Assembly: GCA_040776945.1 (NCBI GenBank)
Contig: JAXGZN010000001.1
Location: 416,001 to 480,000, forward strand
Reading direction: 5' to 3'
Length of the DNA stretch: 64,000 bases
Source: Methanomassiliicoccaceae archaeon
GTDB taxonomy: Archaea > Thermoplasmatota > Thermoplasmata > Methanomassiliicoccales > Methanomassiliicoccaceae
This document shows, piece after piece, positions 1 to 64,000 of the stretch; the stretch's first letter is position 1, and each line of letters starts with the position of its first letter. The notes under the pieces were generated by a model. It ran no database searches and had not been told where the DNA came from. It saw only the letters and a program-made list of their open reading frames with translations. The position numbers and the translations under genes were made by a program.

Positions 1-528
1 GACCATGAGAAGGAACTGCAATCCGAGTATGGCGATGACGGCCGGGATTCCGAAAATGAGGAAAAGGGCGATGTTGAACGCGAACATCAATATGCTCAGC
101 ATCAGGAGGGTCCTGGAGAACAATCGGCCCAGGGCCCTGTGGGCTCGTGACGGCACCTCCTCTGGGAGCACCTTCTCGCCCTTCACCCATATGAGGGCGA
201 GGTTTGCCCCCCGGAGGTCGTTCTCCAGCGCCTTCACCACCGCCGTGAGGTCCTCGTACAGCCATCTTGCGGCATCTTGGACGCCTTCATCGCCCGACAT
301 CCTGACCTGCAGACCGTCCTCCGCCTTAATCTCGGTCTTGACCTTCATGCCGTGGGGACCCATCATGTTGAAGGCCACTGCGTCCCGTTCGCCAATCTTT
401 CCACGCCGCACGCTGGAGAACCGTTCTGGATGCAGCAGCAGGTGATACCTTCGGACCTGGTCCAGCAGTTTCCCTGCGCTCTCTTGGGGCACAACCGATG
501 GAATGGAGAAGGAGGCCTCCTCGCTCAT
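1..528 (-). CDS. Membrane protein, partial (runs off the window start); possibly the N-terminal part of an M48/HtpX-like protease
   Basis: ATG at 528 opens an uninterrupted frame to position 1 (MSEEASFSIPSVVPQE...LFSRTLLMLSILMFAFNIALFLIFGIPAVIAILGLQFLLMV) that ends in hydrophobic helices. No catalytic motif lies inside the window, so the family is a guess. Confidence 0.55.
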   Translation of the reverse strand, partial: MSEEASFSIPSVVPQESAGKLLDQVRRYHLLLHPERFSSVRRGKIGERDAVAFNMMGPHGMKVKTEIKAEDGLQVRMSGDEGVQDAARWLYEDLTAVVKALENDLRGANLALIWVKGEKVLPEEVPSRAHRALGRLFSRTLLMLSILMFAFNIALFLIFGIPAVIAILGLQFLLMV

Positions 529-610
529 CGTTCACTAAGTGCTTTCGAGGATAGAAATCTATTACGGAAGGGAAAAAAGAGGGAAGGTAGGGCCGGGGCC
601 CATTGTCCGT

Positions 611-1906
611 TCAGGCCTTGAGCATGTCCTTCAGGTCCTGGTCAGGGTCTCCGATGGCCTTCCACCCGAACTTGTCCTGGATCAGCTTCCAGTTGTTGGG
701 GGTGATGAACGCAGGTAGGGTCGGTCCGACGCGCACGTTCTTGATCCCCAGGGCAAGCAGGGTCAGCACGATGGCGACGGCCTTCTGCTCGAACCATGAC
801 AGCACGATGCTCAGCGGCAGCTCGTTGACATCCACGTTGAACGCCTTGGAGAGCTCGACGGCCAGCACGATGGCGGAGTAAGCATCGTTGCACTGTCCGA
901 TGTCCAGGAAGCGCGGGATCCCTCCGATGTCACCATATTCCTTGTCGTTGAAGCGGTACTTGCCGCAGGCAAGGGTCATTATGATGCTGTCCTGGGGTAT
1001 CTTCTCCGCCAGCTGCGTATAGTAGTCCCGCCCCGGCGTCGCTCCGTCGCAACCGCCCACCAAGAAGAAGTGCTTCACCTTGCCGGCCTTGACCGCTTCG
1101 ATTATCTGCGGTGCCACGGACAGTACCGCCTTGTAGTGAGCGCCGGTCCATACGTCGGGACCCCTGCGCTCCGGAAGATCGCCGATCTCCTGGGCCTGTT
1201 TGATGATCGCGCTGAAGTCCCTTCGGTCGGAGATGTGCTTGACCTCTGGAACTGCGGCCACGCTCGTCGTCCACAGCCTGTCCTTGTACGATTCAGGAGG
1301 TATGAGGACACAGTTGGTGGTCACCAGTATCGGCCCTCCGAACTCGTTGAACTCCTTCTTTTGCTTCTGCCAGGCACTGCCGTAATTGCCGATCAGGTGC
1401 TTGTACTTCTTTAGCTCGGGGTAGGCGTTCGCAGGAAGCATCTCGCCGTGGGTGTACACGTTCACCCCGGTGCCCTCGGTCTGCTTCAGCAGGGCCTCGA
1501 GGTCCAGCAGGTCGTGCCCGGTCACCAGGATGCCTGGCCCTTTCACCGTCCCGGTCCGTACCTTGGTCGGGGTCGGAAGCCCGAAATGCTCGGTGTTCCC
1601 GGCATCGAGCATCTGCATGGCCTTCAGGTTGATCATGCCCGCCCGCATCAGCGTGTCCCAGCAGTCCTCCAGCGAGAAGGAGACGTTGGTCAAGGTCTTG
1701 AACAGGGCCTCCGCGATGAACGCATCCACCTCTGGGTCAGTCTTTCCGAGCTCCCGGGCGTGATAGGCATACGCGGCGATCCCCTTGAGCCCGAAGATGA
1801 GAGTGTCCATAAGGCTGGCGACGTCCTCGTTCTTTCCACAAACCCCAGCAACGGTGCAGGCCACCCCTTTTGCGGTCTGCTGGCATTGATTGCAATACAT
1901 GGCCAT
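611..1906 (-). CDS. hcp: Hydroxylamine reductase / hybrid cluster protein (short form)
   Basis: N-terminal MYCNQCQQT...CTVAGVCGK Cys motif, plus TGHDL, YTHGEMLPA, GGCDG, LACGKYRF, DIGQCND and SWFEQKA motifs. Start placed at ATG 1906 behind GGAG. Confidence 0.95.
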   Translation of the reverse strand: MAMYCNQCQQTAKGVACTVAGVCGKNEDVASLMDTLIFGLKGIAAYAYHARELGKTDPEVDAFIAEALFKTLTNVSFSLEDCWDTLMRAGMINLKAMQMLDAGNTEHFGLPTPTKVRTGTVKGPGILVTGHDLLDLEALLKQTEGTGVNVYTHGEMLPANAYPELKKYKHLIGNYGSAWQKQKKEFNEFGGPILVTTNCVLIPPESYKDRLWTTSVAAVPEVKHISDRRDFSAIIKQAQEIGDLPERRGPDVWTGAHYKAVLSVAPQIIEAVKAGKVKHFFLVGGCDGATPGRDYYTQLAEKIPQDSIIMTLACGKYRFNDKEYGDIGGIPRFLDIGQCNDAYSAIVLAVELSKAFNVDVNELPLSIVLSWFEQKAVAIVLTLLALGIKNVRVGPTLPAFITPNNWKLIQDKFGWKAIGDPDQDLKDMLKA

Positions 1907-1986
1907 TGCGATATCTCCGGTATTTTGACCCTCCTTATGATATATAATCATGCTGATGATGAAATATTGGGATTTAATTGAAATAG

Positions 1987-2001
1987 CCTATAATTTATAG
2001 G
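1987..2001. promoter_or_regulatory. Palindrome CCTATAA-T-TTATAGG in the divergent hcp/regulator intergenic region; candidate operator
   Basis: Perfect 7-1-7 inverted repeat in the AT-rich spacer between the two divergent genes. Confidence 0.45.
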
Positions 2002-2025
2002 GTGCATGCTTATGGGGCAAGGACA

Positions 2026-2595
2026 ATGACTGTTCGTCTGGACGACAAGGACAAGATAATCGTATCGATGTATTCTGCAGACCCGAACGTTTCTCAGGAG
2101 TCGATAGCCAAGGTGCTGAAGCTCTCCCAACCCTCGGTGGCCGCGAGGGTCGCCAGGCTTAGGCAGGACGGGGCGCTTGGGTCGAACATCGGGATCAACC
2201 CGCTTAAGATGGGGTTGTACCTCGCGAAGGTGGACCTGTCATCGACCAGGCCGGACAGCATCCTTAAGATGTTCGTGGGCTGCCCTTATTTTGCCAATGG
2301 GTTCAGTGTGTCCGGGCGGCATAACCTCTGCCTGTTCTTCTTCAGCGAGAGCGTCACCACATTGGAGGCCATCGTCAACGGGCACATCCGCTCGGACCCC
2401 TCGGTCAAGGACGTGGACTTCGACATCGTGATCTCGTCGGTGAAGGATTTCATCATACCGGTCACGTTGAAGCCGGAGAAGAGCAGGAGACCGCCCTGCG
2501 GCATCGAGCTAAGGTGCAAGGACTGCCGGTCCTTCAAGGGAAAGATGTGCATGGGCTGCCCGGTCACCGGGGAGTACCAGGGAACATTCTATTGA
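2026..2595 (+). CDS. Lrp/AsnC-family transcriptional regulator with a C-terminal Cys-rich (Fe-S or Zn) tail
   Basis: LDDKDKIIVSMY...SQESIAKVLKLSQPSVAARVARL wHTH, RAM-like middle, tail CGIELRCKDCRSFKGKMCMGCP. Confidence 0.85.
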   Translation: MTVRLDDKDKIIVSMYSADPNVSQESIAKVLKLSQPSVAARVARLRQDGALGSNIGINPLKMGLYLAKVDLSSTRPDSILKMFVGCPYFANGFSVSGRHNLCLFFFSESVTTLEAIVNGHIRSDPSVKDVDFDIVISSVKDFIIPVTLKPEKSRRPPCGIELRCKDCRSFKGKMCMGCPVTGEYQGTFY

Positions 2596-2770
2596 ACGCC
2601 GGAGGACCGCGGCCCTTGCCCCTCCAACCTGCCTTGTTGCGTCAACTCTCCGCGCGTCCCGATGAAAGACCGAAAATGCTGGGTCTCGTACCGCCTCTCG
2701 AGAGGATTGCCGGCCCGGCGAGGGTACGCCAGGCAAAGGGATATCTATAGTGGATGGGAAAGAACGTAAC

Positions 2771-2944
2771 ATGGTCAAGCAATTCCAGTGCCCGTTCTGC
2801 GCGTTCAGCGTTACAGCCGAGGACGAGGATGAGGTGCTAAAGCATGTGCAGATGCACAAGGCCGACCATCATCCGGACAAGGATGTTAGCGAGAAGGACA
2901 TTCGCGGCCTTATCCATGCTGTCAAGGTCCAGCAACGGTCCTGA
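2771..2944 (+). CDS. Small metal-binding protein (DUF1059-like)
   Basis: CPFCAFSVTAEDEDEVLKHVQMHKADHH pattern. Confidence 0.7.
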   Translation: MVKQFQCPFCAFSVTAEDEDEVLKHVQMHKADHHPDKDVSEKDIRGLIHAVKVQQRS

Positions 2945-3223
2945 GCCGTTCAGGGAGGGCCGGGCAGCCGAAGATGGGGGGGCGGGCCGTCCTTCAGCGG
3001 CCTGCTCTTCCTCGTACACATCTTTCTCGCTAACTGCCTCCCGTCTCTGGCCGCGACCGCGAAGGATGGGTGGGCCATTAGGTATGCTGTCTTGCGGCGG
3101 GCTTCGGGGCCGCGAACCGGCGGCCGTATGGCCCTTATGCCCCTCTCATGATGGTGTTGCCGGGACGAGCGGCAGGATGAACGTCATTTACATCCTCGCT
3201 TGAGGTTCTTGGGTCAGAACAAG

Positions 3224-3910
3224 CTACGGGCCTTGTTCCAGCGGCCGCCTGCGGCCGTCCTTGAACCTGAACGCGCCCCGGCCCTCAGGGGACGAGGCGA
3301 TGATCTCACCGCCGGATAACGTTAGGACAAGGCCTGAGAGATAGTCCGCCCAACCGGCGTCCTCGTGCCTTATCCCGATGAGCTCTTCCTTCAGCAGCAC
3401 GACCTCCCAGTCATGGGAAACATGGACGCTCAGGCCGTCCTCCGGGGCCGAGAGCAGGTCGGCGATGATGGGGGATAGCACCATGTCTGCCGCCTCCGGC
3501 GTGGGCAGCAGGCGCCTTGGGTCGAAGCTCCCGTCGAACCACTTGCGCATGAACCCGTGACCAAGGCGGTCGGCGTCCGTGAGCACGCAGGCGTCCGTCA
3601 GATACGGGGCGCAGAGCGAAGGGCTCTCCTCGATGGAGATGATGCTGTGCCCGGCAGCCTCAAGGCCTTTGGCCATCCACATGGCCGTTTCCCGGCAGCG
3701 GACCGCTGGACTGTGGAACAGCCTCACCTGCCTTCGGCCGCCGATGCTCCGCCCGAACTCCGCCGAATCGGTCATGCCCTTTGGCGTCAGCCCGGTCCCG
3801 AGGCTGTCGTGGACGCTGGATATGGGGTAACGCTCGGCATGCCGCATGACCACCGATGACGGTCGTCGCTCGGATATCTCCCTGGGCAGCCAGCCATTGG
3901 CAGTGGGCAT
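3224..3910 (-). CDS. Histidine phosphatase family protein
   Basis: RHAER, LTPKG, HSPAVRCRETA and VSHD motifs. Confidence 0.85.
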   Translation of the reverse strand: MPTANGWLPREISERRPSSVVMRHAERYPISSVHDSLGTGLTPKGMTDSAEFGRSIGGRRQVRLFHSPAVRCRETAMWMAKGLEAAGHSIISIEESPSLCAPYLTDACVLTDADRLGHGFMRKWFDGSFDPRRLLPTPEAADMVLSPIIADLLSAPEDGLSVHVSHDWEVVLLKEELIGIRHEDAGWADYLSGLVLTLSGGEIIASSPEGRGAFRFKDGRRRPLEQGP

Positions 3911-4066
3911 CCTTACCCCTAAGGGGATGGCCGATATAAGTTGCTCACCGCAGGGGCCGGCCTAAAATGCTTGGGCAGGGGCTATTATATTCCGGCCGTG
4001 ATTATCCTCTGTTCGTCGGGCCTGGAGGGCTCGCCCGAGGCAGGACCGGCGGGCAGCAGTGATGGC

Positions 4067-4822
4067 ATGATCAGGATAGGATGGTTCACCACCGCCAGGG
4101 GTCCGGGCTCGCTCAATCTGTTCACCACCATGATGGACCGCCTTCGCGGCGGAGACATCGATGCGGAGCTGGCGTTCGTTTTCATTAACCGGGACATAAA
4201 GGACAACGAGTACCGAAGGAAGATCGTTCAGATGGCGGAGGGTAATGGCATCCCGGTGATCATATTCCCCTCCGACGGGTTCATGCCCGAGCTCAAGGCG
4301 AAGGATATCGAGGCATGGCGGAACGAGTACGGCAAGGGGCTGAGGGAACGGATATCCAAGCATCCCATGGATTTCGGGGTGCTCGCAGGCTACATGCTGA
4401 TAATCGACCCTCAGACCTGCCGGGAGCACGAGATCATCAACCTTCACCCTGCGCTGCCTGATACATACAAAGGCACCTGGGAGGAGATCGTGGGCCAGGT
4501 CGTGGACAATAACGATGAGAGATATGGTGCCACCATACACGTGTGCAGTCCAGAGCTGGACCGGGGGGCCGTCATCGCCTACGACTCGTTCGATGTCGGC
4601 CCTCTCAGGCCGGGGTGCGGCTCAAGGGAGGAACTGGTCAAGGCCGTCCGGGCCGCCGAGGTGCGGCGAGAAGCGCCGTTGCTCATGGAAGCGATCAAGA
4701 TGATCGTCGGCCGCGAGATCGTGCTTAGAGGAGGGGAGGTTCTCGGTCCAGAAGGAAAAAGGGTGGGACGCCATCCCGACCTCTCGGACAGGGTCACCAG
4801 GTCCCTTGCCCGGACCCCGTAG
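4067..4822 (+). CDS. Formyltransferase (PurN-like phosphoribosylglycinamide formyltransferase family)
   Basis: VLAGYMLI, INLHPALP, GATIH and LDRG motifs. Start set at MIRIGWF. Confidence 0.8.
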   Translation: MIRIGWFTTARGPGSLNLFTTMMDRLRGGDIDAELAFVFINRDIKDNEYRRKIVQMAEGNGIPVIIFPSDGFMPELKAKDIEAWRNEYGKGLRERISKHPMDFGVLAGYMLIIDPQTCREHEIINLHPALPDTYKGTWEEIVGQVVDNNDERYGATIHVCSPELDRGAVIAYDSFDVGPLRPGCGSREELVKAVRAAEVRREAPLLMEAIKMIVGREIVLRGGEVLGPEGKRVGRHPDLSDRVTRSLARTP

Positions 4823-4938
4823 TTGCTCGGGCGCGGCCATGATGCGCGGAGTCGAGCGCCGTCGGAGACCGTGCTTTGCTGGAACCGCTTAAATATGATA
4901 GTTCCATTCGTGCGTTAACACTTCAGAGGAAGCAGGGA

Positions 4939-6657
4939 ATGGAGCAGCGAATACCGCCAAGTGGGTCCGGGAGCCTCACCGATTATGAAAGGACATACCG
5001 CGAGTTCAATTGGGGGGCTGTGGCCGAGGAGTTCGATTGGTCGCGAGAGGGAACGCTGAACGTCGCCGCGGAGGCCGTCGACCGCCATGCTCAGAGCTGG
5101 AGAAGGAACAAGATCGCGCTTTACTCGGTCAAGGCCTCCGGGGACATCCAGAAGTTCACCTTCGGCGAGATGGCCGAGCTTACCTCCCGCCTCGCATCTG
5201 GGCTGGAGAAGCTAGGCGCGGTGAAGGGGGACCGCATCTTCGTGTTCTTGGACCGGACCTCTGAACTGTACATATCGGTGCTCGGCATAACCAAGATGGG
5301 CGGCATCGCGGGTCCGCTGTTCTCTGCCCTCGGCCCCGAGGCGTTCAAAGACCGCGCGCTGGACTGCGGCGCCCGGTTCGTCATAACCTCGCCATATCTT
5401 TACAAGCGGCTGGAGCCGGTGCTCGACGACCTGACGGCCGTGGAGGGATACATCATTGTCGGCGATGTTCCAGAGCCGGTCCCGGGCACCATCGCCTTCG
5501 AGGAGGTGCTCGCCTCAGGAGATCCGTCCTACAAGCCTGTACCTATGCTAGCGAACGAGCCCTACATCATCCATTATACCTCAGGTTCGACCGGCAAGCC
5601 TAAGGGCGTGCTCTTGGGCCAGCGAGCAATGCTCCAACAGCTTATGGCCTGCCGCTACGTAGTGGACCTTCAGGAGGATGATACCTATTGGTGCACCGCA
5701 GACCCGGGCTGGGTCACCGGCACCTCAGTAGGCATCTTTGGCCCGTTGTACCTTGGAACGACCATCGTATCGTACGAGGGCAGGTTCAACGCCCACACAT
5801 GGTACTCCATCATAGAGAAGTTCAAGGTCAGCGTATGGTTCACCGCGCCGACCGCTCTCAGGATGCTGATGAGGGCCGGGGACGAGGCCATCGCCGAGCA
5901 TGACCTCTCGTCGCTCCGCCATATATGCTCGGCCGGCGAGCCGCTGAACCCGGAGGTCGTGCGATGGGGGCTCAAAGGTCTCGGGCAGCGCATCCACGAT
6001 AATTGGTGGCAGACCGAGACGGGAGCGCCGTGCATCTCCAACTACCGATGCATGGAGATCCGGCCAGGCTCCATGGGCAAGCCGGTCCCGGGAGTGGTGG
6101 CGGCGATCGTGAACGAGAACGGTATGGAGGTCCCCCCGGGCACGCACGGTTTCCTGGCCCTCCGGCCGGGCTGGCCATCGATGATGGTCAGCATCTGGCG
6201 CAATACCCCGAAGTACCGCGAGTACTTCGATGTCCCCGGATGGTACATCTCAGGCGACCAAGCGTACATGGACGAGGATGGCTACTTCTGGTTCCTCGGG
6301 CGTGCCGATGATGTCATCAAGACCTCCGGCGAGCGCCTCGGACCGTTCGAGGTGGAGTCGGCCCTGATCGAGCATCCCGCGGTTGCCGAGGCCGGGGTCA
6401 TCGGCAAGCCCGATGAGCTTCGCGGTGAGATCGTGAAGGCGTTCGTGATCCTTCGGCCAGGCTCGGTTCCCTCGGATGTGCTGAAAGAGGAGATCACTCA
6501 GTTCGTGAAGACCCGGCTGGCATACTATGCGTACCCGAGGGAGATCGAGTTCGTCGAGACGCTGCCGAAGACGCGCTCTGGCAAGATCATGAGGCGCGTG
6601 CTCAAGGCCAAGGAGCTGGGGCAGCCGCTCGGCGACGTCACCATGATGGATGAATGA
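4939..6657 (+). CDS. acsA: Acetyl-CoA synthetase (AMP-forming)
   Basis: YTSGSTGKPKG, TADPGWVTG, DNWWQTETG, GRADDVIK and LPKTRSGKIMRR motifs. Confidence 0.9.
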   Translation: MEQRIPPSGSGSLTDYERTYREFNWGAVAEEFDWSREGTLNVAAEAVDRHAQSWRRNKIALYSVKASGDIQKFTFGEMAELTSRLASGLEKLGAVKGDRIFVFLDRTSELYISVLGITKMGGIAGPLFSALGPEAFKDRALDCGARFVITSPYLYKRLEPVLDDLTAVEGYIIVGDVPEPVPGTIAFEEVLASGDPSYKPVPMLANEPYIIHYTSGSTGKPKGVLLGQRAMLQQLMACRYVVDLQEDDTYWCTADPGWVTGTSVGIFGPLYLGTTIVSYEGRFNAHTWYSIIEKFKVSVWFTAPTALRMLMRAGDEAIAEHDLSSLRHICSAGEPLNPEVVRWGLKGLGQRIHDNWWQTETGAPCISNYRCMEIRPGSMGKPVPGVVAAIVNENGMEVPPGTHGFLALRPGWPSMMVSIWRNTPKYREYFDVPGWYISGDQAYMDEDGYFWFLGRADDVIKTSGERLGPFEVESALIEHPAVAEAGVIGKPDELRGEIVKAFVILRPGSVPSDVLKEEITQFVKTRLAYYAYPREIEFVETLPKTRSGKIMRRVLKAKELGQPLGDVTMMDE

Positions 6658-6754
6658 TCCGCGTACCGGGCGTCGCGAATAGAACGGTCTTCTGGAAAGA
6701 TTACATTTATTTATACGCGCGAGGAATGGTTCCATCAAGGACGGAAGCGCGGGC

Positions 6755-7762
6755 ATGAGGATCGCCGTGATGTTGATGGCCATGGCAATATCGTTGTCAG
6801 CTCTCGCCATGTCCGCCGACGCGGCTGACGCCCACAGGCCCGGCCCGGTGCATGGTCTGGAGATCGTCGCCCTTGAGGACCGGATCGTCATCAGCGGCTA
6901 CCTGCCGGAAGACCACAGCAGCTATGGCATCAAGGGAGTGCATATCTATAGGGGAACCGGCCCGGAGACCCTGTCTCTCCGATATACTCTCAAGGCATAT
7001 GCTGAGACGACTGGCTACTTCGTTTATCGGGACGTCGAGGTCGCCAACGGCGTCACCTACTACTACAGGGTCGCGGCCTTCAATGTTCTAGGCGATGGTG
7101 AGCTATCGGAGCTTTTGGCCGCGACCAGCATTGGGGCGCCCCCGGCACCCCAGGACCTGAGCGCCTCAGTGACATGCGGCTACGTCCGCCTGACCTGGTC
7201 CCCGCCGCCTTCGGATGGGGGGTCGCCGATCACCCATTACAGCGTGTTCCGCGGCCTTCGCGGCAGCGAGCCAACGCTCATCGCCAATGTCTCAGCCCTA
7301 AGCTACGACGATCGGAACGTGACGTTCGGCGATTCGTTCTACAGCTACGAGACATGCGCGGTCAACGAGAACGGACCAGGGAAGCATTCCAGGACGGTGT
7401 TCGCCTCTATGCCAATGCCAGTGGTGAACGGCCGCATCATCGATGCGCGGGGCGAGCCGATCGCCGGGGCCATGGTGACCGTGGACTCCAACGGTACAAC
7501 GGCGAGCACCGGTCCGAACGGGACCTTCTCCATCGCCCTGACCCCTGGGCCGCACCGCCTGACAGTGTGGATAGATGGGCGATCGGCCCATTGGATCGAC
7601 CTTGTGGCGCCGTCCGGCGCGTATGATCTGGGAGATATACTGGTGAACGATAAAGGGAGGGGGCCCGGGCTGGGACTGGACACCATCGCCTTCATGGGAG
7701 TCATAGCCATCGTGACCACGGGGATGGTCATTTGGGCCATGGGCAAGGCACGCATAAGGTGA
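6755..7762 (+). CDS. Surface protein with two fibronectin type III domains and a carboxypeptidase-regulatory-like domain
   Basis: Signal peptide, YYYRVAAFN and LTWSPPPSDGGSPITHY FN3 motifs, GRIIDARGEPIAGA domain, C-terminal TM anchor. Confidence 0.85.
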   Translation: MRIAVMLMAMAISLSALAMSADAADAHRPGPVHGLEIVALEDRIVISGYLPEDHSSYGIKGVHIYRGTGPETLSLRYTLKAYAETTGYFVYRDVEVANGVTYYYRVAAFNVLGDGELSELLAATSIGAPPAPQDLSASVTCGYVRLTWSPPPSDGGSPITHYSVFRGLRGSEPTLIANVSALSYDDRNVTFGDSFYSYETCAVNENGPGKHSRTVFASMPMPVVNGRIIDARGEPIAGAMVTVDSNGTTASTGPNGTFSIALTPGPHRLTVWIDGRSAHWIDLVAPSGAYDLGDILVNDKGRGPGLGLDTIAFMGVIAIVTTGMVIWAMGKARIR

Positions 7763-8015
7763 GTACCGCATAGTGAGCTGCTGGGTCCTTGGCGGGACCC
7801 GGGACTTGAACGCTTTATCACGGCGGCGGTCGGAGCAGAGCATGCGGTGACGAGGCGCAAGATGGCAAGACCTGCAGTGCCATGGAGCAAGCGGTGGACT
7901 AGATAAACCATTCAAGGATCGCTTACGCCCTCAGCATGGCCATCGCTCAGATTTCCGGGCAAACCCACATATCTCTAAATCGATTTATGTTGCCTGCAAG
8001 GGAGAGACCGGGACC

Positions 8016-8372
8016 ATGACCTCGAAGGTTAAGGTGAACATGCGGCTGTGCGGGAAGACGCATCTTATAACCGTGGAAATGTTGGAGGACGGCACCTTCA
8101 GCTGCAAGATCGTCACCGATTGCGTGAACGTCAAGGACTTCTCAGAGGGTCTGGAGAACATCACCATGGCCGACCTGACGGACAAGGCCAAGAGCGGCAT
8201 AGTGGACCGCTACCGCAACTGCAGGATGTCCGCGAACTGCCTGGCTCCGGCCGGGCTTATCAGCGCCGGCTGGATGGAGGCCGGGATGATATCAAGGTCC
8301 AACGCCAGGAAGAACAAGGCCAACGATGTCGAGTTCCTCGTCGATGATGTTCCGGAGACCGGCCAGGGATGA
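8016..8372 (+). CDS. Small Cys-containing protein (DUF6951-like)
   Basis: LCGKTHLI, IVTDC and CLAPAGLISAGWMEAG pattern. Confidence 0.6.
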   Translation: MTSKVKVNMRLCGKTHLITVEMLEDGTFSCKIVTDCVNVKDFSEGLENITMADLTDKAKSGIVDRYRNCRMSANCLAPAGLISAGWMEAGMISRSNARKNKANDVEFLVDDVPETGQG

Positions 8373-8488
8373 TGGCCTTGAGATTGGCCGCAAGGCCCTG
8401 CCCTGCACCTGCTCCATGACGGCAGTTCCATCGCAAGGCCGGTGGTTTCGGCCGCAAGCTATTTGGGGCGATACGCTTTGATAAGGTC

Positions 8489-9613
8489 ATGACCTCGGAA
8501 ATCGATTCCCGGTTCCCTCCCATAGACTTTAAGTGGCAGAAGCATGCTGCCAAGCGTTTCGCCAGCCCCTTCACCGGCCAGAAGTTCGACCGCATCGACG
8601 TGGACCCCATGATGCTGTCGCATGCCGCCTTGATCTCAGGATACACCATAAATGATTTCTATACCAATCCTGAGCTGGGGGCCAGATGCGTGGCGAACGC
8701 GTCACAGATGTACGATCTCCTACCGGTGACGCATTGGTACTTCTCGTTGCCATGGATGGACGAGCTTGGCGCCGATGTCATGTTCAAGCCGTTCCTGCCC
8801 CCCGTGGTGAAGGAACCGACCATCTTCGACGTGGAGGGCGTGGACAAGCTTGAGGTCCCGGACGTGGAGGATCTGGAGAAGGGCTGGACCGGTCGGCAGA
8901 TGATCAAGGTCCACGATTATGTGCAGAAGAACCTTCCTGAGATGTTCATACCGATGACCTACACCTCCGACCTGACCGGCGGAGGGGCCCAGTTGTGCGG
9001 ACTGGCCAACTTCATCATGTGGACCATGTCGGAAAGGGACGCCGCCCACAAGCTGGTGAGGAAGTACACAGAGACGGCTATCAATGGTGCGGAGATGATG
9101 GCCAACCGTTACGGCATGGCGTTCATCTCCACCGGCTCAGTGCTTGCCAACAACGACATATTCTGCGACGCCGACATCAACGAGCTGTCGGTGAGATATT
9201 TAAAGGACTTCGTGCACAAATCGCTCATGAAGGGCGCCGGCCCCCAGGTACTGTACCACCTGTGCGGTAACCATGAGACCTCCTACAAGCTGTTCAGGGA
9301 CAGCCTCGTGTACACGCCAATGACCATCATGCACGCCGGATACATGGGACGAGAGGTGTTCCCGTCGGATGTGCTGATGAAGGAGTTCGGGGACAGAGCA
9401 ACGATCATGGGATCGGTAGACACCAGGATAATGATCCTGCCCAATGCGAAAAGGGTATACGAGCAGGCAAAGGAGCAGCTGATCCGCGGAAGGGACAGCA
9501 AGTTCGGCTATATCCTCGGAACGGCATGCGAGCTTCCCCCTGATTCGCTTCCCATGAACGTCAACGCGCTCGTTCAGGCCGCCAAGGACCATGGCACCTA
9601 TGGTGCGTGGTGA
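8489..9613 (+). CDS. Uroporphyrinogen-decarboxylase-family methyltransferase (MtaA/MT2-like methylcobamide:CoM methyltransferase)
   Basis: Zn-ligand pattern H-x-C (YHLCG) and distal C (ILGTACELP), MGSVD, about 370 aa. Confidence 0.8.
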   Translation: MTSEIDSRFPPIDFKWQKHAAKRFASPFTGQKFDRIDVDPMMLSHAALISGYTINDFYTNPELGARCVANASQMYDLLPVTHWYFSLPWMDELGADVMFKPFLPPVVKEPTIFDVEGVDKLEVPDVEDLEKGWTGRQMIKVHDYVQKNLPEMFIPMTYTSDLTGGGAQLCGLANFIMWTMSERDAAHKLVRKYTETAINGAEMMANRYGMAFISTGSVLANNDIFCDADINELSVRYLKDFVHKSLMKGAGPQVLYHLCGNHETSYKLFRDSLVYTPMTIMHAGYMGREVFPSDVLMKEFGDRATIMGSVDTRIMILPNAKRVYEQAKEQLIRGRDSKFGYILGTACELPPDSLPMNVNALVQAAKDHGTYGAW

Positions 9614-9746
9614 GCGGACAGCGAAAACTGCATGGCCGCTCCTATGATATAGGCCATGTCACTGGGGGAGGGGCGCCGTGGACCGATCGGCGCGAACGGA
9701 ACTATCTGGCAGGTCGCCAGACCTGCCATCCTTCCCCTAGCAAGGA

Positions 9747-10082
9747 TCAAGGAGGCATTTGTTGCCGGGTGGTCGCTCCTATTATCCAGTCCAAATAATC
9801 TGTTGAGCTTTCCGCTATGTCGTAGCGGACTATGCATGGTATATCATACGGATGCAGATCCTTGATCGCATCTGCCACGGCGGGAAAGTCCTTCGAACAG
9901 ATCTTGAGCAGCGAAGCGAACTCGTCGGCCTCCTCCACCTTCCCTTTCCAGCGATAGATCGATCCTATGGCAAAGATGTTGGAGCACGCTGCAAGGCCTT
10001 GTTCCACCAGGTACCGCGATATTTCTCGCGCGGTCCGTTCGTCAGGGTAGGTGACAAGGACCGTGGACACCTTTTCGCTCAT
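9747..10082 (-). CDS. cutA: Divalent-cation tolerance protein CutA
   Basis: LAACSNI, SIYRWKGKVE, HPYDIPCI and YLDWI motifs. Confidence 0.93.
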   Translation of the reverse strand: MSEKVSTVLVTYPDERTAREISRYLVEQGLAACSNIFAIGSIYRWKGKVEEADEFASLLKICSKDFPAVADAIKDLHPYDIPCIVRYDIAESSTDYLDWIIGATTRQQMPP

Positions 10083-10945
10083 GCTAGGGGTTAGGCCGTG
10101 AAGATGATAAAATGGCTCGGCCTAGCGTCGCGCGCTAGGCAGGATGGGCGTTGTCGTTGAGGTCGAGCGCTTACACCCCTGTTCGGATCACCTCTCGCCG
10201 AAGAGGAGACGGACCGCCTTGCCGCCCCTTGCGCATGCGGGATGCAGCATCGGAGGATAGCGTGGGCGCTGATGCGCCTTTCCGATGGTTGCGCGGGCCC
10301 ATTCACCCATGGCATCATGGGATTCAGGCATCTCGGGTCTCCTTGCGAGAACCGTGTCCCTACGCTCGCCTATTCCCTCTCGGGGACAGCGCCGGCAGCC
10401 ACGCCCATCCCGAACTGCCTGGAGGCCTTCTTTTGACACTCGCTCACATCATCCTGTTCGGGCCATGGTCCGGCCCTCATCGTGCCATCCGCAATCGACA
10501 ATATCGATCCATCCAGGCGCGGTCGTCGCACGCGCCCTAACCCGGTGGAGCCTGTCCTGCATACGCCTCAATCGGGCGAACGGCGGGAGGGGCCGAGAGC
10601 GAACGCGGTGGGAGCGGAAAGGGCGACATGAAGGTGAAGCGCTTCCGACATGCCTTCTCGGGTCAAGGCCCGATGATGACCCCTTGTCCGCCAGAGCGCG
10701 AGGTCCCCCTCTCGATCGGGCCTTCGGCCCCGAGACCGTTCGTTCTTTTTTGTTGTAAGAACCGTACTCTGACTAGGCCATCTCGTGCCGAGGCCGTTCT
10801 AAGGTATCGGGCCATGGTCGTCGGCGGGGTGCGTTTAGCGACCGTTCTCTGGACCATCCAATATGCCTGCGTTCGCTTAACGGTCCCCATCTATCGATAG
10901 GTGTAGAACGGAGCCTGTTTGGGTAAAGAAAAGCGCGGGGAACCC

Positions 10946-11458
10946 TTATATCGGGGCCCCCGGAATGGTAAGGATGTAGTACGCGTAGACGCCGGTGATG
11001 ATGGCGACCGCCATCGTGGACCATGCTGCCAGCTTCTTGACCTCCAGGCGCTTGCCCATGAGCAGGAAGAAGACGAACCACAGATATGCCCACACCGCCC
11101 ATATCACGGCCAGCACGGCCAACCCGTCCACCGTATATGTGTAGATGGCGGTTGGAAGTGCTGTCACCGCCACGAACAGGCAGTAGAAGCCCAACGCCCG
11201 GTTGTCCTCTATCTGCCACCAGAACACTACGAATAACCATAGGTAGGTGAACGAGAACAGCAGCGTTTGAGCGGCAGCGAATGCCGACTGAAGCACGAAC
11301 ACGAAATATGCCGCATTGAGGAACGTCAGCAGTCCAGTGAAAAGATTGATCACCGCTGTGTCCCTGGCTGTAGCATAGCCCATGATGTACAGCGCGTTAA
11401 CGAAGAGGACGGCGCCTACGTAGAGCAATCCGAGCCCGAGCAGGTTTATGTCCGACAT
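10946..11458 (-). CDS. amiS: AmiS/UreI family amide/urea channel
   Basis: LLYVGAVLFVNAL, LLFSFTYLW, LGFYCLFVA and WAYLWFVFF; six hydrophobic helices; directly downstream of the amidase. Confidence 0.9.
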   Translation of the reverse strand: MSDINLLGLGLLYVGAVLFVNALYIMGYATARDTAVINLFTGLLTFLNAAYFVFVLQSAFAAAQTLLFSFTYLWLFVVFWWQIEDNRALGFYCLFVAVTALPTAIYTYTVDGLAVLAVIWAVWAYLWFVFFLLMGKRLEVKKLAAWSTMAVAIITGVYAYYILTIPGAPI

Positions 11459-11495
11459 GCCTTCCCTCGTTGAAATAAAGGAGGGGATCTGGCCC

Positions 11496-12533
11496 CTATT
11501 TGTTCCTGATTCCTGCCACAGGGCACACGTTAGTTCCTGGCGTAGATCTGGTGACCTTCTCTATCTGCTTCCTCGCCTTGGCCGGGTCCTGGACCCAGTC
11601 CTTATAGAAGTCGTAGGGACATTCTATAAGGCCTTCCTTCTCCCCGGAGGCCAGCTCGGCGGTGTACCCGCGGTGCAGCAGCTTGTAGAGGTGGTTCTGG
11701 CTCTGCCAGTTCTTTCGCGCGTCCCTGATCGACGACACGGACAGCTCGGCGTATTGGTTCTCCATCTCGTTGGTCTCGGTCTCTCCGAGCACGTGGCCGT
11801 CGTATCCGATGATCGCCGAGTGCCCAAAGAACGAATAGACCCCATCATAGCCTGCCATGTTGGCCACCGCCACATAACTGGTGTTATGCCAAGCGGAGGC
11901 GCGGGCATTGATGCCTTGCTGTTCCTTGGACGGGTACATGTACCCTTGGCATCGAACGATCAGCTCGGCGCCCTTGTATGCGCAGTCCCTCCAGATCTCT
12001 GGATAGTTGCCATCGTCGCATATTATCAGGCTGACCTTGATGCCTTTTGGCCCTTCGCTCACGTATGTCTTGTTCCCCGCCGTCCATCCCTCGATGGGGC
12101 ACCAAGGCATGATCTTCCGGTACTTCTGGACTATCTTTCCCTTGTCGTCGATGAGTATCAACGTGTTGTATGGGTTCTTTTTCGGATGGTCCTCATGCAG
12201 CTCCCCGGTTATTGAGAACACTCCCCAGACACCGTTGTCCTTGCACGCCTGAGCAAAGATATCGGTCTCCGGTCCGGGAATGGTGGTGGAGAGCTCCATC
12301 ATCTCGTTCTTATCGTAGAGGACTCCCTCGGTGCTATACTCTGGGAAGATTATAAGGTCCAGTCCTGGATGGCCGGCCTTCATCCCAGTTATGTAGTTAG
12401 CGATCCCTCGGCAGTTCTCCATTATCTTCTCTCTGCCTCCAACTCCAAGCTTCGGAAACGTCTTAAGGGGCGGATAGTTGACAACGCCAACTCCCACGGT
12501 GTCGTTGGAGGAAGAGATGTCTCCATGTCTCAT
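11496..12533 (-). CDS. amiE: Aliphatic amidase (nitrilase superfamily)
   Basis: Characteristic N-terminus [20 protein letters not shown]; catalytic E-K-C motifs [18 protein letters not shown] and [13 protein letters not shown]; RBS GGAGGTG upstream of ATG 12533. Confidence 0.95.
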
Positions 12534-12999
12534 TTCATTACACCTCCGTTCCACCGTTCTAGTCAAGTACGGTACCGATGTGTTTGTGCTCCACTAGTAT
12601 TAATAACTTATTTTATTATATTAATCAAGCTTAATAATATATATGTATTTTTTTTAAAACTAAAACGCTTTTTATTTAAACACAATGCATTTTTAATATC
12701 TAGGCATAAAGTCATGCTCCACCGCTATCGCTCTTCATGCGGGCAATGCCGTTCGATCTTGCCCGCCGAACAGGCCGGTGCTGTGATGTCGACCGGACCT
12801 GGATGGGTGCCGACCGTTGATGCTGGACTATCTGAGAAGATGTCGGGACGCCCTTCATGCTGAGCCTTGAGGATGCGATTTATAGATGAAGACATGGTCG
12901 TAGAGGGGGGCCGACGAGATCCTCAAGGAGAGGGAGTATCGCGGGAAGAGAAGCGGACTTGAGCAGTTCCTCTGCCTCGTCCCCAATATCCCCAATGGT

Positions 13000-13316
13000 A
13001 AGGGCGCAATCCATTCCTCAAACCACTTCAGGAAGCTCTAGAAGAAGTTTCAGGATGCATCGGGGTTGAATTCAGGCTAAAGGACCATCGTAGCACATTC
13101 GCCGCTTAGACCATCCAGAAGGGCCCTTCCCTCATGTCCGAAGTCTCGCAACAGCTTGGACATTCGTCCCAAGTGACAACTCAGAGGTTCTACGCCGACA
13201 TGAACCTCGTCGACACTGGGGGCAAGCTCAGGCAGGCCTGGTTCGGAAGAGCTAGGCCCCCAACCTCGGTAAGAGGACAGAGTCCCCATTGTTCATCGGC
13301 GATAGATCTCGAATAA
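13000..13316 (+). pseudogene. Degraded tyrosine integrase, C-terminal remnant
   Basis: Fragments SSNHFRKL*, FRLKDHRSTFAA* and VSQQLGHSSQVTTQRFYA (box II LGH plus catalytic Y), interrupted by stops and a frameshift; lies next to tRNA-Glu. Left boundary is approximate. Confidence 0.75.
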
Positions 13317-13385
13317 AAGAAGGATGGGATTTCTATCAGGGCTTTGATAGGGGGCAGTGAGCATCTGCCCGGATATGGATAAGAG

Positions 13386-13460
13386 TGCTCCCGCCGGGAT
13401 TTGAACCCGGGTGTCGGACTCGAAAGGCCCGAATGATTGGCCGGACTACACTACGGGAGC
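13386..13460 (-). tRNA. tRNA-Glu (TTC)
   Basis: Reverse complement GCTCCCGTAGTGTAGTCCGGCCAATCATTCGGGCCTTTCGAGTCCGACACCCGGGTTCAAATCCCGGCGGGAGCA folds as a cloverleaf; CCA is not encoded. Confidence 0.97.
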
Positions 13461-13585
13461 TTGGCAAGTTCGATAAGAGAAGATATACTTAATCCTTGGC
13501 CAAGGCGCCCATTGGTCCTCGCTGGTGTGTCTCCGTCCTGTATCGAATAGAGTGTCTCCGCGCCAATCCGGCCTCTCACCCCATG

Positions 13586-15313
13586 TTACGGAGTCAGGGG
13601 CGACGGCCGCATCGAGGAATGCGCCATCGCATGAGCGCCATTTACCATCCGGTAGGTGCCCTTTGGCGCCCGGATCACGAATCTCGCGCCTTCCCCCGGC
13701 GCTCCCTCTTCAGTGATGGTCATGTTGCTGTGGGCCAGGATCTCTCGTGAGAGGTAAAGGCCGAGGCCGCTGTTGTGCCCGGCCCCTTTGATGAACAGGG
13801 CCGATCTCATCTTCGGATCTATCCCCATGCCATCATCGGTGTAGATCAGCTGCAATCCAGCATCGTCCTCCACCGCGGTCAGGCGTAGGTCCCTCACCTT
13901 CCCGCCGTGGGCGATGGAGTTCTGCATTAGATTATAGAACACCTTCCCCAGCAGCAGGTCCGCGAGCATTTCCACACCTTTGACGTCCACGCTGAGCTTC
14001 GCTCCTTTGAGGTCCAGCGCCGCACCTGTCTCCAACATCTTGTCCTCCACGCTCTGCCACACCGGCACCCGCTTCGGCATCTCCTGATAGTCCTTGGCGA
14101 ACTGCATCTGGGCCTGGATGCTCTGGGCGGCCCTGTAACTGGCGTCGATGTGCCTCTGGATAGCGGCAGCGTCGGTCTTGCTGGCAGCCATGACGAGATT
14201 TCCCTCGATCACTGTAAGCTGGTTCAGCACGTCGTGCCTGGTGATGCTGTTCATCAGGTCCAATGTGTGCTTGGCCGCCCTGGCCTCGGCCTCGGCCTTC
14301 CTTTGGGCCGATACCTCCCGAAGCATGATCGTCTTTCCCACGGGACGGCCCGCGTAATCCTTTATTGTGAGCACGGTGACATCGAAGAACCTGCCAGGGG
14401 CGAGCTCGTGCACATCTTCCATGTCCATATTGGTCTTTCCCGTTCCTGCGAGGGCGTACCTGGGGAAGGTCGGCAGAACGTCCTCCAGCCGGCTGTTCGA
14501 TTTGCTGATGTTGCTCCCGGACAGTGCTTCCGCCACCGGGTTCTGGTACACGATAACGTCGTTCACGTCAAGAATGAAGAACCCATTCCTCGACAGATGG
14601 AGTATCCTCTCCATCTCGAAAGGTATCATCGAGAACAGCTCGAAACCGAACGCCCCTACGAACAGCAGCAGGTCCGATGCCAGGAACCCCATGACGAGCA
14701 TTATGCCGCCTGCTATCGGCACCACCCCTGTGAAGTTGAGGAGGACGGAGCTGATGGCCAAGACCGCCGCGAGGCAGGTTATACCTACCTTGGGCCGATG
14801 TGAGCTAGACGCCCTTATGAACTGCGAGAACAGAACGCTGAGCCCTGCGAGCATGATCACGGCGGCGTAGCTCATGTATCCATAGAACAGCGGACCGTAT
14901 ACTGGCTCAAATGAAAGGTAGTAGTCGCTGGAAAGCACGACGCTGCTGTAGAACAGATGGTGATAGGGATTGGTGATCACCGCAACCAGCGTCAATGAAA
15001 GCGGCACAAGCAGTAACGTCCATATTTTCCAATCCACCTTGGTGTCCGTTCCATACTGGAGCGAGAGAAGGAAGAACGATGCCACCGCGGTGACGTAGCC
15101 CAGGTACTCCAGGTTGTTCCACATCAGTTTAGTGCCCAGGTCGGGAGAGGCGACCTCAAGGACATATCCCCAGAATATCAGATTCTGAGCGACCATGAGC
15201 ATTATGAAGGGCAGTTTGAAGTTGCGCTTGCTGTTCTCCCTGACCACCGCCCCTAGACCTACAGATATCACTGTCAGTACTACGGCCATGATCACCAAGG
15301 TCAGTTCCAGCAT
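13586..15313 (-). CDS. Sensor histidine kinase (7TM N-terminus, PAS, HATPase)
   Basis: Multiple TM helices; TRHDVLNQL H-box, NLMQNSIAHG N-box, DDGMGI and GLGLYL G-boxes. Confidence 0.9.
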   Translation of the reverse strand: MLELTLVIMAVVLTVISVGLGAVVRENSKRNFKLPFIMLMVAQNLIFWGYVLEVASPDLGTKLMWNNLEYLGYVTAVASFFLLSLQYGTDTKVDWKIWTLLLVPLSLTLVAVITNPYHHLFYSSVVLSSDYYLSFEPVYGPLFYGYMSYAAVIMLAGLSVLFSQFIRASSSHRPKVGITCLAAVLAISSVLLNFTGVVPIAGGIMLVMGFLASDLLLFVGAFGFELFSMIPFEMERILHLSRNGFFILDVNDVIVYQNPVAEALSGSNISKSNSRLEDVLPTFPRYALAGTGKTNMDMEDVHELAPGRFFDVTVLTIKDYAGRPVGKTIMLREVSAQRKAEAEARAAKHTLDLMNSITRHDVLNQLTVIEGNLVMAASKTDAAAIQRHIDASYRAAQSIQAQMQFAKDYQEMPKRVPVWQSVEDKMLETGAALDLKGAKLSVDVKGVEMLADLLLGKVFYNLMQNSIAHGGKVRDLRLTAVEDDAGLQLIYTDDGMGIDPKMRSALFIKGAGHNSGLGLYLSREILAHSNMTITEEGAPGEGARFVIRAPKGTYRMVNGAHAMAHSSMRPSPLTP

Positions 15314-15426
15314 CTGGTTGATAATTTATAATCTAAGAATATAATATTGATTGGACAAATGTCGAGCGGTGAAAATCACCTCCTTTTAAAGAGAGGACTA
15401 ATAAGTTCCTAAGGCGTCATCCTTTC

Positions 15427-15963
15427 ATGACCATCAAGGAAACGGTGCGCCTCGTGGGCAGCCTTATGGAGCTGGCAGCTAGGACTGCCCCCAAGGCCGT
15501 CGGTCAGGACTTCATTGAGGCTAGGTTGCTCGACGATGACGAACGTATCGCGCTGGGCAACGACATGATCTCGATCGGCCGGGAGCGAGGCTCTCCCAAC
15601 TGGGAGCGCGACGGCCAGAACGTGTTGGACTCATCGGCGGTGGTGCTGATCGGGCTCCTGCCTCACAAGGGCGCCGGCCTGAACTGCGGGGCCTGCGGTT
15701 TCAAGACCTGCGCAGAGTTCGAGAAGCATCATGTCGAGGCGGAGTTCGCTGGCCCGAACTGCTCGATCCGCGCCCTCGACCTGGGCATCGCGCTTGGCTC
15801 GGCCGCGAAGGTCGCCTCGGACATGAATGTGGACAACCGCGTAATGTACCGCATCGGGGTGTCCGCCCGGCGCCTTGGCCTTTGTAAGGCGAACATCAGC
15901 CACGGCATACCTCTATCGGCCACGGGCAAGAACATCTTCTTCGACCGGCAGCCTAGGAAGTAG
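15427..15963 (+). CDS. Ferredoxin-domain protein (DUF2148, nitroreductase-like)
   Basis: AARTAPKA, NCGACGFKTC, DLGIALGSAA and DNRVMYRIG motifs. Confidence 0.85.
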   Translation: MTIKETVRLVGSLMELAARTAPKAVGQDFIEARLLDDDERIALGNDMISIGRERGSPNWERDGQNVLDSSAVVLIGLLPHKGAGLNCGACGFKTCAEFEKHHVEAEFAGPNCSIRALDLGIALGSAAKVASDMNVDNRVMYRIGVSARRLGLCKANISHGIPLSATGKNIFFDRQPRK

Positions 15964-16111
15964 ACCCGGCGGCCTGTCCACGGCAGGGCCTGGTCATGCG
16001 GACCTCGATAGCAAAGGTTGATTAGTAGAAGGGTTTATCTCTTGGGGAATCGGCTCCGTTCAGCCATGCTGCTGGACCATGCCGCGAGCAGTCCACCATT
16101 GGAGGCTTCAT

Positions 16112-16438
16112 TTGACCCAATATGATTCAGAGGAGATGAACGAGGAGATCACCCGATGTCCGTTTCCCAACCGCAAAGAAGGGGAGATGTTCGGGGTAGC
16201 TGACCAGCTCCTGGGCGCATCGCGCATCAAGGTCATGTGCGAGGACGGGACCTCGCGCATGGGCCGCATCCCGGGAAAGATTCGCAAGCGGATGTGGATC
16301 AGGGAGGGGGACCTGCTCATTGTGAAACCATGGGAGTTCCAGGCCGACAAGGCCGATATAATGTACCGGTACACGAAGACCCAGGCCAGTTATCTGCACC
16401 GCCGCAAGGCCATCCCGAAGAACCTAGACGTGTTCTGA
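16112..16438 (+). CDS. eif1A: Translation initiation factor aIF-1A
   Basis: LGASRIKVMCEDG...RMGRIPGKIRKRMWIREGDLLIVKPW; TTG start after GGAGG. Confidence 0.95.
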   Translation: MTQYDSEEMNEEITRCPFPNRKEGEMFGVADQLLGASRIKVMCEDGTSRMGRIPGKIRKRMWIREGDLLIVKPWEFQADKADIMYRYTKTQASYLHRRKAIPKNLDVF

Positions 16439-16451
16439 AAGAAGTGGGGCC

Positions 16452-17228
16452 ATGGTCGAGAAGGAAGCGTTCGAGTCCCTCGAGCACAGGATCATGGCCT
16501 TGCGGGAGAACAGCCGCACCGGGGATGAGCGCAAGACCCTGGACGAGGTGTTCGACCGCGACACCATGCTCGGCATCTACAAGCTGATGACCGACGGGTA
16601 TCTTGATACGATCCAGTACCCGATCTCCACCGGCAAGGAAGGCAATGTCTTTGCGGTGGCGGACGATGAGGGCAAGCTCTTCGCCCTGAAGATCTACCGC
16701 ACCTCGAACGCCACCTTCAACCGAATCGCCAGATACATCGAAGGCGACAAGCGGTTCAAGGGCATTGCAGGCTCCCGGCGCAAGGTCATCTACGCCTGGG
16801 CGAGCAAGGAGTTCCGGAACCTGCAGCGCCTCAAGGATGCCGGGGTTCGGGTCCCGGCGCCAATACGGTATTACCGCAACATGCTGGTCATGGAGTACAT
16901 CGGCACCAAGAGGGGCCCGGCGCCGTTGCTGAGGAACACTTTGCTCGACGACCCGTCGAAGGTCTACATGACCATCGTGGAATACATGCGCCTGGCCTAT
17001 CAAGAGGCTCAGCTGGTCCATGCCGATCTGAGCGAGTACAATATTCTTTATTACAGGAAGAGACCTGTTATAATTGACGTCGGTCAGGCGGTCCTGACCG
17101 AGCACGTGAACGCCAAGGAGTTCCTGCTCCGGGACATCGACAACATCAATAGATATTTCAAGGGCCTCGAGGTCGAGACCATGGACCGGGACGAGGTCTT
17201 CCTCACTGTCACGGGGATACTCAAATGA
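16452..17228 (+). CDS. rio1: RIO1 serine/threonine kinase
   Basis: ISTGKEGNVF, WASKEFRNL, VHADLSEYNIL and IIDVGQAV motifs; conserved synteny with eif1A. Confidence 0.95.
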   Translation: MVEKEAFESLEHRIMALRENSRTGDERKTLDEVFDRDTMLGIYKLMTDGYLDTIQYPISTGKEGNVFAVADDEGKLFALKIYRTSNATFNRIARYIEGDKRFKGIAGSRRKVIYAWASKEFRNLQRLKDAGVRVPAPIRYYRNMLVMEYIGTKRGPAPLLRNTLLDDPSKVYMTIVEYMRLAYQEAQLVHADLSEYNILYYRKRPVIIDVGQAVLTEHVNAKEFLLRDIDNINRYFKGLEVETMDRDEVFLTVTGILK

Positions 17229-17761
17229 GATTGGTACGCATTCCGAAGGACCGGGTCGGCGCCCTCATCGGCGCCAACGGCGAGACGAAGGGGATGATCG
17301 AGAAGCGCGCCGGGGTCCGGATGCGCATCGACACCGAGGGAGAGGTGGACATAGAGGACAACCCGCAGGACCCCCTGGCCGCGCTGAAGGTCATGGACCT
17401 GGTGAAGGCTATCGGGCGAGGCTTCTCGCCCCATCGGGCCATGCGCCTGCTGGACGAGGACGAGTATCTAGAGGTCATAGAGCTGGGGGACTTCATCGGC
17501 AAGAGGTCGGACCAACTGTCTAGGGTGCGCTCGAGGCTCATCGGCACCAATGGTAAGACCAGAAGGATCATCGAGGACCTCACCGGAGCTTACATGTCCA
17601 TCTACGGTTCGACGGTCTCGCTCATCGGCAATTCCGTGCAGCTTCCGATCGCCAAGACCGCGGTGGAGATGATCCTCCGGGGCAGCGAGCACGCCACGGT
17701 GTACCGGTACCTGGAGAGGTCTAGGGCAACCCTGCGCATCGCGGAGATGGGTTTCAGCTGA
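17225..17761 (+). CDS. KH-domain RNA-processing protein (Dim2/Pno1)
   Basis: Two KH GxxG loops (IGANG, IGTNG) and AIGRGFSP. Confidence 0.92.
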   Translation: MRLVRIPKDRVGALIGANGETKGMIEKRAGVRMRIDTEGEVDIEDNPQDPLAALKVMDLVKAIGRGFSPHRAMRLLDEDEYLEVIELGDFIGKRSDQLSRVRSRLIGTNGKTRRIIEDLTGAYMSIYGSTVSLIGNSVQLPIAKTAVEMILRGSEHATVYRYLERSRATLRIAEMGFS

Positions 17762-17833
17762 TGATAAGGGACTTATAGCCTCGCTCCATAGGCGTTGAAC
17801 ACGAGCTAAGGCTCGCGAGCCCCGAGTGAGACG

Positions 17834-19075
17834 ATGAACGAGATGATCGACCGCGCTGACCGCGCCCTGAAGGCCCATGACCTTTGCGACCACTGCCTCG
17901 GCCGGCTGTTCGCACAGGTGGAGACCGGAACGACCAACGAGGAGCGTGGGCGCGGCATGAGGGCCGCGGTGGCGCTGGAGCGCTCCACTGGGAGTGAGAG
18001 CACGCCGCCGCGCGAGCCGTGCTGGTTGTGCGAGGGCACCTTCGATAGCCTTGAGAGGTACGCTCAGGCGGCCATCGAGAAGCTGGGTACGATAGAGTAC
18101 GATTCGTTCCTTATAGGCACCCGGGTCGATCCGCTGGTGCAGGACCGCGAAGAGAGGCTATGGGCGGACGTCGGTGGGGACAAGGCCGAACCGATAAAGG
18201 CCGAGCTGAACCGCGAGATAGGCAAGATCGTCGAGGCTCGCACCGGCAAGCGGGTGGAGTTCCGCTCCCCGGACGTGGTCGCGATCGTCGACACCCGGTT
18301 CGCCCAGGTCGACCTGGACGTCGCGCCGGTGTTCTTCTACGGCCGTTACCGAAAGCATTCCCGAGAGATCCCCCAGACCCGGTGGCCATGCCGAGCGTGC
18401 CAGGGCAATGGATGCAAGCGATGCGGAGGCACCGGCAAGATGTACCAGATCAGCGTTCAGGAGATCATCGGGGAGGTGTTCCTCCTGGCAGCTGAGGGAA
18501 AGGACCATTTCTTCCACGGCATGGGCCGGGAGGACATCGACGCACGAATGCTGGGCACTGGCCGCCCCTTCGTGCTGGAGATCACGGAGCCTCGGAAGAG
18601 GCACTTGGACCTCGATGTCCTGACGGCGCGGGCGAACGAGAGCGGCAAGGGCCTAGCAGACTTCTCAGGGCTGCGTACTTCCAATCGCGAAGAGGTTCGC
18701 CAGATCAAAAGTGCCGCCCCCGATAAGGTCTACCTTGCGGAGGTCCGTCCTCACGGCAAAGTTAATAAGGGTCGAGTCGATGAGGTAGTTCAATCGCTTA
18801 GTCAGGCGCGTATCACTCAGCAGACGCCAGCCAGGGTCGCCCACCGCCGGGCCGATCTTGCCAGGCAGCGAACGATCCACGACCTCCAGCTGATGGAGTT
18901 CGATGAGGAACGCTTCGTCCTGCGGCTGAGGACGGAGTCCGGGACCTATGTCAAGGAGTTCGTCAGCGGGGACAACGGGCGCACCGTTCCCAGCATCTCA
19001 GAGGCGCTAGGAGTGCCCTGCGTGGTCACCGCGCTCGATGTCATACAAGTGATCGATAACGCTAACGAGGGATGA
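17834..19075 (+). CDS. pus10: tRNA pseudouridine(54/55) synthase Pus10
   Basis: LCDHCLGRLFA, GRYRKHSREIPQTRW, GREDIDARMLG and GTYVKEFVSGD motifs. Confidence 0.95.
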   Translation: MNEMIDRADRALKAHDLCDHCLGRLFAQVETGTTNEERGRGMRAAVALERSTGSESTPPREPCWLCEGTFDSLERYAQAAIEKLGTIEYDSFLIGTRVDPLVQDREERLWADVGGDKAEPIKAELNREIGKIVEARTGKRVEFRSPDVVAIVDTRFAQVDLDVAPVFFYGRYRKHSREIPQTRWPCRACQGNGCKRCGGTGKMYQISVQEIIGEVFLLAAEGKDHFFHGMGREDIDARMLGTGRPFVLEITEPRKRHLDLDVLTARANESGKGLADFSGLRTSNREEVRQIKSAAPDKVYLAEVRPHGKVNKGRVDEVVQSLSQARITQQTPARVAHRRADLARQRTIHDLQLMEFDEERFVLRLRTESGTYVKEFVSGDNGRTVPSISEALGVPCVVTALDVIQVIDNANEG

Positions 19076-19078
19076 TAT

Positions 19079-19372
19079 ATGGTACAGGCTTCCAGAGGCT
19101 TCAGGCGCAAGACGCGCAACATACTTAGCAAGTCTCCCCGCAACAGGGGGATGACCCCTATCACTCACGAGTTCCGCGAGTTCGAGGTCGGGGAGAAGGT
19201 CAGCGTGGTCATCGATCCCGCTATCCACCACGGTATGCCGCACATGCGCTTTCAAGGGAAGACCGGAGTCGTCACCGGCAAGCAGGGCCGCGCCTTCGTG
19301 GTCGACCTTTACGTCGGCAACAAGCTGAAGACCGTGGTCACCCGGCCAGAGCACCTCAAGAAGGCATTCTGA
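19079..19372 (+). CDS. rpl21e: 50S ribosomal protein eL21
   Basis: SRGFRRKTR...GMPHMRFQGKTG...RPEHLK. Confidence 0.97.
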   Translation: MVQASRGFRRKTRNILSKSPRNRGMTPITHEFREFEVGEKVSVVIDPAIHHGMPHMRFQGKTGVVTGKQGRAFVVDLYVGNKLKTVVTRPEHLKKAF

Positions 19373-19376
19373 GGCG

Positions 19377-19703
19377 ATGAGGATGCCTGAAGAGCGCTAC
19401 GTGACCTTGGCAGAGGTCAAGCAGCTGCTGGAAGAGGCGAGCGAGGGCAGAGAGCTGACCCCCGATCAGAAGTTGGCCATGGACCACGCCCAGAAGGTCG
19501 CCGCCCTGACCCCCGGGAAGGCTCGCGAGCTGCAGGCCGACCTCAAGAAGCTGGGGTTCGTGTCCGATGCCCTGTGTGCGAAGATCGCCGATGTGCTCCC
19601 GACGCACAGCGATGATGTGCGTGTCCTGTTTTCCAAGGAGCGCATGGTGTTGGACAAGAAGAATATAGAACTGATACTATCTACCGTTGAGAAGTATCTG
19701 TAA
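19377..19703 (+). CDS. rpo4: RNA polymerase subunit Rpo4 (RpoF)
   Basis: YVTLAEVKQLL, KIADVLP motif; conserved position after rpl21e. Confidence 0.9.
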   Translation: MRMPEERYVTLAEVKQLLEEASEGRELTPDQKLAMDHAQKVAALTPGKARELQADLKKLGFVSDALCAKIADVLPTHSDDVRVLFSKERMVLDKKNIELILSTVEKYL

Positions 19704-19725
19704 ACCCCTTAAGGCGGTCGATCAC

Positions 19726-20274
19726 ATGGAAGACTACGCGCTGATATTAGATTATTTACCTCAGGGCATCCCCACTGAGAAGACCTTTCGCAGGGAGCCC
19801 TCGGCCTACGCCGTTGGAGAGAGCGAGTTCAAGTTGTTTGAGCTCGTTCCCAAGAACGACGCGGTCATCGTCATAGGTGATCGGGTCTATATCGGCAAGG
19901 AGCCCTCCCTCCGGGACAAGATCGCTCATGTCAAGAGGCGTGTCGGATACGAGGAGCTGACCGCTGCCGCACAGGCCGAGCTGCCGTTCATTCTGCAGGA
20001 CATAGCAAAGCAGCAGGAATCAAGGTTCATGAAGTTCTTCAACGAGGCGCAGGCCATCACCACCAGGTTCCACATGCTCGAGCTCATCCCCGGCCTGGGA
20101 AAGAAGACGATGTGGGCCGTCCTGGAGGAACGCAAGAAGGGTCCGTTCACCAACTACGAGGACCTGACGAAGCGCGTTCCGGCGCTGAAGCATCCCCATA
20201 AGATCATCGCCAAGCGCATCGAGGACGAGCTCTCCGACCCATCACAGAAGTATCACATCTTCGTGTCCAGGTGA
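19726..20274 (+). CDS. DUF655 putative RNA-binding protein
   Basis: ILDYLPQG, GDRVYIGK, RFHMLELIPGLGKK; conserved rpoF-DUF655-ksgA synteny. Confidence 0.92.
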   Translation: MEDYALILDYLPQGIPTEKTFRREPSAYAVGESEFKLFELVPKNDAVIVIGDRVYIGKEPSLRDKIAHVKRRVGYEELTAAAQAELPFILQDIAKQQESRFMKFFNEAQAITTRFHMLELIPGLGKKTMWAVLEERKKGPFTNYEDLTKRVPALKHPHKIIAKRIEDELSDPSQKYHIFVSR

Positions 20275-20330
20275 TCGGGCCCGAGGTAAGGCTCGATCGG
20301 TTAGGCCGTTAAGGGGTTACGAGGGATATC

Positions 20331-30805: not shown

Positions 30806-30877
30806 GTTCTTGATAGCTGGCATGGGGACGCAAACCTTCATGAGCCCACGTCCGTTCTAAGGGCGGGATGCATCGGG

Positions 30878-32206
30878 ATGGGAAAGAGCAGAACAAAGGA
30901 CGATAAGTGGTACTTTTCGTTCCTACCTAACAACATGGCAGGGGGCAGCACTTCGCCGCTTATCCCCTTGTTCGTGACCGAGGGCCTGGCGGGGACCGTG
31001 GCGCAGGTCGGGATGATCAGCGCGCTTTCGTCTCTGGCAGCGATACCATCCAACATCATGTGGGGTAACCTCTCGGACGCAGCAAAGAAGCGGCGCCTGT
31101 TCGTGCTCATCGGGTTCGCCGGGCTGGCGCTCTCCCTCCTCATGATGGCGTTCTCGGTCAACTTCTTTCAATATCTTATCGCCAATGCCGTTCTGGGCCT
31201 GCTGTCCACAGCAGCCTCGCCGGTGGGCACCGTCCTCATCCTGGAATCGTTCAAGGAAGAGGAATGGGCCAGGCGTCTGGGGGACTTCAGCAAGATTGGC
31301 GGCATCGGATGGGTCGTCGGCCTTAGTGTCGGGACGGTGTGGATAGCGGGCTTCTCCAACAGCGCCGATCCTTCTCTTACCATGCGGGCGCTGTTCATCA
31401 TGGCCGCTGGCCTTTCCATGGTCTCGATATTCCTGGCATACCGGTGGGTCCCTGAACCGGGAGAGGTGCTCGACCGCTCCAAGATCGTCAGCGGCTCGAT
31501 CCTCCGTACCCCCTTGTACGTGTTCGAGCGAGCACGGTATCTGCCGTACCGCATGATCCATGTCCTGAGGATCAGCTCCGGAAGGATCGGCATCAAGAAC
31601 ATTCCGGGCAACCTACGGATGTACTATGTATATGCTATGATCGTGTTCACCGGGTTCCTGTCGTTCTACGTCGGCCTGCCTATCTTCCTGAAGCACTACG
31701 CCGGAATGAGCAGTACTGAGGTGTTCATCATCTACCTTGCTTCATCCATCGCCTCGGCACTTACGTACTCGCAGGCGGGCCACTGGGCAACCAGTCTGGG
31801 AAGCAAGAGGCTGCAGACCCTGGCCGTCGCGGGAAGGGTGTTCCTATTCCCGTCGTTCTTCTTGGCGACCATGATGGGGCTGTCCCACGGCGCGTTGTTG
31901 GTGACGTTCTGCGTCCTTCATGCCCTTATGGGGTTCTGCTGGGCCAACATATCCGTTTCCGGGAACCACATCGTGTCCAACATGTGCTTGAAGGAGCGCC
32001 GGGCGGAGGCCACTGGGACTTTCAGCGCAGTGCAGGGAGCGGCCAACGTGGTAGGTGCGCTGTTCGGCGGGTTCGTGGCTCAGCACATGGGCTACAACGT
32101 GGTCTTCGTCATATCCTCGGTCCTTCTCATCACTGGGCTGGTGCTGCTGAGCAGGATCAATACGGAAAAAGTGGTGGAAGGGGTCCCGACCCCATATGCT
32201 GCCTGA
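30878..32206 (+). CDS. MFS transporter
   Basis: About 12 TM helices; WGNLSDAAKKRR motif A. Confidence 0.9.
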   Translation: MGKSRTKDDKWYFSFLPNNMAGGSTSPLIPLFVTEGLAGTVAQVGMISALSSLAAIPSNIMWGNLSDAAKKRRLFVLIGFAGLALSLLMMAFSVNFFQYLIANAVLGLLSTAASPVGTVLILESFKEEEWARRLGDFSKIGGIGWVVGLSVGTVWIAGFSNSADPSLTMRALFIMAAGLSMVSIFLAYRWVPEPGEVLDRSKIVSGSILRTPLYVFERARYLPYRMIHVLRISSGRIGIKNIPGNLRMYYVYAMIVFTGFLSFYVGLPIFLKHYAGMSSTEVFIIYLASSIASALTYSQAGHWATSLGSKRLQTLAVAGRVFLFPSFFLATMMGLSHGALLVTFCVLHALMGFCWANISVSGNHIVSNMCLKERRAEATGTFSAVQGAANVVGALFGGFVAQHMGYNVVFVISSVLLITGLVLLSRINTEKVVEGVPTPYAA

Positions 32207-32208
32207 GC

Positions 32209-32640
32209 TTACTTCAGCGATCCGGCAAGGTTCCTGCCGAACACGACCGCCATGCTCTCTTCGCCCGCCAGCAGCTCCTTGCCTGGACCGGTGCTGAAGT
32301 AGGTCCGGGAGGCCACATCGAGGTTAGCGCCCTTCATGATGGCCGCTAGCTTCTCGGACAGCCCCGATTGTTCCCCGGCCATCCTGGTGTCGAAGAGCAC
32401 CGTTCTAGCCTTGCTGTTGCCGCCGACCGCCTTCTTCGCCAGACCGGTAATCTTACGTCCCGCCAGGAACCCGTTGGACGGGCCTCCGAGGACCAAGAAG
32501 TCCACGTTCGCCAGCTCCGAGGGCGAGACCGACCCGACCGCCTTGCATGCCACATCGGTCCAGCCTCCCTGCTTCAAGCCGGAGCAGATGGCCTGACCGA
32601 TCTTCTCGGTATTGCCTTCATACACTACGAGTGCTTTCAC
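32209..32640 (-). CDS. Flavodoxin-like protein
   Basis: KALVVYEGNTEKIGQAI, LVLGGP and LFDTR motifs. Confidence 0.75.
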   Translation of the reverse strand: MKALVVYEGNTEKIGQAICSGLKQGGWTDVACKAVGSVSPSELANVDFLVLGGPSNGFLAGRKITGLAKKAVGGNSKARTVLFDTRMAGEQSGLSEKLAAIMKGANLDVASRTYFSTGPGKELLAGEESMAVVFGRNLAGSLK

Positions 32641-32915
32641 TACCTAACCCCCTGATTCTCCTTAAGAATATTGGGGGAAAGATATACTTCTGACCCTATA
32701 TGCTTTTCTACATTTCTAAGAACATAGAATGGTATCCCTGGCCATGCCAGCACCTTAATGATTCGCGATCTTATTATATTTTGATGGATAATGGGAATTC
32801 GATTCGGACGTCGGCCCATCTTCTCGATGGAGGCGGTCATCGGTGGTGAAGATGCGTCCTCCTATCGGCATCCTAGGTCCGGCCCAAGACCGTAGCGCGG
32901 GCCTACTTCTCCGTT

Positions 32916-33836
32916 TCATCTCTTTGAGGTTCCATGCTTTCGAAGCAGCGTGTCCCTCCACGTCTCTATGCTGGTGGAGGCGAGCAGAGGGTTCACCTCG
33001 AAGTAAGGGAACTCCGGCCTGTCTTGGATGGACCTTGTCAGGTCCAGAATGTCCTCGTAGTCCTGCCCGAGGAGCGTAGTGGTCGTCAAGACGGGTATGT
33101 TGGAAAAGGTGTTGAAGTAGAGGACACCAGGCGCGTGCTTTCTCATAAGCTCCCCGGCGGCCACTTCCACCCGTTCCGGCTCAAGGCTTTCCAAGTGGAA
33201 CATGCAAAGAGGATTGGACACGACATTAGGGTCGATGTCCACGGAGAATTCGATGGCCCCGGCGGAGATCAGATCGTCCAGTATCGATGTTACGTCCTTT
33301 TTGTTCTTCTTTATCCTCGCCGCTATCTCCTCTCCCGTGAGGGTATGGTCCTCGGCCAGGGCGCCTAAGATCTTCCATTCCAGCTGTCCAAGTTCAAGGG
33401 ACCCTTTCTCCTGGCCGAAGAGGTTCCGGACCCCATGGGTGGGCCGGATCATCATGGTCTCCCTCTCTAACCGAGATATGCGCTCCCCGATGTCGTCCTC
33501 GCTCTTCAAGTGCAGGGCGAAGTAGAAGCGCCCGGAGGTCGAGTGGGCGGCCCACCCAACTCTATCGTCCTCTCGGACGGCCCTAAGCCCGTCGGGAAGA
33601 GAGCGCAGCCTGCTCCTTCCCCAGACCAACACGCTGCGGATCCCCATGGACACGAGGGAGGGCTTGGCTGTGAACTTTCGTATGAATCCTGCCTGGACCA
33701 TCTCTTTGATCCTGGCTCTGATGTTCTCCTGCTCCAGGCCGGTGATCTCCTCGAGCTGTCCCAGGGAGACACGTGAATCGCGTGATAAGATCTGGAACAG
33801 GGAGACATCCACCTGGTCCAGCTTTCCGTCCTTCAT
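32916..33836 (-). CDS. Transcriptional regulator with tandem AsnC/Lrp-type wHTH domains
   Basis: LDQVDVSLFQILSRDSRVS... and a second ELGQLEWKILGALAEDHT... HTH. Confidence 0.8.
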   Translation of the reverse strand: MKDGKLDQVDVSLFQILSRDSRVSLGQLEEITGLEQENIRARIKEMVQAGFIRKFTAKPSLVSMGIRSVLVWGRSRLRSLPDGLRAVREDDRVGWAAHSTSGRFYFALHLKSEDDIGERISRLERETMMIRPTHGVRNLFGQEKGSLELGQLEWKILGALAEDHTLTGEEIAARIKKNKKDVTSILDDLISAGAIEFSVDIDPNVVSNPLCMFHLESLEPERVEVAAGELMRKHAPGVLYFNTFSNIPVLTTTTLLGQDYEDILDLTRSIQDRPEFPYFEVNPLLASTSIETWRDTLLRKHGTSKR

Positions 33837-33982
33837 GCACCGTCATGGCCATAGGAAGGCTATTAGGCTTTATGCGAACGGGACGGTCCATCCCAACGCT
33901 GCTTTGTCGATCGCGGAAAAAGGTTGCCTGTCGATCGGGCAAGGTTAAGAACGTGGTCATCAAGCCTTGGTCAAGATTTGAT

Positions 33983-34012
33983 AAAGTGCAGGGGAAGGGA
34001 TTTGAACCCCCG
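33983..34012. repeat. 30-bp copy of the tRNA-Leu 3' end (secondary att remnant)
   Basis: AAAGTGCAGGGGAAGGGATTTGAACCCCCG, identical to 34658-34687 and 48315-48344. Confidence 0.9.
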
Positions 34013-34091
34013 GATTGCAAAGGAGATACGATGTCAATCATGTCTCCGCTTCGAAAATGAATTAATAATTATTGAAGCGTTAACGCAACAC

Positions 34092-34547
34092 ATGGCTTCC
34101 TGTCCTGTATGCAAGGAAGAGGGGATAGTGGTAGAGAAGATCACTGTGGCGAACCACGTAAAAGAATCATGTTGGCCACTTGGTGAAGAGGTGTTCCATT
34201 TCTGTGATAACCCTGACTGCGAGGTCATCTATTTCACCGCCTCAGGCAACAGGGTCATAAAAAAGACCGGTGTGAAGACCAGGGTCACCTTCAAGGTAAA
34301 GGACTCCCCGAGGCCACTGTGCTATTGCAAGCAGGTCACTGAAGAAGACGTGATCGACGCCATAAGGAACGGTGCCAAGACCTTCGAGGAGGTAAAGTTG
34401 GTTACAGGCATAGGTGGCGGGGGCCAATGCAAGGTGACTAATCCATCGGGCCGATGCTGTTCTAGGAATTATCGGCCGTTCATAGAGAGGGAGCTAAAGA
34501 AAAGGGGCTACGGCCAACCAAGCGACATCAACATAGTCTTCCAATAG
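34092..34547 (+). CDS. CopZ-N-like Zn/[2Fe-2S] (BFD-like) metallochaperone
   Basis: CPVC, FCDNPDCEVIYF, LCYC and CKVTNPSGRCC motifs. Confidence 0.85.
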   Translation: MASCPVCKEEGIVVEKITVANHVKESCWPLGEEVFHFCDNPDCEVIYFTASGNRVIKKTGVKTRVTFKVKDSPRPLCYCKQVTEEDVIDAIRNGAKTFEEVKLVTGIGGGGQCKVTNPSGRCCSRNYRPFIERELKKRGYGQPSDINIVFQ

Positions 34548-34657
34548 TTTTTTTTCACAAATGGTCTAAAATGGGGGAGGAAAGAAGCCCTTCCCCTTTT
34601 ACTTCGAAGGCATTAGAATCAAACCGTGATCTATGATCGGCTTTGAATAATTGAAGG

Positions 34658-34714
34658 AAAGTGCAGGGGAAGGGATTTGAACCCCCGAACCACTAAGGAT
34701 AAGACCCTGAATCT
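34658..34714. repeat. att site: 57-bp direct repeat of the tRNA-Leu 3' half
   Basis: AAAGTGCAGGGGAAGGGATTTGAACCCCCGAACCACTAAGGATAAGACCCTGAATCT, identical to 48315-48371. Confidence 0.97.
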
Positions 34715-34895
34715 ACTTTTGCTGGACAGTAGTAGATAACTGCTTTTTTACCTAAATACCCTTGTGCATCCTTGTGCCCGAGATTTCGCTTCGCTCACTA
34801 TCTCATTGAGGATTTTCCAACTATTGTGAACATGCTTAGTTTGCTCGGTTAAGGCATAACTAAACAATTATCGTATCGAACGGAATATCTCACGT

Positions 34896-36295
34896 ATGCC
34901 CAAGATTGATATATCGGAAGGGTTCAGAGTTCAGGGCGAATGGTGGCTCCCTGGAAAAATCAGTAACTCTGTTCCAGGCTCACTATCATATGATAAACAA
35001 TCGGGTTTAGAACTATTATTAAACGGGACGTTCGACGGGTCCATATTTCAGGATGATTCTCGGCAGGAGATAATCCATGGAAATTCGGAGAATGGCATTG
35101 TCACACTTTTCAAATGTGGGAGAGGCTCCAACAACACAAATATCACCAGTGTAAGTAGCGGAACATTTGCTCTAATTAAGACGAAATTCAAACCGAGAAT
35201 GGCTTTTTTTGGAGCTCATTTTTTACGAGAAGAAGATATGGAATTCAAAGGGGCAACTGTTAATTTACAATATATGAGAGAATGGACTGGGAAATCGGGC
35301 TTCGTCACCAACACTCCTCCTTCACTTGAGGAAGCATCAATAAAATATGTCACCCTAAAAGATGTTATTGCATCTTACAATGAGAATACAATAAAGATAG
35401 GATTACGTTACAATAAAAATCTGAACTGGGATGAGGAATCGATAAGACAAACTGCCTTCGTTGATTTTTCGTTCGCAACTGATCTAGATATTTGGGGTCT
35501 AATTTCACATATCAAACGGTTTAGAGATTTGATCAGCCTCGGTATAAAGAGAAGAACCACACCTCTCAGCATAGAAGTTGAGCTAAAAAACCCAGCGTCC
35601 ATTGAAAGCAAGTCGAATGGGATTGAGTTGATCTTCCCACCGCTTAATGCCCAAACAGGAAAAGATAAGCTTACGCCAGCGGACATGATGTTTTGGCTTC
35701 ACGATTTAGAGGCTAATCTAGGCAGCTATCTTACTAATTGGTATGGCGATGAATCCAAACTACAGCCTGCAATGATCTCTATTTCGGCTCCTTATATAAT
35801 CCTGATTTATACGATTACAACAAATTTCTAAATCTAATCCAAGCGATTGAATCATACCATAGGAAAAACTATGGTGGGACTGGGCTACCAGTGGAAGAAT
35901 ATAATAAGCTGACAACTATGCTAATAGCAGTGGCCCCAGGCGAGTATAAAGAGTTTTTGAAAGATTTTTTTAAGTATGAAAATGAGGTCAGTTTAAGGAA
36001 ACGGTTAAAAGAAATATATAAGATGCACAAATCCGCAGTAGAACCTTTTATTCCAGATAGGGATGAGTTTATTGGGCTTACGCTCGATACACGCAATTAT
36101 CTGACGCACTACGGCAAAGACCTTGAGGAAAAGGCAGCAAAGGGTGCGGAATTGTTCTTCCTCACGACTAGGCTTGAACTCGTTATTGAAATAATATTCT
36201 TATCTGAAATTGGATTCGTTGATGAGGATATAAAAAATGTACTTGATAGACATTGGCTATATCTTCGGCTCAAAAAAGCAGATGCACCTGGATGA
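34896..36295 (+). pseudogene. ApeA-like protein (ApeA N-terminal domain plus HEPN RNase), frameshifted near 35770
   Basis: N-terminus GEWWLPG...VPGSLSYD...LELLLNG. The -1 frame from 35771 reads NDLYFGSLYN...FLNLIQAIESYHR and continues into ORF 35891-36295, which carries the HEPN motif RNYLTH. Confidence 0.8.
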
Positions 36296-36516
36296 ATGCT
36301 CCCTATTGGGAGGCAATAATATTCATGAGCGTTTATGGTACGACTCCTTTGATAATCAAAATCCATCTAGTTCTCGGGGATTCAATGTTGTAGGTATTAC
36401 TATACCCCTATACGTCATCTGTCCACAGATGAAGATTCGGTGAGATTGTGCCTGACGTGAGAGAGGATTTGCGGGGATGAGAGCGATTACGAAGGGGAGC
36501 TGAGAATATCTTTTAA

Positions 36517-37683
36517 TTAACTGACAGACGCCTCCTGATTATCCTTTTTTATCAATATTTCCGATATCGTGACATCCGAATCAGCTTCTTTACAAATCAG
36601 TTTGAAAATGCCATTTTTTGTCTTACCACTTACAAATTGTGTTGTGATCTTTGCTTCTATCTTTAATTGGATGGAGCCATCAACTATTCGGGGGTTGTAC
36701 CTTATGTCGGTGACACCAAAAAATGGCTCAATTCCTTTCAGGGCATATTCATCGGGATTGAAATCAACCAGAGTTGTTGTTAACTCCCATTTTATCATGC
36801 CGCCCTTAATTGGTTTTCTTTGTTCAGCTGAGTTCCTTTCAATATTCAATAAGTAATGAATTGCCGTAATGTATGCTTGCACTAGATGTGGCGTAAAGTC
36901 AGCTACATTATCAGCAATATCGGCTAAACTTCTTCTCCCATGCAGGATATCATTTCTCAGGTCGTTCAGTTTCCAGTATAAATTCCTCTTTTCGGGAAAC
37001 TGTGTTTCAATAAATTTTTCTAATCCCCAGTTCTTTTGAGGCGGCTGTAGTCCTTCATCGCAATGGGGGCAGATGTTTAATTCCTTATGACAACTTGGGC
37101 ACTTCTGGAATTTTAATGAGGGGTTAATTTTCTTAAAAAGTAGGGGCTCTAATGTTTCTAGGGCAGTCCAATAGCTAGTAAATGCCACATATCTGTCTTT
37201 TTCGGGAATGCCCATTTTAAACCATTTAAATGATCTTTGGATTCGATCTTTCTCATCCAGGTTATATGGATTCTCACCTAGTGCTATTCTTTGGAGGTAT
37301 CCTGGTTGTAATTGGCCTCTAGAAATATTCACACCAATAAGGTTGTCAATCATTTGCATGAACTCTCTTTCTTCAATTCCAGGCGTGACGTCATACGCAA
37401 TCCATAATGATGGATAATGTAGCCCTACTCCTGAAATAAATGAAAAATTCTCAGTAAGATCCTCAACTATTTCTGTCGATTTTTTTACAGCTTCATGAAG
37501 ATTATCAGATTCTCTTGTAATAACAAACCTTAGGCCCACTGGCACTAGTACTTCTTCAATATTCCTAATTATCTGAAATACCTCCACTTTTGAATTCTTT
37601 CCACTCGTCATAACAAATCTATCAAACTTTTCTTCAAATCGAACTCCTGGCATAAGGTTAAAGATGACCCTATAAACGCTCAT
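36517..37683 (-). CDS. HEPN-domain protein with an inserted Zn ribbon (putative defence RNase)
   Basis: FTSYWTALETL helix, CPSC...CPHC and the RxxxxH motif LRNDILHG. Confidence 0.7.
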   Translation of the reverse strand: MSVYRVIFNLMPGVRFEEKFDRFVMTSGKNSKVEVFQIIRNIEEVLVPVGLRFVITRESDNLHEAVKKSTEIVEDLTENFSFISGVGLHYPSLWIAYDVTPGIEEREFMQMIDNLIGVNISRGQLQPGYLQRIALGENPYNLDEKDRIQRSFKWFKMGIPEKDRYVAFTSYWTALETLEPLLFKKINPSLKFQKCPSCHKELNICPHCDEGLQPPQKNWGLEKFIETQFPEKRNLYWKLNDLRNDILHGRRSLADIADNVADFTPHLVQAYITAIHYLLNIERNSAEQRKPIKGGMIKWELTTTLVDFNPDEYALKGIEPFFGVTDIRYNPRIVDGSIQLKIEAKITTQFVSGKTKNGIFKLICKEADSDVTISEILIKKDNQEASVS

Positions 37684-37820
37684 ACCTTCCCCCAATTTTG
37701 AATGTATATCAAGTTACAAATAGATTTTCTAACCACATTCGCAACTCTTCCATTTCTATCTCGAGGTCTGTGGTAGAATCAGTTACATTCCTTTTTAGAT
37801 GATAAAGCGATACAATTCCA

Positions 37821-38362
37821 ATGGTAATTATGGAGTATCCTAAGTGGATTTGTTATCCAAGATGCATCGAACATCCAGAATGGGTAGAAGACGTTGCAGC
37901 GATTTTTAGAAAGCATAAATCCACAATCTGCTCCATAAACAATCATTGTAAGAGCGATGAAGTGTTGGAAATAATCAGGCAGGATTTGGAGAGCGTTGGA
38001 TTCCTCGTTGAAGGTGGGAATGGGACTAGCACGATAAAACGCCCAGTTTTTTTGGTGAGTATGGAGAGCCAGAATTGCAGTACCAAATCGATTCCTATAA
38101 TCCGATAAAGAAGATTGGATTGGAGGTCGAGGCAGGCCGTTCGAAATTGGGCAACGCCCTCTACCGAGATATCATACAAACTGCACTCTTGGTTGGGGTC
38201 GACTACTTCGTTGTGGCGGTTCCACAGAAGTATAGATACCTCTCGAGTGGGAAGCAGTTCGAGGAGAGTATATACCTAATATGCAAATCGATCCTCGATG
38301 CCATTTACGGAACAACAAGGTTTCCACTACCGTTTAGGAATACTGTCCTGATAAGCTACTAA
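37821..38362 (+). pseudogene. Restriction-endonuclease-like (PD-(D/E)xK-type) protein split by a -1 frameshift at a T7 run
   Basis: ORFs 37821-38108 and 38075-38362 join at G-TTTTTTT-G (T run 38047-38053) to give KRPVFFGEYGEPELQYQIDSY...GLEVEAGR...LYRDIIQ. Confidence 0.65.
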
Positions 38363-38365
38363 ATT

Positions 38366-40522
38366 CTAATCTATAGTTCCAATCTCTTCCTTATTTAATT
38401 TTGAGGTGGGGATAATTACCCACTTGGTCATACCTTCCCCATTTACTTTTGGTCTCTTCTCGGTTGTCCAATTTCCTACACCAAAGATATCATTCAGGGC
38501 CCTTGGTACTAGGCTATGTGCAATGTTATCCCTTTCTTTATCGTTGATTAGATCTGGCAAATCCGCTTTCAAGTGCAATTTTATACCATACCATGTCTGA
38601 CCCTTCGCTTTTAGGTTAGTTATGTATTCTAGGTCATTTTTCAAGGATAAAATTGCTGCAGAGGAGTAAGCTTCAAGATAATCCATTCCTGGTTCAGCTT
38701 TTTCAGGTAGATCGTTCTCTTCGACTTGTATAACTTGTTCAGAGCTCGTTTCAATTTCGACCTTTATTGCTTGTGGTATCTTTTCAGCAGCTACCCCAAA
38801 CTTTTTCTTTAATTCCAGAGCATATGTTTTGCCTTCCTTTTTGTCATATTTTGAATCTATGGGCTTATACAATTCCTCAAAGGACAGGATTCTGATAGGT
38901 ATTGGATAACTCTTGCCACCAGCACTGCTCCAGAACACACCATTGCCTACGATCGGCTCATTTAACAAGGCGGAGAGTATGTCATCAGAGAAGTGAGCAT
39001 TTGCCCTCTTCAAAGATTGCAGATCATTAGCCGATAGGAGGTGGAATACAAACCAATTATCTCCTTGGCTTAGTATCTGTCCATCAATGCTACCGGGCTG
39101 CTGAGTAATTAGTATCGCACCGAGATCGTACTTGCGTCCTTCCTTGACCCAAGCAACGTAGGGTTTTGTTGCCCCATAGTTACCTAATACCGATTGTGCC
39201 TCTTCGATGACGGCAATAGTTGGAATGGTTGCTGGATTCGCCTCAGTGAATTGTTGCTGATTGAAATCGAATATCTTTTGTAAAATCATCCCCGAAAGCA
39301 CCAGAGATATCTCGCCCCTTAGCTGCGAAATATCGATGATACATAGCTTTCCGTCCTTCAATGAATTCAGAAGCATGTCTAGCATCTGACTGCTGGGATC
39401 GTGGAGCATACGCACGATTTTGGTCATATTTGCCCGTGCTGCGACCATCTCTGCTGTTTGATCCTCTTTTAGATGAAGCAACTCCAACATTGTCTCTTCA
39501 TCCGCCATGTTTTCGCTCTTATGAATTAAATCTACAAGCTTTCTCCAGTTCTCATCGTTCAGATTTTTTAACTTTGTGACGTTTTGCTGCTCTTGCTTCT
39601 CTGGAGGCAGAGCGATGGAGATTACGTCTGAAGCCTTGAGCCGTCTAATATCGAATCTAATGGAGCTGGCAACAAATGATTGGTAAAATTTGCTAGGGCT
39701 CTTTTTGCTCGAAAAAATTACAACTTTATCCTCGAGCTCCGGTACATCACAAAGGCCTGGTCGCCCCTTGTCATCAGGCCAATAGTATTCTCCATCTGGA
39801 TCGAAAATTATCGTACCGACAGGTACCTTGGTACCCCCTCTTTTCTCCACTGTTGGGGTTTCTTTGTAAAGGCTGCTGAACAGTAATTTGTTGAGGTTTG
39901 ATTTACCAAACCCTGCTCTGGCAAAAACAAAAGATCTTCTGGATACCAGGTTTTTTATCGGAAATTTTGACACGACAGCTGGATTTAGTATTCTCATCCA
40001 GTTTTCGATTTTACATCTTTTATCGTTACCAGCATAGATGAACTCCCCCAGGCCGAAAAATCCTATATCTGCCCCGTCGATGTTGTGCCCAGCCACCTCT
40101 TTGAGGAGCTCATCCGACAAAAAGGCTACTTTACTCCCAACATGGGGTAACCGTCTATGGGAAGCCGCAAAGACAACCTCCCCGTCGTTTACCCTCAGAA
40201 CGCCTAACACTCGTATCTCAACACAATATTTCAGGTATTGTTCACGCAAGTCCTCTGGTATAGATCGATCGTCAGCTACTGCCCTGATGCCGTAGTCTTC
40301 GCCAGATCCAGAAGTTAGTCTGCCTTCAGCTGATATTGACGCAATGCGACCAAGCACTCCCTCTTCCTCACTCTCTAGTTGAATTAGGACAAATTGACCA
40401 TGCATTGGAGCTGTTTGAAAGCTGTTCTTGTATGGCAGTATTATTTCGGCATGAAACTCTAAACCGCCTTGTTTAAATCCCCTGAATATCCCCACAATAT
40501 TCTCTTTTTCAAACAATTTCAT
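38366..40522 (-). CDS. HerA/FtsK-family ATPase (HAS barrel plus DUF87-like domain)
   Basis: N-terminal barrel (GQFVLIQ, LGRI, LPHVGSKV), Walker A ARAGFGKS, Walker B IAVIEEAQ, EGRKY arginine finger, ITQQP. Confidence 0.9.
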   Translation of the reverse strand: MKLFEKENIVGIFRGFKQGGLEFHAEIILPYKNSFQTAPMHGQFVLIQLESEEEGVLGRIASISAEGRLTSGSGEDYGIRAVADDRSIPEDLREQYLKYCVEIRVLGVLRVNDGEVVFAASHRRLPHVGSKVAFLSDELLKEVAGHNIDGADIGFFGLGEFIYAGNDKRCKIENWMRILNPAVVSKFPIKNLVSRRSFVFARAGFGKSNLNKLLFSSLYKETPTVEKRGGTKVPVGTIIFDPDGEYYWPDDKGRPGLCDVPELEDKVVIFSSKKSPSKFYQSFVASSIRFDIRRLKASDVISIALPPEKQEQQNVTKLKNLNDENWRKLVDLIHKSENMADEETMLELLHLKEDQTAEMVAARANMTKIVRMLHDPSSQMLDMLLNSLKDGKLCIIDISQLRGEISLVLSGMILQKIFDFNQQQFTEANPATIPTIAVIEEAQSVLGNYGATKPYVAWVKEGRKYDLGAILITQQPGSIDGQILSQGDNWFVFHLLSANDLQSLKRANAHFSDDILSALLNEPIVGNGVFWSSAGGKSYPIPIRILSFEELYKPIDSKYDKKEGKTYALELKKKFGVAAEKIPQAIKVEIETSSEQVIQVEENDLPEKAEPGMDYLEAYSSAAILSLKNDLEYITNLKAKGQTWYGIKLHLKADLPDLINDKERDNIAHSLVPRALNDIFGVGNWTTEKRPKVNGEGMTKWVIIPTSKLNKEEIGTID

Positions 40523-41676
40523 TCGTATCGCCTCTGTGAAAGATCTGTGTAAAACCGAATGGAGTCGACTGCCCTCCCCTTGTTAGCTGGAAGCATTTTG
40601 ATAACCGAGTTGAAAATTTGGTCCTGAAATATTTCAAGGTCAAAATCAACTATCTGTGCATGCTCATGGGCTTTTTGTAGGCATAATGGGTAAAATGGTA
40701 CAGGGAATCCATTTATAGCGTCATTTAGCAGATACCCAAAGATTTCTTGGGCATGTTGTTTTTGTTCCGAAAATACATCGACAGCCCATACAGGATCTCC
40801 AGATCGTTTCCCAAAACGGACAAGGAACATATCCCCAGCAACAAACTTCGGAGCCTCAGTGTCCTCCCCCTCCACCTCACGGCCCTTGGCGTACTCTTCC
40901 CAAATGTAAGCTTTAGCTTCCAGATTGCGTGGAATAGGAACATACCAAGGTTCTCCACCGGGGAAGATGTCCTCTATACCCATTGCAAGGCGGTACCTGT
41001 CTATAACCTTGGAGTGCTTAGCTACCCCTACTAAAAACACTTTCCTTCTATCTTCTTTGTATATTTTTTGAATTGCATTTTCAATGTTCTTTCGTACTGT
41101 GATGAAGAGATCCTTCGAAAATAGTTTACATCTCAGCTGGCCATCCCTTACCACTAAGGTGTTCGTGGCAAATGAATCATAAACAATCCTCTCATATAAG
41201 ACGGCCCATTCGCACAGGTCCCGGTAAACCAGGACCCATCCTGGTTTTACTGAGTCGGGTTTGTTCCGTATCTTCTCCCCATAAGGAATCATGCCACTTA
41301 GCTCGTGTAATGTGTCCACCCCTAGATCCCTCATCATTTTTCCGAGGGCGGTTTTTGGGGTGCCGTCATCGCCAAATTGCCGCCTACTCAATTCATCAGT
41401 ATCTGTCGACGGCGAAACTACATCCAGACATAGATTCTTACCGTACGAATCGGTAACCCTTACTAGTTGCATAAAGAAAGGATCAAAAGCGAGTTTGTTA
41501 TTGCCACCATCACTAGCTACCAAGGAGACGGCAGTCACAGAGCGTGGCTGAATCTTCTTTACTTCAGGTTTTACCTGTCTGATTTCGGCACATATCTCAT
41601 CCAGTAGACGAATATCTGCCTTCGCTCGCTCCGTTATCATATCCCTAAGTTCAACTAAAGTGTCCGTATCCAACAT
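40519..41676 (-). CDS. NurA-family nuclease
   Basis: VASDGG, VVRDGQL, LVGVAKHS and YPLCLQKAHEHAQI motifs; ATGA overlap with the HerA gene. Confidence 0.82.
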   Translation of the reverse strand: MLDTDTLVELRDMITERAKADIRLLDEICAEIRQVKPEVKKIQPRSVTAVSLVASDGGNNKLAFDPFFMQLVRVTDSYGKNLCLDVVSPSTDTDELSRRQFGDDGTPKTALGKMMRDLGVDTLHELSGMIPYGEKIRNKPDSVKPGWVLVYRDLCEWAVLYERIVYDSFATNTLVVRDGQLRCKLFSKDLFITVRKNIENAIQKIYKEDRRKVFLVGVAKHSKVIDRYRLAMGIEDIFPGGEPWYVPIPRNLEAKAYIWEEYAKGREVEGEDTEAPKFVAGDMFLVRFGKRSGDPVWAVDVFSEQKQHAQEIFGYLLNDAINGFPVPFYPLCLQKAHEHAQIVDFDLEIFQDQIFNSVIKMLPANKGRAVDSIRFYTDLSQRRYE

Positions 41677-41680
41677 TGAA

Positions 41681-42748
41681 TCACTTCAGCACCGCAAAGC
41701 AATCAAGCTCCTGGTTGGCCTTGCCAATCGATGTTCCAAAATGCTCTGCTTGCCTGTTTCCTCGGCCTGGCATTCCTGCCGATATAATTGCCTGTATATC
41801 CCAATCCGCCTCTAGGGTGCTTTCCAATATTTCCCTTGCAGTTCCTTTAAAGGATGGGAGTACGCCCAATCGGATGACTAGCTTCGCTCTCTTAGTGCAA
41901 ACATCGGCAACATTTTTCCATACTTTTTTAAGATCGTCTTCGAAATCATTGAGTGAGATGTGCGAAATCTGGTTGGGTTTTGTATAGTCGACTTTCCAAG
42001 GTCCACCAACAAACCAGTTCCTCAGCCATTGGTCTTGTTTGTAAGTGACCATCCCCAGGTAAGGTGGTGATGTTATTACCCAACTAAATTTGACACCAGC
42101 CTCAACTTGGAAAGTTTTTCTTGAGTCTTGGTCGATAATGAATCCATTTGTTCTATCTGGTAATGTTTTGAAAACAAATTCAGCTCTTCTCTTCACAACT
42201 TCTTTTACATCAATTTTTGGTGGTTCTAGGCCTTTTTTATGCCAATAATTAACCGAATATTTGGGCTTGGTTGAGAATGTCCTTGGCATTTGATTAGATA
42301 GGTAGGAAATGGTGTTGACATTTCTGGGCCCATGTAAAATGCCCAACATAATCGCTCTCAGAGCAATCTCAGCATCCGTTTCACAGCTGTTCAATAAATA
42401 TTCACGAATTTTACATATCTGTTTGAGCGTTGAACTAGAATAACAGTGCTCCCAGAATTCACCCTCTGGAATATCAAAACTCAGTTTTGAACCAAGGATA
42501 TGTCCACATAAACGAGTAACCTCATTGGCTGTTGTTGATACTAATTTTGCCTTTGAAATAGCACAGGCAACTTGATTTGAATCGATACCGACAGAGTTAC
42601 AACTTTTAATCCTTGCTGCAAAAAGTGTTGTGCCTCTACCGCAAAATGGGTCCAGTACCCATTCATTCCTATTTGCGGTTGATAGGATTTCATAAGGGAA
42701 GGTCAAAGGGTACATGGTAAAATATGGACAAATAGAGTTCAATCTCAA
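41681..42748 (-). CDS. Amino-DNA methyltransferase (probably N4-cytosine, alpha motif order)
   Basis: Motif X YFTMYP, motif I VLDPFCGRGTT, motif IV ITSPPY. The start is uncertain because the frame stays open a short way upstream. Confidence 0.88.
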   Translation of the reverse strand: MRLNSICPYFTMYPLTFPYEILSTANRNEWVLDPFCGRGTTLFAARIKSCNSVGIDSNQVACAISKAKLVSTTANEVTRLCGHILGSKLSFDIPEGEFWEHCYSSSTLKQICKIREYLLNSCETDAEIALRAIMLGILHGPRNVNTISYLSNQMPRTFSTKPKYSVNYWHKKGLEPPKIDVKEVVKRRAEFVFKTLPDRTNGFIIDQDSRKTFQVEAGVKFSWVITSPPYLGMVTYKQDQWLRNWFVGGPWKVDYTKPNQISHISLNDFEDDLKKVWKNVADVCTKRAKLVIRLGVLPSFKGTAREILESTLEADWDIQAIISAGMPGRGNRQAEHFGTSIGKANQELDCFAVLK

Positions 42749-42895
42749 AATTGGATTTGTTTTGTTAAGCGTGTTTGAGGTTTGGAATTGAGCTATTTGT
42801 GGATATTCAGCAATCGTACTTTTACTCCCCGTGGTTAAGTCTCTTGTGGATATAATATCTTTAGGTTTCTTTGATTAAAATCGAACTATTACACG

Positions 42896-43084
42896 ATGGA
42901 GGAAAAACATGGTAAACAGGGGTCTTATGTCTCATTAAAAATTGATAAAAAGGCATCTGGCTCATACGAATACATACACACATATGTGGAGGCCATACAA
43001 CCTATCAGTCCGTTCACACATTTTTTTATTAATAAGAGAGAAGGACATGGTGGGGAATCAGACGTAGTGGTATTAAGTCGATAG
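42896..43084 (+). CDS. Small hypothetical protein or gene fragment
   Basis: 62-aa ATG ORF upstream of the HNH gene; no recognisable motif. Confidence 0.3.
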   Translation: MEEKHGKQGSYVSLKIDKKASGSYEYIHTYVEAIQPISPFTHFFINKREGHGGESDVVVLSR

Positions 43085-43138
43085 CCCACCAAAGAGTCAA
43101 GGATCAGTTATATTTCAACTGACATCAATCCATCCAAT

Positions 43139-43669
43139 ATGAATCCGTTATTCCCATCATATGAACTATCTTGGAGAACTGAAGAGGATGATGCTTTTCG
43201 ACAGAGTAGTGCTTGGAAAAAGATACGTCTTAGGATACTAAATCGAGATGATTATACATGTGCTTATTGTGGTTATCGAGCCGAGAAGTATCAACAGGTA
43301 AATCATATTGATGGAAATCCAAAAAACAATGATGATTCAAATCTAGAAGTGATCTGTCCCGAATGTCACAAGGTCATGCACTCTGGACTTTGGTGTAAAG
43401 TCAAGAAAACAATGATATTATTCGAGTCATCGAACTATTCGCAGACCGAGATAATCAGAATAACGAGAGAGATGCGTTCTCAGGGCAAGAAGGATGATGA
43501 GATTATCGACTACTTGGGGCTAAAGAACCGAATGCCTTGGATGCAGGACCTCGCCTATCTCAAGCCTCTTTTTGCGTTTATTACATCAGCTCCTGAAATA
43601 GATTCCCCGAAACGTTATTTGTCAGAAGAGAAGCAGAAATATAATGCGATAAATAGAGACAAGTGGTAA
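43139..43669 (+). CDS. HNH endonuclease
   Basis: WKKIRLRILNRDDYTCAYCG...VNHIDGNPKNNDDSNLEVICPECHKVMH. Confidence 0.92.
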   Translation: MNPLFPSYELSWRTEEDDAFRQSSAWKKIRLRILNRDDYTCAYCGYRAEKYQQVNHIDGNPKNNDDSNLEVICPECHKVMHSGLWCKVKKTMILFESSNYSQTEIIRITREMRSQGKKDDEIIDYLGLKNRMPWMQDLAYLKPLFAFITSAPEIDSPKRYLSEEKQKYNAINRDKW

Positions 43670-43980
43670 TCTAGGCTATCTGAGATTATGTGAAGCCTCA
43701 GACCCGGCTCCCTCTATGACCCTTGGAGTCGTGAAGTATGCATTAGCTATTTAGCGTGTCTAACGATCTCTGATGATGGTTGGTTAAGCTTTCTCTAAAC
43801 CATCCGTATGATGGATGATTATCTTCAAATCACCCCATCCGTTGTGGCCCTGAGTCCGCAACCACCCTTTTTTAGAAGGGGGAAGTGGCAAAGTGGGGCC
43901 CCATACCACGAGGGTAGGGGGTGGGGGGCGTTCCTATTTTCAGGAAATTTAAAGTGAAACATCATTAGAAAGCCTATTGA

Positions 43981-44311
43981 GAGATTTTAACCATTTTAAC
44001 CATCTGACTCTCTTTCATTCTTAAAGATGTGGTCAGTAATAATAAATAATAGTAATAATAAAAATAATTCAGTGTCCACTAATCTCGCCGGTTATTTTTG
44101 GCCTTTACCGGCAGTAATACTATATGTACATTAGATAGCCGGAATCCTCCAGACATGTCCAGATGGGCCTGTCCATCCGGCTTGTTTTTTATTCAGGGGA
44201 TTTGTCGACGTGCTATTCTCCCTTCCTTGGGCCCTTTTTCTTCCTCCTCGTATCATATCAGGTACTTATCGGACAGTCAGGATTTGTCATGGATAAAATG
44301 GTTAAAATCTC
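43981..44311. other. Putative replication origin of the element (inverted iteron-like repeats flanking an AT-rich tract)
   Basis: GAGATTTTAACCATTTTAACCAT (43981-44003) and ATGGATAAAATGGTTAAAATCTC (44289-44311) form an inverted repeat matching at 22/23, with an almost pure A/T tract at about 44037-44069 between them. Confidence 0.5.
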
Positions 44312-44360
44312 GCATAGATAAATTAGATGACTAACTAGAACATGACGGTATGTTCTTGAC

Positions 44361-44861
44361 TCAGGCATCTTTAGTCAAGTGCGTCCCATCACTCCTGAAA
44401 CAGGATAACACCCTCCTGTTGCCGTGAGACCTTACAGGCTTACCCTCCGGCTCAACCACCCATTGGTAGCCTAGCTCCCCAACCCAAGTGTAGAACTCCT
44501 TGTTGCCGATTGGAGGGAGGAGCTTGTCTTTGGCGATGTTGTCGAATTCTTCCCTGATGTCGCTGTCGTAAATCTTGCAAGGGTGCTTCCTCTGTACAAG
44601 ATCCTTGACCGCTTGATCGATAAGAGGCTTGACGTTATTACCTGCCCCGCCTGGCGTGATGTTGGTCCTCTTGATAGTGCCATTGACATATCTGACCGTC
44701 TTAACCGCTAGCTCGTGAGCCATCTCCGGGGAGATGTGGAAGTTAAGCTCTTTCTCCAGGTAGTCGACTATGATCATGTTGGCGAAGGGCGGAAGCTGAT
44801 CCATGACACGTTTCTTGATCTCAGGGTTCGTGTCGTATCTATCAGCCTCACACTTCAGCAA
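44361..44861 (-). CDS. Hypothetical protein (element backbone; possibly DNA-binding or replication-related)
   Basis: Last of three co-oriented, closely spaced ORFs; no recognisable family. Confidence 0.55.
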   Translation of the reverse strand: MLKCEADRYDTNPEIKKRVMDQLPPFANMIIVDYLEKELNFHISPEMAHELAVKTVRYVNGTIKRTNITPGGAGNNVKPLIDQAVKDLVQRKHPCKIYDSDIREEFDNIAKDKLLPPIGNKEFYTWVGELGYQWVVEPEGKPVRSHGNRRVLSCFRSDGTHLTKDA

Positions 44862-44864
44862 TGG

Positions 44865-45206
44865 TCATAACCTATCCCATTGTTCCTGGGAGATAAATCC
44901 ATTCATTCTTGCCTCCTTTATTTCCGCTACGCTCCAAATGGCAAAGAACCCAGCCTCCCTATTTGCCCTCCTTACCTTATTGTACTCCCTGCCAAGGTAT
45001 TCCAACTCTCTTTCGTACATGCGAAAGCAAAACAGCCACGAAATATCAGATTCATCTATGTCCTCTGGATGGAACCTTGCTCCTTTGATTGCCAAAGGCA
45101 TGTGGCCATCTGGTGCATTAATGCAAGAGAGGGTGGCTACAAGGGTCTCACGACGCTTCAGGGCCTCATTGTTGCAACTCTCGAAGCCCTCCAAATCCTC
45201 ATGCAT
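44865..45206 (-). CDS. Hypothetical protein (element backbone)
   Basis: 113-aa ORF coupled to the upstream gene (TAATG overlap). Confidence 0.55.
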   Translation of the reverse strand: MHEDLEGFESCNNEALKRRETLVATLSCINAPDGHMPLAIKGARFHPEDIDESDISWLFCFRMYERELEYLGREYNKVRRANREAGFFAIWSVAEIKEARMNGFISQEQWDRL

Positions 45207-45460
45207 TAATTCGCCTTCTTCTTAGGGCATAGGGCGTAATACCTTCCATTTTCCTTGGATAGAATCTCTAATTCTTCATGTGCTTGATTGATCAGTCTAG
45301 CATACTGCTTTTCATCGACCTTCATTTTCTCCATGAATTTATCTTTCAGCACATCTTGAATGACATATCCAGGCGTATTGCCCTTTGACAATTCTTCAAT
45401 GTTCTCCCTAAAGAAGGCAAGAAGATCGTGCATGTCCACCTTCTTCTTGTTAACCGTCAC
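45206..45460 (-). CDS. Small hypothetical protein (possible wHTH)
   Basis: 84-aa ORF with a helical body ending in ENGRYY, a wing-like pattern. Confidence 0.55.
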   Translation of the reverse strand: MTVNKKKVDMHDLLAFFRENIEELSKGNTPGYVIQDVLKDKFMEKMKVDEKQYARLINQAHEELEILSKENGRYYALCPKKKAN

Positions 45461-45510
45461 GCCGTTTATCTCAGCCGCATTAATTCCTACGCGTCCAATT
45501 ATGCTACTTT

Positions 45511-47177
45511 CCTGACCTCCCGGGTTTTAGGCACATGGTCGGTCGAGGTCGAGCTCCAACGCCTCGATGATCTTGCGCTGTCTCTTCGTCACCTCGCCGG
45601 TGACGAAGCTGCCGTCCGGCAGCTCCATCCTTCGGACCTTCGATAGCTCCAGCATGATGGACGGGAGCGAGTGGTCACGGCATAGGCCGCTCGAACGCAT
45701 CAGCGCCAGCAGCCTGGACCGGACGATCAGCGCCACGAAGTTCACGAAGATCGTTCCCTTGACCACATCGACCTTCTGCGCTCTGAGCGGCAGGGAGGCC
45801 AGATCGTTCTTCAACGAATAGAACATCTTCTCGATGATGTCGCGTTCCCGGGACCACGACAGGCACTCCTGCCAGCTGTGCCGGCCGGAGTGCAGGATGA
45901 TCATCTTCCCGGCCCGGTTCAGCCGGGCCGATACCGCTTTCTTCTTGACGTCAACGATGAACCTGCGGCCGTCCAGCTTCCAGCCGAAGTACTGTGCCAG
46001 CGCTCCCGCCTCCTCCTCGAACACCCTGGCGGGGCTCTGCCAGGGGCGAACGTCCCTCGACTCCAGCCTGGTCTTGACGCGGTCGAGCCACTCGTAGAAG
46101 GAGGTCTTCTCCTCCTGCTCCCGCCTGAGGTCGTAATAGAGGTAGCCGTCCACGTCCAGCTCGCCGAGCCGGAGCGTCACCTCCTTGACGAAGAAGGTCT
46201 CGTTCTCCAGCTTGCGCAGGTAGGCCGCGTCCTCGATCTCCGCATGGCTCTTGGAGACGATGCTCTTCGCTTCGTCCAGCCGCATCGGCGCAGGCATGAT
46301 GAAATCGTATCCGGCGGAGAGGATGTCGGCTAGGTTCGACTGAGAGTAAAAACCGCGGTCCATGATGAGGACCGGAGCGTCCAGTCCGAGGGAACGAAGC
46401 AGCGCGACGGTGTTCCTGATGGTGCTGACGTCGGCGATGGAGCCTGGATAGGTCTGGAAGCCCAGCGGTATTCCGAGCGTTTTGTGGGCGATGATCGACA
46501 GATTCATCTGCGGAAGTCCGTCACCGTCACGGTTGTGGCCGTACTCCAGTGTCTCCAGCAGCTTCGATGAGGAGGAGAACGAGGTGATGTCGTACAGCAG
46601 CGGCCCCTGGCGTCCGACATTGTCCAGGAGCAGTTCGGTGAACTGCTCCGGTATCGAGCTGCCTCCCAGCGCCGCGAAGAAGTCGCTCAGTGTCTGCGAG
46701 GACAGCGGAAGATCGCCCCACTCTCTCGAGAGGAACGTTCTTTCATACCATGTCTTCACGTTGCTGACCGAGCAGGGGTCGACCACGCGGTTCACCGCCA
46801 AGGCCAGGGCGGTCCTGGCCTTGTCCTCCGGCAGCAGCCGGTCCAGCATTGAATCGAGATCCAGGTCCCGGACGATCTTGAGCGCCGGCAGCAGATCGCC
46901 GTAATCGAAGGCATTGCGCGGCAGCGCCTTCCGAACCCGCTTCGCCTCCCCGTCGATCAGCTTGCCCAGGTACTTCGACCGCTGCCTGGTCTTCTTCGTG
47001 GCGGCATCGTAGTACGGCGTGATCTCGTACACGTAATCGATGCCGTTGATGTTCTTGACGCGGGTGAAGGGCCTCATATACTATGCCTATATAGGCATAG
47101 TACTATTAAAGCACTGTGAAGCATGCTGGCCGTGAGGCGATCAACGGAAGTTAGTGCCTAAAAGTCGGGAGGTCAGG
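45511..47177 (-). mobile_element. IS1634-family insertion sequence
   Basis: 24-bp TIRs CCTGACCTCCCGGGTTTTAGGCAC and GTGCCTAAAAGTCGGGAGGTCAGG (22/24 match); 6-bp target duplication TACTTT at 45505-45510 and 47178-47183; GC-rich relative to the island. Confidence 0.95.
45527..47077 (-). CDS. IS1634-family DDE transposase
   Basis: LYDITS, YGHNRDG, GSIAD, IMDRGFYS and IEKMFYSLKNDL motifs. Confidence 0.93.
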   Translation of the reverse strand: MRPFTRVKNINGIDYVYEITPYYDAATKKTRQRSKYLGKLIDGEAKRVRKALPRNAFDYGDLLPALKIVRDLDLDSMLDRLLPEDKARTALALAVNRVVDPCSVSNVKTWYERTFLSREWGDLPLSSQTLSDFFAALGGSSIPEQFTELLLDNVGRQGPLLYDITSFSSSSKLLETLEYGHNRDGDGLPQMNLSIIAHKTLGIPLGFQTYPGSIADVSTIRNTVALLRSLGLDAPVLIMDRGFYSQSNLADILSAGYDFIMPAPMRLDEAKSIVSKSHAEIEDAAYLRKLENETFFVKEVTLRLGELDVDGYLYYDLRREQEEKTSFYEWLDRVKTRLESRDVRPWQSPARVFEEEAGALAQYFGWKLDGRRFIVDVKKKAVSARLNRAGKMIILHSGRHSWQECLSWSRERDIIEKMFYSLKNDLASLPLRAQKVDVVKGTIFVNFVALIVRSRLLALMRSSGLCRDHSLPSIMLELSKVRRMELPDGSFVTGEVTKRQRKIIEALELDLDRPCA

Positions 47178-47307
47178 TACTTTCTGTCAAAATTTAGCTC
47201 CTAGCTTTAATTTTAAAGCTATATACAATACATGTCTATGTAAGTATATAAAAATTGTCCTGAATAATAAAATGTGGAAAAATGGGGCTTATTGAGCCTG
47301 ACTAGAG

Positions 47308-48192
47308 CTACAGCCGAGGAACCCCTTTATTGTATGCTTCCCTCATCGCCCTGTCGTTGATGTGCAGGTAAATCGTGGTAGTGCTGATGTCCGAGTGTCC
47401 AAGCATATGAGAAAGATGGAACAGGTCACACCCGTTGCCTAGCATGGCCGTGGCGAAGCTGTGCCTTAAAACGTGAGGGGTTACCTTTTCCTTGAGATTC
47501 GCACGTACTGCACACCGCCTGATGGTGTCCTGAATGGCGTAGGCAGACCACCGGTTACCCTTGGCCGAGAGGAACAACGGATCGGTGGGCTTCGGCCGGT
47601 CATGGTACTTAGGGATGTAAGTGGCGATCAGCTTGCACACATCTTCCGATAGCGGGATTTCCCTTTCCTTGTCCCTCTTCGCATGTCGCACCGTTAAACG
47701 CCTGAGAACGAGGTCTACGTCGCCTATATTGAGCATTCTTAGCTCGTTGAGCCTGAGCCCCGTTGTGCAGAAGATCTTCAACAGGGCGTATTCCCTGAAG
47801 TCCCTAGAGGCTTTGCAGAGCTGTTTCATCTGTGCCTCAGTTAGGTACCTAGGGTTACGTTTCTTCGCTCGGGGCTTGCGGAACTTGACCTTCATCCCCC
47901 TCCACTCGCAGTAGTACTCAAGTCCCATGAGCAGGTGTCTCTGGTGCGACTTGGAGTAGCTAGACGACCACACCCTCACTGCAATGTCGTCGATATCCTT
48001 CCTGGTGGGGAAGGGGTTGTTGTTGTCCCTGAGAAGCTTGTTAACGAAGCCATCAATCATCCTAGCCCACGTTCGACCCATCCCTTTGTGCGTCAAAAGC
48101 CACGCAAGGAATGTCATCTCGGTCTCTGGCTCGCACTGCTCTTTTAGAATATCTTGTGCCGTGATTCGGCTTAGTTCGTCGTTTTCCCTCAT
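47308..48192 (-). CDS. Tyrosine recombinase / integrase
   Basis: TGLRLNEL, HAKRDKER, TPHVLRHSFAT and LGHSDISTTTIY: full R-K-H-R-H-Y set. Confidence 0.95.
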   Translation of the reverse strand: MRENDELSRITAQDILKEQCEPETEMTFLAWLLTHKGMGRTWARMIDGFVNKLLRDNNNPFPTRKDIDDIAVRVWSSSYSKSHQRHLLMGLEYYCEWRGMKVKFRKPRAKKRNPRYLTEAQMKQLCKASRDFREYALLKIFCTTGLRLNELRMLNIGDVDLVLRRLTVRHAKRDKEREIPLSEDVCKLIATYIPKYHDRPKPTDPLFLSAKGNRWSAYAIQDTIRRCAVRANLKEKVTPHVLRHSFATAMLGNGCDLFHLSHMLGHSDISTTTIYLHINDRAMREAYNKGVPRL

Positions 48193-48318
48193 GCTGGCTC
48201 ACCTTCCGTCCAGCACGAACTGGCTAGCCAAGCTTGGCCACAGAGAGCCCGAAGGGATCTCGTGACCGAAGGGAAATCGGCGTAAGAGCTTAGTCAACCA
48301 GAATAGTAGAATCAAAAG

Positions 48319-48402
48319 TGCAGGGGAAGGGATTTGAACCCCCGAACCACTAAGGATAAGACCCTGAATCTTACGCCGTTGGCCAAGCTTGGCTACCCCT
48401 GC
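48319..48402 (-). tRNA. tRNA-Leu (CAG), the integration target
   Basis: Reverse complement GCAGGGGTAGCCAAGCTTGGCCAACGGCGTAAGATTCAGGGTCTTATCCTTAGTGGTTCGGGGGTTCAAATCCCTTCCCCTGCA, with a long variable arm. Confidence 0.97.
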
Positions 48403-48540
48403 TTGTAGGTCCACCTTATACTGGCACAAAATATAAACCTTATCCTCCACTGGCAGATGGGACATCCATCGAACGACGTGGGGTCGCCGTAAAAATTAAT
48501 ATAATTAAATGCAGCGAAAGCATCAGCATACCTCAGGATA

Positions 48541-50685
48541 ATGGGCATGACCGATCGCAACGTTCCCGATAGGGACGTTAAAGGAGGGATGATGGGACCG
48601 GATGGCGTCCCGTCCCTCGATGACCCCCGGCTGTTCATCAACCGGGAGCTGAGCTGGTTGGACTTCAACCGCAGGGTACTGGAGGAGGCCGAAGACCCCG
48701 CCCAGCCGCTGCTGGAGCGGGTGAAGTTCCTGGCCATATGCGGAGGGAACATCGATGAGTTCTTCATGTCCCGCGTTCCTGGCCTGCTGAGGCAGGCGGC
48801 GAAGGGAGCGCTGGAGACACCTCCTGACGGCATGGGCCCAGCCGAACAGCTGAACGCCATCAGGTGCCGGCTCGATGTCCTCCTGGAGGAGCATGCGCGG
48901 GTCTGGAGGGACCAGCTCCTTCCCGGGCTCGCCGCCCGGGGGATCTTCGTCCACCGGATGCAGGAGCTTGATGTGGCACAGATAGGTTCGCTGCGCAGGT
49001 TCTTCGAGCGAGAGGTGTTCCCGATACTCACGCCTCTGGCCTTTGATCTTGGCCACCCTTTCCCGTTCATTTCCAGCGGAGCGATCAACATCGCGGCGGT
49101 CGTATGCGACGCCTCCGGCCATGAGATGTTCGCCCGGGTCAAGGTGCCGTCGGGAGATTTGTTCCCCCGACTGATACGTATCGACCAGGAGAACGGGGGG
49201 GACGGCGAGGCCCACTTCGTTCTGCTTGAGGACCTGGTCGCAGCGAATCTCGATCTAATGTTCACAGGAATGAACATAGTCTCCGCGCATCCCTTTCGCG
49301 TCACCCGTGACGCGGAGTTCGAGATCGAACTGGACGAGACCCATGATCTGCTGACGGCGATGGAGGAGGGGCTGGAGTCCAGGAGGGTGGGGGACCTTTC
49401 CCGTCTGGAGGTCTCCGCGGACATGCCCCGCCGCCTCGTAGAGATGTTGGCCGCCAAGATGGAGTTGGGGCCCCAGCTGATCTACAGCTCCTCGGTCCCT
49501 CTGGCTCTGGTCGATCTCTGGCAGCTCCACGGCCTGCGCCGCCCGGAACTGTCCGATGAGCCGTTCCTTCCATGCCTGCCCAGGGCGCTTTCGAACGAGA
49601 TGACCGTCCTGCGGAGCATTGCCGAGCGTGATGTCCTGCTGTACCACCCTTACGACAGCTTTCAACCGCTAATCACCTTCCTGGGGCAGGCCGCGGCCGA
49701 CCCCAAGGTCATGGCCATCAAGATCACGTTCTACCGCATCGACGAACGGTCGCCGCTCGTGGACGCGCTCATGGAAGCGCGCCGCAACGGAAAGGCCATC
49801 GCCGCGGTGGTGGAGCTCAAGGCCAAGTTCGACGAGACCAACAACATCAACTGGGCCAAGCAACTGGAGCATGCCGGCGTGCATGTCGTCTACGGCCCGG
49901 TGGACATCAAGATACATGCCAAGATGTGCCTCATCGTGCGCAAGAGCAGGGACGGGCCCATCAGACTATGTCATCTCTCCTCCGGGAACTATAATGCGAA
50001 GACGGCCCGCACCTATGGGGATATCGGCTACTTCACCTCCGATCCCGACATCGCGGCCGATGTCTCCGACCTGTTCAACTCCCTGACCGGATATTGCAGG
50101 AAGGAGGCTTTCCGCAAGCTTCTGGTGTCCCCGGCAGGCATACGAAGGGGGATCGTGGAGAGGATCGACCGGGAGATCGAGCGGCATAGGACGCACGGCG
50201 ACGGCCGCATCGCTTTCAAGCTGAACGCGCTCATAGACAAGGGCATCATCAAAGCGCTGTACCGAGCGTCCATGGCCGGGGTGAAGGTCGACCTGAACGT
50301 GAGAGGCCTATGCAGTTTGAGGCCTGGGGTGCCAGGAGTGAGTGAGAACGTCCGGGTGACGTCGATCGTCTCGAGGTTCCTGGAGCACTGCAGGATCTAT
50401 TACTTCCGGAACGGCGGGAAAGAGGAGGTGTTCTTGGGCTCATCGGACATGATGCCGCGTAACCTGGACCGCAGGGTCGAGGTGCTGTTCCCGGTGAGGG
50501 ACCACCGCATCCGCAAGGCGGTGGTGGAAGACATCCTGGAGGTGCACCTGCGCGATAACGTGAAGGCGCGAGAGCTCATGGCCGACGGGTCCTGGAAGAG
50601 GGTGGTCCGCAAGGAGGGCGAAGAGGAGATGGACTCTCAGAGGTGGCTGTTGGCCCACCGGGGGATTTGGCATGGCGAGAGGTGA
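48541..50685 (+). CDS. ppk1: Polyphosphate kinase 1
   Basis: FINRELSWLDFNRRVL, HPFPFIS, HPYDSF, ELKARF-like ELKAKFDE, KIHAK and SGNYN motifs. Exact start uncertain. Confidence 0.96.
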   Translation: MGMTDRNVPDRDVKGGMMGPDGVPSLDDPRLFINRELSWLDFNRRVLEEAEDPAQPLLERVKFLAICGGNIDEFFMSRVPGLLRQAAKGALETPPDGMGPAEQLNAIRCRLDVLLEEHARVWRDQLLPGLAARGIFVHRMQELDVAQIGSLRRFFEREVFPILTPLAFDLGHPFPFISSGAINIAAVVCDASGHEMFARVKVPSGDLFPRLIRIDQENGGDGEAHFVLLEDLVAANLDLMFTGMNIVSAHPFRVTRDAEFEIELDETHDLLTAMEEGLESRRVGDLSRLEVSADMPRRLVEMLAAKMELGPQLIYSSSVPLALVDLWQLHGLRRPELSDEPFLPCLPRALSNEMTVLRSIAERDVLLYHPYDSFQPLITFLGQAAADPKVMAIKITFYRIDERSPLVDALMEARRNGKAIAAVVELKAKFDETNNINWAKQLEHAGVHVVYGPVDIKIHAKMCLIVRKSRDGPIRLCHLSSGNYNAKTARTYGDIGYFTSDPDIAADVSDLFNSLTGYCRKEAFRKLLVSPAGIRRGIVERIDREIERHRTHGDGRIAFKLNALIDKGIIKALYRASMAGVKVDLNVRGLCSLRPGVPGVSENVRVTSIVSRFLEHCRIYYFRNGGKEEVFLGSSDMMPRNLDRRVEVLFPVRDHRIRKAVVEDILEVHLRDNVKARELMADGSWKRVVRKEGEEEMDSQRWLLAHRGIWHGER

Positions 50686-52957
50686 GGACCCTGGTCTATG
50701 CCTCCTCGGCTCCATGGCCATCCTAAAGCAGGTTTCCGAGCTTCGGGCAAGCTCCAAGGCGGCCCAGCGGATGGAGGTCGAGGGCGTGCACCAGACAAGG
50801 GTAGCCTCTCGGAGACTGAGGGCCGCATTGCCCATCTTCAGCTCCTGCTTCAAGGAAAGCCAGCGGGACAGGTGGCGGAACAGCGTCAAGGACCTCACCA
50901 GGTCGCTGGGCGAGGCTCGGGACGCCGACGTCCAGATCGGTTTTCTGCGTGAGCTCATGTCGAGGGTCGGAGAGGCCGAGAGGACGGGAGTGAGGGCCCT
51001 TCTGGACCTAAAGGAAAGGGCGAGGGTGGACCTCCAAGAGCAGGTGGCGAGGTGGCTCGAGAGCGTCGAGGAGGAGGGCGTGCTGAAAGATATGGAGCGC
51101 CTTCTGGGCAAGCGGGTGCGCCGCCTCGAGGCCCGGAAAGCGGACGTTCGAGGGCGGCCAAGCTACGCTGCCGGGCTCGCCCATGTTTCCCGCCGAACGA
51201 ACAGGGTGTTGGAACTCGAGCCCTTCATAAACGACCCAGGTGCGATCGGGAAGCATCATGATCTGCGTATAGCCGTCAAGAGGCTCCGGTATACGCTGGA
51301 AGCGTTCCGCCCGCTGTTCGACGACCAGCTGAAGAAGGAGATCGGCGCCCTGAAGATGGTCCAAGATCTTCTGGGAGAGATGCATGATTGTGATGTCTGG
51401 TTAGACAGTTTGAGCACTTTGGAGGAGGAAATGCGCTCCCTCCCTGGCGTGGATATCGAGGCTGTCCTTCCAGGCCTTAGGGCGTTGGCCGACGACCGGG
51501 ACAGGGAACGAGGGGAGCTATACCGCCGGTTCACGGCCCAGTGGGCAAGTCTCCGCGGATCGAAGTTCTTTGAAAGCCTGGCCGGCCGCTTCCGGTCCGG
51601 AATGACGAGCGGGAACTACGCCATCCCCCCGGAAGATAGTGGCCAGCCGCCGAAGCTGGGCATCGTCTCCGACATACATGGCAACATGGGGGCGCTCGAG
51701 GCCGTAATGGAGGATGCCCGGTCCCGCGGCGTCAGTTGGTTCATAAGCCTTGGGGACATGGTCGGTTCCGGGCCGTATCCCGAGGAGGTCGTGAGGTCCG
51801 TCCGCGACGAGCGTTTCCTGAGCGTGGTCGGCAATTTTGACCTGAAGGTGCTGAAGTTCGCTCGTAGGCCCAAGCGTCCCGGGCCCCCTTCGGTCCAACG
51901 CTCGGTCCTGGCCGCGGCCGCACGGGACCTGTCCGAGGACAGTTTGAAGTTCATAGCCTCACTTCCTCCGGAGATCAGGCTGGAGGTAGGAGGGCACAGG
52001 CTTCTCCTGGTGCACGCCAGTCCTGATGGCCCGGACGAGCATCTGGACCCTGATACTCCAGAGGAGAGATTGGCCGAACTCTCGAGGATCTCTGACGCTG
52101 ACATCGTGATGGTAGGGCACTCGCACCGCTCGTTCGTCCGCACCGTCAACGGAACGATGTTCATCAACCCGGGTAGCGTAGGCCGCCCCGTGGACGGCGA
52201 CCCTAGGGCCTCGTATGCGATTTTGGATATCGCCAGCCTCTCCGCATCGCTGCATCGCGTGGACTATGATGTCGAGGCGGCGTTAAGAGCGCTGAGGGAA
52301 AAGGGGCTTCCTGAGGAGGTCGTAGAGGTCGTACAGAAAAGCCGGTCGGCAGGCGAAGTGGGCCTCAAGATGGCACCACCCCTCGACAGGAAGGCGGCAA
52401 TGGCGTGGATAGAGAGGGCTGCCAGGCAGATGAACGTCGATCACCGGCATGCCGAGACCGTGCTCCGGACAGCCACTGCGCTCTTCCGGCAGCTGACGGC
52501 CCTCCATGGCCTTGGCTGCAAGGACCTCTTCCTTTTAGAGGCCGCATGCTTGCTGCATGATGTCGGCATCTCCGAGGGCGTCAAGGGGCACCACCGCTCT
52601 TCTTACCGGTTGATCATGGAGGCCGACCTGCCCCTTCCTCCAAGGGACAGGAGCATGGTGGCGCTCATGGCCAGGTTCCATCGGAAGAGGCCTCCGGAGG
52701 ACAGTGATGAGCAGGTAGCGCTCATAAGCGGGAACGACCGCCGGCGGTTGTACTCACTGACCTCGATCCTCCGGATCGCCGACGGACTGGATCACCAGCA
52801 CGCCGGCTTGGTGAAGGACGTGGGCTGCAGCATATCCGATGATGAGGTGGTCATCAAGATATCGTCCGATGGTGATTGGTCGCCAGAGAGTGAGGCGGCC
52901 TTGAGGAAATCGGACCTGTTCGAGCGGACCTTTCGGAGGAGGGTGAGATTCGAGTGA
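50672..52957 (+). CDS. Fusion of CHAD domain, calcineurin-like metallophosphoesterase (YfcE-type) and HD domain
   Basis: CHAD motifs VHQTRVASRRLRA, HDLRIAVKRLRY and QDLLGEMHD; MPE motifs SDIHGN, LGDMVG, GNFD, GHSH and NPGSVG; HD motifs LLHDVG, HHRSSY and LRIADGLD. Confidence 0.88.
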   Translation: MARGEDPGLCLLGSMAILKQVSELRASSKAAQRMEVEGVHQTRVASRRLRAALPIFSSCFKESQRDRWRNSVKDLTRSLGEARDADVQIGFLRELMSRVGEAERTGVRALLDLKERARVDLQEQVARWLESVEEEGVLKDMERLLGKRVRRLEARKADVRGRPSYAAGLAHVSRRTNRVLELEPFINDPGAIGKHHDLRIAVKRLRYTLEAFRPLFDDQLKKEIGALKMVQDLLGEMHDCDVWLDSLSTLEEEMRSLPGVDIEAVLPGLRALADDRDRERGELYRRFTAQWASLRGSKFFESLAGRFRSGMTSGNYAIPPEDSGQPPKLGIVSDIHGNMGALEAVMEDARSRGVSWFISLGDMVGSGPYPEEVVRSVRDERFLSVVGNFDLKVLKFARRPKRPGPPSVQRSVLAAAARDLSEDSLKFIASLPPEIRLEVGGHRLLLVHASPDGPDEHLDPDTPEERLAELSRISDADIVMVGHSHRSFVRTVNGTMFINPGSVGRPVDGDPRASYAILDIASLSASLHRVDYDVEAALRALREKGLPEEVVEVVQKSRSAGEVGLKMAPPLDRKAAMAWIERAARQMNVDHRHAETVLRTATALFRQLTALHGLGCKDLFLLEAACLLHDVGISEGVKGHHRSSYRLIMEADLPLPPRDRSMVALMARFHRKRPPEDSDEQVALISGNDRRRLYSLTSILRIADGLDHQHAGLVKDVGCSISDDEVVIKISSDGDWSPESEAALRKSDLFERTFRRRVRFE

Positions 52958-54555
52958 GCGATGGGGACCAAAGGACCGGCCACGTGGTGGCCTTCATCGA
53001 TCTGGGCACCAACTCCGTACGCTTGCTCGTGGTCAGGTTGAATCCCAATTTCTCATACACGATCATCAGCCAGGAGAAGGAGGTGGTGCGCCTGGGAGAG
53101 AACGCTTTCGTAGACCATAACCTGAGGCGGGAGGCCATGGACCGCGCGGTCCATGTGTGCCGCAGGTTCGCCGAGCTCTCTAGGACCTACGGCGCCGACG
53201 AGATCGTGGCCATCGCCACATCAGCAGCGAGAGAGGCGGCCAACCAGGACGTCCTTGTCGAGCGGCTCAAGGAGGAGGCGGGCCTGGAAGTGGGCATCAT
53301 CTCAGGAATAGAGGAGGCGAGGCTCATCTACCAGGGCGTGAGATCTGGGATAGACCTTGGAGCGCGCACCGCGCTGTTCGTGGACATCGGAGGAGGCAGT
53401 ACCGAGCTCATAGTGGGCGATCATGACATGCACTATTCCCTTGACAGCTTGAACCTGGGAGCGATCCGCACGACCGCCGCGTTCCTCCCTCTTGGATATA
53501 AAGGACCGGTCGAGGAACCTGTATACAACAAGATGAGGAAACATGCGCGTAGCGAGATGGTCCACACGATCAAAGCGATAGCCAAGGGCAAGAGGTACGA
53601 TCTTGTCATCGGTAGCTCAGGCACCATCATGAACCTGGCGGAAATGGCCTCCCGCTCTTACGGAGGGAGGTCTGGAACGCTCAAGCTCGCTCATTTGAAG
53701 AAGCTCACGGCCGCCCTCCGCCCGATGACCTTGGAGCAGCGCAGACAGGTCCCGGGCATCAATCCTGAGCGGGCGGACATCATCCTGGGGGGCGCTGCCA
53801 TCCTGGAGACCATCATGGAAGAGCTGAGGGTCGAGGAGCTGACGGTAAGCGACCGGGGAGCGCTAAGCGGACTGCTGGTCGATCACCTCTCAGGGATAAC
53901 TGGGTACCCGCATGCTGAGCGGTTGCCGGTCAGAGATACCAGCGTTCTGCAGCTGGGCCGTTCGTGCGGCATAGACGAGGGACATGCCCTCACCGTTTCC
54001 AGACTCGCCCTCGAACTGTACGACAGCGCCCAGGCCATAGGGCTCCATGCCCTCGATAGGAAGGACCGCGAGCTCCTGAGGCATGCCGCCTTCCTTCACG
54101 ACATCGGGGACTTCATCTCGTTCGACGAACACCACGCCCATTCCTATTACATCGTAAGGAACGCCGATCTTCTGGGGTTCGATGAGAGGGAGATCGCTAT
54201 CATGGCCGGCTTGGTCCGCTATCACCGCAAGAGGCCGCCGCGGCGCAGGGACCCGGAGATGTCGGAACTAGATGAGAAGAGCCGGCAGAAGGTGGTCATC
54301 ATGTCCGCCTTCCTCCGGCTCGCGGAGACGCTGGACCGCAGCCACGCCGATCTGGTATCCTCAGCCCAGTTCCGGCGAAAGGGGAAGAACGCTCTAGTTC
54401 TGGAGGTGACCTCCGATGCGGATGTTGCGCTGGAGGTCTGGGGATTGGAGAACAGCGCCAAGGCGTTCAAGCAGGCCGTCGGGCGCGAGCTGAGGATCAA
54501 GGTCAAGCGAACCCGCAACGATTATGGCTTGGGCGCTCCATCCTGGACATTGTGA
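52954..54555 (+). CDS. ppx: Exopolyphosphatase Ppx/GppA with C-terminal HD domain
   Basis: IDLGTNSVRL, ATSAAREA, EEARL, DIGGGSTE, RADII and LHDIG motifs. Confidence 0.93.
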   Translation: MSDGDQRTGHVVAFIDLGTNSVRLLVVRLNPNFSYTIISQEKEVVRLGENAFVDHNLRREAMDRAVHVCRRFAELSRTYGADEIVAIATSAAREAANQDVLVERLKEEAGLEVGIISGIEEARLIYQGVRSGIDLGARTALFVDIGGGSTELIVGDHDMHYSLDSLNLGAIRTTAAFLPLGYKGPVEEPVYNKMRKHARSEMVHTIKAIAKGKRYDLVIGSSGTIMNLAEMASRSYGGRSGTLKLAHLKKLTAALRPMTLEQRRQVPGINPERADIILGGAAILETIMEELRVEELTVSDRGALSGLLVDHLSGITGYPHAERLPVRDTSVLQLGRSCGIDEGHALTVSRLALELYDSAQAIGLHALDRKDRELLRHAAFLHDIGDFISFDEHHAHSYYIVRNADLLGFDEREIAIMAGLVRYHRKRPPRRRDPEMSELDEKSRQKVVIMSAFLRLAETLDRSHADLVSSAQFRRKGKNALVLEVTSDADVALEVWGLENSAKAFKQAVGRELRIKVKRTRNDYGLGAPSWTL

Positions 54556-55007
54556 GCTCCCGGCTGCAGGAATACAGGGACAAGAGGGATTTCTCAAGGA
54601 CCCCGGAGCCGTCCGGCGGGACCGTGGACGCAGAGCCGTTCTTCGTGGTGCAGGACCATCATGCCTCGACCCATCATCATGACCTCCGGCTGCTGATGGA
54701 CGGGACATTGAAGAGCTGGGCGGTCCCCAAGCTCATGCCCGAGGAACTGAAAGTGAAGAGGCTAGCGGTGCAGACCGAGGATCATCCTGTGGAGTATGGG
54801 TCCTTCGAGGGGTCCATCCCTGAAGGGGAGTACGGGGCGGGGGACGTTAAGGTCTTCGACCGCGGGCCGTACGAGCTTCTGGAGAGAACGAACGACAAGA
54901 TCGTTTTCCGCCTGGACGGGAATAGGTTGAAGGGCACTTATGCCCTAATACGGTTCAAGGGCAAAGAGGCCAAGGAAAAGAATTGGCTGGTCATGCGCAC
55001 GCTTTGA
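54552..55007 (+). CDS. Stand-alone LigD 3'-phosphoesterase (PE) domain protein
   Basis: EYRDKRDFSRTPEP, FVVQDHHASTHHHDLRL, LKSWAVPK, RLAVQTEDHP and FEGSIPEGEYGAG motifs. Confidence 0.9.
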   Translation: MSSRLQEYRDKRDFSRTPEPSGGTVDAEPFFVVQDHHASTHHHDLRLLMDGTLKSWAVPKLMPEELKVKRLAVQTEDHPVEYGSFEGSIPEGEYGAGDVKVFDRGPYELLERTNDKIVFRLDGNRLKGTYALIRFKGKEAKEKNWLVMRTL

Positions 55008-55040
55008 GAAAACCAAAGAAGGGGTTTGATGAGAAGGACC

Positions 55041-55256
55041 TCAGCCCTTCTTCATTATCTTCATCCAGCCGCCGCTCTCGAACACGCCGAGTCCGCGGGA
55101 CTTAAGGGTCTTCTCGAACTCGTCCCAGGGTATGATCTCCAGGCGGTCGTTGGAACCCTTGGTGAATTGGATCCCGTTCGTTCCCTTTACCCGGCCGGGC
55201 TTAAGACCCTTCTTCTTCGCTATTTCCTTGGCCTTATCTACGTTGATCTGCTCCAT
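55041..55256 (-). CDS. Small basic hypothetical protein
   Basis: 71-aa ORF MEQINVDKAKEIAKKKGLKPGRVKG...IPWDEFEKTL with an upstream GGAGG RBS. Confidence 0.7.
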   Translation of the reverse strand: MEQINVDKAKEIAKKKGLKPGRVKGTNGIQFTKGSNDRLEIIPWDEFEKTLKSRGLGVFESGGWMKIMKKG

Positions 55257-55517
55257 GACCAATGATTTCCCTCCAGTGCATCTAGGGACGATAGTAGCCA
55301 ATCGACCCAGACTGAGATTGCCCTTGTCCATATATAATATTTATCCTATAATCATGCATAGCCAGTAAGAAAAAAAGAGCAAAAACGGCATTTTTCAACG
55401 CTTTTTATGGTAGATTGGCATTTCAGACTGGCCATCTACTCTAAAAAATTGTAACTGATTATTTGGTCATCAATACATTTATTGATGAACGGCATTCTTC
55501 GGGGATGGTTGGAACCT

Positions 55518-56819
55518 ATGTCCTTGTTCGGTTCATCGGGGATCAGAGGAGTGGTGGGTCAGGACTTCACCGTCGATCTGGCAGTGAGCATCAGTGAGGC
55601 CGTCGGAAGCCTGCACAGCAGCATCGTCCTTGGCCGAGACACCAGGACCAGCGGCCAGATGGTGGCCCGAGCGCTCATCGCCGGAGCCACCTCAATGGGC
55701 GCGGATGTCCAAGACGCCGGCATGATCTCCACACCGACGCTGGCGAGGGCGGCGTCCGAGTTCGACTGTGGCCTTATGGTCACCGCATCGCATAATCCAT
55801 CACCGTACAATGGTGTCAAGATGTGGAACCCTGATGGCTCGGCGTTCGACACCGTGCAGATGAACGAGGTCGAGAACCGCATCGCCCACCGCGCCTACGA
55901 ACACAAGGGCTGGAGGCATGTCGGCACCTCCAAGAGATATGAGGGGGCGGTGCACCGGCATGTCCAGTCGATCGCAAGATCGATCGGGGAGGCCAGCGCC
56001 CGGGTCGTGCTGGATTGCGGCTGCGGGGCGACCTTCGAAGTGAGCCCCTTGACACTGCGGACCATCGGGTGCGGCGTCACCTCCTTGAACTGCCAGGCAG
56101 ACGGACATTTCCCTGGCCGCAACCCCGAGCCCACCGAGGACCAGCTCTACGACCTCAAGGAATTGGTGGTTATCAAGGGCGCGGACCTGGGGATCGCGCA
56201 CGACGGAGACGGGGACCGCATGGTGGCAGTGGACGACAAGGGCAGGTTCATCGATGGGGACCGTCTCATAGCGCTGTTCGCGACCTATCTTAAGATGAAG
56301 GGAGTGGTCGCCCCCATGGACGCCTCCATGGTCCTGGACGATATCGTGGGCCGGGTGATCAGATGCAAGGTCGGCGATGTGTACGTCGCCGAGGCGCTGA
56401 AGAGCAGCGGTCTGGAGTTCGGGGGCGAGCCTTCGGGCACTTACATCTTCCCGAACGAAACGTTCTGTCCCGACGGGGTCTATGCCGGCGCCCTGCTGGC
56501 GAAGATGGCCTCGGAGGATCGCCTTTCCGCGATGATCGACGGACTTCCTCGTTATCCTGTTCGCCGGGAATCGCATAAGTTCGAGGCCAGACGCCGCCGG
56601 GAAGTCGAGGAGCGGCTGAAGGCCGAGGCCCAGGGGCTGGATTGCGACCGCCTGCTGACCGTGGACGGCTTCCGGGCCGAATACTCAGACGGTTGGTTCC
56701 TGGTGAGGCTCTCAGGGACCGAGCCTAAGCTTCGGATCACCGTGGAGGCAAGGGACGAGGAGGGATTGGAGCGGCTAAAGGAAATATCCGCCCGCATGGT
56801 CGGGAGGTGCCTGAAATGA
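55518..56819 (+). CDS. glmM: Phosphoglucosamine mutase / phosphohexomutase
   Basis: LFGSSGIRG, TASHNP, DGDGDR, GGEPSG and RLSGTEP motifs. Confidence 0.88.
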   Translation: MSLFGSSGIRGVVGQDFTVDLAVSISEAVGSLHSSIVLGRDTRTSGQMVARALIAGATSMGADVQDAGMISTPTLARAASEFDCGLMVTASHNPSPYNGVKMWNPDGSAFDTVQMNEVENRIAHRAYEHKGWRHVGTSKRYEGAVHRHVQSIARSIGEASARVVLDCGCGATFEVSPLTLRTIGCGVTSLNCQADGHFPGRNPEPTEDQLYDLKELVVIKGADLGIAHDGDGDRMVAVDDKGRFIDGDRLIALFATYLKMKGVVAPMDASMVLDDIVGRVIRCKVGDVYVAEALKSSGLEFGGEPSGTYIFPNETFCPDGVYAGALLAKMASEDRLSAMIDGLPRYPVRRESHKFEARRRREVEERLKAEAQGLDCDRLLTVDGFRAEYSDGWFLVRLSGTEPKLRITVEARDEEGLERLKEISARMVGRCLK

Positions 56820-58042
56820 AGGCATTGGTATTGGCCGCAGGGGAGGGCACCAGGCTGCGGCCCCTTACCTCCAACGTGCCCAAGCCCCTCCTGCTGGTGG
56901 CCGGAAGGCCGTTCATGTCCCACCTGCTGGAGGCGTTGGGCGATCTCGGGATCAAGGACATATTCATCCTGGTCGGGTGGAAGGCCAACAAGATCAAGGA
57001 ATATTACGGCGACGGGTCCCGCCTCGGCCTGAACATCAAGTACCTGGAACAGAGGGAGAGGATGGGCACCGCTCACGCCATAGGGTGCGCCGAGGGTTCC
57101 ATCGACGAGCCGTTCATGTGCCTGAACGGCGATGTGATCATGTTCCGCGATGACCTCCGGCGGATGCTGGAACGGCACAACGAGACCGGCTCCACGATCA
57201 TGGGCGCGGTTACCGTGCCAGACCCCAAACGGTTCGGGGTGCTCGAGATGCGTTCTGGCCGGCTGCAGAGGATCCATGAAAAGCCGGAGATGCCTCCTAC
57301 CGACCTCATCAACGCCGGGGCCTTCGTGTTCAACCCCAGTATCTTCGAACGCATAAGGGCGACCCCCAAGTCCGTTCGCGGGGAATATGAGATCACAGAT
57401 ACGCTCAACTCCTTGGCATCGGAGGAGGACGTGCACATCGAGACGCTCGTCGAAGGTTGGATGGACGTTGGAAGGCCATGGGACCTTTTGGATGCCAATG
57501 AGATCCTAATGTCGAAGATGAAGGGGAGGATCGAAGGCACGGTGGAGCCGGGCGCGGTCCTTAAGGGAGAGGTGGTCGTGGAGAGCGGCGCGGTGGTGAG
57601 GAGCGGAGCGTACATAGAGGGCCCTGCGTACATCTCCGAAGGCTGCGATGTTGGCCCGAACTGCTACATACGCCCATCTACCTGCCTGGGCCCCAATGTT
57701 AGAGTGGGCGCCGCGGTGGAGGTGAAGAACTCCATAATCATGGCCAGATCACATGTCCCCCACCATAACTACGTGGGAGACAGCATCATTGGCGAGCGCT
57801 GCAACCTAGGAGCGGGCACCAAGGTGGCCAATCTGCGCTTCGATGATCGCCCGGTCAGGGTGACATTCAAGGGCCACATGATCGACTCTGGACGTCGGAA
57901 GCTCGGCGTGATCATGGGCGATGATGTGAAGACCGGCATCAACTCCATGATCGACCCGGGAACCATCATCTTCGAGAGGACCTTCATAGGCCCTGGCGCG
58001 GTGGTCCGCGGGAACATCGGACCTGGGAGCAGGGTCCTCTAG
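56816..58042 (+). CDS. glmU: Bifunctional sugar-1-phosphate nucleotidylyltransferase/acetyltransferase (archaeal GlmU)
   Basis: LAAGEGTRLRPLT, RGEYEITD, hexapeptide repeats, HHNYVGDS. Confidence 0.88.
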   Translation: MKALVLAAGEGTRLRPLTSNVPKPLLLVAGRPFMSHLLEALGDLGIKDIFILVGWKANKIKEYYGDGSRLGLNIKYLEQRERMGTAHAIGCAEGSIDEPFMCLNGDVIMFRDDLRRMLERHNETGSTIMGAVTVPDPKRFGVLEMRSGRLQRIHEKPEMPPTDLINAGAFVFNPSIFERIRATPKSVRGEYEITDTLNSLASEEDVHIETLVEGWMDVGRPWDLLDANEILMSKMKGRIEGTVEPGAVLKGEVVVESGAVVRSGAYIEGPAYISEGCDVGPNCYIRPSTCLGPNVRVGAAVEVKNSIIMARSHVPHHNYVGDSIIGERCNLGAGTKVANLRFDDRPVRVTFKGHMIDSGRRKLGVIMGDDVKTGINSMIDPGTIIFERTFIGPGAVVRGNIGPGSRVL

Positions 58043-58425
58043 AGGTCCACGACCTCCAGCTTCACCGGCCGCCCCTCGCGGTCATAGGCTTGCCAGCTCC
58101 GCCAGTCGTACGGCAGGCAGGTGATGATGTGCGTGCTGCCGAAGTTGCCGAACAGGTGAAGGTCCTCTGCCGACGGACGGTTGGACGGCCCGGGGTGCGA
58201 GTGCACCGTCCCGACCACGCTGAAGTCGATCGGCATCAAGTTCAGCTGCATGAACGCGGAGCGCTCGTTGGACCGGCTTCCGGGGAACAGGAGGATCTCT
58301 GTGATCACCCCGTTCTCGGCCCTCAATGCGGCCACGAACTCATTGGGCAGCGACTCCCTGGAGGCCTCGTTGATCATCTTCAGGACATCGGCCTCGATCC
58401 CCCATATCTTCCGGCGAGCGGTCAC
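58039..58425 (-). CDS. JAB1/MPN (JAMM) metalloprotease
   Basis: PNEF...GTVHSHPGPSNRPSAED JAMM motif; GTG start overlaps the NAD kinase stop. Confidence 0.9.
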   Translation of the reverse strand: MTARRKIWGIEADVLKMINEASRESLPNEFVAALRAENGVITEILLFPGSRSNERSAFMQLNLMPIDFSVVGTVHSHPGPSNRPSAEDLHLFGNFGSTHIITCLPYDWRSWQAYDREGRPVKLEVVDL

Positions 58426-59228
58426 AGGGCGCACACCAGCTTCTCCCTGAGGCGGGGATAGAAGCTGCGCTCCATCCGGATGAAGCGACTCTTCCTCTCC
58501 GCCAGTTGGAACTCGCACATCTCGTCACCCTCCATCGGCATCTCTTGCTGGCCGTCGATAACGCACAGGCAAGGCTTCGGTCTCGCCAGCAGTAGATGGA
58601 CGTGCGATGTCGCCGGCACCACGAGAGGCCGGGTCCCGAACTTGAACGGAGCCATGGGGGCGATGAGGAACGCGTCCACTCTCGGGTCGATTATCGGCCC
58701 GCCGACGGACATGGCGTAGCAGGTCGAGCCGGTGGAAGTGGCGACGATGATGCCGTCCGCCCGAACGTCCATGGCCAGTTGGTCATCGACAAACACCTGG
58801 AAGTGGCGGATCTTCGCGATGTGGGCGGTATGCACCGCCGCCTCGTTGGTCGCGTCGAACAGCCGGCGGTCCCCCACCCTTGTCGCCAGCTTGACCCGGT
58901 CCTCGATGAAGTAGTTGCCATCGAGCAGGCTGCGTATGCCTTCCTTCAGGTCGTTCTCGGTGATCTCGGTCAGGAACCCCAGGGCCCCGGCGTTGACCCC
59001 GAATATTGGGGCCTCGGTGCGCTGCAGGGACCGTAGTATAGTTCCGTCCCCTCCGACCGTCACAAGCACGTCGATGTCCATTTCCTCGATGGGCATCCCC
59101 GGGCGGCCGAACAGGCCGGCCAGGCCGGACTCCAGTACTATGTCCTGGCCCTCCAGTTCGTTGAGCACCTGGCGGCTGACCCTGATCGCTTCGGGTATCT
59201 CTGAATTGGCGGTTATGCCGATCCTCAT
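58422..59228 (-). CDS. nadK: NAD kinase
   Basis: GGDGTIL, GALGFL, NE and ADGIIVATSTGSTCYAMSVGGP motifs. Confidence 0.93.
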   Translation of the reverse strand: MRIGITANSEIPEAIRVSRQVLNELEGQDIVLESGLAGLFGRPGMPIEEMDIDVLVTVGGDGTILRSLQRTEAPIFGVNAGALGFLTEITENDLKEGIRSLLDGNYFIEDRVKLATRVGDRRLFDATNEAAVHTAHIAKIRHFQVFVDDQLAMDVRADGIIVATSTGSTCYAMSVGGPIIDPRVDAFLIAPMAPFKFGTRPLVVPATSHVHLLLARPKPCLCVIDGQQEMPMEGDEMCEFQLAERKSRFIRMERSFYPRLREKLVCAL

Positions 59229-59998
59229 AGCATCAACTCCTTGGTCTTCGCGTCCCCATAGGCCAGGAAGTTGCTCCTGGCCGCAAGATCGAAAGGAAGG
59301 TCCAGTACCTTTCCCTCAAGGTCCACTATCTCTCCCCCCGCCTCCCTTAGCATAAGGGCACTGGCGGCAATGTCCACTACCCTTATCCCCTTCTCATACA
59401 CCTTGGTATTGAAGTAGTAGGCGTCGAACCGGCCTTGGGCCACCAAGCACATCTCCAGTGAGGCACAGCCGATGGCCCTGACCCTCGAAGAGCGGCCCAC
59501 GATCTCGAAGGTCCTAGGGTGGACGAACCGGCCCAGATAGAGCAAGGTAGCGGGCCTGGCGGACCGCAGGCTGCGTACCGACATTCTCTCCCCATCGATC
59601 GTGGCCCCTTGGCCTTTGGAGGCTTTGTAAAGCGCGCCGGTCACCAGGTCCAGCAGGACAGCGTGCTCGACTCCGAGGAGCGAGCGCTTGCCCACGGCCA
59701 GGGACACACTGTACATCGGTACGTTCAGGATCGAGTTGTGGGTGCCGTCGATAGGGTCGATCACGAGCGTGTCCTCGAAGCCCCGGTCCACCAAGCCTGC
59801 CTCTTCGCTCAGCAGATTTGCCTCAAGCCCCCTGTCCTCGACCGCCTTGAATATAACGTCCTCGGCAACCTTGTCTATGCTGGAGGTCGGCGTTCCGTCA
59901 GCTCCCATGTACATCTCGGCCCCGCGATCGAAGTCCTTGGGGAGCGCCCTGACCGCGTCCCTGACAAGGTATGCTATCCGTTCCAGCTCCTTCAGCAT
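59225..59998 (-). CDS. Inositol monophosphatase / FBPase family protein
   Basis: GADGTPT, LSEE, IDPIDGT and DIAAS motifs. Confidence 0.92.
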   Translation of the reverse strand: MLKELERIAYLVRDAVRALPKDFDRGAEMYMGADGTPTSSIDKVAEDVIFKAVEDRGLEANLLSEEAGLVDRGFEDTLVIDPIDGTHNSILNVPMYSVSLAVGKRSLLGVEHAVLLDLVTGALYKASKGQGATIDGERMSVRSLRSARPATLLYLGRFVHPRTFEIVGRSSRVRAIGCASLEMCLVAQGRFDAYYFNTKVYEKGIRVVDIAASALMLREAGGEIVDLEGKVLDLPFDLAARSNFLAYGDAKTKELML

Positions 59999-60169
59999 CG
60001 CCGGTGTATCGCGGCCCTCCTTTAATTAGCTAGTGCGAAAATGAGGATCGGTCACATGTTCACCGGGCCGCGGGTTTGGCCGGTCGCGCGGTGTCCGTCT
60101 TCTGGCCCGGCGCGGCCGACCGCAGGGCCGGCTATCTTGGACCTGTGGATAAAAATGAGGAAGGGGTTT

Positions 60170-60364
60170 TCAGGAAATCACAGAGACATTGGGGTGGCCA
60201 TCGGTCATGACCATGAGGAGCCAGCGCTTATCGCTGGCATCGCTGAACCTCATCTCCCCGATCTTCCGAAGCTCATTTCCCACGGGTTTGTGGACATGAA
60301 TTATCCCGCTCTCTTTCCCCTCGTCGTGAACGATCTTCAATTTCAGTTCCATAATATCCCTCAC
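60170..60364 (-). CDS. Small hypothetical protein
   Basis: ORF coupled to the upstream ORF; protein-like composition. Confidence 0.5.
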   Translation of the reverse strand: MRDIMELKLKIVHDEGKESGIIHVHKPVGNELRKIGEMRFSDASDKRWLLMVMTDGHPNVSVIS

Positions 60365-60618
60365 TGCTTGAAGTATAGATCGACGAAGTTGCCTATCTCC
60401 ACATGGGGGCCTATGATCTCGACGTCCGAGTGGCCGGCGATCATTATCTTGCGGAGCGCTTCCTTTTCCTCGGCGTTCTCATAGTCGATGTAACCGAGGG
60501 GGACCCGGCATGTGAACGACTTGCGCAAGTACACCGCAAGACGCCCGCTCTCTTTTCCATCTTCCTGTTCAAAACGCATCGATGTCAGCATGGAGCACAT
60601 CACTTCCGTGACCGGCAT
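60361..60618 (-). CDS. Small hypothetical protein
   Basis: 85-aa ORF downstream of an AT-rich promoter-like region. Confidence 0.55.
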   Translation of the reverse strand: MPVTEVMCSMLTSMRFEQEDGKESGRLAVYLRKSFTCRVPLGYIDYENAEEKEALRKIMIAGHSDVEIIGPHVEIGNFVDLYFKQ

Positions 60619-60841
60619 GACCTTGACCTATAAAAAAGAGTAATAAAGATAGAGCCTATCTGGCAATATAAAAGGCGTTAATATTTGAGCGTTCTATGGT
60701 CCGAGAGCGGAGCAGGCGGTCCGCCCGCCGTCCGTTGATGAGGAAAGTTCACGAGGCCATGATGGACCCTGCGTCAGGCGAAGGCCCGTCGTTCTTCCCG
60801 AATTGGGCAGAAATCGTTTTATTCCCTGTGTTGCCTAGAAA

Positions 60842-61225
60842 GTGGAGAGGCTGAAGATGATAGGGGACAAGCCGCTATTAGTGCCGATCGTGAGCATCGA
60901 TCACGATCGGGACAGGTATATGATCCAGGTCGAGCTGCCTGGAGTAAGGCGGGAGGATATTGATCTGGAGGTCACCGAGACCAGCTTCTGCATCCATGCG
61001 GATAAGGCCGATGCGGCCATAATCGGCTGTTATTTTCTGGCCCATCCAGTGAACGTCGACGAAGCCGACGCGGCCTTCGACGGCAGGATGTTGAACGTCC
61101 AGATCCCGTTCAAGGGGCCGATCCGAGGGCGAACGGTCGAGGTCCGTGAGGGGACCATGGACTTCGCTCAGGTCAGCCCCCGCAGGGTAGACCTGAGAGA
61201 GATATCGGGGAACAGACCCCCATAG
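60842..61225 (+). CDS. Hsp20 / alpha-crystallin family protein
   Basis: VELPGVRREDIDL and AAFDGRMLNVQIP motifs. Confidence 0.85.
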   Translation: MERLKMIGDKPLLVPIVSIDHDRDRYMIQVELPGVRREDIDLEVTETSFCIHADKADAAIIGCYFLAHPVNVDEADAAFDGRMLNVQIPFKGPIRGRTVEVREGTMDFAQVSPRRVDLREISGNRPP

Positions 61226-61679
61226 GTCAGCGGAATGCAGAGAGAAGGCGGCAATAAAGGCCGGCAATGAGCTCCCCTAGGTTGCCCGTTCTCCGTACTC
61301 CATGACCAGCAGTTTTACTTCTCTCTTGAGAGGCCGGGAGCGCAGGAGCATCTGGAATGGATGCCGGGCGCCCGGTCTTCATATCACATCATCCAGAAGC
61401 GTGTTGTGGTCACGTTCATATCGATCGCCGGACCGCATCCACGGACCTGTCTGGCGGAGGTCCTTGCCGGCCGCCTTCTGGAACTTGCGGAACTGTCCAC
61501 CATCTGAGCGCATGGCCGGGCGACCTCCCTCGCCGCCGCTTCCTGGCCTGGCATGTGCTTGGGGATCTCCCCGATCTTGCGGCCCTCTGCATTATGCGGC
61601 CCAACGTTCACGCCGTATCCGCAACGAGATCTATCGGCGCCGCGCATCTATTTATCTGGTGGTGCGTTCCTTCGGCACG

Positions 61680-62345
61680 ATGAGCAGTGGAACGATTCGC
61701 TCTGCAGGGCTTGAAGGCGTTTTCACCGACGGCGAGCGCCTGTACACCAGGAACTCCGATCCCGGCCACGCGGTGTACGGCGAGCGGTTGGTCATCAGCG
61801 GCGAGGTCCAATATCGCGAATGGGTGCCCACCCGAAGCAAGCTATCCGCCTACATCCGTTCTGGAGGGAAGCACTTCCCCTTCCGGCCGGGAACCAATGT
61901 GCTGTATTTGGGCGCGGCCTCGGGGACCACGGCGAGCCACATTGCAGACATCGTCACCGGGGGCACCGTCTATTGCATCGAGGTCTCCCCTCGTTCCTTT
62001 CGGGATCTCGTCTCGGTTTGCGAGTCCCGCCCCAACATGGTCCCGCTGCTCGCCGATGCCACGAGGCCTCAGGAATATTCCTTCGCGGTGTCCTCTGCGG
62101 ACGTCGTCTACCAGGACATCGCCCAAAAAGGGCAGGCCCAGATCTTCATCCGCAATTTCAACGCCTTCAGCGCATCGGACGGCCTGCTGGTCATCAAGTC
62201 ACGCTCAGAGGATGTGGCCCAGGACCCTTTGCGCACTTATGAGGGGTCAAAGAGGCAGTTGATCGCCGCCGGTCTTAAGGTTAAAGAGGTGGTGCGCCTC
62301 GATCCCATGGAGAAGGACCATGCCATGATCGCGGTGTCGCGATGA
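61680..62345 (+). CDS. flpA: Fibrillarin-like rRNA/tRNA 2'-O-methyltransferase
   Basis: [31 protein letters not shown] and YQDIAQ motifs. Confidence 0.95.
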
Positions 62346-62698
62346 ACTACGTGTACGGGATCGCGTTCGAAGGTGACGAGTTCGTCATGGTCTTCAACCC
62401 CCGCAGGGGCGGATGGGAGATGCCCGGCGGTAAGGTGGAGGAGGGCGAAACGAGCCTGGAGGCGATGCTCCGCGAGTTCCGGGAGGAGGTTGGCCGTGAG
62501 TTCTTGCCCAAGGCCAGTTCTAACATCGGGGGTGTGTCGGTCTACGCGGGCGAGCTCGGGGGCCGGCCTTCGAAGGCGGAGATGGAATGGAGGATCTTCC
62601 GCGAGCTTCCGCGGCCCCTGTCCTTTCCCCTGGTCGAATACATCTCTATCATCGATTGGGCGCGCGAGGCCACCGGACGAGCGAGGCCCAGTGGTTAG
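62342..62698 (+). CDS. NUDIX hydrolase
   Basis: Nudix box [23 protein letters not shown]. Confidence 0.92.
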
Positions 62699-62729
62699 AT
62701 CGCTCCTGGCAGTTAAATGTTAAATACGA

Positions 62730-62775
62730 GAACGGGGATTGGCTTAAACCTCGCCACCTAAACGCTAATCAGTTC
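62730..62775 (+). promoter_or_regulatory. Stem-loop in the rps15 5' leader (candidate ribosomal-protein leader)
   Basis: GAAC-GGG-GATTGGC ... GCTAATC-A-GTTC can pair; lies between a TATA-like TTAAATA and the GGAGGT RBS. Confidence 0.45.
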
Positions 62776-62793
62776 ACATTTGGAGGTCACATC

Positions 62794-63249
62794 ATGGCTC
62801 GCATGCATGCAAGAAGGAGGGGGAGGTCCGGGTCCCAGCGCCCGTTGATCACCGAGAACCCCGCGTGGGTGCCCCTCAGCAAGGAAGAGATAGAAGGTCT
62901 GGTCATCAAGATGGGCAAGGACGGCGTCACCATGGCCCGCATCGGCCTGCTTCTCCGCGACCAGCACGCCGTTCCCGACGTCAAGCTCGCCACCGGTAGG
63001 ACGGTCCTGGAGATCCTTAAGGAGAACGACCTGCAGGCCAACATCCCGGACGACCTCGTCGCCCTTATGAGGAAGGCCATCAATCTGCAGGCCCACCTTC
63101 AGGAGAACAAGAAGGACCTTGCCAACAAGAGGAACCTTCAGATGGTGGAGTCCAAGATCCGCCGCATCGTTAATTACTACAAGCGCGAGGGCAGCCTCCC
63201 CGCGGACTGGCAGTACTCCATAGCCAACGCTGAGCTGCTCATCGAGTGA
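62794..63249 (+). CDS. rps15: 30S ribosomal protein uS15 (S15P/S13e)
   Basis: MARMHARRRGRSGS, IGLLLRDQH, PDDL and ESKIRRIVNYYK motifs. Confidence 0.97.
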   Translation: MARMHARRRGRSGSQRPLITENPAWVPLSKEEIEGLVIKMGKDGVTMARIGLLLRDQHAVPDVKLATGRTVLEILKENDLQANIPDDLVALMRKAINLQAHLQENKKDLANKRNLQMVESKIRRIVNYYKREGSLPADWQYSIANAELLIE

Positions 63250-63255
63250 TGGTGA

Positions 63256-64000
63256 ATGGACGCAGGCACTCAGCTGCCTGATAAACTCCTTTCTCGTATT
63301 TCTTTAGCCAAGGCGGAACTGGAGAAGGCGTCCGAGGTCCGCCTGGTCTCTCATTATGACGCTGACGGCATATCCTCGGCAGGCGTGATGTGCAATGCGC
63401 TGCTCCGCGCCGGAAAGCGCTTCCACGCCACTATCGTCAAGGGCCTTAACGAGAAGGTGATCGCCGAGACCTCCCCGGGCTGCGAGGTGATGGTCTTCAG
63501 TGACATGGGCTCATCGCACTTGGCGGCCCTTGAGGGTCTGGACTGCAGGGTCATCGTTCTCGATCACCATTCACCGCAGATGGATTCGGAGAAGGTCGTG
63601 CATGTGAACCCTCATTTGGCAGGGATGGACGGCATGACCTCGGCGTCAGCATCGGCAGTGTGCATGCTCCTGGCGGCCAATATGGACGAGCGGAACTGGG
63701 ACCTCCTTCCGATTGCCTTCGCAGGCATCGCCGGCGATCGGCAGGCCATCAGGGGGCTCTCCGGGCTTAACCAATGGCTGTTCGAGGAAGGGCGGAAGAG
63801 AAGGGTGGTGGAGGCCCGCCCTGGCTCCCTGTTGCCCGAAGGCCCGGTCCTCGATGGACTGGTAGGATCGACAGACCCGTACGTGATAGGGATCTCCGGG
63901 TCCACTGAGGGGGCGAAAGCATTGCTGGCCGATGCCGGCGTTCCAGAGGACGCTGACGCTGACAGGCTGGACGTGGCGTCGAGGATGAAGCTGTCTTCCC
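63256..64000 (+). CDS. RecJ-like DHH phosphoesterase, partial (runs off the window end)
   Basis: SHYDADG, SDMGS, LDHH, VNPH and GDRQ motifs; conserved position after rps15. Confidence 0.9.
   Translation, partial: MDAGTQLPDKLLSRISLAKAELEKASEVRLVSHYDADGISSAGVMCNALLRAGKRFHATIVKGLNEKVIAETSPGCEVMVFSDMGSSHLAALEGLDCRVIVLDHHSPQMDSEKVVHVNPHLAGMDGMTSASASAVCMLLAANMDERNWDLLPIAFAGIAGDRQAIRGLSGLNQWLFEEGRKRRVVEARPGSLLPEGPVLDGLVGSTDPYVIGISGSTEGAKALLADAGVPEDADADRLDVASRMKLSS

What the first reader, a model, noticed from the sequence alone, without database searches (positions are those of the whole stretch)
38366..42748. Coupled DNA methyltransferase-NurA-HerA operon in a mobile defence island: candidate undescribed anti-phage or restriction system
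Seen in the sequence: three intact, co-oriented genes. The MTase (DPFCGRGTT/TSPPY) is 4 bp from a NurA-like nuclease, which overlaps (ATGA) a 718-aa HerA ATPase. All are AT-rich and sit inside a tRNA-integrated element among HEPN, REase-like and HNH genes. Established: housekeeping archaeal HerA-NurA is normally encoded with Mre11/Rad50 for DNA end resection, and HerA paired with other effectors (SIR2-HerA, DUF4297-HerA) acts in anti-phage defence. Here no mre11/rad50 is adjacent, and the HerA has variant motifs (Walker A ARAGFGKS, Walker B IEEAQ) and a long C-terminal tail. Inference: the MTase marks self DNA (SPPY suggests m4C) and a HerA-NurA translocase-nuclease degrades unmodified or linear invading DNA, an RM-like system built from resection machinery. 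I do not recognise this triad as a named system, but I cannot confirm novelty without a search.
Basis: partly seen in the sequence, partly recalled or inferred. Interest (0 to 1): 0.88.

Follow-up and report, generated by a model that had tools for sequence, protein, structure and literature searches.

The report
Methylase-linked TdpAB-like nuclease-motor cassette
A mobile three-gene cassette (DNA methylase, NurA-like nuclease, HerA motor) sits in a tRNA-integrated island of an archaeal genome and recurs across about 20 phyla; it looks like a methylation-based cousin of the recently described TdpAB restriction machine, which would make it an unnamed but not unprecedented kind of restriction system.

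Summary
Three intact, co-oriented minus-strand genes lie at 38366-42748: MTase, then a 4-nt gap, then a NurA-like gene that overlaps HerA by ATGA. They sit in a 13.7-kb low-GC element flanked by perfect 57-nt repeats of the tRNA-Leu 3' end.

The triad is a conserved cassette. In 49 of 60 assessable related loci, from about 20 phyla, a full-length MTase lies directly upstream of NurA-HerA. No fourth gene is conserved.

It is not the housekeeping machinery. The genome has a separate herA-mre11-rad50 cluster, and the NurA-like gene was found in 0 of 40 relatives.

The closest solved relatives are TdpA and TdpB, the HerA/NurA-like restriction half of the phosphorothioate R-M system TdpABC (2025). 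An MTase-NurA-like-HerA-like (TdtA) operon is also known on Thermus ICEth1, where it serves DNA donation.

My best reading (about 0.5) is a methylation-linked TdpAB-like restriction module, that is, a new variant of a known kind.

The main caveat is that the MTase was lost at least 4 separate times while NurA-HerA stayed intact. In 4 of 5 such genomes no family MTase was found elsewhere, so strict dependence on methylation is doubtful. No name for the triad turned up in nine full-text searches.

The parts
41681..42748 (-). DNA amino-methyltransferase, 355 aa, TTG start. Motif I DPFCGRGTT lies at aa 33-41 and motif IV TSPPY at aa 226-230, so motif I comes before motif IV (alpha-like order).
   Evidence: PF01555 E 7.7e-11. 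PADLOC MTase_II E 3.9e-17 over aa 27-248. Both motifs are invariant in 30 homologues.
40519..41676 (-). NurA-like / TdpB-like RNase-H-fold nuclease, 385 aa. D56, E156, D178, D319 and D346 are invariant.
   Evidence: No Pfam or PADLOC hit. AF2 model: pLDDT 87.9, pTM 0.85. Foldseek best hits are TdpB 8wfd_G/8wet_G at E 7e-11, TM 0.60-0.65, followed by Argonaute PIWI domains. The profile matches TdpB at E 4.4e-7.
38366..40522 (-). HerA-family hexameric-ATPase-type translocase, 718 aa. Walker A is FARAGFGKSN and Walker B is VIEEAQ. A variable acidic linker spans about aa 575-612 and is followed by a C-terminal domain.
   Evidence: PF01935 E 4.8e-20. Best PDB sequence match is TdpA 8wet_A at E 5.7e-20. 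31-sequence alignment. The start overlaps the NurA-like stop by ATGA.
38408..38686 (-). HerA C-terminal domain (aa 613-705): four helices plus a beta-hairpin, winged-helix-like. TdpA's match ends at query aa 557, so TdpA has no counterpart.
   Evidence: AF2 model pLDDT 87.7. Foldseek gave no hit at E<=1e-3; the best resemblances are winged-helix domains (PadR, TFE-alpha, the N-terminal domain of plant OMTs) at TM 0.3-0.44. Conserved D614, W644, P656, G681, W685 and W701.
34658..34714 (.). Distal att repeat of the integrated element: a 57-nt exact copy of the tRNA-Leu 3' part.
48315..48371 (.). Proximal att repeat, overlapping the 3' part of tRNA-Leu(cag) at 48318-48402 (-).
47308..48192 (-). 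Tyrosine recombinase (integrase) of the element.
   Evidence: PF00589 E 8.9e-41. Best NCBIfam match is archaeal XerA-type at 182.6 bits, below its cut-off of 220.

Best explanation
The three genes form a self-contained, horizontally mobile, modification-linked restriction cassette of the TdpAB type.

The amino-methyltransferase marks the host's DNA. N4-cytosine is suggested by its SPPY motif, but the target is unknown. The HerA-family ATPase threads double-stranded DNA, presumably as a hexamer, and feeds it to the TdpB/NurA-like RNase-H-fold nuclease, which degrades DNA that lacks the mark. The mark would slow or block the motor-nuclease on self DNA, as phosphorothioate is reported to do for TdpAB (recalled, not seen here). 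The HerA C-terminal winged-helix-like domain, which TdpA lacks, is a candidate DNA or mark reader.

Shown here:
- the gene anatomy and tight coupling;
- conservation of the triad as a unit;
- intact catalytic motifs in all three proteins;
- the fold of the nuclease and its nearest solved relative;
- mobility, and separateness from the housekeeping herA-mre11-rad50 cluster.

Inferred: HerA-nuclease complex formation, DNA degradation, protection by methylation, and anti-phage or anti-plasmid function.
For: 1. Coupling. The MTase-nuclease gap is 4 nt and the nuclease/HerA junction is an ATGA overlap.

2. Conservation. Of 66 related loci, 60 have enough upstream sequence to judge. 49 of these 60 carry a full-length MTase directly upstream (median gap 2 nt). 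The NurA stop and HerA start overlap by 4 nt in 44 of 55 loci. Clustering of all flanking ORFs found no fourth conserved gene.

3. Co-inheritance. Pairwise distances correlate across 39 complete triads: MTase-NurA r 0.75, MTase-HerA r 0.80, NurA-HerA r 0.93. In each case 0 of 999 permutations reached the observed value.

4. Nearest solved relatives:
- HerA: TdpA, E 5.7e-20; the next best is 5e-11.
- Nuclease profile: TdpB, E 4.4e-7.
- Nuclease fold: TdpB, E 7e-11, TM 0.60-0.65 over the full length.
TdpABC is listed as a phosphorothioate-based R-M system (passages in PMC12914056, and PMC13223576).

5. Intact motifs. The Walker A and B motifs, MTase motifs I and IV, and the acidic residues of the nuclease are invariant in 30-31 homologues.

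6. Not housekeeping:
- The island HerA is 27% and 23% identical to the genome's two other HerA genes.
- One of those sits beside Mre11 (E 1.8e-29) and Rad50 (E 3.4e-48).
- The island protein is 50-70% identical to homologues in other phyla.
- The nuclease was found in 0 of 40 relatives searched.

7. Mobile context. The element is 13.7 kb and low in GC, flanked by 57-nt repeats at tRNA-Leu. It carries an integrase, a split ApeA-like gene and an HNH gene.

8. Contigs from four RNA-library runs match parts of all three genes at 99-100% identity and bridge the MTase/nuclease junction. This is consistent with transcription. DNA carry-over is not excluded.
Against: 1. The MTase is missing from 8 of 60 assessable loci although NurA-HerA is intact there. 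On the NurA tree this needs at least 4 changes. One of them covers a clade of four Nocardiopsidaceae species. In 4 of 5 such genomes no MTase of this family was found anywhere; the fifth has an unlinked relative at E 1.5e-20 (the completeness of these genomes was not given). A nuclease that kills unmethylated self DNA should not survive loss of its MTase.

2. The MTase is conserved along its whole length, with no obviously hypervariable target-recognition segment. That is unusual for sequence-specific R-M methylases.

3. The only experimentally studied operon with this gene content, on Thermus ICEth1, was assigned to DNA donation. Deleting its methylase had only minor effects (passages).

4. 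The neighbourhoods of related loci are heterogeneous. The 118 nearest flanking ORFs from 58 loci fall into 112 Pfam families. ResIII in 4 ORFs is the commonest, and many are housekeeping genes.

5. The cassette was absent from 72,556 plasmid records and 50,697 phage records at E<=1e-5. Among 2.9 million viral contigs it appeared only as 2 truncated copies.

6. Similarity to TdpA and TdpB is remote: 16-17% identity in the fold alignment, and only partial sequence matches.

7. No experiment or methylome was available.
Confidence: 0.5

Rival explanations
1. Modification-independent NurA-HerA effector with an accessory methylase. The motor-nuclease is an autonomous defence or DNA-end-degrading machine. 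It would be controlled by access to free ends or by an infection cue, as in SIR2-HerA or DUF4297-HerA. The MTase would be an add-on that protects against other restriction systems or tunes activity, rather than the self/non-self switch.
For: NurA-HerA persists intact without the MTase in 8 of 60 loci, which needs at least 4 changes on the tree, including a four-species clade. No family MTase was found elsewhere in 4 of 5 such genomes. The HerA C-terminal domain is retained in the MTase-less lineages. NurA and HerA distances correlate more tightly with each other (r 0.93) than with the MTase (r 0.75-0.80).
Against: A full-length MTase lies directly upstream, at a median of 2 nt, in 49 of 60 loci spread over about 20 phyla, and it is co-inherited with the pair. 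An unrelated hitch-hiker would be expected to be lost or swapped far more often. The nearest characterised relatives, TdpAB, are coupled to a modification enzyme.
Confidence: 0.2
2. ICEth1-like DNA-processing and DNA-donation module. The nuclease and HerA translocase cut and pump DNA for transfer or maintenance of the integrated element, as NurA-like/TdtA do in Thermus 'transjugation'. The methylase would be a minor accessory.
For: ICEth1 is a roughly 14-kb element at a tRNA 3' end, flanked by 47-bp repeats. It has an integrase, a DDE transposase and a co-transcribed operon containing a NurA-like gene (377 aa), HerA-like TdtA (568 aa) and a PF01555 methylase (passages of PMC5365140, and of PMC7767461). 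The window's element is 13.7 kb at a tRNA 3' end, flanked by 57-nt repeats, with an integrase and an IS1634 transposase.
Against: No type IIG restriction enzyme accompanies the triad here, although one is required in ICEth1; HerA is the only ORF in the island longer than 520 aa. TdtA lacks the roughly 150-aa C-terminal extension (568 against 718 aa). In related loci the triad is not regularly next to integrases: none appears among families found in 2 or more of 118 flanking ORFs. No match was found on plasmids. Orthology to the Thermus genes could not be tested because no Thermus sequence could be reached with these tools.
Confidence: 0.15
3. A spare DNA-repair (end-resection) HerA-NurA paralogue.
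For: The HerA/NurA-like pairing with overlapping genes is the classic repair arrangement (recalled; Constantinesco et al. 2004, seen here only as a reference-list entry).
Against: The genome has its own herA-mre11-rad50 cluster. The island copy is only 23-27% identical to the genome's other HerA genes. It was found in 0 of 40 relatives. It lies in a low-GC integrated element. It scores far below the repair equivalog cut-offs: 53-55 bits against 800-970. It is linked to an MTase.
Confidence: 0.05

Closest known systems
TdpABC, the phosphorothioate-based R-M system of extreme thermophiles (An et al. 2025, Nat Chem Biol 21:1160). The paper is not held. I saw only citing passages and PDB entries 8wet/8wfd/8y1k.
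   Same: Both are three-gene modification-plus-restriction layouts in which the restriction half is a HerA-like ATPase (TdpA) plus a NurA-like nuclease (TdpB). TdpA is the best PDB sequence match of the window's HerA (E 5.7e-20). TdpB is the best sequence match (E 4.4e-7) and fold match (E 7e-11, TM 0.60-0.65) of the middle protein.
   Different: The modification gene here is a PF01555-type amino-methyltransferase, not the phosphorothioation enzyme TdpC. HerA carries an extra linker and a winged-helix-like C-terminal domain (718 aa against 586 aa). Similarity is remote, at 16-17% identity in the fold alignment. The hosts are mostly mesophilic environmental bacteria and archaea.
ICEth1 'DNA secretion' operon of Thermus thermophilus HB27: TthHB27I/Tth111II, NurA-like TTC1878, TdtA TTC1879, methylase TTC1880 (PMC5365140 and PMC7767461; passages read).
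   Same: A NurA-like nuclease, a HerA-family ATPase and a PF01555 methylase are co-transcribed. They lie on a roughly 14-kb element integrated at a tRNA 3' end, flanked by direct repeats, with an integrase and a DDE transposase.
   Different: In ICEth1 the methylase is downstream of the ATPase and a type IIG restriction enzyme is part of the operon. TdtA is 568 aa and has no C-terminal extension. The assigned function is DNA donation, and deleting the methylase had minor effects. Sequence relatedness was not testable here.
Archaeal/bacterial repair HerA-NurA, encoded with Mre11-Rad50
   Same: A HerA ATPase (PF01935) is paired with an RNase-H-fold nuclease, with translationally coupled genes.
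   Different: There is no Mre11 or Rad50 next to it, and no PF09376 hit. The pair scores far below the HerA and NurA equivalog cut-offs. It is horizontally mobile and linked to an MTase. The host's repair cluster lies elsewhere.
HerA-effector defence systems (SIR2-HerA, DUF4297-HerA)
   Same: A HerA-family ATPase is partnered with an effector in mobile or defence contexts. Structures of these HerA proteins are weaker PDB hits, at E 5e-11 to 8e-6.
   Different: The effector here is a NurA/TdpB-like nuclease, not SIR2 or DUF4297, and an MTase is part of the cassette. NCBIfam HerA_antiphage scores 59.8 bits against a cut-off of 800.

Membership tests
HerA/DUF87 ATPases (PF01935) | Pfam match above the gathering score; Walker A and Walker B motifs | tested here: met
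   73 bits against a cut-off of 23.2. FARAGFGKSN and VIEEAQ are invariant in 31 sequences.
Repair HerA (NCBIfam NF040819 / NF040937 equivalogs) | Score above the equivalog cut-off; herA adjacent to mre11/rad50 | tested here: not met
   53.3 and 55.4 bits against cut-offs of 970 and 800. mre11 and rad50 lie on contig C2 beside another herA.
Canonical NurA (PF09376 / NF041033) | Family-model match above the cut-off | tested here: not met
   No Pfam hit. NF041033 scores 12.5 bits against 400. PF09376 finds nothing in the whole genome. Atlas neighbour clusters carry PF09376 on only 17-30% of their members.
Canonical NurA (PF09376 / NF041033) | RNase-H-like fold with conserved acidic catalytic residues, encoded next to herA | tested here: met
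   The model's best hits are TdpB and then PIWI domains; no classical NurA chain is among the 46 best-ranked chains printed (ranks up to 50). D56, E156, D178, D319 and D346 are invariant. The gene overlaps herA by ATGA. Assigning these residues to the active site is inference.
TdpABC | TdpA-like ATPase and TdpB-like nuclease as neighbours | tested here: met
   Both are the best PDB matches, but at remote similarity.
TdpABC | TdpC phosphorothioation enzyme in the cluster; PT-modified DNA | tested here: not met
   The third gene is a PF01555 methyltransferase. No other gene is conserved in the cluster. The PT modification itself is not testable here.
Classical R-M (Types I-III) | DNA MTase with motifs I and IV | tested here: met
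   DPFCGRGTT and TSPPY are present. PADLOC MTase_II E 3.9e-17.
Classical R-M (Types I-III) | Cognate restriction subunit of a known REase/Res/HsdR type | tested here: not met
   The partner proteins are a HerA ATPase and an RNase-H-fold nuclease. The middle protein has no PADLOC REase hit.
ICEth1 DSS operon | NurA-like, HerA-like and PF01555 methylase genes in one operon on a tRNA-integrated element | tested here: met
   compared with passages. The match is in architecture only.
ICEth1 DSS operon | Type IIG restriction enzyme in the operon; orthology to TdtA/TTC1878 | tested here: inconclusive
   No IIG-sized gene is present in the island, so that feature is not met. Orthology was not testable, because no Thermus sequence could be reached with these tools.
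MADS (mad1-8) | Eight-gene mad cluster | tested here: not met
   Only a partial mad8 hit on HerA (E 1.2e-11) and generic MTase_II hits. The middle protein has no hit, and the cassette has three genes.

The most novel reading that the evidence does not exclude
This is a widespread, unnamed class of restriction system. It has about 2,500 clusters at 90% identity, and its related loci come from about 20 phyla. In it a HerA-type hexameric DNA pump and an RNase-H-fold nuclease read base methylation, rather than phosphorothioate, while threading DNA. The family-specific winged-helix-like tail of HerA would serve as the mark or DNA reader. The lineages without the MTase would show the same machine working under a different control. 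If so, HerA-NurA restriction would be a general platform onto which different DNA modifications have been plugged.
Probability: 0.4. Interest if true: 0.75.

Novelty: new variant of a known kind. Interest (0 to 1): 0.6.

Why it matters
If the cassette restricts unmethylated DNA, the TdpAB principle extends beyond its known setting. That principle is a ring translocase plus an RNase-H-fold nuclease that discriminates self by a DNA modification. It would move from a phosphorothioate curiosity of thermophiles to ordinary base methylation in many phyla, including methanogen-related archaea of digesters.

It would also raise a sharp mechanistic question: how does a sequence-independent motor sense a methyl mark?

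The natural MTase-less lineages offer ready-made comparisons. The cassette is compact (3.4 kb excluding flanks) and occurs in cultured organisms: Methylacidiphilum fumariolicum SolV, Herbidospora and Methanosarcina horonobensis. It is therefore directly testable.

It may also prompt a re-reading of the Thermus ICEth1 NurA-TdtA-methylase operon.

Tried and rejected
Complex prediction. I tested the MTase as partner against the NurA-like protein plus the HerA C-terminal domain. The score was 0.00 and the verdict was 'no answer'. This counts neither for nor against binding.

The TdpABC paper is not held. What I say about its mechanism beyond the cited passages is recalled.

The listing of cluster members on 10 divergent family members returned no organism names, so it did not help to place the Thermus or Tdp proteins.

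I could not obtain T. thermophilus HB27 TTC1878-1880, or full TdpA/TdpB sequences as usable ids. No joint phylogeny was therefore made.

A 716-718-aa protein shared by three MTase-less actinobacterial loci is only 26-28% conserved, lies at varying distance, and is unrelated to the triad. I rejected it as a replacement partner.

The Pfam census of flanks covered 118 of the 343 candidate flanking ORFs. These were the ones nearest the triad; ORFs touching locus ends were dropped first. ORF calling in high-GC loci is noisy, so some of the ORFs may be spurious.

RNA-library contigs cannot prove transcription, strand or operon structure. Parts without cover are not interpreted.

Literature searches for a named MTase-NurA-HerA system found only the Thermus operon and TdpABC citations. 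Subscription journals and supplementary files were not searchable. A current DefenseFinder or PADLOC release was not available; only PADLOC-DB v2.0.0 was.

The Rfam SSU search of the own genome failed and was not repeated. The archaeal assignment of the host rests on three things: the herA-mre11-rad50 cluster, archaeal-type regulator and XerA hits, and the nearest relatives of the cassette.

Full report
WHAT IS THERE

On the minus strand of the window lie three ORFs:
- 41681-42748: 355 aa, TTG start.
- 40519-41676: 385 aa.
- 38366-40522: 718 aa.

The first ends in TGA. Four bases later the second starts. The second's TGA overlaps the third's ATG as ATGA.

The first protein carries DPFCGRGTT (aa 33-41) and TSPPY (aa 226-230). 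It matches PF01555 at E 7.7e-11, over the motif I part only. It also matches PADLOC type II methyltransferase models, the best at E 3.9e-17 over aa 27-248. Motif I precedes motif IV by about 190 residues, which is an alpha-like arrangement. That classification, and the link between SPPY and N4-cytosine, are recalled and were not tested.

The third protein is a HerA-family ATPase: PF01935 at E 4.8e-20, 73 bits.

The middle protein matches nothing in Pfam or PADLOC. In NCBIfam it matches only NurA_Sulf, at E 0.062.

THE ELEMENT

GC falls from about 0.6 to 0.37-0.46 between 34 and 45 kb. A perfect 57-nt direct repeat lies at 34658-34714 and 48315-48371. The second copy is the 3' part of tRNA-Leu(cag) at 48318-48402. 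A degenerate third copy lies at 33983-34039.

Inside the 13.7-kb element are:
- a tyrosine recombinase (47308-48192);
- an IS1634-family transposase (45527-47077);
- an HNH protein (43139-43669);
- an ApeA-like gene split into two ORFs (34896-35831 and 35891-36295), matching PADLOC PDC-S58 positions 4-282 and 324-446;

IS THE TRIAD MORE THAN A LOCAL COINCIDENCE?

The middle protein has 2,465 homologues at E<=1e-3 in the 90%-clustered collection. The best 120 are 61-83% identical, and most are 382-390 aa long. The named ones come from Methanosarcina, ANME-2, Methanoperedens, Calderihabitans and Acidobacteria. A profile search of 1.84 billion 50%-identity representatives found 494 clusters at E<=1e-3 and 167 at E<=1e-30. 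The family is tight and moderately sized.

A scan of one genome per species returned 66 loci. By their record titles these come from about 20 phyla of Bacteria and Archaea.

The tally is as follows. 60 loci have at least 1150 nt upstream of the nuclease gene. Of these:
- 49 have a full-length MTase homologue (43-54% identity) directly upstream, with a median gap of 2 nt;
- 2 have MTase remnants (L004, L060);
- 1 has the MTase downstream of HerA (L034);
- 8 have none within the fetched flanks (L033, L048, L049, L051, L052, L055, L061, L064).

The nuclease stop and HerA start overlap by 4 nt in 44 of 55 loci. Several copies are decayed (L014, L060, L062, L066).

All-against-all clustering of flanking ORFs found no further gene shared by more than a handful of loci.

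In 39 complete triads (window included), pairwise distances of the three proteins are correlated: MTase-NurA 0.75, MTase-HerA 0.80, NurA-HerA 0.93. In each case 0 of 999 permutations reached the observed value. The MTase therefore travels with the pair rather than being swapped, although it diverges faster.

WHAT THE PROTEINS ARE

An AlphaFold2 model of the middle protein, built from a 30-sequence alignment, has pLDDT 87.9 and pTM 0.85. Foldseek against the PDB gives TdpB (8wfd_G, 8wet_G) at E 7e-11 and 1.4e-10, with TM 0.60-0.65 over the full length. Next come Argonaute PIWI domains at E about 1e-3 and weaker, TM about 0.25. No classical NurA chain is among the 46 best-ranked chains printed, whose ranks run up to 50. 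The family profile also finds TdpB as its only significant PDB sequence match (E 4.4e-7).

D56 (in SDGG), E156, D178 (in RDG), D319 and D346 are invariant. This fits an RNase-H-type metal site; assigning them to the active site is inference.

HerA's best PDB sequence match is TdpA (8wet_A, E 5.7e-20, query aa 362-557 against chain 391-586). It ranks ahead of other HerA-family chains, including crystallised archaeal HerA 4d2i (E 5e-11 to 8e-6).

In a 31-sequence alignment, FARAGFGKSN and VIEEAQ are invariant. These are ordinary Walker A and B motifs, not deviant ones. After aa 557 come a variable acidic linker and a conserved domain of about 95 aa (D614, W644, P656, G681, W685, W701), which TdpA does not cover. 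Modelled on its own (pLDDT 87.7), this domain is four helices plus a beta-hairpin. Foldseek gives no hit at E<=1e-3. The nearest shapes are winged-helix domains at TM 0.3-0.44. 'Winged-helix-like' is therefore a weak assignment.

The MTase is conserved along its whole length in 30 homologues, with both catalytic motifs invariant and no clearly hypervariable segment.

NOT THE HOUSEKEEPING MACHINERY

The genome is 2.17 Mb in 2 contigs and 99.8% complete. It has three strong DUF87 matches and one weak one.

One of the other copies (C2:130562-132142) is followed by genes whose best NCBIfam families are Mre11 (E 1.8e-29) and Rad50 (E 3.4e-48). All three scores are below the equivalog cut-offs.

The island HerA is 27% and 23% identical to the other two copies. 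PF09376 (NurA) finds nothing in this genome.

The nuclease profile was found in 0 of 40 relatives: 10 of the same genus, 13 of the same family and 17 of the same order. On the NurA tree the window's copy groups with copies from ANME-2, Methanomethylovorans and Methanoperedens (SH-aLRT 99; quick tree).

WHAT IS ALREADY KNOWN

Nine full-text searches found no named MTase-NurA-HerA defence system. They did surface two close precedents.

First, TdpABC. Passages in PMC12914056 describe it as a third phosphorothioate system of extremophiles in which tdpC alone makes the modification, with a GpsATC consensus. A table in PMC13223576 lists TdpABC under PT-based R-M. The PDB titles read 'TdpAB in complex with AMPPNP and DNA'. 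The primary paper (An et al. 2025) is not held. I recall from its abstract that TdpA is a hexameric translocase, that TdpB is the nuclease, and that phosphorothioate on self DNA restrains the complex.

Second, ICEth1 of Thermus thermophilus HB27. This is a roughly 14-kb element at a tRNA 3' end with 47-bp repeats, an XerC-type integrase and a DDE transposase. Its four-gene operon encodes a type IIG restriction enzyme, a NurA-like nuclease (377 aa), the HerA-like TdtA (568 aa) and a PF01555 methylase (410 aa). TdtA, the nuclease and the restriction enzyme are needed for DNA donation ('transjugation'). The methylase is largely dispensable for it (passages).

I could not obtain the Thermus sequences, so relatedness is unknown. 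TdtA's length shows that it lacks the C-terminal extension.

MOST LIKELY MECHANISM

The evidence points to a methylation-linked TdpAB-type restriction module. That evidence is:
- the tight and widely conserved coupling of a DNA methylase to the pair;
- co-inheritance of the three genes;
- intact catalytic motifs;
- horizontal mobility;
- TdpAB as the nearest solved relatives of both proteins.

In this model the MTase marks self DNA, HerA threads DNA, and the nuclease degrades DNA lacking the mark. I put this at about 0.5.

AGAINST IT

The strongest contrary fact is that NurA-HerA survives intact without the MTase in 8 of 60 loci. The NurA tree needs at least 4 changes of that state. One change covers a clade of four Nocardiopsidaceae species, which implies stable maintenance. 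A profile of the MTase found no family member anywhere in four of five such genomes; the fifth has an unlinked relative at E 1.5e-20 (completeness of these genomes was not given). This fits a motor-nuclease that is not intrinsically lethal to unmethylated self DNA.

Other points against:
- The MTase has no evident variable target-recognition region.
- Only a minority of related loci sit next to recognisable defence genes. Among the 118 nearest flanking ORFs from 58 loci there were 112 Pfam families. ResIII occurred in 4 ORFs and N6_Mtase, PF01555, UvrD and AbiE in 1-2 each. The rest included GcvP, DNA polymerase III alpha, GAPDH and gyrase B.
- The family gave no match in 72,556 plasmid records or 50,697 phage records.
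- In 2.9 million viral contigs it appeared only as two near-identical remnants: a full MTase, half a nuclease gene and no HerA.

EXPRESSION AND OCCURRENCE

The exact 4.4-kb stretch is present in contigs of 14 DNA runs from wastewater, sludge or digester metagenomes, spanning 6 studies; some of these may be the source of the assembly. It is also present at 0.38-0.72 of sampled words in 6 RNA-library runs.

I laid four of the RNA-library runs on the element. Contigs at 99-100% identity cover parts of all three genes. Four contigs, one per run, bridge the MTase/nuclease junction. This is compatible with transcription of the cassette. It does not exclude DNA carry-over, and it says nothing about strand or expression level.

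VERDICT

Its interpretation as an R-M-like system built on a HerA/NurA-type machine is plausible, and it now has a direct precedent in TdpABC. It is best filed as a new variant of a known kind rather than as categorically new.

Dependence on methylation is the open and testable point. The natural MTase-less lineages make it doubtful in its strict form.

Noticed in passing
window 34896-35831 and 35891-36295 (+): An ApeA-like defence gene is split into two ORFs: ApeA_NTD1 at E 4.5e-41 and HEPN_Apea at E 5.7e-25. They match PADLOC PDC-S58 positions 4-282 and 324-446 of 461. This is probably a broken or split copy in the same island.
   Followed up: partly
window 33983-34039: A third, degenerate copy of the att/tRNA-Leu 3' repeat (68% overall, first 30 nt identical) lies 675 nt outside the distal att site. 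It falls inside the 5' end of the ORF 33924-34547, which has CopZ-like zinc-binding and BFD-like hits. It may be the scar of an earlier integration.
   Followed up: no
window 45527-47077 (-): An IS1634-family transposase (246.5 bits, cut-off 100) with host-like GC (0.62 at 46-47 kb) sits inside the low-GC island, between the integrase and the cargo genes.
   Followed up: partly
L048, L051, L055, L064 (Nocardiopsidaceae); also L049, L052, L033, L061: These lineages keep intact NurA-like and HerA genes but have no MTase. In L048 the pair lies next to a DUF2397 gene (E 5e-153). From memory I associate DUF2397 with Wadjet-like clusters.
   Followed up: partly
L008, L031, L038; L003, L004, L045: In 3 loci the triad sits next to a ResIII helicase-type gene plus a large PF01555 methylase (type III R-M-like). 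In 3 other loci it sits next to a UvrD-PD-(D/E)XK fusion.
   Followed up: partly
window 39741-39760: One RNA-library contig (run X17) shows five G>A differences within 20 nt of the HerA gene. This could be a strain variant or an assembly error.
   Followed up: no
L076, L077 (IMG/VR contigs): Two near-identical viral contigs carry a full MTase homologue (49% identity) followed by only the first 186 residues of the nuclease, with no HerA. This is a decayed copy.
   Followed up: partly
G000 C1:967663-969288: A third HerA/DUF87 gene (541 aa, 104.7 bits) with an acidic N-terminal extension lies among apparently housekeeping genes. Its role was not examined.
   Followed up: no
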